From: Bispira polyomma
Taxonomy: Eukaryota
Reading direction: 5' to 3'
Length of the DNA stretch: 64,000 nucleotides
Assembly (NCBI GenBank): GCA_965649765.1
Contig: OZ287749.1
Coordinates: 24,180,001-24,244,000 of the forward strand
Part shown: positions 1-64,000 of the stretch, piece by piece
Layout of the letters: every line of letters starts with the position of its first letter
Numbering within the stretch: position 1 is the stretch's first letter
Made by a program: the position numbers and the translations under genes
The notes under the pieces: generated by a model
Told to the model about the DNA's origin: nothing
Databases searched by the model: none
What the model saw: the letters and a program-made list of their open reading frames with translations, nothing else

Positions 1-211
1 ATTGTATTTTACATTTTTTACGCTTTTTATTGATGCAAGGCATCTTCTAAAGCACAACAACAGAATCAATTAACCAATCAAGAAGTCAAAAAAAAAGAAC
101 AGCCAGGTCATAAGAATGGATGTGGGGGTGTACAGAAAGGGAACTAAAATGGGGTAAGTAAGTTTGACAAGCTAAGTTTCCAGTTTTCTCCTAAACCTAG
201 AAAGTAAATGT

Positions 212-541
212 AAATGTGTGTAGGTTTATAATCTGAGATCACTACTATTTGGGGTCTCATCCGACTTTACAATTTATAATTTACGCACCCCCAGCCTGGG
301 TTCTTCCACTTGTCAACCAATTGTTCATATTCAGCTCCCTCAGGAAGCATACTAGCCATGCTGCCATATACAGTGCTAAGACTAACACCCATTAGCGGCT
401 AGTTACCCAATTCTACACCTGGGTAGAGAGGAACAACTTTGTGTAAAGCACCTTGTCCAAGGGTACAATCTCCAGACCTGCAGGGTGGACAGAACCTGAC
501 CCTTCAAATCTAAAGTCAGACACTCTTACCACTAGGCCAAA
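212..541 (-). mobile_element. Second SINE family with tRNA-like head
   Basis: Head TGGCCTAGTGGTAAGAGTGTCTGAC; inverted copy at about 3186-3447 and partial copy at 19113-19270. Confidence 0.75.
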
Positions 542-585
542 GAGACCACAAAGTGTTTCTATGGTAAATGATGATGAGTTTTCAC

Positions 586-750
586 CTGTACGAGTAGATG
601 TGTTCTCTCTATCTCACACTGAGTCAGAGTACTCAGAAACACCTCCAGGTGGTCAAATATCCAGGCCTGCACTGTTTTGTTGTCCTTCACCAGCAATTTG
701 AGCAGGACAAGGCACCTGCCTGTCATGGCTTTCAGCATCTCTTGTCTTGA
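586..750 (-). CDS. ITPR-like exon 32 (SRQEMLKAMTGRCLVLLKLLVKDNKTVQAWIFDHLEVFL...LLVQ)
   Basis: atttcAG / GTGAA; second RIH repeat (N..vQ..l..H...FL). Confidence 0.87.
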
Positions 751-3700
751 CTGAAATAAAGGTAAGAAAAGGTTCAGCGAGAGAAGCTAAACTAAGATGC
801 CCAAAACATAAACCAGCTGTAAATCTCATGTATAACAATTAGGGTCTTAAAAGAAACTACAGTTGAACCCCTTTAAGTAAAACGTCAAGGGGACAAATAC
901 CTCTACTTAAGCAGAATTTCCACTTATCAGGATTCATGTTAAAAGATTACTTGTGGGATTATACATGTGTATAGATTTTTCTCCACATAAGGGAAATATA
1001 CTCTTAATCCAGCCTCTGTACCTGACCAAAATGTCATCACCTCTAGATTTCAGTGGGATAGATATTTGCCAAAGTTTGATTGAAATCTGGCTAGGGTTTT
1101 TGGTCTGTAGCTTTGACACATAGGGGAAAAGGCACACTGCTGCCACCTGCATATCACATTTGATGACCAAAAAAATGAAGACTTCTGTTATGGAATCCAA
1201 AATTTATTTTTACATAACAGTGAATGTATTAACTATTTGAAAAAAGTGATGTTTAATGTTCAGAAAGAAGTAACCTTAAGTCCTGTAAAATACACGGTTC
1301 ATATCATCAGAATCATATCTCATTTTGTACTTTTTATTATCACAAATTTAATCTTTATTTAGCAAGAGAATTCATCAGACATAAAATTTATTAGGATACT
1401 CCACCTGTATTTTGCTGTCTCCTTCTTGTGTGATCAGACTCAGTATGATTTCTAACATACCTAAGTTAAAAAAAAGAACATTTTGTGTTACAACACCGCT
1501 TATCACAAAAATAAAGATTGTGTTTATATTCATATTTACACTGAGAACAGTATCTCCCTGGTTTGTGGGTATTTAGAGTGCTAATTTACCTTTTTCAGGG
1601 ACTAATTTGAAAAACTGTCATTCTCTTGACTGAAGGCAAAGGCTTGAGGGTGACCAAAGTTTTTATTGTTATTTAGTTTGCACCTGGGGATACTGGACCC
1701 AATGCCTGAAGACCGTCATTTTAAGTAGTCATCCGATCCATTATGTATCTGCCTGTATCAGGTTGCCCCAGGCTGGGATTAAACTCAGGTCCTCAGTGAG
1801 TGTTCCTTAGTGAGTGTGTAATTACCCAAGATGCTGACAGATAACTGCCATTTTTAGTGGTCATCTAAACTTCTAAATATCTGCCTGTACCAGGCAGTCC
1901 CAGCATGGATTTGAAACCCAGGTGCTCTGTTTTCCTAAGGAAGTGTTTTACCTATTGGGCCACTGACTGAAATATCACGGGGTGTCAGACACTAAATTGG
2001 AAACAATGTAATACATGTATCTGTGTCATTAAACTGCATTTAGCCCAAGAGAGTAACTGTCTGAACTTTTGAATGGAGTTTATGGAAGCCTCAAACCTAT
2101 AATATTAATACACATCTAGTGTGTTTAAGGGGGTTGCAGACATTGTAGGCCAGTGGGTTTGGTAATTACGGAAGGCTTGGGCTCTATAAATGATTAATCT
2201 GATTTTATTTTCATGACTTATACCTCATATTTAGAAATATTAGTATTTTCCTTGGCAAAGGAAAAACAGCAACAAAAAAAAACAACAACATGCCAGCTTC
2301 AACTTCTGTTGCACATCGCATCAATCACAGGTAATTTTTGTGTTTTTTATGCCAGCTTTTTCCAATGGCACCACAACAAACAGCTAGTATAGTATTAGTT
2401 ATATTGTATTATGGACTTAACAGGACCTTATTGATGCTTGCAAGTCACCTTCTAAAGCGCAACAATAGAATCAGTTAACCAATAGAGGATGTGAGGGGTG
2501 TACAGGGAGGGAAGTAAGGGGGGTCAGGAAGTTTGAAGAGATAGGTGTTAAGCTTTTTCCTAAAACCAAAAAGTGTTTCAAGTCATCTAAGCTAAAAAAT
2601 AATATTAGGGCAGCAATACAGAAAGCTTTAGATTCAGCCCTCTCAGTATGTCTTACAGTGAAAACAGAAAATTTCTTTCCCCTGTTAAGGCTGTTTTCTC
2701 CCTGATCACAAATTTGTATTGGAAATGGATTTTACTACTTTTGTCAATGGTGTCGCGTTTTAGAAGATGCCTGGCATCAATTCGGCGTGTTAAAAATGAT
2801 ATCATATTGAGGAAAGGCAAGCAAAAAGGTAGGGTGGGGTTGAGAGATAACAGGTTTGAAAGTGGTTACATCGATTTTAAACATAATTTAATGGTGAATA
2901 GGAAGCTAATGTAATTTTATGAGGTATGGAGAGACAACAGTAAGGATTCCCAGCTAGTTACATTCAATGTTTTACACAACATTCATACCATTGTTGATGA
3001 AAATGCTCTGCATGGCTTCAGCTTCCTGTCGTCCATGTACATTGGGGAACATTCTGCAGTTAGTAAAAAAAAACAAAGATTATATAATTTAATTTTTAAA
3101 AAACCCAGAAAATAAGCAATGTAGTAATAGATACACAGCAGGATTTGAATTTATTGGAGTCACTTTCAAATATCTTTGGTCATATTTGGCCTCTGTGCCC
3201 TAGCGGTCAGAGTGTCAGACTTTGGATCTGAGTGTCCCTCTCTACCCAGGTGTATAAATGGTATATGGCCGCTAATGGGTGTTAGTCTTTGTGTGCCGCA
3301 TGTGGAAGCACGGCTAGTATGCTTCTTGAGGAAGCTGAAACTGAACAATTGGTTGACAAGTGGAAGAACCCAGGCTGGGGGTGTAAACTGTAAAGTTGGC
3401 TGAGACCTCAACAGAGGTGATATCAGACTATAAACCTACACACATATATTGTCAAGTCCAGATTTATTGCTGGAGGAAACAAATACTATTTGTACTGGAA
3501 ACCACCAAGTTACAGCCAGTGCCTGGCAAACTTTCCCACCTAAAGGAAAACAGTGAGAGTTGATCCCAATATGTCCTCAGAGGTGAGAGGCCAGTGCCCG
3601 TATTCACAAAAGGACGTAAGCTAGTCTTTGGCTTAAATCTAGCACAAAACTATACTGATTCAAGCCTAAGTCTTGGCTAAGTCCTATTATGAATACCATG

Positions 3701-6700
3701 CCAGTGATGTAAAAGCAGATAGTTACACATTGTAGGGATAGTAAGTGAGCGTTTCCATGCAGGCAACTTTCTGAGGCAATCAGGCGATGGCCGACGGCGA
3801 TTCTATCAGTTTCATTGATTTTAAACCAAGTGTTTCCATGTGAGCAACGCCAACAGGCGACAGGCAATGCCAGGCGATTTTTTCGCTACTAGGAACAGAA
3901 TAATGCTAGTTAAAAATCGCCTGGCATTGCCGTCGCCTTGTAAACATTGCCGATTTTTCTATAATTCTTACGACTTTGCAATTTCCATGGACTTAATGAT
4001 TGGACTAATGATTCTGCTGTTGCACTTTAGAAGATGCCTAGCATCAATAAAGCGCGTTAAAAATCTATAATAATAATAATAAATAATAATATAATAGCTC
4101 AAAAATTACTTAAGATATAAATTTCATGAAAATATGGTGAGGAAGCTTTTTTTATCGGGTATATTGTGCTTTTCGTTGCATCAAAATCAGGTTTAAATAC
4201 AGGTATCTATTTTCCCAAATAATTGTATAGAAACATACAAATTAAAAATTGCCTGTTATACGTCGGCTGGTCGCCTCAGAAAGTTGCCTGCATGGAAACG
4301 CTCACTAACTGTTGTTAATTCACCATATTAACATTATTAAATCCTTTGTTGATGATGGGTATCTGCTGGAAGTATAAACATCACATGTTATTCACAAAAT
4401 TTAATATGTATTTGCCAATATAGTTGATAACCCTACATTTCACCTGGGTACAGCACATTTGTGATAGAATGGTTTTTGCTGAATTGTGCAATTAAACATA
4501 CATTCATGCAGCTCCCTCAGTAGTGATAGACTTTGACATTCAAATTAGTGAACAAACATATTGACTATTATTATAGAATATTTTATATAGCGCCAAATTG
4601 ATATGTATCCTCTAAGGCTGCAGTGGTTGTCCAAATGGTTAGTCAGAGGACAGAAATGGGTCATGAGCAGAAGGGCATCCGAAAGGGAAGATTGGCTAAG
4701 GTGGGGGAAAAGCCAGTTCGAACAAATGTGTCTTAAAATGGCTCCTGAATTTATGAATATCTGTTTGGAATCTATTCTCACCTGGCAACTTATTGGTGGT
4801 AAAAAGCCCCACTTGACAAAGGTGTTATATAACTGGCTATTGCAAAAATGCTGCTGTAAATTTAAAACTACGAACACTTCAGGTGGATAACTAATGCACC
4901 CCTTAAAAAGGGCATGTTTGAGGTCTCTAAATTTGGATTTTTAACGTCCACTCTAGTACCTTTATTGGGACGGATAGTTGGAACGCTGGAGGAAACAGTG
5001 TATACAGTTGTTCAAGGTTCTGCACTGAAACCAGCGGCGTACAGTAAGGAACTACCACCTTTCCCACATAAGCATCAACGGGAGGTCAACCCACGCCAGT
5101 TGATCCCAGAGGTGAGAGTCCAGTGATTTTAAAGCTGACGCTTATAACCACTAGGCCACCACGGCCCCCCTGTTTGAGGTCTCTAAAACCCTTCTTTAAC
5201 TCCACCATAATGATTGCAATATCAGAAATTTCTATTCTATTGTGCTTCTGTTAAATCCCCCCAAATAACCTCTACCTGGTGTACTTGTCCATGGTGTCAC
5301 AAATGTACTGCAAACCTTCCTCGTTCATCTTTGATTTGGACATTTTTCTGAGTGATGGTAAGTCTACCAAGGACTCCTTGAAGACAGTGGCAGAAGTAGC
5401 CGATATCATCAGCTGTAATGTAAGAGTTGATGTATGTTGAATGTAACAAAATATGGTCCAAATTTCTGGTCTGAACATCATGTTTTTTCATTTAGCAGAT
5501 AGCCGACAACTGATAGGCAATGAATATTTCTTTCTGTATTTTCATACTGATGATGATTGCCAACAGCCAATATTTTATAAAATTTAATTTAAATTTTAAT
5601 TTAGTTTGGTTTTACACCACTTTCAACAGCTTATGTCATATCTACAAAGGCCAGATTTTTAATAGGGAATGGAACCAGTGCTGAAGCACTGTAAACCACT
5701 GACCTGCGGCAAGTACCAGACAAACTTTACCACAATGAAGAAATGAATGGGATTCGAACCCACATTAGTGAGAGACCATTATTACTGAGCGCTTCTAACC
5801 ACTAGGCCACTGCAGCCTTCCATTCTTTATGAAGGAAAGTATTTTATAATCACACACATGAATAGACCAGAATGTGATGTCAGTTATCTGCTGTAGTAGG
5901 CTATCAGTAGCCATGCATCTGTTACATGGAAGCATAGGCTTTAAGTGCATGAAAACTGAACATTATGGGAAATTTACAGAAAGTTTGGAGATGAGATGAA
6001 ATAGTTACCTGTGCTTTGGTGGCTTTGGTTAGGACATCAACTGTTGCAGAAAAGATTCTGTCCAGAAGGTACAAAACCTGTTTCCTTATAGCATCACTTT
6101 TGTAAGCCAGCATTGCCTGTACAGGTTGGAGGGAAAACATTTAAATGTATATAGATATCAACTTTAAGCTGCATTTTCTACCTGACTACCAGAGACACTT
6201 AACATTTTTTTATTATACGTTTACATATCATTCTACGCAGCCCCTGTAAGAACACCAATATATTTTTTTCATTTTTTAAGTAGTGAGCATCAGTTCATCT
6301 AGTAATCACCATTTAATACAATTATTTGATGATCATCAGATGATCTGGTGATCACCACTTATTAAGTGGTGATCACTTTTCACAATGTGTGCAGCCAATG
6401 CAAGGACACCAAGATATTTTTTTCATTTTTTAAGTAGTGAGCATCAGATCATCTAGTGATCACCATTTAATACCGTATTCGACGTAATTAGCGCACATGC
6501 TCTATTAACCGCACACCACCTCTTTCTGCCATTCAACACCACTGAATAAGTCACATGACTCTCCATAGCTTAGATCTCAATCACGTCTCCATATGGATTA
6601 GTCAGCAGTGAAAAAAAAAATAAATCCGAGATTTCCAAAAAAATGTGTTAAACTTACTGGATTATTTGTGCCTTGGTAACAACTGCTTCAGAATTTGTGT

Positions 6701-9700
6701 ATCCTTTTTGGTTCCAGTGAATGTATATTCTGCAGGTATTTCTAATCCAACACTGTTATTTTCTCTTTTACCGGTAACTGTAGCTGTAATTTGACCACCG
6801 CGTTTTATAAAGAAGTGGCAGACTTTAGATATTTCTTTGGGCAGGTGCCCAACAATACAATTGTTTTTTAAAACACTCACTGCATACTTGTCAAATTCAT
6901 TACTAGGTTCTTGTTCACATTCTAGTGTTTCACCAATAACTGGGGTCCAAATATCTGTATAAACATGAAAACCACGGACATTTGATGTATATTTAATAGT
7001 ACCGCTGTTCTCTACTGAAGCCATGCTGTCGATTGATCCACTTGACAGATTACAACGAAGAAGCAAGTGCTGAACTTCATAGTTTAGGGTTGATCATTTA
7101 TATTTCTCAGGGGGAGGGTTGTTGAAAATTAAATGAACATTCATACAGGATTTTTTTTTTTGTGTTTTGATGTTTCTTTTTTTCTTTAGCCCATATAGAT
7201 AAACCTAATTATAGCATTTAAAAAACACCTTTTCTACTTTACTAATTATTCACGTTCAGGGTAGTACAGATGATGTAACTTGTCATAGCCTGTTCATTTT
7301 ACACTAATAACTATAAGGTTGTAATAATATATTGTACTGAAAATTTTTTTTAACACCTCTTAGTAATTTTCATCATGGAATCAAGTAATCCATCACACAA
7401 AGGTGTCAAAATTAGTTCTTACACCGTAGCATTCAAGTTAAAGGTGGTGGAATATGCCAAATCTACAAACAATTCAAAGGCAGCAAAATTGTTTGGGGTG
7501 GACAGAAAGCGAGTTATTGAGTGGAGAAAATCTGAGAAATCTTTTCAGCAAATGGATAATAAAGGCAGCAGAAAGAGACAATCAGGTGCAGGGAGAAAAC
7601 TGGTCTATCCTGACATTGACGCTGAACTTCAGGGATTTATCACCAGAAGGAGGAAAGCAGGTGCAAGAATCACTGGAAAGCAGTTGTAAAGAGAATGTCT
7701 TAGACTACATAAGCTCAATGGAAACCAGTCATTTAAGGCTAGCTGTGGGTGGCTCAGGTCATTTATGAAAAGACACAATATTTCTTTTAGGAGGGCAACC
7801 CACATGGCTCAAAAGAGTGAAGAAGTGCTGGGTGAAAAAATGCACAACTTCCTGACTTATGTGACTAGAATGAGGAAAATCAGGAATTACAATCTGGCTG
7901 ATATTTGCAATATGGATGAGACCCCTATCTGGTTAGACATGCCTGGAAACTACACTCTCCAAGAATGTGGCAGTAAAACTGTGTCTATGCAGACAACTGG
8001 CCATGAGAAATCTCGAGTCACAGTTATGCTGGCTGCTTTAGCTGATGGAACTAAATTGCCACCAGTGGTCCTATTTAAGGGTGTTAGACCTCTCAAGGAT
8101 ACCCCAGGTGGTATTTTTATCAAAATGACTCCTCAAGCATGGGCAAATGAGGAAGTTATTAAAGAGTGGCTGTTTAGAGTGTGGAAAAGAAATAATGTAA
8201 CCAGAAGGCTTCTTGTGTGGGATTGCTTTTCAGGTCACATCACACCAGGAGTGAAGGAGGAAGTGAGGGTCAAGTACAACACCGATTTGGCCATCATTCC
8301 TCCAGGTTGCACTAGCAAACTTCAACCATGTGATGTGTCTTGGAACAGGCCATTCAAAGATGCCTTCAGAGACCTTTATGATGAATGGCTGGTTGATGGA
8401 CAAGTCGAATTGACAAAAAAAGGAAATCGAAAGCCAGTCAGTAAAATTACTCTGCTGGAATGGATCAAAACAGCCTGGGCCTCTGTTACCCCACAAATAA
8501 TTCAGAAGTCTTTCAAAAAAACTGGACTTAGTAACAGCATGGATGGAACAGAAGATCAAATGCTGTTCTGTGACAGTGAAGACGAAGATCCATTTGAAGG
8601 GTTTGATGAAAATGAGGTTCGAGAATCAACAACTTTTGCTGATGACCTCAGCAATACACCAAATGCCCTCATGCTAGACTCTAATGAATATAGTGAACCA
8701 GAAGAGGAGGAAATTGAGGAGAATTATGATGACCCAGGATCACCAGGCCATTAAAATATAAAGCAAACATTTGATTGATCTTGTAGCTTAAGTTTTAGTC
8801 TAAAATAATCCTACTTTGTTTAATTTATTTATATTGAGTGAAGTCGAGACCAAACAGAACTGTTTAAACTACAGTGTGATGTTTTTATATTTTGATTCAT
8901 TTGTATTAAAACTAAAGGGGATTTTTTTTTGATCTGAAGCATGTCATATGGAGCCAACACAAATTTCACATTTCCATCTAATAGAAAAAAAAATTAGTTC
9001 TCTTTACAATATACTATACTAAATTTGCCTTTTTGTGGTTTCACAAAATTAAAAAATATAGCAAGGATATTATTGGGGTTTTAGAAGTATGTATAGGTTA
9101 TATGTAATATTCACGTGGCATTATCACACATTAAAAAAAACAGTCTGTTATATTCAGAGAAAAAAATGCCAAAAGAAATATAAAAAATCATAAAATGTAT
9201 AGAGTAATAAAGTATATTCTAGTAGGAGCACATTTTTAAATGAATTTACCCCCAATGATCTACACATGCCTTGGTAAGACAGTGTTCTGGAACTTCTGCA
9301 TCTCCCCATCCAACACCCGCTGAGTTGATACAAAAGCTGAATGAGTACAACCGTAAATCGTGTAGTTATAATAAAACTGACTGAAAGCAAAGCAACCTTA
9401 CCACTATTTTTCAAGATCTTTATACAAATATTATGTTGTATTTATATCCTTAACTTTGCACAAAAGTTTACCTGTCATAGATTTCAGTTTAAGTTAGACT
9501 TAGTAAATTTTGCTTTTCAAACATATATGTGTGCTGAGCCACAGGTGGTAAATTACGTTTAGCATTCCCCCCTTTGGTAAACAAACATTGCGGTAAAAAA
9601 ATGAGGAGGATAAAGATTCTTATTTGTACTGTAGTTGTGGTGTAGAATTTGACACTTCTTTCCTGGGTAGGCTTGTTTTCTCAAATATTTATCTTTTACA

Positions 9701-12700
9701 ACAGATAATCATAGTGGAGAGAGATTCCAGGTGTTTTATGAAGGAAAACACACACCGGGATTTACCGCCAAGTTGGATATCGGAGTTGGAGGTGGACCAT
9801 TCACTTTTTATTGAGTGTGCGCTAATTAGAATGTGATGTTTCACTTAATTTGTTGAGTTAGAACAATTTTCGGAGGGCACTGTGCGCTAATTACGTCGAA
9901 TACGGTACAATTATTTGATGATCACCAGATCATCTGGTGATCACCACCTAATAAGTGGTGATCACCAGATGATCTCATGCTCACCACTTATTAAAATGAA
10001 AAAATATACATTGATGTCCTAATATGGCTCCGCATCATTCACATATTAAACAGAATAATGCTAGTTAATAATATATTTGTTGGGCTACTGTTACTAAACA
10101 ATGGTGTTGACAAAGGTTCTACTCATGTTTTGGCTGAAAAATCTGACAGTCGACGTAAATATGTAGTTCTGATAAGGCTTTGTGATCCTAATGGATGCCA
10201 TCTTGAATTTTAAAGAATGCTCAATGATTCCAGAGCAGCATCCCACAGATTCCGATTATATATACATCTTCCTTTATCAAATCAACTATAACTTGCATGG
10301 GGGTATTTTTGCAAGGTCAAGTAAAATCACATGCTGGCATCCGGATGATAAGTGTCAGTAACACTGTTACATTGTGAAAAAGAAACATTGTTATACATGT
10401 TAAACATAATTCTATGTGAACTGTTTTATCAAACAAATAAAAGAAAATTTTAAAGGAAAATGGCTTTGAGTACCACAGACATTTCTCCACATAAAGAGGG
10501 CATTTACAGGGTTATCCTTAAATGATCTGACTGTTTTAGAAATTATAATTAAAAATTATAATTGGAAATCATAATTAGAAAGAAATGTCAACTAGCTATT
10601 AAGTTACGAGTATATGGGTACACATGTATTTTCATCAGTTGTATAATATTAAGCATCCAAACTTGTTAAAGTGTTAACATTTTATAGCAGCCGCACTGAA
10701 TGAAAATTATTGGGTATTTTACTTACATATAAGGTGTCTATGATATCTTTCCCAAGGTAATCTGCCTTTTGCTTCATACCTTGCATTACTCTTCTAATTT
10801 CCGTTTGGAGTTTGGCATTTTTCCTGAAAACAACAGCCATAAAACTGAAACATCAGAAAGCCTTTTGCATTGTGGCACCTTGGTGGACATAGGTGTTTCA
10901 CTGAGTGCCCTTTTAGTTCAAACTTCATTTATCCCAGGAATCAGGTTTATGAAGTCAAACCTAAGAATTAGGACAATATAGAGCTTCTAAAGTTACTTCA
11001 AAGTACTATAGCTTGAACATAGGTATAGTTGGTCACAACGAATACTGTGATATACACAAAATAATACCATATCACATAATTACTGCTGCCAAGCAGATTA
11101 TGTTGTCACCTGTATATGTTGGTTTGTTTGTTTGGCAGGACTACACAAAATTATTGAGCTGAGGAAGGATGTGGCATGAAGACTGTATTTTCAAATTATT
11201 ATATGTCCATTTAATAATATAATGTAGGAGAACAATGGATGCCACAGATAGCAGAACATCATATGATAGCCTCAAAACTAGAAAAAATAATTTTGTCATT
11301 GTTCATATTATAACAGTCAAATTTAACAAAATACCCTAATAGACGGTCTTTATAATAGAAATAAAGTCTTCATGCTTGTACCTGGTTTTGTTGAATAATG
11401 GACTGCCTTCTGTGCTCATCTATTAGTCTAACAGAAGTGCAGTCCATTATTTCCCAAACAAAATAATATTATGCACATTTGGGGTGGTATTCACCATAAG
11501 GCTAAGCCATAACTTTGTCTTAGATCTATGGTACTATATTTTTGTGTGACTTAGCCCTTTTTTAAATACTGCCCTTGGACTTTAATTGCACAACAAACAC
11601 AACAGTATTCTGTATCAGTACGCACCATAACTTGACTTTTTTGTCATCTTTGAGGAGCAGCTGGACCAGAGGATGTTCACAGGCAAAGCAGGTGCTTGTT
11701 TTTCTCATTTGTAGCTCAACCTCTTTGTACGTGGCAATCAAATGCTGTAATAGACATTCGATTTAAAAGTATTCTGAGTTTACTGTCGCTTCCAACAACT
11801 GAATATTCACCCTTTTGTTACTGGGAGAAAACAACCGCTGGGAACTATAAAGGCTATTTTGGGCAATAGGTTACAGATAGCTAAAGTCACTAAAACACAC
11901 ACCACAATCTACTTCCGGCATAAGATATGGACCTCATGTACATTTTTTTAAAACAGGGGAGTCTGCTGTACTAACAATTTCCTACTACCAGGAATTGAAC
12001 AAAAATAAAATAATATTTTTAGGGTGTGGACTGTTTGCCAACAGACATCAGTGCTGGGAGTAACAATATACGTCCACTACTTGCTGACAATCCAGGGGTC
12101 AAAGGGGTACATTCTATATTGCAACAACAAGCAGTTTGCTGATGAAGGAAATTAAGACAGGGCCAGTCGGTCAAGATTTCTGAATTGCAAACCATCAGCT
12201 TTTAGCAAGTCTAAAACCAACTGTCTTAAATGCATGCTGTGGCCATGATTCAAACCCACAACTTCAGAGGTGGGAGGTGGGAGTGTTATCTGTACAACAC
12301 AAAGGCCTCAAAATGCAGTGATGATACAGGATTCGGGCAGTTAGCAGCAAAATACTGAACACACAAAAGCTAAGACAGTTAAACTTAGCACAGCATCTTC
12401 CTTTGCCTGCTATTAAAATCGTTACAAAACCTTTTCAGGATTACACGTACATTGTCAAGTAGATTCATCAATGTCACTAATGTTCTTTATGTTCCTTCTA
12501 CTGTCAAATTTTGGATTCTCATATAGATCGATGCACCTTATAATTCGCTTGCAAGAAGATTAGATACTGTAAACATTACTGAAATGATGATAGGACCTCT
12601 ACCTTCATTCGCTGATCCATTTGCTTCTCCAGAAGAACCTCCAAAAAGTCAATACACCTGCAAAGCACAAATTAAATAGACTCTGTATAAGTCAAATGTC

Positions 12701-15700
12701 CAGTATATATATCCACTGTATTTAGTTTTACTTATGTAGAACCACCTATTCCTCAATTTGCCAGCTTTAAGAACCACAAAATTGTTTCTGCTTATGCATA
12801 AATTTCACTTATACTGATTCGTTGGGAATTTTGTTCATTTGAATCATTAATATAGCACCAAATTAATGACAATACATCCTTGAAGGTGCTTGTTCTCCGA
12901 GAAGGGAATCAGTACTACAATAGTCCATTTGTTGCCATCAGTAGACAATAGTGTGTTCACATCTTGCCCAAGCATATTATCCACCCAATGACCGCTATGG
13001 CTTTAGTGGCAACTAGGGAACCTCAGATCACCAGACCAAGTCCCAACTACTAAGCCACAGAGAGATCTGATCACAAAGACATCAGAATGTGCCTTAAATT
13101 TAAATGGACGTTATTAACAGAATATCCCCTTGAAATTGTAAATTAATTGCAAAGCAATTTAAATGATCAATCAAATTTTTCTTTTGCTGGAGTTTTTTTT
13201 TTGTAAAATAACAATTACAGTAGAATCTCTATTATCCAAACATCTGTTATCAGAAAATTTGATTTTATGAACTCATTTCCATTCTCCTTAATTTAGATTT
13301 TTTCTATTGCTTTATACAGAAGTGCCACTTCTATTATTTATAAAACTTTTGTTTAACCAAACAAAATCTTGCTCCCTCAACATGTTTGGATAGTAGTGGT
13401 CTCTGCTGTATACTATAAAAGACATACTTGAGCTTTGCCTCTATAATCCCAGTGTCTTCTAAGGATTCTTCTAACACTTCAGGTTTTTTAAAATGAAACC
13501 CAATCAGTCTCAAATCTAAAACGTAAGAAATCAAATCAATCCTATGGTTTTTCTCTTTATCTATAGGTGTTGATATCCCAAAAAAGTAAAGTCCAAAGGC
13601 AAGCAGAGAGGTTGTTATCAAAAAGCATTGATGCAGGGGAGAAATTAAGGAGTGGGGTGGGGTGGGGTGGGGGGGGGGCAGTCTGAAAAGGTATGTCTTA
13701 TAGTGGCTTCTAAAACCAGCAGAATCCTGAATATAGACAAATACTTAATATATCCCATTATTTTTATGCTTCTTCTTAATGACTGCAATTCCCTTATGTT
13801 TGGGGTAAAAAAGTGTCACATAAACAAGCTACAGTCCAATAAAAACTGTCTATGTAGGGTAATTTTTGTCTGGGTTATAATCCGTACTGATGTCTTCCAT
13901 ACCTAAACAAGCAACCAGTGACCAATAAATGGGTTAATATTCGTTCGCTAACAGTAATTACGTCAACCTGTCAACCTAATGAACCTATAGGCAATTTGCA
14001 TCAAAATAAGATGAGAAAGATAATTTTATTCTGATTCTTGAGCTTTTTGTTGCATCAAAATCCATTGAGAAACGACTGAGATATTTAATCTTAAATATAA
14101 GTACCCAGCTTTCAAAACCAGGGCGGCAATACAGGGTGGAATTCTGATTCCAATTATATTCCGAGGTATAGTATATGGCCTGAAACTGGGACTTTTAAAA
14201 TCCCAAGATTTAGGGGATTTTACCTCCATAGGGAGCTTCAAGATTTAGAAGTAACCCAGAAACCGGGGCTTTTAAAAACGTGTACAAAATTTGAGTTCCC
14301 TTGTTGTTGGCTGTCTGTAGTCAATAATAATTTTGAATGATCTTGCCATAGGAAAGTGTTATAATAGTGGGCCACAGCAGACTTCCGGAAACACGCTGAG
14401 ATTTCTGATTTCTGGTTGTTTTGAATTATTTGTGGAGGTGGAATCTATAACTTTATTGTTTCGCAGCACTCGCTAGGGGCACTGGGGTCAGTTCTAAAAT
14501 GTCCGATGTAAACAATTCTCGCATAGATTGTTTGTAACTGTAGAATTTACTAAAATATACTCTTATATTAGGTGTTTTGAAAATGCATACACATGGTACG
14601 CAATTGATAGACTATCCAGCGTTCTGAGATGGATTTCATTGATTATTCACCTATATACAGCGTTTATAAAACACTGAAGAACGGTGGGCCTTTTGCATGG
14701 GTAGAAAGTGAAATATGTGACTATATAGGTCAAACCTATGTCAGTGGGACCTAGATTTTTAAAACCGTTATTATAGTTTTTTATTAAGAAAATAAATTGA
14801 CTGCATTATTCCCAGAATTAAAAAAGGATACCTGGAAAGTATAAAGTTCAATTTTCGGGCCGATTTCACGAAAATGCTGTCACAACACGAAATCCGCACC
14901 AACCCATCAATGAGTGAGACTAGCCATTCATTATCGAATTTTGTTTAAAATCCATGTCACCACTTTTAAAGCTGTCGTCTGTCAACAGCCCTCCTACCTT
15001 GTTATTCATCTTTCCCTTCAGTAACCTCAAAGACGTACAAAGAGATTTTCTGTTTCTTCTGTCAAACCTACCAACAGGGCTGGATCTAGAGCTTTTTTCA
15101 AATTGCTGCCCTATGTTATGGAATAGTCCCCCTGTTGAGCTCAGATCACTAGAAACACTTTCTGGGTTTTGCAAAAATCTATCTCTTTAAACTCGCATAG
15201 CTTCATAATTCCATCCCTGTGATATACCCCACATTCTTCCTTACGGCCTTGGCTATGTTTATTGGACTTCTCTATTGGTTAATTGATTCTGTTGTTGCAC
15301 TTCAGAAGATGTCTTACATTAAAAATGCAAAATACAATGACATGATTATGTGTTCACATATTTCAATGGAAAAATCACCAGGTCTAATTTAACTCCAATT
15401 AATAATATCATTAATTACAATAGGCACATGTTGAAATATATATCTATATAGGAAGTCAAACCATGACCTTACCAAACTCTGGCGGTGTATTTACATGTCC
15501 CTTCATGTAGCCTGTGATATGGGTCATATATTCCTGGATATCTCCTTGTTTGTGAATAAAGCCATACTCCACCATCGAAGTGACCATCTGAATCACCTGT
15601 CAACATAGTTACATGGCAGTGTATTTTAAGTGATGTCTGGTGGCCTTTAAGTGGTTGGAACATGATCACTTACATTTAAAGCTTAGTGTTGATGATGTTG

Positions 15701-18700
15701 TACATATAAATATTATACAGGACCTATTAAGTCTGAGGGAGGATGGAAATACTTTTTTAACCCATCAGGAAATAAATAAGATACTAGAGTTTTTTCTGTT
15801 TTGTTTGTTCCTATCATGTTTGAAAATTATAAAAAAAGTACTTTGAGTAGGAATAAACTATATATATAATAAAAAATAACAATCTATTAAATTGTACAGA
15901 TCAATGGAAAATAGATAGGCAAATGTTGTGTATTTGCCATAAAGAATATGTGGTACATTCAACATTCACGTATTAATATATCGAATTCATAAATTGATAT
16001 TTTCGAATTATGGCAAATATTCCCTATAAGACCAGCGCAGTGTCATGGCCAAAGTTCTTAAGATCAGAAATAGTTAAAATGAGACATTAAGAACAGCAGT
16101 ATTAATGTCAAAATATTTATTCCATGCATTCAATTCAAATGTGAGATCACATGGTACAATTAGGCTGTACCATCAAGCCCAACTGGCCTAAAGGGTGTAG
16201 TTATTCAAGATATAAATAAATAAAAAAAAGAATTAATACTCCCCCCCCCCCCCTCCCTCCCTTTTCCACATTAACACAATGCATAATAATAGACAATAAT
16301 TTAGCCTACGCTTCCTTTCAGCAGTCACAGATTTTTTAAAAATCTGAGCCGATCCAATGTCGGCCAATGTAGCGCTTCCTTTCATCAGATATGTAGTAAA
16401 TATTTTAATGCAAATTTTTTTTTTTCCTAATTTTTTGTTTCAAAATCGGACAGTTGTCCCAATTATTCCCCTCCCTGACAGATAAAAAATGTCGGCCTAA
16501 CAGAAGTCTGCTGACGTATGATCTGATTTGCTGCAAATATGATGAAAGGAAGCACTTGGTTATATTATATAGTGACCAATAAAATCAGCCAAGAAAAACA
16601 TGCTGAAAGGAAGCGTAGGCTTACAACATCCTATCTACCGAGTTGGTACCTAAAACACACTGTTAAGCTTTTCCACTTCTTTTAAAAGTTGTGCTGTCAC
16701 CATGCCTGACCTCTTACCATACTAAAACAATTTGCTACCTTTTTTTGGTTAATGTCGCATATAACATAGATATTTTAGAAAAAAAACCTATGCTTTCTTT
16801 CTTTTAAACCCACATGAAGGAACAAACACAACGATATGTTGAATATGTGGTACAGCCTTGGAAGGTATTTGTATGCAGGTCTAACTTCAGATATAAATTT
16901 TTTTATGTTGTGACAGAAATTAAAATCTACATTTTTTGACAAAATTCTTACATCTGTCAAATACTTACATCTGTCAATTTTTAATTTAGCTTTTAATTTT
17001 TGTAGCACAACATCAAAATATGTCATGCTACAAAAAAACCCAGCCAGCTACAAACTTACATCACTGGTCAGCAAGTTTCTCTCTGGCTGGGAGGATACCA
17101 GCTTTGGATTCTTGTGAAAGTAGGATTTGATCCATTTCTTTAGTTCTTGAAATCGGCTGGCACTTGTAATGGCTGACTGTAGAAACAACTAAGACATTTA
17201 AAACCTCCATTATCTAAACTGTATGGTGAAAGAGTTACATTTTGTTAGGATAATTGAAGCTTTCTAAGGTAGAGTATCCAATAAGTATATAACTACAGGG
17301 AAATGATAGTTAAAATGAATGAATGAGATTTTATATTTTAAAAGCGCCTTATTTCTTTACCTTTGAGGTCAACCAAGTCTCCCTCATCAGCAGACTATTG
17401 TTAAAGCTTTACCTGTAGTAAATTTCAGATCTGTAGTGACTTTTTAAAGTCTTTACTATAATTTGCATTACCTGCTCTTCATTGGAGTAACCCATCACAC
17501 TGTCACCAAGGCTGAACGCATAGTTGTTCGACATTTTACTGAAAAGTGACCCATTGTCAACTTCCAGAAATAGCACTATAGAAAGTAAATATCAAAAATA
17601 AGACATCAGCTGTTTCTTGCTAGAACAAGTTAATACGATAAAACTGAAGGCTAAATTCTAAAATTCACTGGACAGAGCATGACCATATTGAAAATAGTTT
17701 TCTCTAGAGTCTCCACTATGACAGTATTAGGGTTTAGTGTTATCCTTAGGGTTTATCGTTACGCATTCATAAGCCAGAACCAATATAGCCATGCCCTCTC
17801 GAGTGAATTATAGAATCGTTTCAAACTGAACACTAATTCTTTATTCAAGAAAATTCAAATATGTTGACTATTTTAAGAGATTTCCCACCAATGGGGATCA
17901 TTACATAAGTATATTTCCACAATTATATAGTCTTTTGTCCATACCTTGTCCAAAATTTTGTACAAGTTATTATTATTTATTATTATAGATTTTTAACGCG
18001 CTTTATTGATGCTAGGCATCTTCTAAAAGCACAACAGCAGAATCATTAGTCCAATCATTAAGTCCATGGAAATTGCAAAGTCGTAAGGAAGGAAGTGGGA
18101 GCGTGCACGAGGAAAGCTAAGGTGGGTAGGCAAGATTAAAAAGATAGGTTTTAAGCTTTTTCCTAAAACCGATAAGTGTGTCAACTGATCTGAGGTCAAC
18201 TGGGAGACTGTTCCATAACCGTGGAGCTGCAGTGGAGAACGCTCTTAAACCCGCCTTTCTGATTGGTCTGACCAAAGTGACAGAGAGTCTGTTGCCTCTC
18301 TTGCAGTTACTGAAGGAAAGAAGGGAGGCAAGGTAGGGTGGCTGTTGAGTGACTACAGCCTTAAAAGTGGTAACGTGAATCTTAAACAAAATTCGAGATT
18401 TAATGGGCAACCAGTGTAATTTTTTGAGGTAAGGAGTGACGTCTGTGCGACAACCCAGGCTAAAAATGACCCTACATAGGTAGTTTTGGATGGACTGGAG
18501 CTTTTTAATGTTTGACTTGTTTGCTTCGTACAAGAGAGAATTGCAGTAGTCGAGGCAGCTACTCACAAGGGCATTTGCCACAGTTATCGCTGTGTCCATG
18601 GACAAGTGGTTTCTGATTCTTTTGATGTCGCGTATGTGGTAATAGCAGGAGCGACAGATGTTGGCAACATGAGTATCGAACGAAAAAGCTGAATCAAAAG

Positions 18701-21700
18701 TGACACCCAGGTTTTTAGCATTTTCGGAAGGTAGTATGTCTTTTCCCAGCAGGGAGACAGTTACTTATACGAAATCTGAATTTGTATATAACATATAGAT
18801 ATATTACATTTATTACAGGTGGGACTCAGTGGTGTATACATTCGCCTCTTACGTCTGCCACAGTGGTCTAATATCTTGGCCGTGACATGTATTTACACAT
18901 AGAAAAAGTCTTGAAAGACTTAATATATCATTGTTTTATGAAAGCATCTAATATAGAAAATATGTGTACCAATTGATAGATGATAGCAAAATTGACAAGT
19001 GTTTCAATGACATCAATAAATTGTGTATAAATATTCCTAAATATATGTCCTACATTGCTTTAAATGTCATATACAAGATAGTTGTATTACAGCACATTGA
19101 ATAATTTATTTGTAAATGTGTGTAGGTTTATAGTTTTATATCACCTCTATTGACGTCTCATCCGATTTTACAATTTACACCCCTCGGTATGGATTCTTCC
19201 ACTTGTCAACCAATTTTTTAGTCTTGGCTCCCTCAGGACAAGTATACTAGCGATGCTGCCACATTCGGCGCCACATATTACACAGATTTAAGTTACTAGA
19301 AGTATAGACTCACCAATGATGAGCTCACAGAACTTCCTTCTCACCCTGTGTGGTAACTGTACTGACTTCAGTCCCAAGAAGGCCACATCCCAGATCAACA
19401 CACCCTTCCTCTCTGTCACCAGGGGGATGGCGGTCTTGTTTTTGCCCTGTTTAAGGAATAACACATGACAAAGCATGGTATACGGTAATTTTTACCTCGA
19501 TTGGAGGCATAGTAACACAATTGTTTCAAAGCTCCAAGAGTGGTAAGATTAACTGTATACCATGCTTTGGAATGTGTTATTCAAATTCAAGACAAGACAG
19601 AAACACGCAATAACAGAATCTATTAACCATTCAAGAATTTAAAAAATGTATATAACCAAGGTCGTAAGGATGTGAGGGTGTACTTGGAGGGAACTAATTA
19701 TAAGAGAGATAAGTGTGTTTAAAGAGACATGTTTAATCTTTTTCTTGGTTATCCTATTTTTGCCCCGATACAATGTTAAAATTATCTGAGTGGTGCCAAT
19801 GTTTAACTTAATTTACCATGAAAGGAGATAAACCAATACCATCAACGATTTGCTATAGGAAACAACTCTGTCCCTCGCCATGCGTACATCAGTAAAAGTC
19901 AAAGCATTGTCGAGGACTGAAAACTCTGTCTAGTACTTACATGTGACAACATTTTCGAAAAAAGGTTTACACTTACAAAGCACAGCTGTTTGTATAGTTC
20001 CAGTTGCTTCAGGAAAAATGTAGCGTGTTCTTCTGAGTACTCAGAATCACTGCTCTGTGAAACAAAATATAAAAAATGTAAAAGGTATTTAACAAAATTT
20101 GTTCTAATTGGGTTTTTGTGTTGTTTTCATTAGCTTAGGCAATCTCACAGTGGATAGATTTAATGGTGAAAGAAATCAGTGCTGATGAAGCACTATATAC
20201 CAACAGCAAATACCTGACCAACTTTCCCACATTTAGGAACGAACATGATTCGAACCCACATTGGTGAGAGGCCAGTGATTGAAAAGCAGGTGCTTCTATA
20301 ACTCTGAATATCCGCAATTTACATCTAGAGTCACACAGTGGTACAAATTTAAGATCTTCATAATATGTGAGATGTAAACTTATGTGTGATAAATGTGTGG
20401 ATTTCATTTATCAATAAATTCTATGATGTACAAAATGTACAATATGTTAGTCAATAATACTACAGTAATACAAATAAATTTACTGCAATTTTGAATTTTA
20501 ACTAAAAAAAATATTTTATTTTACTTACTTTTACTTATATATATGTAGTACTTATTTCCACTATTGACCAATTTTAATACTTTATACCAGCAAACTACTA
20601 TAAGTCCTACTAGATTTCAGTATTCAAGCAGATGTCATCTACTTTTGGGCTTTCATCTCAAATGTTTCCACAATTAAAATATATGTTTACACATATTTAT
20701 TTTACCACATGTATATATAATCTTATATGTTTTGCAAAAAAAAAAAACTTATATCAACAGATATGAGTAAACAATTTTTCTACTTTTTTTTTTTTTACTT
20801 TTTCATACAAATTTTTTATGTATAATTTGGCAAATTTTAAATCAGTAGCAAATGTTTGGTTCTTTACTGTGACACATTTGTCTTACATCTAGGAACTTGT
20901 GAAGGTGAATCCAGTTTTGTCCATCGTCCATGGACAGGAAAAGTGTGTCTTTACCCGAAGTTTGATCTTGACCAACTTCCAGTTGATACAAAGATTCCTG
21001 TGAAGAACAGATTTAGTACACTAAAATCTCTTTAAGTAGAACTGTGAAAGCAATTTCTGACGTATATCGAAAAATATCTGTAGTCCTACAAAGGTTGTTT
21101 CCTGTAAAATCTACACTGTTGAATAGAAATTCTGCTCAAGTAGAGGTATATCGTATTGTGTTCAAATTGATACATTTATCCACACTTATCTGGTACTCAA
21201 AGAGCGTTTAAATTACCCTTTTCTTGACTGACAAAGTGGAGCCAACCAACATCAGTAACTGTCATTTCTCAAACTGAAGACAGCTGCTTGGGGATGGCAA
21301 TTTATCAACATCCCCAAGATCCCTTTAACCTGCCACTTGGGACTAGGGCCCAAAGACAGAGAATTGTTGTTTTAATTGGTCATCCGAGCCACTATGTATC
21401 AATATGGGACTAGGGCCCAAAGACAGAGAATTGCTGTTTTAATTGGTCATCCGAGCCACTATGTATCAATATGGGACTAGGGCCCAAAGACAGAGAATTG
21501 CCATTTTAATTGGTCATCCGAGCCACTATGTATCAATATATATCTGGACGCCTTGGGCTGGGATTAAAGCCAGACCCTCTGTGTTACCAAGTGAGTGTGT
21601 TACCCACTAGGCCACAGGTATAGCTCCTGGTTCGCTCATGGTTCAATTTAAAGGGAGTTCAACTTTATGTGGTAAACAATATTGACATGTTGTTATCTAG

Positions 21701-24700
21701 ATTTAATTATATCAGCTAGATTTAATGATATCAGATTGATTATATAGATTTATCATTATGACAACAAAAGTAAAAGACACAACATATACGGTTCTTGATT
21801 CTACTGCAAATACCCAACAATCAATAAAATGGGCCCTATTATGAGCTGTACAGTGTCCACTATATATGACCACTCACTTAACAGCTGAATCCATATTGTC
21901 TCAATATGATTCAATTATAAACATATTCTCACTATCACAAAACTTACCGTATATACTCATATGTTATGACTAAAACACCTCCATTATTAAACTACTTCTT
22001 TTATTTAAGTATTTGATTTTTGAACTCATTATTTTCTCTCTTGTCAAAGTTGTACTTTCATTTTATTGTCTTTACCAAAATAACTCTTCTCTATAACAAA
22101 CCTTCTGATATCCAAACAAAACCTTACTGTCCCTAGGGGTGCACATATGAATAATAGAGCTTCTAATTTGTTTATTCAAAATTTTATTGTCCAAATATTC
22201 AATTTTTATGATTTCTCCCGAATTTCTGAACCTTCGGTTATGCAAATAGAAAATCGATTTTACGAGTCATTTTCGTTGCAAAGAGTGAAATCAGCCACTG
22301 ATGATTCATTTTCACAAATGTCTCAGATTTGTTTGTATTTATAAGATTTCCTTGACAAAAACAATTCTAGAAAAATCCATCTATATTACGCGGTACTTAC
22401 AGTAATGTCAGTAAAAAGTAACTGTAACTATATAATAGCAATTGATAATTATATACTTATTTCATTTTAAATTGTGGAAAATCATGTTTGCCATTAACAA
22501 TAAAAGCCAAATATAAATGCAAACTTTGACACAAAAGCAGAATAAATTTGCTTTATATTGCAAGCATAATGTGTCCTTTTAAATGAGTTTGTACATCTAC
22601 CTGTAAATTGTAGGTAATTATTGCAAAAAAAAAAAATTATCAACTTAATTTGTGGCAAAATCATTACATTACCTTATAAGTGAGAATCATTGTTTCTGCT
22701 ATCAGTCCTTGATTGTCTACTATGGCGATGTCATTACAGATACAGAGAACTCCCATCATGTCCAGAAACTGGTGAGACTGTAAGAAAGCATGGCACAAGT
22801 TGGAAGTTAATACTCTGGAAACAAGAGTTGTCTTTTAACAAAGACACAGGCGCACAGTGTGAAATACACTAACGTTAATATGGCCACTATATACTCAGGT
22901 AAATCTGACACCCATTAGTTTGGACAGGTTGATTGCTTCCAACCAATCCCAGAAGGCCTTATATATTATTTTAATGGCAGCAACCTTTTTAGACTGAAAA
23001 TAACGTCGGCTGTGCCTGATAATAAAATAGGCTAGACAGACTAAGAAGGACCATACCAGTGCAGAGATGCATAGCAAGAGTGCCCAAGTACACCATTGAG
23101 GTTGTTATAAGAAACTATAAGGATCTTTTAGGTTAAGAATATTACATGTGTAAAAATGGCTATAAGAATATATTAAAAACGATAGTGATGCCACGTAGTA
23201 TAAAAGAATAGAAATTGTACATTGTGTAATTGTTTAATAAAATCATATAAGTTAAAATCAAAATATTAATTTCATGCACTTTTACCCAACCTTTTTTTTT
23301 TGCATAGTGGTATGTATCAAGGGGACAACATGACACGACAGTAACATTTACATCAAACACGGCACAACACAACATAATCTATAACAAAAATATAGATCCT
23401 GCTGTTTTGCTGTATATTTACATCATATGGATAATTTACAATGATTGCAAGGACACCATGTTTTTTTTAGAGATATCTCCAAGTTTTATTGCCATGTAGT
23501 GTCGTGTCGGGAGCAGTGTAAATAATCTCTCTATACCGTTTTATTTCCATTTTTTGTTGTGTTGTGTCATCGGTGGTCTGTGAAGCCCTTAAGTGTCTAA
23601 CAGTTTTTGTTTGTTATACAATGACCAACTTTTCCATGATTTTAGCACACAGTAGTACAGTATGTGTTCTATATGTACCTTTCTCTCCATTAGGATACTT
23701 ATCAGCCTCTTCACTAACGGAGGGCGTATTCTGTCAATGACTTTCCGGTTGTCTCTCATCAGCTCTGTGACAGTCAGGCAGCACTGCAGACCAATATCAC
23801 CCTGTTAAAAGTAATCATTAACATTATTGATTATTACTGAATTATATAGTGCCATGTTGATATATCATCCTCCTAGACAGGCACACTTGTTCGCTGAAAG
23901 GGATAGTCGTACAATAATGTGGGTCATCATTAGTCTAAGCAACGGCATGTTGACATCTTCCCCAAGGATATTGTCCTCCATAAATGAACCTAGTGGCATC
24001 AGCACGAGTCAAACCAGGGACCTTTAGATCAGCAGACCAACTCCCCAATCACTAGGTCATCATCAGCAACCATGGGAGACCACATTATATCAAATGAAAA
24101 CTGGAGGATCATTCAGAGTGCATACCCCCTGCAAGGCCCCACATTCCAATAAAGAGATAAGAAATTACTGGATTACCAATTAACATGACAACAAATCGGG
24201 ATATTGACTAAAAAAATTTGGTCAGGATCAAAAGTTGCACAAATCTATTTTTTTATATGTTCACACAAATTTTGTTGAGAGATCTACCTAGCCCACATGG
24301 AGATGAGTGATTATTAAAGTCTGGTTTATGTTCAGTCAGGGTCACTGTGCAAGATTCGGGCAAATATTTCGGCTGCAGTGTGTATATTGACAGTGTATAA
24401 AATTTGGCTTAGCATATGTTTCTTTATACATAGGCACGTACATTAATAATTCCTGATTTGGTACAGTATGAATCAGGGGCAGTAATCTTGAAATATCTCA
24501 AGTTATGAACTCTGACTCAAATCTAAAGTCCCCTGACTGTATATTTGAATTCAGCACTGAAACCTCTAAAAAAATAACTGGTCATCAGTTTAAATTGAAT
24601 CCAAAACTCATTTTGATCACAGTTTCTTCTACAGTACACCAAAACTATGGAACAGTATGCAGCAAGAAATGCGTGCTGCTCCAACCTTGTCATCCTTTAG

Positions 24701-27700
24701 AAACTTAAGATATACTTGTTTGCCAAGGCTTTCCCTCCCTAGTTACATATTCATTCCGGCGTCTCCTGGAATATGACGACCTTCCGTAAAAAGGACTTTA
24801 CAGGACTTGAATATGAACATGTAATATGCGCCTTAGCATCCACTTTAATGGAGATTAAGCACTATAGAAGTTTGATTAGATTAGATTAGGTTTATTGATG
24901 TACAGTTTAAGCTAGACCGAGTTTTCTGTCCTTGGCAATGCTTTGATTTACTAATGTACGCATGACGAGAGACAGAGCTGTCTACTATAGCAAATCGTTG
25001 TAAATGTGTAACGGCACATATAACAGACAAACAGAATAATTTTCCCATGTAGTTTGTGGTTATATTGATTTATCTAATAGCCGCACACAATATTAGAACT
25101 TACAGCCAACCTAAAATACTTAATTAATTACATACAATTTTTTGAAAATATTGACGTACATTTCCCGTTCTATGGTATATAGTAAAATGCTGTGTCAGAT
25201 TTACAACAATTTGCTAAAGTAGACAACTCTGTCCCTCATAGTGCCATCTGTAAATCAAAGCATCAGCGAGGACAGGAAACTCTAAGTTTAAGCTAGAGTT
25301 AAAGCCTCACCTGTAGGAGGAGATGTGAAGGAGATTAAGCCTCACCTGTAGGAGGAGATCTGTAAGAGTTAAAGCCTCACCTGTAGGAGGAGATCTGTAA
25401 GAGTTAAAGCCTCACCTGTAGGAGGAGATGTGTAAGAGTTAAAGCCTCACCTGTAGGAGGAGATGTGTAAGAGTTAAAGCCTCACCTGTAGGAGGAGATG
25501 TGTAAGAGTTAAAGCCTCACCTGTAGGAGGAGATGTGTAAGAGTTAAAGCCTCACCTGTAGGAGGAGATCTGTAAGAGTTAAAGCCTCACCTGTAGGAGG
25601 AGATGTGTAAGAGTTAAAGCCTCACCTGTAGGAGGAGATCTGTAAGAGTTAAAGCCTCACCTGTAGGAGGAGATCTGTAAGAGTTAAAGCCTCACCTGTA
25701 GGAGGAGATGTGAAGGAGATTAAGCCTCACCTGTAGGAGGAGATCTGTAAGAGTTAAAGCCTCACCTGTAGGAGGAGATGTGTAAGAGTTAAAGCCTCAC
25801 CTGTAGGAGGAGATGTGTAAGAGTTAAAGCCTCACCTGTAGGAGGAGATGTGTAAGAGTTAAAGCCTCACCTGTAGGAGGAGATGTGTAAGAGTTAAAGC
25901 CTCACCTGTAGGAGGAGATGTGTAAGAGTTAAAGCCTCACCTGTAGGAGGAGATCTGTAAGAGTTAAAGCCTCACCTGTAGGAGGAGATGTGTAAGAGTT
26001 AAAGCCTCACCTGTAGGAGGAGATCTGTAAGAGTTAAAGCCTCACCTGTAGGAGGAGATCTGTAAGAGTTAAAGCCTCACCTGTAGGAGGAGATCTGTAA
26101 GAGTTAAAGCCTCACCTGTAGGAGGAGATGTGTAAGAGTTAAAGCCTCACCTGTAGGAGGAGATGTGTAAGAGTTAAAGCCTCACCTGTAGGAGGAGATC
26201 TGTAAGAGTTAAAGCCTCACCTGTAGGAGGAGATCTGTAAGAGTTAAAGCCTCACCTGTAGGAGGAGATCTGTAAGAGTTAAAGCCTCACCTGTAGGAGG
26301 AGATCTGTAAGAGTTAAAGCCTCACCTGTAGGAGGAGATGTGTAAGAGTTAAAGCCTCACCTGTAGGAGGAGATCTGTAAGAGTTAAAGCCTCACCTGTA
26401 GGAGGAGATCTGTAAGAGTTAAAGCCTCACCTGTAGGAGGAGATGTGTAAGAGTTAAAGCCTCACCTGTAGGAGGAGATGTGTAAGAGTTAAAGCCTCAC
26501 CTGTAGGAGGAGATGTGTAAGAGTTAAAGCCTCACCTGTAGGAGGAGATCTGTAAGAGTTAAAGCCTCACCTGTAGGAGGAGATGTGTAAGAGTTAAAGC
26601 CTCACCTGTAGGAGGAGATGTGTAAGAGTTAAAGCCTCACCTGTAGGAGGAGATCTGTAAGAGTTAAAGCCTCACCTGTAGGAGGAGATGTGTAAGAGTT
26701 AAAGCCTCACCTGTAGGAGGAGATGTGTAAGAGTTAAAGCCTCACCTGTAGGAGGAGATGTGTAAGAGTTAAAGCCTCACCTGTAGGAGGAGATGTGTAA
26801 GAGTTAAAGCCTCACCTGTAGGAGGAGATGTGTAAGAGTTAAAGCCTCACCTGTAGGAGGAGATGTGTAAGAGTTAAAGCCTCACCTGTAGGAGGAGATC
26901 TGTAAGAGTTAAAGCCTCACCTGTAGGAGGAGATGTGTAAGAGTTAAAGCCTCACCTGTAGGAGGAGATCTGTAAGAGTTAAAGCCTCACCTGTAGGAGG
27001 AGATCTGTAAGAGTTAAAGCCTCACCTGTAGGAGGAGATCTGTAAGAGTTAAAGCCTCACCTGTAGGAGGAGATGTGTAAGAGTTAAAGCCTCACCTGTA
27101 GGAGGAGATGTGTAAGAGTTAAAGCCTCACCTGTAGGAGGAGATGTGTAAGAGTTAAAGCCTCACCTGTAGGAGGAGATCTGTAAGAGTTAAAGCCTCAC
27201 CTGTAGGAGGAGATCTGTAAGAGTTAAAGCCTCACCTGTAGGAGGAGATCTGTAAGAGTTAAAGCCTCACCTGTAGGAGGAGATCTGTAAGAGTTAAAGC
27301 CTCACCTGTAGGAGGAGATCTGTAAGAGTTAAAGCCTCACCTGTAGGAGGAGATGTGTAAGAGTTAAAGCCTCACCTGTAGGAGGAGATCTGTAAGAGTT
27401 AAAGCCTCACCTGTAGGAGGAGATGTGTAAGAGTTAAAGCCTCACCTGTAGGAGGAGATGTGTAAGAGTTAAAGCCTCACCTGTAGGAGGAGATGTGTAA
27501 GAGTTAAAGCCTCACCTGTAGGAGGAGATGTGTAAGAGTTAAAGCCTCACCTGTAGGAGGAGATGTGTAAGAGTTAAAGCCTCACCTGTAGGAGGAGATC
27601 TGTAAGAGTTAAAGCCTCACCTGTAGGAGGAGATCTGTAAGAGTTAAAGCCTCACCTGTAGGAGGAGATCTGTAAGAGTGAAAGCCTCACCTGTAGGAGG

Positions 27701-30700
27701 AGATCTGTAAGAGTTAAAGCCTCACCTGTAGGAGGAGATCTGTAAGAGTTAAAGCCTCACCTGTAGGAGGAGATCTGTAAGAGTTAAAGCCTCACCTGTA
27801 GGAGGAGATCTGTAAGAGTTAAAGCCTCACCTGTAGGAGGAGATGTGTAAGAGTTAAAGCCTCACCTGTAGGAGGAGATCTGTAAGAGTTAAAGCCTCAC
27901 CTGTAGGAGGAGATGTGTAAGAGTTAAAGCCTCACCTGTAGGAGGAGATCTGTAAGAGTTAAAGCCTCACCTGTAGGAGGAGATCTGTAAGAGTTAAAGC
28001 CTCACCTGTAGGAGGAGATGTGAAGGAGTTTAAGTCTCACCTGTAGGAGGAGATGTGAAGGGGTTAAAGCCTCACCTGTAGGAGGAGATCTGTAAGAGTT
28101 AAAGCCTCACCTGTAGGAGGAGATGTGAAGGGGTTAAAGCCTCACCTGTAGGAGGAGATCTGTAAGAGTTAAAGCCTCACCTGTAGGAGGAGATCTGTAA
28201 GAGTGAAAGCCTCACCTGTAGGAGGAGATCTGTAAGAGTTAAAGCCTGACCTGTAGGAGGAGATCTGTAAGAGTTAAAGCCTCACCTGTAGGAGGAGATC
28301 TGTAAGAGTTAAAGCCTCACCTGTAGGAGGAGATCTGTAAGAGTTAAAGCCTCACCTGTAGGAGGAGATCTGTAAGAGTTAAAGCCTCACCTGTAGGAGG
28401 AGATGTGTAAGAGTTAAAGCCTCACCTGTAGGAGGAGATCTGTAAGAGTTAAAGCCTCACCTGTAGGAGGAGATGTGTAAGAGTTAAAGCCTCACCTGTA
28501 GGAGGAGATCTGTAAGAGTTAAAGCCTCACCTGTAGGAGGAGATCTGTAAGAGTTAAAGCCTCACCTGTAGGAGGAGATCTGTAAGAGTTAAAGCCTCAC
28601 CTGTAGGAGGAGATGTGAAGGAGTTTAAGTCTCACCTGTAGGAGGAGATGTGAAGGGGTTAAAGCCTCACCTGTAGGAGGAGATCTGTAAGAGTTAAAGC
28701 CTCACCTGTAGGAGGAGATGTGAAGGAGTTAAAGTCTCACCTTCAGGAGAAGATGTGAAGAGTTAAAGCCTCACCTGTAGGAGGAGATCTGTAAGAGTTA
28801 AAGCCTCACCTGTAGGAGGAGATCTGTAAGAGTTAAAGCCTCACCTTTAGGAGAAGATGTGAAGAAGTTAAAATGAGTTAAAGCCTCACCTGTAGGAGAA
28901 GACGTGAAGGAGTTAAAGCCTCACCTTTAGGAGGAGATGTGTAAGAGTTAAAGCCTCACCTGTAGGAGGAGATGTGTAAGAGTTACAGCCTCACCTGTAG
29001 GAGGAGATCTGTAAGCATTTAAAGCCTCACCTGTAGGAGGAGATGTGTAAGAGTTAAAGCCTCACCTGTTTTAGTATGAATCAGCTGTGTAAGAGTTAAA
29101 TCCTCACATGTAAAACTTGAGTCAGAGTTAAAACCTCACCTGTTGGGAGTAGATGTGTTTCACAATGAAACACCTGTGTAAGAGAGTTACAGCCTCACCT
29201 TTAGGAGGAGATGTGTCTCAAAGACGTTGAGGAACCTGCCATAGTAGAGGAGGCTGGAGTTACTCCTGGAGCTGGTCAGGACATAGATGATGTCATAGAT
29301 CTTACTGAACATCTGCAGCATTCTGGATCTGTCTGGGGTCTGGATGGGAACTCTAAGGATATCCACCATGAGGTCAGCCAACTGATGGCAGAAGAAAGAT
29401 ACTTCTTATTACAGTAGAAACTGTATTATCAGAATGTCTAATATTATCTAAATATTTGATCTTATGAACTCACATTCACTCACCCCAGAGTTGTGTTGTA
29501 GAAATAAAGTTTAAGGGCGAGTACTTTTTTGGCGAATAAAGGACTGACTTACAGCAGAATAATGGATGAGGGTCGGTAGGCTGACAACAGTATATTTTAA
29601 TATCTACTGACGGAACTATTTACACGTGATCTATTCTCCCAGATACAGTACGGTTACGAATTGCGCACTGACGGCTTTTGTATTCAATGCGCACTTCCGG
29701 TCTTTCTAATTTATACTAAAATGACTCTTTTATTTTACGAATCTTCTATTATCTGAACAAAATCGTGCTTTCCAAATGTGTTTGGTTAATAGAAGTTTTA
29801 CTGCAATTAACCATAGAATTTAGGTGTTATTTCTTACAGAAATCAGTGTAGTTAAAGTCATTGTTTTTTTTCATATTTTTTTTATTTTATTACAAAACTC
29901 ACATGCTTGTACACATGAGTCAATATGTGGAAAAGGAATATTGCATTTCTACCATATTCAAAGTACATTTTTACTCATAATCCATGAGTTAAAAGGCCGA
30001 AATTAAGAAATTGGCTACCAAAAATGATTTGCATATTTTTATAAATATATGTCTTTAGTTTATGGAAATGCATGGAAATGCATAATTGACTCACGGTGAA
30101 AAAAAGGATGTTCTGTCATGTCACTTGTCAGCTTTTTTAACGATTTTCATAAAATTTGAATTTTTAGTTCCAATTTTTGGTCTGGCTCATGGACTCTCAG
30201 TGTTTTAAATTAGGAGAAGAAAAAGTAAAGCATGCTGACCAATGGAAGCAGAGTAGTATACCAACATATTTCAGTCTAAATAAAGATTTTGAACATAGGT
30301 AGTATTTTTTTTGGACACACTTTGGTTAAATTTGGTGTACTACATATTCTCGGAGCCGGTTGCCATTACAGATGTGTATATCACTTAACTGGCCTTATGA
30401 CCTTACACAGTAAAAGGACATGAAAGAATACTCTCTTATGCCCCATTCACATATTGGTGGTATGGTAGGAAGTACCAGAAGGTACTAGAAGGTATTGTCT
30501 TTCGGCCTATTAAATCGGCTGTTTCATCTAATCTAATCTAGTCATACTTTTATAGCATCTAATCTTAGTACAACGAATTCTAAGGTACAAATTCGTTGTA
30601 GAAAGATTAAGCTCTATAAAAGTCATTCTGTTGTTTCTTACAGAAATCAGTGTAGTTAAAGTAATTTTTTTTCTTATTTTTTATATTTTTATTACAAAAT

Positions 30701-33700
30701 TCATATATGTTCGTACACATGAGTCAATATGTGGAAAAAGAGAATATTGCATCTCCACCATATTCGAAGTACCTAGGGAAAAATATCTAGGGAAAATATT
30801 CCCTCTTATATGGTCCAGATAAGTTTCACAGATGGAAACAGATGATTACTGACACTGAAGAGTTAAGTAGGAGTTTCACCTGCCATTGTTTTCAGCCTTA
30901 TCCGAATCAGCACCCGTACCCGTGGTTTGTACTTACACCTATCCTTACTCTCATCCGTTTTGGGGATAGTTTTCATTAGAATGGTGGCTGTTAAAGCTAC
31001 ACATGACGTAAATATGATGTAAATATCACTATAACTGCACCCGCACCCGTGAAAAGAAGGGTTAGAACCCTTCCAATACTATCCTAGTGTGCACACCACA
31101 TTACCTGGGTTTGTCTCAAGGTATGCTGTCTGGCCTTCACAATCTCCCCACCTAGATCTGCAGAGATGAAGTCCTTGAGCTGCTCAAATGTCTGTAGGTG
31201 TGAAACAGGGAAAAAAAGACATAGGTGAACCAGAAAAGCACCAAGCAGAACACATACCTCTGCTAAGGTGACACATCGCCATTACCAGACTTGAATATGA
31301 TCATAATATATGTGCTTTAGATATATCCACCTGAGTGGAGATTAAGCACTATAAAAGTTTAGATTAGATCAGATTAGGTCACCAAAATCTGAAACAAATT
31401 CCAACAGCCTTTTTAAAAATTATTACATATCAAAATTCTTCCTTGGCACATGGCTCAACTCTTCATCAAATTTGATGTAAATTGATTTTAAATTAGTCGT
31501 TTTTTGTGTGGTGTCAAAGAAACAAACCAACCAATCAACGGAAAGAGTTGAAAACATAATCTCCTTGTTACAGGTAAAATATAAACAAACTTTAGTAAAA
31601 TGTTTGGTCAATGGTTATCGATATAAAGACAGCTCTAGAGGTGGTCTCTTATGCATGTTTTACAGATACTATGTGTATATGCTGTAAAACAGGATGTCAT
31701 TGACTTAACCAATTACTATAAGGGCATTCATAATACCGGTCAGGTCATGATACCTTCCGTTGTCGTTTTTAAGTACTAAAAAACCACGGAAATTTTAAAT
31801 GCCAACTGATTTAACTTACAGAATATCAATTAGACTACAGAAAAATGTAACTTTTGTCAAATATATCCATAATTTATGTCCATAAATATGCATTGACCAG
31901 TATTATGGCCTTGATCCATATTATAAACGTCTGTGTAGCATATTTATCTTCTTGCTGCAAGCGAAAGACTGGTTTTATGAGAATGTAATTTTTGGTATAA
32001 TTGAATAAAACACTGCATATCGAAAAACAGTAATACTTTGATAATATATTTGAAAAAAATAATATAAAAATAATGTATTACCTCATTTATTGTAATGAGG
32101 TCCTTTGCTGAAATGGCCATGTCATGCTGTTTCTGTAACAAAATAGTTCAATTATAGAAAGCATACAGAGTGTACTTATCACTTTATAACCTTTACAAGC
32201 TTTACCCACACTCAGGGTCATTATATATAAATATTCAATGAGGGAAGGTTAGTCTATTTTGTAAAATTTACAATTTAAAGTTAGTTTGATTTACAATCCC
32301 GTTCACCGTTCACTAAAAGTCTCAGTAAAGTCTCTGTCATCTAATTTATAAATGTTGCATTCTCCAAGTTGTTGGCCACTCAATGTACAGTAGATTCTGT
32401 GCAAGTCAAATGAATAATATTCACAGGATATAATGGTAGTTATGGCTTACTTTTACCTATACTCATAATTTGTGACTGGTATTATTGAATATTAGTACCC
32501 AAAAATGGTTCAAGTTACAGACAATCTACTCTATAAGGTGTGGTCTTTATTGGTATTCAGAGTAACATTATCTAAAACTTGTCAACATTAAAATCATAAA
32601 ACATTTAAAATCATCATTTAAAATCAACATTTAAAATCACGCATACATGCAACAAGGAACCTCATGGCTAAAAAGTGAAAAAAATTCTTAATCCGACCCT
32701 AAATTCACTTGGATCTCATCCATAATTTAATGGATTATTCTTTGGCCCATGCTCCATTATCTCACATGTAAATCGGTTCAGTAGGTTTTGTGTAATTTTG
32801 GTGACAAACAAAAAAACAAAAGAATAACCTCTAAAGGTAATTGTTATTATATAGATTTGCCAAATTTCACATTCTTTGAAATATATATTGGTGATATAAA
32901 AATTTATCCAGTAAAAAATCACATATTTATATTCTCATTTTGTTATATCATTATAGATTTGCCAAATTTCACCTTATTTGAAATATATATATTGGTGATA
33001 TAAAGATTTATCCAGTAAAAAAATCACATAATATTTATATTCTCATTTTGTTATACATATACTGTCAAAGTTTTGCTTTTATGAACCCAATTTCACTCTC
33101 CCACATTTACTTTTATTTGGTTATTTTTGAACAAGTTTAGTTTATGAACATTATTGTTGTTATCCCACTATGTCCGTATAATAGAGGTTCCACTGTGTCT
33201 TACTGTAACCCTTTGACCCTAGTTTGTCGACTAGCAGTCAACGGCATTTGTTACTGCCAAGACCTATTTGTGTCGGCAAGCAGTAGATACCCCAAAAATA
33301 TGATTTTATTTTCCTCCAGTTCCTCGCAATAGCAAATTGTTAGTACATCAGACTTCCCAGATTATAAAAACTATACGCGAGACTGTTATAGAATGCCGGA
33401 AGTAGCCTGTGTTATAGTGACTCGAGGTCTCTGTAACCTATTACAGAAAACTTTTCTTCAGTTACTTTTTGTATGGTATTATGGATTTTTAATGCCCCTA
33501 TTGATGCGAGGTATCTTCTGAAGTGCAACAACAGAATCAGTTAACCAATAGAGAAGTCTAAAAACATAGACAAGGTCATAAGGAAGTAATTGATGTTGTA
33601 CCAGGAGGTAAGTAAGAGGGGGTGGGGTGGGGGTGGGGGTGGGGGTAGACGATGTTGAAGAGATGGGTGTTAGGCTTTTTTTTAAAACCAAAAATTGTTT

Positions 33701-34310
33701 CGAGTGATCTAAGCTCAACAGGAACACTATTCCATCACGTAGGGGCAGCAATATAGAAAGCTCTAGATCCAGCTTTCTTGTTAGGTTTAACAGAGGAATT
33801 AAACAGTTCCAGTTTCTGGTGATATGTTTCTCTTAAGGCACAAAGAGCTAGGTTTTGGTCCTCATTCTTACCTTCCTGAGAATCCCTCTCACAAATGGAA
33901 ACAGTCCAGTGATGTAGTTGTAGTCATCAATTTGTGAGGTTTCCACCGGCCTCAGCACAAAAGCATCTGGGTACAGCCTCTCAGAACTCACCTTCAGCTG
34001 TCAGTAAGACATACATTAACCTTCAGTTTAAAATAATTGCATTTGTATATTAGAGAGAGGAAACAAACCATGTAAACTGTTAATACTTGACAAATCCAAG
34101 TATATTGTGCTTGGACTTCGCGATGTGGTGTTGATTACACTGTCAAAAACCCTAAATGAAAACTATTCACTAATTGAAATATGCTTGTACTTGACAAATA
34201 CAGGCATATTGACACTGCTTGAACTTCGCAATTTTGTGTTGATCACACTGTCAAAAACACTAAAATAAAAACTATACAATAATTGAAATATATATAACTG
34301 AGGTTCAGGT

Positions 34311-34355
<45 letters not shown>

Positions 34356-37300
34356 CATATTAGGGTTAAATCTTAATCTATGGCCTCTTTTCCATACATG
34401 TGTCAAACGCCATGCGTATACGTCATACATTCATGTCAAATGTTTTTCCTACTACCTATTTCTTCAGACTATTTCCAAGCATCTGTGGACGTGATGCACA
34501 TCCAGAAGTGATTCTTAATGGATACGTATGAAATAGTTCCTTCTGTGCAATACAGGTGGGGGTTGTTTAGTATCAAAATGATATGCAATTGATGTCCAGG
34601 CATCCTTTGTGGTGCACATCCTATTGTAAAGATTAACAGTAGGCCAAGAGAAGGAAAAGGTTTCAAAGAGTCCAGTTTCAAGGCAGTTGAAATCTTCCGT
34701 TAAGTGAAAATCCTGTTTAAGTAGAGGTATTTGTCATTGTTCCTTTGGGTGTTCAACTAGGCTTCAGCTGTAATGACATTTTTGTATCATTTATATCCAG
34801 CTTTAAAAGAAACACCAAATATATAGAGGGGTGGACAGCTTAGCGAATAGTGGACAGCTTAGCAGACAGTAACTTAAAATGCACACAGTTTATCCATTTA
34901 ACAAGTAATCTGGCGCGTTTTGAATGCAAAGTCTGTATTTACAATGAAAATAGTGGGTCAAGTACTTTGTATTTTACAGAAGGCTTTTTAAATACAACAA
35001 ATTTTAAATTTTAAGTTACTGTCTGCTATCGCTGTCCCGTCCACTAAGCTGTACACCCCTGTACCATTAAACTTGCTGGATTTAAATTATGACAAGGAAA
35101 ATTGTTCCTCACAACTTCCTATTCATGTCGTAGCTTGATGTGTGACCGTGCTAAAAAGACTTGGAGCCAGTCAGATTTGTGTAACCTAGACAATAATCAA
35201 CCCCGGGGCCACTGAGATTAATAATCTCAGTTGGCAAACTGTCATCGTCTGGTGTTACTTGGCGGATCGATGACATCATTCTTAGACTATTGTTACCCCT
35301 CTTGCCTATGACATCACAGATAAGAAATATTATTAAGGTGATAAGAAACAGTGCAATGTGTGTTGTGTATGTTAATGACACCGTTTCGCCGAAGAGGCTC
35401 ATCAGATGCTGATCTGGGTTAAGGTTAAAATGGTGAGACTCGGATGTAAGGTCTATGTCTTGAGATCAACAGGGAGTTGTTAAATGAGATTTGATTAGCG
35501 GGCCTTATGTAAAATAATTACATGATGTGGGTATTCTCCACCTGTACCTGGTGTGGGTTTACCTGGGTGCACAGTGAGTGTTTAGTAGTCTTTAGGGTGG
35601 GATGAAATTGGTGGGTGGCGGTCTCACAAGGTTATCTGGGTCTAGGTTAACAACGGAAATAATTCCTTGTGTGGGGAATTGGGACGACTGAGGTGTATCC
35701 CGGACCATGTAAAAAAAAACTTGTTGGATTGTGCACTTGTATAAAAACTGACCTACTTTCAATAGCTGTCCCTTGTCCCATTCAATGCCTTCTAATGAGT
35801 CACTGTCTGTAGTTGTCAAATGTTTAGTGTACGCAAATTCTAAAATGACATAAATAGAGCATTCAGTAGAGTGCAAACCTACACCAAGGGGGGACTCAAT
35901 TGAATGGGTGTGTGCTTCCCTTAGTTATATACCTAGACCCCTCAAATTCGGCATTTTAATAACATATTAAAAAGTAGATGAATAATGTATATTTCACTAA
36001 AGTACCCATTTCTTAGCAGTTTCTTAAGTCAAAGTTTGGTCAAAATTGGTAAGTACTACGTAGGTTTTTGAGTAATCTTGCAGGAATGGTTTGAATAAAA
36101 CTTAATAAGTTAACATTTTGTCTGAACGAATTTAATTGGCTTAAAATATATTGTTTCAAAGTATCTGATTGGTTAAGACTGAGACGCTTGGAGAATGTTT
36201 GTGAATATGGCTTCAAACATCTATGAATATTAGAACTGTAACAACCATTCCAGCATCCTTACCTGCTGCACTTTGTACCCATGCCTCAGTGGTTTGATGA
36301 TTCATCCTGATTGTGTCATTGAAATGCACGTGTTTTGTTCGTGGATCATGCAGCAAAGGAAAGAACTGAAACAAAGTGTCCTGGCTCGCTTCAGTCACTA
36401 AACTGGCCACCCCTTGGTCATCAAAGGTCAGAAAGTGCTTACTGCTTAAGTGCATCAGGTGGAACTTTGTGTCCCACTTGATCAGTGTTCCTGCAATACG
36501 TGAATGTCAGGGTGGTTACGTTACAATTACAGTGAAACATGTACAGAGAGTTTATTTATTTAAGTGCCAGCTGCACAAATGACAACATCACATTACAATA
36601 ATAAAAATATAACTATTTCACACAGTAAACATTACTTTAATAAACATGTAATATTCTGTTATAACTAATCTTTTAGTATTATAAACTGGGCCGGTGAATA
36701 TAAAGTGATTTTCATCTTTAATTCTATTATTACAAAATTTACATGTCCTATCCTCATATGACACCCCTTGCCAAGGCCCTACCCCAACTTGAAGTGGCAA
36801 AGTTCCACATCTCATTGTGGCAAGAATTTGTCTATCTATTGTATTTTTAACTTCATATAAGTATGGTTCTAATTTCTAATGTGCAAAAAGACCACTAAAG
36901 GGAACCCTAAAACCTAGTCTTTATCGACAGGTGGTCTTTATATAGAGGTGGATATTATTAAACATTAGTCTGGGGAAATGAAAGTGTGGTTTTTATACAG
37001 AGGTGGTCTCTCTATATAGAGGTGGTCTCTTAAGCAGGTTTGACTGTATAAATAATAATTATGTTAATAAAACATATGAATCCTGGTTAGAGATTTAAAA
37101 CAAAATATACCTCTACCTCCGAGGCATTTCCTGTTAATAGGATAATATTAAGGAAATCCTTACATATCTAGTTTATATAGATTTTAATGTCATTGAGTTG
37201 TGGGTATTAAAAGAGAATTAAATACAGGAAACCCTCCAAGTATATCCCACACTATTGTAATTGTCCATCCCTAACTTTAAGTAAATCAGTCAAAATTTTA

Positions 37301-40300
37301 AACAGAACTCATCTCCAACTTCTATTTACATCTGTGTCAAAAGATCATGAGCTTTTACACTGTGAGTTTAAAGTAATCAGCTAAATATTGAGCGATAAGG
37401 ATCTCCAACTTTTATAAAAATCTTTGTTAAAAGCCCATGAGGTTTACATTGATATGTTATAGTTTAAGGTAATCAGCTAAATTTTGAGTACATCGTGGTC
37501 CGACAAAGGTTTGTTTTCAAAAACAAGTGGGGACACGCAAGTCACCCTCATGGGGAATTTTACTCATTTGTCTCCTTCCACGGCGGCCATATTGGATTTT
37601 GTCAAAATTCGAAAATACATGTTTTGGTCACGCTAAACATGTTAGCAATTCGCCCCAAAGGATCCAAGCTGCTCGTACCCCAGGACGGACAGACGCACGG
37701 ATTGATGGAGGATATCTTATATCCCCTGTATTTCTTTTGAAATCACTGGGAGGCAACAATATACTTGCTATAGTAGGGCATTGTAGAAGCCAGTGAGAAC
37801 ATCTACTAGTACTTGGTTTGTTTGCAGAATGCTAATACACAAATGACTGCAATTTATCATAGGATAAGGAAGTTAGGCAAACAATTAAAGAAAAAAGAAT
37901 GTATTTCCAATTTAACCTGTTTAAAGATGTATAAATATATGAGTTGTGGGTATTTTTCACATACGTGTGAATGCATAGATTTAAACCAATAGGACTCTTA
38001 TAATAATTACAGTATATGGTATAAAGCGAATGTCTTTACCTGATATGACAGAAGTTTCCACAATAATCTGCCAAAATGTGTTAGTATTTCTTGGTGGATA
38101 AAATGTCTTAGGATCCCGTTGGTTGATTGCCCGTATTCTCAAATGAGCTAAAAGCAGACACCAGAAAAAAGTGCTGTAAAACTAATTAGATATTTGTATA
38201 TACCTTGTCTTGTCTAAGTCTTGTCTATCAACTACAAAACACCACTATTTATTAATTTTTATTTGAATTTGACTGACATTGTAAACATATGAAGTCCATT
38301 ATTCAAATTCTGTACGGTGTCACATTTTTTACACAAAATACCAAATGAATATCAAAAAAGGCAACAATAAATGTCATATATGTACGGAAGCCTGTACAGG
38401 TCATACTTTAAGGAAAAAAAATCTTGTAATTACAAGATAGGGTGATCTTGTAAATATGGGAAACACATATCTTGTAATTACTAGAGAATTTTTGGGCTTC
38501 AAAGTATGATCTGTAGAGGCTTCTGTAGATTTGAGGAAGCCTTATTTATACAGGTTATACCAAAAAAATAAAAATTACAAAATAGTGCTTTCTTGTAATT
38601 TCAACATAAGGTTATCTCTTAATTACAAGATATATGTTCTGAGAGAGCGCTATTTTAACATTACAAGATAGGCCTATGTTGAAATTACAAGATATATCTC
38701 ATAATTACAAGATAAGCCCTTCCTGTAAATTTAACGTATATCTCGTAATTACGAGATAGCACTATCTCGTAATTACGAGATAACGTTATGTTGAAATTAC
38801 AAGATAGTAGGATGTTGCAATAACAAGATAGCACTATCTGTAATTACAAGATAATTTTTTTTTGTATGACCTGTATAAGCTTCCGTACAGTTAGAAAGGA
38901 ATTTGAATTGGACTTATTTGCAATATATTGGTAACTGTAAACTGCATTCTGACCCCTTGCTTAAAAATATTACCATTTTCTTTGAGTTCTCCACCAAAAC
39001 TTGCCTCTGCATTCATGTAGGCCTCCAGGGATTTGTGGAATATCTGAATCACTGATCCTCCCTACACAAAATACATATATATATATATATATAGGCTTTA
39101 CATTGAATTGATTTAACTTTATTTTATACTTCTATATTCAGGGGGCTCGGTTGTGTAGTGGTTAACACACTTGCCTCCCATCTCTGAGGTCATGGGTTCG
39201 AATTTAGGCCCTGATTTTATGAGGGACAGTTTCTGGACGATATTAAGTGGTTTAAAGTGTTGCAGAATCTTGACAAATTAGTAGGCACTGCTTCCCCCCA
39301 CCAGTACAAGTGCCTATTGTAATATGACCTTTTCGTAGAATGTGTTGGAACTGACATTAAACCCAAATCAAAATCAAATGCTTCCATATTCTGAACATGT
39401 TTAAAGAACAAGAATTTGCTTGGATGAGACAAGGTCCAACAAATAGAAAAGCCAATTTAATATAGAGCAACAACAGGTACATGTTAATTTCGGAGAGTGT
39501 TTTTCAAATGTCTAATATTTGGATAATAGACATTTAGATGATAGAGGTTCTACTGTATTCTTTAAAGTCAAAGTGATTTTTTAACCCCCAGGTTGTCGAC
39601 TAACAGGTTACTTCCAGAACCTGTGTCTGTCGACAAAGAGTCAACACCCCAAAAATACTATTTTATTTTCCTTCAGTTCCTCGCAATAGGAAATTGTTAA
39701 TGCAGCAGACTTCCATATTATATAAATTATACGTAATGGATTTATTGAATGCCGGAAGTAGTCTGTGGTGTGTGTTTTAGTCACTCCAGCTATCTGTAAC
39801 CTATTATCAAATTTTTTTCTATAGTTCCAGGCTTAGGGTCGCATCTCTCATATTATTCCACAAGGTTTTTTGAGTCTGCTGTTTTGGATAATTCCTTTTG
39901 TATATGGAAATAACCAATACTGGTCTTTGTAGTCTTCTGTAGTCTACTGGTTAAGGCAGTCTAATCTCTGGAGGTCAGGCGGTCACTTGTTAAATTTCTG
40001 GTAAAGTCTTAGTGGTCATTAACGTGAAAAATGTGAGCCCACAATTGCCTAATGATGTTGACCAATGCTATATCGTAGTGACTGTATAGATCATCTTGGA
40101 CAACAAGAGCCTTAAAAGACGTCATCAATATGGCACTATATAGATTCTTCAAATTACTATGTACTTGTCACCACATTTGAATATTAAAAGGAATGAAATT
40201 TTTAAATATATACTCACTGAAATATGAACGCATTGGATTAGCACTGAGTATGATTTTGATCATTTAAGTTGTCTTTCTGAGGTCTGTCATAATTAACAGG

Positions 40301-43300
40301 CAATTAATACATGTGTTAAATTTAAAACTTTATTTGTACTGTTCCATTATTACCTGAATTTATCTGTAGAATGGAAGCTCAGTCATATCCCAAATTTCCA
40401 ATTATTCAGAATTTAATTCTTTTATATCAATTTGAATTTGAATTTGGATATTTAACGTCCACTCTAGTACCTTTTAGTAGGTTATATTGGGACGGGTAGT
40501 TGGAAACGCTGGAGGAAACACTGCATACAGTCGGTCAAGGTTCTGCAGAGAAACCAGCGGCCCACAGTAAGGAACTACCACCTTTCCCACATAGGCATCG
40601 ACGGGATTCGAACTCACGCCGCCCAGAGGTGAGAGACCAGTGATTGTGAAGCCCAATGCTTGCTAACCACTAGGCCATCGCGGCCCCTCTTTTATATCAA
40701 GAAAGTCATATAATTTCTGAATCAAATCTTTATCTTCCAAGGTGCTTGAATAGAAGAGGTTTCCAAATCAGCATGTTGTTTTCAACACAATAACATTACT
40801 CACTGTAGTGCAATTATATCATCATTTGCATGATGTAAGAAGGTCAACAAAAAGATTTACAGGGGGGGACAGCAACTCGTGGTGGACAGCATTTCGCCAT
40901 AAATATGGTTATTACACCTAATCACTGTGTAAAATTCATTTTAAAGGAATTATTTTCGCATTATAATATCCATATAACATACACATGCCAACACCACAAA
41001 TATATAGATTATTGTTTGCCTAAATAAATTTTAAATAAATTTAAAGTACCAACACAGCTAAATAAACAGTGGTACTGCCCAAAATTTAAAGTTGATGATT
41101 AGACAGTACTAATGATTAGCTATTGGGCTGTATTGCGGTTTCTTTTCTGTTTCTCATATTATGTATCGTGTACATAAACTATTTTATAACATAATTATTA
41201 TTGTTAACAAAACTTATAGGTAATATTTTAATCTAAATATTTACTATTGTTTGAAAATGGTGAAATGCTGTCCACTTTTTAATTAATATTAACCCAGTGA
41301 CTTTGATTTCTAACTTGTGGTTAAAATTCATCAGAAGTACCTTAATGTATCTGGATACGAGTCACATTTGTGTACAATAGAAAGACCTCCCCAAATTACC
41401 AGTGAATTGCCTTAACATTATTTCCTTTTGTTCATATTTGTCAAATTTCCGTGAATTTTGAGCGAATCACTGTCCCCCCTGTATTATAATAAAAGTTAAA
41501 ACCTCCAATAGTGAACACCTCTGAAGAGTGAACACCTGTCTCTAAATGAACCCTTTGTTCATTCCTGTTTTGACACCAGTGTATGTGTACAGTACCTCTG
41601 AATAGTGAACACCTCCTTGTGGCGAACGCTTTTGGCTAGGTTCACTATATGGAACTTTTACTGGATATTACTCACCCTGATAATGTGGTCTTCTGATTTG
41701 GGTGTAAAATGCCTATAGATAGTAAATGTGGAGTGTTCTATGCCACAGTTGACTTCAGACACTGCCATTTCTTCAGAGAATACTTTCAGTGACACATGCA
41801 GGAAGATTCCTGGACTCTTGACACTTTCCAGTACAATCAAGTCTTCAAGCTCCACCTACAATATATTGAAATGAAGTTTTACCCTATTTTGTACACAGTC
41901 CCTTTTCTGGAGATCCATGTATTTTCCTTATATAATAAGGTTGTGCCCACAAAAGTTAGGAAAGGTTTGTGATTTATAGATCAGTCGTGACCAGGAAACG
42001 GATGTTGACGCAGAAATGCGAGTACAAAGACTAAAAAATCATGTCCAATGAGATTAAGTTTTTGAGCATAACTAAACATTTGGGGAAAATATATTGGTAT
42101 CATAATATCACGTATAAAATGTATAGGTACTTTAAACTGACAAATCTGTTGGCAGCTCCAAAGGTAATAAAGTACTTAACATATACCGGTAATATGACAA
42201 ATTCTAGGCCAATAAAAATGCTGAAATTTGTTAATTAGGTGATAATAATGATTGGTTGTAAAGGTTTAATCATCATGAATACTTTTTTTTTAAATTATCC
42301 AATAAGAAATAAAATTGAGTACATGATAGTCAAGAAACAGTACTGATGATACATATTACGTTACGAGAATTGAAATACAGCATTCAGGAAATGGAACGTT
42401 ATTTAACATTTCTTGCAAGATATCTCCTGCAAAAATGTTAACACAAACAGGAGAAATTACCGGGATATTTCTATATGTACTGGTATTTATTAAACAGTAT
42501 ACCAACAGAATAATTAGCGCTCGAATCTTTCACTCAATATAAGTACAACTTGTAATAACAATGAGTAATATACCACCAGGCTGATAAAATGTCTAAATGT
42601 AGTACTGCTAGCGTTCAAAGATACATTATTCCTCCTAACTTGGTTACGAGTATCTATCTACCGTATTTTCTGTAATAAAGGTCCTCTCTCTAATTTTAGC
42701 CTCCCCCTTTTTAAAAAGACATTTATATCATTCAATGCCAATATTTCAGCAGGCCCTAAACTAAAATATTATGGAAAATCGTTAAACCTTTCCTTCAGAC
42801 ATGGACATGTTAAAATAGTGACCTGTTTTAGATAACTATATGATAATGCAGATTAGCATGTAAACCTTGATTGGCCTACAGTTAAGCATGCAGATATACT
42901 ATGGGGTGGTTCAATTGTTTTATACACATTACAATGATATGTTATACAACCCCCATATGAACTTTGGTTTTTTAATAATATTTCACTTTTCGAAAAATTG
43001 CAAAGCCCTGTGGCCTTTATTACAGAAATGACAGAAGATTATACCAAAAAAAATGTCTAATTTACCAATTCGCCTTCACTTTTAACCTTGTATCGTGGTT
43101 GAATCTTGAACTGTCCATGCTTGGAATTGTAATTTACCAGGTTGACCTGGACAAAATAGAAATAAAAAACAACAAACAAGTTTACAGTTGTATTGTTATA
43201 TTTAATTTTAAAATTCTGAACAGATGAAACAATAATCGACAATCAACACATGGACATCTATTTATAAATTCAAATTATTTCAATTACGACCGATTCAATG

Positions 43301-46300
43301 TTAATTAATGGTTATACTCTTATGATTTATGTAGAATATATAACGATTAAAGATCCATTTATTTTTTGTTTGGATCTTTTTACTTTTCAGAATGTTAATT
43401 AACAAATTAATAAAATTAACCAGTTATTATATACCCTATTCTCTGCTAATCCTGGAATGATATTGAAAATGGAGTATAAAGTTAATAGTGCTTATGAGAA
43501 ACCCAGAATGGAAAGCCAATCTCACCATCCCATAGACACTTAATTGTATGCCTGGCATGAAAGCATTGCAACCTTTGATGTCTTGTCAAGTTATAATATC
43601 AATGCTTAATGATGTGCTATATTCAATGCTTGAATATTTGCAATACAGACAAGTCGTCCCTAAAACAAGGTCATCTCCAATCAACTCGTCCCCAGCACTA
43701 CAAACTCGGCCCCATATATATTACCAAGTCTTCCCTACATAATTGCAATTGAGGTTCTGATAGGTACCTGTATTTAAACCTGAATATCTCAGCCTTTTCT
43801 CAACGGATTTTGATGCAACAAAAAGCACAGTAATCACAATAAAAAAGCTTTTTCAAAGTATTTTTGAGGAATTTTTATCTTCAGTAAGTTATTAATACCA
43901 ATTTTTTTGGGTAAAATCTGTGTCACCTATACTTAATGTAATATGAGCATTTATTCAATAATATACACTGTAAAAACTTCCATTTCATACAAACACTATT
44001 TAAATAAAAAATATCTTCATAAACATATCATTTTGGGTGAAAGATTCATAAAGATAGCAATTTATCAATTGGTGCCGACTTAGTAATATATATTGGGCCG
44101 AGTTTGTAGTAGTGGGGACGGGTTAGTTGGGGATAACTATGTTTTGTAAACCACTTTGCACTAAAACGTTCAGACACTTAAATGCTGAGATTCCTTTGTG
44201 TACTGCTTCTCAAATGGTTTTTTTTATTGTTTTGTTTTTTCACAAACAAAAAGACAATAACATTAACAACATTAACATATATAGGACATTTGACAAAACA
44301 AAAATTCATCCCAAAATGCTTACAGTCATTTTGTTCTTGTCAATCACACTGGTCTCAGTAGTACTGATGGCAATGAAGTTGGTTGAGAAAACGTGTTTTA
44401 ACTGGAAAATAGACAATTTAAATTGCTTCTTATAATATATATTATATATGTATATGTGTTAAAGGAAATATAATACAATTATTTAGTTATCTACTATTTG
44501 TAGTGTGACATCATGTACTGTGTAACAGTAATATACAATTACTTCTGAAGGGCCTTGCTAAACAACAAAGTACGATCCAAATGAAATTGTACGATATGAT
44601 CAGGCTATCTCGGATGGAGCTTTTACACTGCATCCAATACTGATGGATGTCTGTAAACCCCCCCTCCCCCCCCTCCCCCCCCCTCTATCCATACCATCCA
44701 ACAAAATAGAGGGAACTTTTTATTTTAGAAATTTTTATTGCGAATGCCACAGATGTGATCGACTCGGACATGATGGTGTGTAGATAGACATTTGCAATAT
44801 ATTTTTTCATATTTGTAAATGTGTATTTAAACATTCACAATATTTTTTTTAATGTTTGTAAAACTTTCATCGGATCATAAACATTTGGATAGTACCACAA
44901 CAGAAATGGTTAGCAATGCCCTATAGTATCTTGAATCTTTGGAGGAGGAATATTGGTCTGCTATAAGGAACACTAGGCATTTTTTAAGCATAAAAATATA
45001 TAAATAAATTTAGGAATAACCCATGACAAAGCTTGTGGTTTTCGATAATTTTTACCACGATTGGTGACGTAGTAACACAAAGCCGAAGCCTGAGTGTTTC
45101 AACGCTTCAAGATTGGTAAAAATTACAGTACACTATGCTTTGGAATGGGTTATTCCTATTCTAACATGACATATTAAAATTCTTACCTAATTCGAGCTGT
45201 TTTTACTGCAAAATTATGTTATTGAAGGAACTATATTCACTGGGCATCCAGTACACTACAGGCAAATATAATCTATTTCCGTATATGGTTATTTTTATCG
45301 ATGCTTTCGGCCAATCAGAATCGCAGACTGTGTCATGTCAGGATACAATAGAGTAAAAGCAGTTCTACTGTACCTAAATGATGTCTCCATTGTTTACTAA
45401 CCATGAATTATGTTTCCATTTTTTGACTATACATGAATGATCTCCATTTTTCACTATACATTAATGATGTCTCCATATTATACAGTACATGTGTACCTGA
45501 ATGATGTCTCCATATCTGACAGGAAGGCCCATCACACGCCTTTGTTCGGAGATGTTGTCCTTTTCTTCTGCTTCAACAGCCATCTGCAAAAGTTACAGTA
45601 ACATCAAATTATGAACCAAGTCCAAAACCTTCTGTGTGTAAAATGTGTACCAGTTGGCTTCTATAACCTAGGTTAACCCGGTCCAGTGACAAATTATTGG
45701 ACTAATATATAGATGCCTTTTTGGAGAAGTAGCGTCTATCACTATGCCGATTACAGGATGTTCATCATCAAATCCTTCAATTAAATGAAATTGTATTTGG
45801 CATTTTTAATGCATCTTATTGATGCGAGGCATCTTCTAAAGTACAACAACAGAAGCAATTAACCAATTGAGAAGTCCAAAAAATATAGCCATGGTCATAA
45901 GGAAGGATGTGGCGTGTATAGAGAGAAGGAACTAAGAGGGATAAGCGAGACTGAAGAGGTAGGTTCTAAGCTTTATTTTCTGTAGTTTTGAAATTACTTG
46001 CTGAAGACACAATAACATTACCTGTGCCAGTTTGAGGGCTGACTCAGACACCCGTGATGAGTCCTCATTGGCTAGTCGTCGTAGCTTTCTGTAACGCTTG
46101 GTCAACTGGTATCTGTTGGCTGTGTTCAACTGGAACGCTACGACTGAAAATACACAATTATTCATACAAACAAACTTATAAGGTTATGTGGCACAAACAA
46201 CATCTGTGGATTCCTTTATAGTTACCATTGCCAGGAAGGTTATCATTAAAAAATGTAGATAACAAAGCATCCAGGAAATATTTGCTGATATGGACATGTT

Positions 46301-49300
46301 ATTTAACATTTCTTGCAAAAATGATAACACGAACAGGAAAAATTATTGGAATTGTGCTAGATTTACTGGTATTTATTAAACAATATTTCAACAGAATAAA
46401 AAGCACTCAAGTCTTCACTGAAGATAAATACAAGTCGTAATTCTTCTTCTTATCGTATTCATACACACACAAGTTGTAATAAAAATGAATAACTATATAT
46501 TCCATAACTGATAAAATATTTAAATAGAACTGCTTGAATTAAACGATACATGTATACTATTACCAGTATTGTACCAGTATCTGTGGATTCCTTCATAACT
46601 ACCTGCGGCCAAGGAAGTTATGATTTCTCCCCAGTTCCAGGAAATTGGTTGGTTGGTTGGTTTGTGTGTTTTCACCAAGATTACACAAAAATAACTAAAC
46701 TGATTTACATCAAATTTGGCAGAGTGGACGGCATAGACCAAAGAATAATTGATAAAATTTTGGAATAGATCGGATTGGAATGGTAGATTTAGAAAATTTT
46801 TGTTCACTTTTTGGCACTGTGGCACCTTGGTTGAGGAATGTGCTCTACTGAGTGACTTACTACTTTGAAAATTAAATTGTTGGCACAAAGGTTTATACTT
46901 CACTGTGCAGTAGTAGCCTTCAAATATCAGACATTTTTAGTCGTCAAAGTTATTTATAGTTATAGGTATCAAAAATATAAATGCAGAAATATGTATCAAA
47001 TTAATTATGTACCTGTACTTATATTCATGATCATATGTATCAGATACATGTTTCCTTCAATCATTTCTAGATGGTATTTACATGGTGACATTTCAGGATA
47101 TAAAAAGAACATCCAAATGATAACATAGAACCACTAATTCTGTGTTTTATATTAGGCATATATAAAGCATTTTGTTTGCAAACTACAAACAAAGATTGAT
47201 GAAAGCAAGGTTTAAGGCATGTACATGTTGATACTCTTTTGTTGATTTACTTTTCCGGAAGCTCTCTTTTTTGATGATTTGATGAACAAAACATTAATAG
47301 ATTAACACTTAAAAATTACCCTAAACTCCCTCGTAATAGCCCATGGGCTTTTAACTTGAACTTAAGGAAATGTAGGGGATGGGCTCTAAAGAGAATGTGG
47401 TTTTTTCATTCAAAATTTTAACAGTATTTATACAAAACTAGGGGTGGGCTCTTATGAAAGCATGGGCTATTACGAGGGAGTTTAGGGATTAAAGTTTTGA
47501 ATTTCAAAGTAAATTCTTTTTTAATTCCTAATATTTCAGTGGAAAGAAACTTAATTTTGCTGTATTTGACATTATCTGTGTGATCAAAATGGACGTACAA
47601 AGTTCGATTTTAATAGAGGTTCTACAGTATTCTTTATACCTACAGCATTTATCTAAATTATCCAAAACTTTAGATGGACACCTGGTAGCTAATAAATCCT
47701 ATCTCTGAGTCTATAAATATTATTAATACCTTCAGCGAGGATGTGATATTTTTGCCTGTGTCCATTTGTTTATTGGTCACCAGGATAACACAAAAACTAC
47801 TGAACTGATTTACATTGAATTTGATGGAGGGATACCAGATGGGCAGGAGCAATAATTTAGGAAATATTCAGTAATCCCCTTGACAGCCTTATATTGTAGT
47901 AGTAGCCTAAGGGGTTATATTGAGCTAAAGCTACTAAAGGCTACTAAAATATTTGATCTTGTCACATAAGTCAGGACAACATAATCTATTCAACGGAGGT
48001 TTATATAATTTACACAAATATGAAGTAAAAGGAGTGTGAAAGGCACTCAGACATCATCTGTCCGCAATGCGATATTTTGCCAAAAATAACTGAATGAGAA
48101 TATTTTTTTAAAAAAAGGATGTTATTAAGTGTACAGAATGACATGATCATGTTACGATAAAACCATCCTTCAATGAACAATAGTAATAATACACTTTTCT
48201 TCCCCTTACAAATTCTGTACAATTGAGCTACTATGTACAATATAGAAAAAACGCCCATCAAGGCATTTAACATATCGGATAACTTGTTATGTGATCAGTT
48301 GAGTGGAGCAATATCTCCATTTAGACGAGTTAAAAGTATATATATCAATCAAATTTTCTATAAAACTATCAGGAAATAAAACTTGGTGAAGAGTTAAGAA
48401 GAGTGATAAAATGATAAATTTGGCAAAATATATAAAATCCCTTAAGGTCACATGGTTTCGTAGACTTCTTCGATCAAATTCCTCGTGGATTGACTTGTTC
48501 AAAGCTAGTATACATGCAAAGATTGAAAACTTCAACATCTTTGGGAATGCATATTTAAAGTATGTGAAAGACAAAATTTCAAACATTTTTTGGATAGAAG
48601 TTTTTTTTATAAATCTATCAAAGGCGCCCAAGACTTTTATCGGTGCTTAGATAGAAATGATAAAAACAACCATAGCATAAAACTGAAATGGAATGATGAT
48701 TTAAAAACATTGACAATATCACTTGGAAGGCAATATTTAGAATTTGCTTTAAGACAATTACTAATAATAGTCTGACTCGGTTTCAACTTAAAATAATTTA
48801 TAGACTGATAGCTACGAGAAACTATCTAAAGAAATTAAATGTTGTCGATAATGCACACTGTGCCAGATGCAATATGAAAAACGAAACCTTGACGCACATG
48901 TTTGTCGAGTGTTCCGAAATACAAAAATTTTGGAGAATTATCGCAGAACATATAAAAAAAATCCTAAAAGTTCAAGTCAGTTTTACTGACTTCACAATAA
49001 TCTTTGGGTACCAGCTGAAGGACCAAAATAATGTCCCTGTGAATGCTTTAATTATGACGGTAAAAAAATATATTTTCGATTCCAACAATCAAAATGGAAG
49101 ACTCTCCTTGAAGGCCTTAAAACTGAAATTAAAAGCGCTTTACCAAGATGAATTTTTAATATATCAATTGCAGGATAAGGCAGAAAATTTCAAAACTTCT
49201 TGGACTAAGTGGGAGCCAATCTTCTCTTTGTAAACTAAAAGGAAACATTCATGACTCTACATTATGCGCCGTCAGTGTTATTGACAATAAACTAGACAAT

Positions 49301-52300
49301 CAGCCTGAGTTTAACAAATTTTGAGTAGGACTACTCATAACCTTGTTCATGGTCACAGATTAGCGGAATTTAATTTTTTAAACCTTTCTAATTTACATTT
49401 CAATTTTAAGTTTTATGAAATTCATGAGCTAGAAATGTCAACAAGTTATGTAATTTTGGTTTATTATACTATTTCAATAAATTAGTAACCCCTGATGGTC
49501 AGGACCTACCACTTTTGTGTCAGACCAGTAACTTTTTAGAATTGCAGATCCTACGGATCACAAACGATTTTCGTGAGTGTCATACATTTTGCACAAATTC
49601 ACTAACTGAGAGATTAATATATGGTTGCTGTAAATAGTAGAGCATATATATAGATTTAATCACAAGGTAAACAAAATAACAGGGGTTATGAAAATAAAAA
49701 GAAGCAATAAGACCATAACACATATTAACTAAAGCATTCACAAAGAAAAAATCTACAAGTTTAATATTCAAATGTTACCAGGTCTATGTAAACACTGGAC
49801 CAAGTCGTGATACAGTAAAAAAAAAAGAAAATGGGGAAAAAAATGTATGAATACATTTCTGCAGTATGACTTATAATACCATGATGATATGTTAGCACTT
49901 AACATTTACATATGCATACCGATAAAGTTTCTTTCCCACACACACTTAAGTACTTAGCAGTATTTGTTCTCACCTATTATAATGGTACTTACTTTCCCCA
50001 GACAATAGGTTTATGTCGTAACACAAACCAATGTACAATTAGGTTATATGCATTTAAGTCAAGATAATTTATTTTTAAGTCCCATCAACGGTTAAACGTA
50101 AAAACCAATTTTCTTAGGTTTAGCCATGCAAATTGTTTTTATGCCGTTTGACAAGCCAATCAAATTACTTAATACCCAAAAATTTAGAATGAGATAATTT
50201 GGGCTGGGGTCAGCCCCTTTATTCACTACAAATTTAACTTATGTCTATCAACCATATATACCGGTGTGTTACAGAAAATATGTACCTGCCATATACACTT
50301 TTCTAGCTCCACGGATACCCCTATTTGTCCGTGTAAATGAAAGCTAGACTCATATTCACAAAGATTCTTATTCTTAGATTTATATTTATTCTTAAAATTT
50401 TTCTTAGATTAAGAAAATTATAAGAAAAACTCTAAGATTAACAATTTTAAATTAGCTTCATTCCTATCCTTACATTGTTTTAAAGAAAATATTTGACTGA
50501 AGCTTACATCTGAGAATGGTACAAAAACTGTCAACTTTGTAGGTAGTAATTCTTCAAAAAACATTCTGAGAATAAGAGAGAAACAAATGTGAAAATTTTA
50601 ATTCTTTGAATTTTTCTTAAAAAAATCTAAGAATAAGAGTAATCCTAAGAATAAGAATCTTTGTGAGTACGGCCCCAGGCCATAAACCAGTATGACAGTT
50701 AAATTCACCACTTATTAAAATTACAAAAAATCTCAATTTCATGAAAAAAATTTGTTCACTAATCTTGTAAAATTGTTGTTGTACATACAGTCATCATAAA
50801 ATAAATAGGAGTTTGTGATTTCTTAACGTTACATTAAATCAGATGTCTAGGAAGTTTCAGACTCTAAGTGGATGCACAAAGAAAATGGTGAATAACCTTT
50901 TTTTGCATACTATTTTTTTGAAAAACATTATTGTTGCTTAACATAAGAAAACATGTAAAAACACTTGGAAACATCTACACGATCTATATTTAAACCATAA
51001 TATTAATAATAATAATGTTAACTTACTAACACAGAGACAGATGCCTATTTATAAAAACCTTGTTTTTTTTTTTATCAAACCTGACTCGGCTATCATGCAG
51101 TCTTGCCAAGTGTAGCAGATCAATTATGAGAATGGTTAAACTATAAGTATGGAGCCCCTTTAAGGACAAACACATTTCATTTTACACACTTTATCTTGTT
51201 ACAATGAGATAAACTTGTTATTAACGAGATAAGTTTGTTGTAGCAACCTAATTTTCTTTTGATAACAAGATCATTACATTATAATGAGATGATTCAGTTG
51301 CTTTAAAATGATCATTACGTCGTCAAAATGAAATAATGTAAGTCATTATAACAAAATAATCCTAATGAAGTTGTAAGAATGACATTATCTTATTCAAACG
51401 TTATGATCTTGTTAATGATACGATTAAATAGTTGATGATATGATTAAATTGATGATCTTGTTTTAATGAGATCATCTCAGTACAAGATCATCTAGTTCTC
51501 ACAACTTAAATATTGTTCAGATAATGTAAGTTCATAAAATAGGTTTTTGAGATATAAAACAATAGAAAAACACAAATTTGGGAGAGTGAAATGGGATAAT
51601 AAAATTGAATAATCAGGAAAATAGAATTTAGGATCATAGAGTTTCCACTGTAATTATCACTCGCTCAAATAGAAAAGCTAATATCCTAAAATAGATATTG
51701 TTGGAAATAAATCCATATTTTAGTTTTTCATATTTCACAGATTTTTGACTTATTTTTTTTTGTCAACACAAAAATGGTATAATCTATTACAGTCATACTA
51801 TAGCTGTGAAAAACAACTTTATTCATGGATCCCTGTGTTAAAAAAAACCCACACTTACAACAAGTGCCAGTTGACTCAGATGCCTGCAAAATTAAGTTTT
51901 GAGCTAAAATTGAGTTAATTCTGACACATCTTTGGGGGCATATAAATTATAAATTAGTATTGAATTATTTTAGTAGAAGTATTTAGTTATATGTAGAAGT
52001 AACAGTGATAAGAATTAAATAAATTCACTCAGTTCAGAAAAACTACATACTGCCTCGCTAGATATTTTCGTCAAGTAGATGGCAAAATAAACATCCTTTT
52101 AATCAAAGCAAAAATGTGGAAATTATATTAACTGTTAGAGAAGAGGTGATTCTATACAAGAATAATACTAAAACATTGAAGTTTATTCAATTTAAAGGCT
52201 TTTTAAAGTGTAAATTAGCACAAAAATATCTAGTGGACAAGCATATATTTAGCGAGGCAGTAAATTTATACTAAATTCTGAACTAAGTAACCACAGAGCA

Positions 52301-55300
52301 ATGGTAGGTCTTTGAAAGAACTTAATGGACACACAGTAGAGTGGATACCTTTGCCAAGGCACCACAGTGTAAAAAACAGTGAAAAAATAGTGTCTGTCCT
52401 TCATATTCATTTATTGATGATGCCACTACACCACACTAAATTTCAAGTAAATTGATTCAGTATTGGTATCGGTATTGATACTCAGTCAACTGCATTAGTT
52501 ACTGTCATATTCTCCTGACTGAAGAGAGACTTGAGGATGACCATTGAACAATGTTCCCACAGATCTTTGAATCTTTTGTCCACTGTGGGATAGGACCCAG
52601 TGAGAGAGGACCGCAATATAAGTAGTCATCCAAGCCACTATAGGCAAACATGTGTTCACATCTTGCCCAAGGATGTTATCCTACCAATAAAATTAGCAGC
52701 CGGAACCGGGAACCTGTGACCTACTGATCACCAGACCAACTCTCTAGCCACTTAAGGCCACGTAGGATCAGCAGTTTGTCTGTAATTATGGTGACAAAAT
52801 AATAATTAGCCAACCAACAGACACAAGGGAAAACATAACCTCTTTGGCGGAGGTTAAAATACACAGAAAATAGAATATAAAGAGAAAAGAAGAATCACTT
52901 ATTTATCACACAATGACATGTAGGTAGATCAATATTACTTGTTTTACAGACCAAATAAACCAAATTCTCAACGTTGTGTTCACAAATATTAGAATAACTT
53001 TCACCACCCTTCATCTGTTCATTTCTACATGACATATTGTGTAAAAACAGTTTCAACACGTTATCAGCAAACAGGATACAAACTAATATTTATCTAATTC
53101 TCTATTGTTACCTCTCTAGAACTGTTTCTGTGGCCTAGTTTGTATATAATTTTATTCTTGTGACAAAATTTAACCTCAGTCGAAATTCAGTTGATGTTGA
53201 TTATGTTACGAGAAAGGTATTAAAAAGTATTTGTGGTGCCATAAACATGTATAACATTCTGAATTTGTAGATATTAAACTGGTGCATCAAGTAGAATAAT
53301 TTTAGGAAATTATAAATTGCAGAAATAACTAGAAATCTGTCACAGCAGGTGCCCTTTGTTAGTTTGCACAATGGTAGGGTGTAAGACTAAGTTCTAAAAT
53401 CCAACCCCTTTAAGTTAAATTTCAGTGTATTGTAGTGCAGTGTCGTGTCGGGAATAGTCTGAATAATCAATATATGTTGATATTATTACATTTTTTTTGT
53501 AGTGTCGTGTAGTCAGCAGTCTGTAAGGCACTTAATTCCTTAATTAACACTTCCAATGTACTAAATGTGTTTAACTTTCTTTTGGTGGCACAAAAAAAAA
53601 TGGCAAAACAGTACAGAACAAACTCTTTATTGAGACATACAGTAAAACCCCTTTAAGTAGAACTCTGTTAAGTCAAATTCCCTGATAAGCAGAAGTGAAT
53701 TTGTGGTCCTCACCAGACCTTTTCTACTAAACCTTATCCTGTTAACTGGAAATCCTGCTGAAGTAGAATTATTTTGTGTGGTCCCTTGAAGTTCTACTGA
53801 ACAGGGTTTGACTGTAATCTGTTTGGACTGTAGAAAGTTCTTCAAAGAAATTTTAGTAAAATAATATTGTGAGGAACGTTTGGTAGAGCAGGCACGGGTT
53901 CATAAAGTTATTTGGAGCCCCTTATGTACTCTATTAAACAAGTTACCAACATAAAGGATTGTCAGAACAACTCAGTCCTTATTAGACTAATTGAACAGCA
54001 ATTTTACACAGGAAAATTTAAACAAATACAAAAACATAATGCATTTTTTACATAACCACCATTTTATAGCCATTCCCTGTTGTTTCTATTACCTTGAACA
54101 TTCGGTACTTGATTTAATCCATCAACTGTTTGTTCACAGTACACTTTCAAATGGTTATTCTTGACACTAAAATATAAAAACAACACACACAATTTTACAA
54201 ACACGATGACTCTGTGGAGCCTAAAAAACACTGATGGACCATTTAAATCATGTTACTACTGTAATTAAATGGAGTATTTAACCTGGAAGAGACTAAAAAT
54301 ACCAATTATTCAATATCTTTCAATACTTGTGAGTACCGGTAATAAAATCATCCTTTACATAATTTGCCTTACTGTTACTACTTTGACAATTAGATCAAAT
54401 CATTGTTCTGTGGTCTCCTGTAGCCAACTGGTTAGGGAGTGGTGATTGGTTCGAAGTCTAGTGGTTGGAAGGGTTGGCTTCATAATCACTGGCCTTTCAC
54501 CAATGTGGGTTTGAATCCTGTTTGTTCCTTTATGTGGGAAATATTTTTCAGGTACATGTCCTAGATCGTTGGCTTCTTCCACAATTAAATCAGGCCATTG
54601 TGATATAACCTAAGCTGTTGAAAACGACGTAAAACCAAAACTAGCTACATTCAACATCCAGTGATACCAGAGTATAACATACTCAGACAAGGTATCATTA
54701 CCTTCCTAATGATTACCATTGCTACATTATAGTACTATCAATTTGGTGCTGTATAATTGCTTCTAGTAGATAAATAAAAAAGATCAGCTAGAAATTATCT
54801 TAGATCATTGCATTCATCTTCTCTGACAAAACATGTAGATGGAATATTTTAGCGGCATTTGTTATAACCTGAACCACTGGGGTACATTGGTCGAGACTGA
54901 GCTTAGGTAAGTTCAGGTTTGGTTGGGTTCAATGGGGTTCATTCAGGTGATAAAGACATTCACCTAGAAAGAGGGGTCCAAGATCTAATATGACTGGATC
55001 AGATATTGTATTTCATTCTTCCTGAAATGTTATATTTACATTTTAACACCTGGAACCTTAAGGAAATAAGATTTGTGGGTAAAGAAGAGGTATAAGGCCA
55101 AAAATTACCTGTTCTTTTGGCCAACATAAAACCTTTACAGCGACTAACTGAGAATGGCCCAAAAGCATTATCAACTAACTTGACCTTGAGGAGGGGGCCA
55201 GAGGTCCAGTTTTACCCATGATACCTTGTGGGTTATTTGACATGCATTTTCTTAAAATGCTCCAGATGTTATATATATATATCAGTGTTGCTTACTCAAT

Positions 55301-64000: not shown

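Follow-up and report, generated by a model that had tools for sequence, protein, structure and literature searches.

The window analysed here is a stretch of 64,000 nucleotides from Bispira polyomma (assembly GCA_965649765.1, contig OZ287749.1, positions 24,180,001 to 24,244,000 of the forward strand); all coordinates are window positions, position 1 being its first letter. At 6473–9905 lies a Passer-type pogo transposon in which perfect 25-bp TIRs, flanked by a TA duplication, enclose a transposase gene and a divergent open reading frame (ORF) for a HIRAN domain. Its features are as follows.

6471..6472: left TA target-site duplication (arm comparison and sister copies)
6473..6497, + strand: left TIR, 25 bp, starting with the Passer end motif CCGTA (arm comparison; PMC9976928, Table S1)
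6662..7024, - strand: stand-alone HIRAN-domain ORF, 120 aa, intact (ORF, Pfam, PDB, fold, alignment)
7025..7374: spacer of 350 bp that separates the two divergently oriented start codons, presumably a bidirectional promoter (sequence)
7375..8754, + strand: Passer-type pogo transposase, 459 codons (Pfam, alignment)
about 7417-7548, + strand: BrkDBD of the transposase (Pfam)
7687..7689, + strand: premature TAA, codon 105 of the transposase (in-frame stop)
about 8008-8514, + strand: DDE_1 of the transposase (Pfam)
8755..9880: AT-rich 3′ region in which no ORF is conserved and related elements show no similarity
9881..9905, - strand: right TIR, 25 bp (arm comparison)
9906..9907: right TA target-site duplication (arm comparison)

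The two arms, 6471–6497 and 9881–9907, are 100% complementary across 27 nt, corresponding to the TA plus the 25-bp TIR. TA flanks both ends in nearly all sister copies, and a paralogous host-repeat unit (6303–6340) shows the empty site, with a single TA. The perfect TIRs and TA duplication claimed in an earlier note on this DNA are thereby borne out, and the HIRAN ORF is, as that note described it, head-to-head with the transposase and uninterrupted from an ATG at 7024 to a stop at 6662 on the minus strand. The DDE_1 transposase that it placed at 7375–8754 is likewise present, but an in-frame TAA interrupts codon 105 in this copy, which is therefore non-autonomous. A polypyrimidine-AG stretch in the spacer (~7150–7189) resembles a splice acceptor and may belong to the transposase 5′ UTR.

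The transposase has the Pfam domains BrkDBD, HTH_Tnp_Tc5, and DDE_1 and an acidic tail, and its catalytic residues D181, D283, and D320 (at 7915, 8221, and 8332) form a DD36D triad. The DDE_1 domain with a DDxD triad, HTH_Tnp_Tc5, the TIRs, and the TA duplication are features of the pogo superfamily. Those of Passer (PS) are the BrkDBD and HTH_Tnp_Tc5 pair, a double DNA-binding motif that marks the family (PMC7386202), and a TIR shorter than 30 bp with CCGTA/CCGTA ends (PMC9976928, Table S1). Passer has been described as a single-ORF, DD35D family (PMC7386202, PMC9976928), whereas the window element has an extra divergent HIRAN gene, conserved under selection, and falls within a large subclade with DD36D spacing, which 53 relatives share. 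Most of the other elements that bear HIRAN have DD35D. Because it is DD36D, the window element appears from its sequence to be part of a Passer-like DD36D sub-lineage and not a textbook Passer member. In a tree built without Tigger, pogoR, Fot, Lemi, and Mover references, its transposase clusters with DD35D proteins from fish and turtle, one of which is named POGK-like.

HIRAN is carried by about 60 copies genome-wide, and one TIR pair encloses both genes in about 45 copies. The copies occupy many TA sites on large contigs, with nothing apparent at the insertion flanks except TA in AT-rich DNA, and lie about 0.6–1.5% from the consensus. The 459-aa transposase frame is fully open in 14 of the 47 copies examined, and the TAA at 7687–7689 is common to only L003, L004, L007, and L012 besides the window copy; twelve further loci of the same genome, including three old diverged HIRAN copies, were left out of the copy comparison. 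Private mutations give an omega of 1.1–1.6, a dN/dS near 1, and the changes common to several copies comprise five synonymous and five nonsynonymous in HIRAN and six and twelve in the transposase, the latter counts being inflated by a misaligned copy (L043). Within-genome dN/dS is uninformative, as too little time has passed since the copies arose for selection to show. The window element is thus one of a young, multicopy set of Passer-type pogo transposons whose second gene is a stand-alone HIRAN.

The HIRAN ORF matches Pfam PF08797 with E 1.8e-8 (34.5 bits against a cut-off of 24.7), and its top PDB match by sequence is the HIRAN domain of HLTF (E 9e-5). HLTF HIRAN is also the top fold match of the predicted model (pLDDT 90; Foldseek probability 1.0, TM 0.74), in which a six-stranded barrel and two helices are predicted, as expected for HIRAN; the ORF thus both scores and folds as the domain that the earlier note had named. 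We scored pocket conservation over about 154 homologues, with positions mapped via alignment to HLTF HIRAN. D45 and N42 (HLTF D94 and N91) are each conserved in 98%, H60 (H110) in 95%, and Y22 (Y73) in 93%, and the position of K63 (K113) is Arg or Lys in 84%; H110, K113, R71, and Y73 of HLTF are positions that we take to be functional. In HLTF, D94 is the 3′-OH reader (PMC5773155), the N90A-N91A substitution disables the domain (PMC11237066), and the pocket fits one single-stranded dinucleotide (PMC4666394). The two-tyrosine clamp of HLTF, Y72/Y93, is not kept, as the Y72 position is Val or Ile and the Y93 position is His, Tyr, or Phe in only about 61% (Phe in the window copy), so the ligand may differ from that of HLTF.

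Compared with HLTF/Rad5 HIRAN (PDB 4XZF, 4S0N, 5BNH), the transposon HIRAN shares the fold and the five conserved pocket equivalents but is about 24% identical, stands alone without a SWI/SNF motor or RING, has His in place of R71, and carries features specific to its family, namely R17, W26, and the motif G(L/M)E(I/V)P. Bacterial and phage stand-alone HIRAN proteins (such as lp_0118, PDB 3K2Y; PHROG families) are also single domains on mobile DNA and provide the next-best Atlas clusters and weak PHROG matches, but they are distant (TM 0.59), whereas the window-type HIRAN sits in eukaryotic cut-and-paste elements. A tblastn search of HIRAN against 50,697 phage records gave no match, and no HIRAN relatives were found in viral contigs.

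Dozens of related elements in other samples, probably marine animals, carry a conserved HIRAN gene. Related loci fall into 37 HIRAN families at a 75% identity cut; a DDE_1 pogo transposase adjoins HIRAN in 23 of the 37, and in 15 of the 18 whose flanks reach 2 kb or more on each side. Common TA-CCG TIRs surround both genes in L031, L035, L038, the L076 group, L096, L122, L140, and L143, and the flanks outside the TIRs hold only one transposase match in 161 kb. The pairs occur in four gene orientations, the HIRAN stop lying 10–14 bp upstream of the transposase ATG in the same-strand pairs L031 and L143, and no HIRAN-transposase fusion was seen in any locus read. Also common are short TIR elements with HIRAN as their only gene, in an open frame (L039, L062, L075, L115, L119, L135); they may be young deletion products. 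HIRAN homologues number 1337 clusters at E<1e-10 and 5721 at E<1e-3, genomic context having been checked for the nearest only. Of four close transposase relatives, two have no HIRAN, namely L141 and L142, and the TIR of L142 is almost identical. Fish Passer, for which a single ORF has been described, shows high activity in human cells; HIRAN is therefore dispensable.

Between families, HIRAN dN/dS is 0.11, 0.11, and 0.16 for three family pairs, like that of the transposase for the same pairs (0.06–0.17), and the ML omega in one group is 0.145 (2dL 149 versus omega=1). The neutral drift and one-off capture that the earlier note had named as grounds for rejecting its proposal are thus contradicted: other copies keep HIRAN, and unrelated families in other samples do so under purifying selection, in TIRs that also enclose the transposase. 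In many Passer-like lineages, HIRAN is an accessory of old standing, under selection but optional. A comparison of the two gene trees, which the note had suggested, gave partial agreement (Mantel rho 0.26), but the transposase topology is rejected for HIRAN (AU p 0.0065). The two-gene lineage proposed in the note stands, but is broader than claimed, in that it includes HIRAN-Ulp1 fusions and HIRAN is optional.

These fusions join HIRAN to an Ulp1/SENP-like protease and form one clade, monophyletic in both the HIRAN and transposase trees; the protease triad is intact, and the His-Asp-Gln-Cys residues are invariant in 11–12 of the 12 fusions. The window element and most families have HIRAN alone. 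Ulp1 domains are found repeatedly in Ginger1 and Mutator elements, and the Ulp1/OTU proteases of Ginger1, Mutator, and Helitron are similarly transposon-borne, with a proposed repair or SUMO role (PMC2836005), but the Ulp1 of Ginger1 is joined to the transposase, whereas in the fusion clade a pogo element carries it joined to HIRAN, in a gene separate from the transposase. The TBE/Tec elements of ciliates also hold a separate accessory gene within their TIRs, but with other proteins and in other superfamilies. The same is true of the PIF/Harbinger Myb protein and Tn7 TnsE. We know of no multi-gene DNA transposon with a HIRAN accessory, and a literature search for HIRAN-bearing pogo elements, with Repbase and Dfam outside its scope, found no paper, in agreement with the note's impression that the architecture was undescribed.

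Excision of Tc1/mariner/pogo elements leaves the donor flanks with short single-stranded 3′-OH overhangs, and primer-like 3′-OH ends are present at the gaps that adjoin a new insertion. We propose, with a probability of about 45%, that HIRAN caps the 3′-OH overhangs at excision breaks and acts as a decoy against host HLTF. The small protein would bind the two-nucleotide 3′ ends left by transposition and, lacking a motor, would serve as cap and decoy, keeping host HLTF/Rad5-type 3′-end readers from loading or from stripping the post-cleavage transposase complex. It may instead prevent them from committing the break to quick repair, and either more transpositions would be completed or host damage signalling would be reduced; in the fused clade, the end-binding module would bring a SUMO/ubiquitin-like protease to the break. 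The proposal is supported by the HIRAN domain and fold, the conservation of D45, N42, H60, K63, and Y22, the linkage to a transposase, and purifying selection. It draws further on the dinucleotide pocket of HLTF, the 0–4 bp footprints of Passer (PMC9976928), the Ulp1-like fusion, and the precedent of isolated HLTF HIRAN, which is dominant-negative and blocks HLTF removal of Cas9 on cleaved DNA as well as resection (PMC11237066). It is weakened by the altered aromatic clamp and by the dispensability of HIRAN (L141, L142, fish Passer), and blocked resection could reduce homologous repair at the donor site, costing the element copies. Tentatively, we regard these elements as a two-gene class of Passer-like pogo transposons, widespread and so far undescribed, in which a host-type DNA-end reader, alone or with a SUMO protease, has been domesticated as a decoy or adaptor at the element's own excision breaks.

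Pogo and Tc1/mariner are textbook one-gene transposons. A selected second gene resembling a 3′-end reader suggests that these elements manage the host response to their own breaks, and with a 120-aa protein and naturally intact copies at hand, one can test directly how transposons stop host repair from aborting or undoing jumps. The very many HIRAN-only and HIRAN-Ulp1 ORFs that had lacked an explanation (the 5721 clusters, the nearest checked for context) also gain a home. Passer is under development as a gene-delivery vector (PMC9976928, PMC11840574). If HIRAN does act as a decoy or adaptor at excision breaks, it would represent a protein with which eukaryotic transposons specifically steer the repair of breaks by the host, and a large orphan HIRAN family in invertebrates would stem from it. 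It might also find use as a helper protein for transposon vectors or as a small HLTF antagonist.

It seems unlikely that HIRAN instead selects targets, binding nascent 3′-OH ends at forks or repair gaps and drawing the transpososome into replicating DNA, comparably to the steering of insertion by Tn7 TnsE. HLTF HIRAN does read nascent-strand 3′ ends at forks (PMC5773155, PMC11237066), and the 10–14 bp spacing in L031 and L143 suggests coupled expression; however, no locus read has a HIRAN-transposase fusion, the partial agreement of the trees is unexpected for a tight binding pair, and nothing but TA in AT-rich DNA is seen around the insertions.

The monophyletic HIRAN-Ulp1 clade with its intact triad, and the recurrence of Ulp1 domains in Ginger1 and Mutator (PMC2836005), would fit a protein that guards the element against silencing by the host or against loss of its transposase through SUMO-directed removal, with the fusion as the ancestral or more complete form and HIRAN binding to DNA or RNA 3′ ends merely localising the activity. 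Such a role is distinctly improbable, as most families, including that of the window element, keep HIRAN alone under purifying selection, without the protease. We find it similarly doubtful that HIRAN promotes repair, by holding donor 3′ ends for sister-chromatid templated gap repair or by aiding gap filling at new insertions. Pocket conservation and selection would suit this role as they do the cap and decoy, sister-templated repair restores the element and so benefits copy number directly, and open-frame HIRAN-only elements are common. These may, however, be mere deletion products, and in the only experimental precedent a motor-less HIRAN inhibited break processing (PMC11237066).

That HIRAN hitch-hikes without function, as a neutral or host-derived passenger that stems from a gene fragment captured once, is very improbable: the near-neutral private mutations in this genome and the absence of HIRAN from close relatives would allow it, but any transposon gene should decay neutrally once inserted, and the transposase does so equally. 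The reading is largely refuted by transposase linkage across families and between-family dN/dS of 0.11–0.16, and the 1337 clusters at E<1e-10, the four orientations, and the near-invariant pocket residues also speak against it.

Three further origins were considered and rejected. A viral or phage source, or contamination, is at odds with the absence of relatives in viral contigs or phage records and with copies at many TA sites; an exon of a host HLTF gene is at odds with a complete ORF that has its own start and stop, is about 24% identical to HLTF, and moves with the element; and a chance neighbour or nested insertion is at odds with one TIR pair around both genes in about 45 copies and many families and a single transposase match in the 161 kb outside the TIRs.

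The HIRAN-bearing pogo element is real and conserved, and it is apparently undescribed. The copy in the window is 3433 bp long and is organized as follows.

6473 to 9905: whole element
Both element ends: perfect terminal inverted repeats (TIRs) of 25 bp, starting CCGTA, with a TA adjoining each
7024 to 6662, minus strand: HIRAN ORF, 120 aa
7375 to 8754, plus strand: transposase frame, 459 codons

The perfect TIRs and TA duplication reported in the earlier note were found as stated, and the TA is a true duplication, since a paralogous host-repeat unit 154 bp upstream presents the identical site with a single TA. The coordinates of the uninterrupted HIRAN ORF and the head-to-head transposase, with 350 bp between start codons, likewise agree; an in-frame TAA at 7687–7689 disrupts the transposase in this copy. 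The host repeat into which the element has inserted (6237–6472 and 9906–10008) is short, palindromic, and GATCACC-rich, and looks like another non-autonomous element.

The HIRAN-like assignment, made originally by reading the sequence, is borne out by both profile and fold. The small ORF matches Pfam HIRAN with E 1.8e-8 (34.5 bits against a cut-off of 24.7), all of its top PDB sequence matches are HLTF HIRAN, and its AlphaFold2 model (pLDDT 90) superposes on HLTF HIRAN with a TM of 0.74, compared with 0.59 for a stand-alone Lactobacillus protein. The transposase contains the Pfam domains BrkDBD, HTH_Tnp_Tc5, and DDE_1, which is the Passer arrangement (PMC7386202), and the CCGTA ends and TA duplications are also those of the Passer table. 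Passer is defined as DD35D, however, whereas the triad D181/D283/D320, common to 53 relatives, is DD36D; the element is therefore classed as Passer-like, within a DD36D sub-lineage.

The Bispira polyomma genome contains at least 37 full-length copies that are 97–100% identical, and HIRAN is encoded at about 60 places. Among 47 aligned copies, which diverge from the consensus by about 0.6–1.5%, the HIRAN frame is open in 37 and the transposase fully open in 14. Nearly all copies are bracketed by TA and occupy unrelated sites, and in public DNA contigs the element reaches about 40-fold the depth of its flanks, contig depth being a rough guide only. This burst is too young for selection to be visible within the genome. 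TA plus the element TIR occurs 1154 times genome-wide (≤1 mismatch), against the roughly 60 HIRAN-bearing copies, and most of the matches listed lack a partner TIR 3.4 kb away; many short derivatives thus share the element end, and the genome probably holds about a thousand short non-autonomous relatives. Four copies on contig C7 (L003, L004, L007, and L012) have identical flanks, reflecting segmental duplication. Like the window copy, they have the stop at codon 105, which makes it appear that a dead copy was mobilized in trans. In another subfamily (L023–L028 and L030) the transposase frame is 1381 nt, one base over the others, yet it has spread to many sites. The same genome also has old and degraded HIRAN copies that belong to other families (46–70% identity), at G000:C1:63123331, C7:46001923, and C4:82316137.

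The pairing of HIRAN with a transposase is old and widespread, as befits the transposon lineage, rather than one-off capture, that the earlier note had envisaged. The three word-index homologues (66, 49, and 54% identical) all adjoin a pogo transposase gene. HMMER returned 5721 clusters at E<1e-3, 1337 of them at E<1e-10. Eukaryotic members dominate the nearest Atlas cluster, with Porifera the most frequent phylum. Drawn from the query's nearest relatives among the 5721 clusters, 80 loci from metagenomes and several from assemblies were grouped into 37 families at 75% identity. A DDE_1 transposase lies within 3.5 kb of HIRAN in 23 families, and a transposase or TA-CCG TIR pair in 26; where each flank is ≥2 kb, the fractions are 15/18 and 16/18. 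Distances are mostly <1 kb, and 161 kb of flank outside TIRs yielded one transposase match. Shared TIRs enclose both genes in L031 (HIRAN then transposase on the same strand), L035 and L038 (tail to tail), L140 (head to head), and L143 (tandem); they are also present in L086, L096, L122, and the L076 group. For L120/L128, where the adjoining transposase is DD32D, a search for a shared TIR found none. Only 10–14 bp separate the HIRAN stop from the transposase ATG in L031 (5360–5371) and L143 (3986–4001), a same-strand spacing that suggests a bicistronic or re-initiating transcript. TIR elements of 0.6–1.1 kb with HIRAN alone are common.

Four transposases picked by similarity and contig span alone provided the reverse test. 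HIRAN lies inside the TIRs of two (L140 and L143) and was not found within the L141 or L142 elements, the TIR of L142 being almost identical to that of the window element. HIRAN is thus an optional accessory, consistent with the high activity in human cells of fish Passer, described as single-ORF.

HLTF reads the 3′-OH through D94 and pinches the final two bases between Y72 and Y93 (PMC5773155); its cavity accommodates one single-stranded dinucleotide (PMC4666394), and N90A-N91A disables HIRAN (PMC11237066). By PDB sequence alignment, the element has D45 for D94 and N42 for N91 (each 98% conserved among homologues), H60 for H110 (95%), Y22 for Y73 (93%), and K63 for K113 (R/K in 84%). The clamp differs from that of HLTF: V/I occupies the Y72 position, and about 61% of homologues have H/Y/F at the Y93 position. 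Aromatic or basic residues close by, F19 (Y/H/F 97%), W26 (96%), R17 (93%), and H20 (95%), are conserved, and our guess is that they could stand in for the clamp. The element HIRAN likely binds 3′-OH.

Excision of the Tc1/mariner type leaves 2–3 nt 3′-OH overhangs at the donor site, and the new insertion site has short gaps with 3′-OH ends. Passer footprints of 0–4 bp (PMC9976928) fit such overhangs. After loading via HIRAN onto a freed 3′ end, HLTF removes Cas9 from cleaved DNA, and the isolated domain blocks this removal as a dominant negative (PMC11237066). By analogy, once the transposase exposes DNA ends at the break, the motor-less HIRAN would cap them and keep HLTF-type processing away until the jump is completed, a reading to which we assign a probability of about 0.45 and which is readily testable. 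Binding of HIRAN to the element's own break ends, the step common to decoy and repair-helper models, is on balance probable. Targeting of insertion to forks by HIRAN is unlikely, and promotion of donor-site gap repair, which shares the end-binding step, slightly more so, as is counter-defence via SUMO or silencing pathways.

In homologues of 290–350 aa, HIRAN is followed by an Ulp1/Peptidase_C48-like domain whose profile matches SENP1, SENP2, and Ulp1 in the PDB, with the active-site His, Asp, Gln, and Cys invariant in 11–12 of 12 fusion proteins. Within CCGTA TIRs, the fusion genes (dN/dS 0.13–0.18) and a DD35D transposase are arranged tail to tail; the fusions were found in L038, the L076 group, L096, and L122, in DD35D pogo elements with first motif D-Q. 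Ulp1 domains are known from Ginger1 and Mutator elements (PMC2836005), whereas here the domain is in pogo and joined to HIRAN; neither Ulp1 in pogo nor a HIRAN fusion was found in the literature searched, and these genes deserve separate study.

That HIRAN is a neutral passenger is highly improbable, as the dN/dS check proposed earlier indicates that it is not drifting neutrally between families: values are 0.11 (L086/L109), 0.11 (L085/L096), and 0.16 (L076/L122), and those of the paired transposases 0.06–0.17. A codon model gives omega 0.145 for the L086 group (2dL 149 versus omega=1) and 2dL of 64 and 427 for two further groups. The gene trees, compared without a root, agree in part. Transposases with HIRAN are scattered through several deep DD35D and DD36D clades; shallow nodes are concordant (window/P0001, L086/L084, L085/L096, and the fusion clade), with a Mantel rho of 0.26 (p 0.026, n 16), but an AU test on HIRAN rejects the topology of the transposase (p 0.0065), deep-branch support being weak. 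Together with the occurrence of four gene orientations, this partial agreement suggests long residence of HIRAN in the elements with rearrangement, loss, and some exchange.

Both Passer papers describe one gene, given in the pogo survey as one or two transposase ORFs; HIRAN as a word occurs nowhere in the Passer paper, its supplements, or the pogo phylogeny paper. As the earlier note had supposed, no HIRAN-bearing transposon was found in the literature searched, Repbase, Dfam, and subscription journals lying outside that search, and it is rather unlikely that a database already holds a note on one. Elsewhere in the window, a 35-bp satellite with strong GC skew occupies 25295–29069 (107.6 copies, 96% matches), and a 162-aa ORF at 18117–18605 on the minus strand resembles, by eye, the C-terminal part of a LINE reverse transcriptase.
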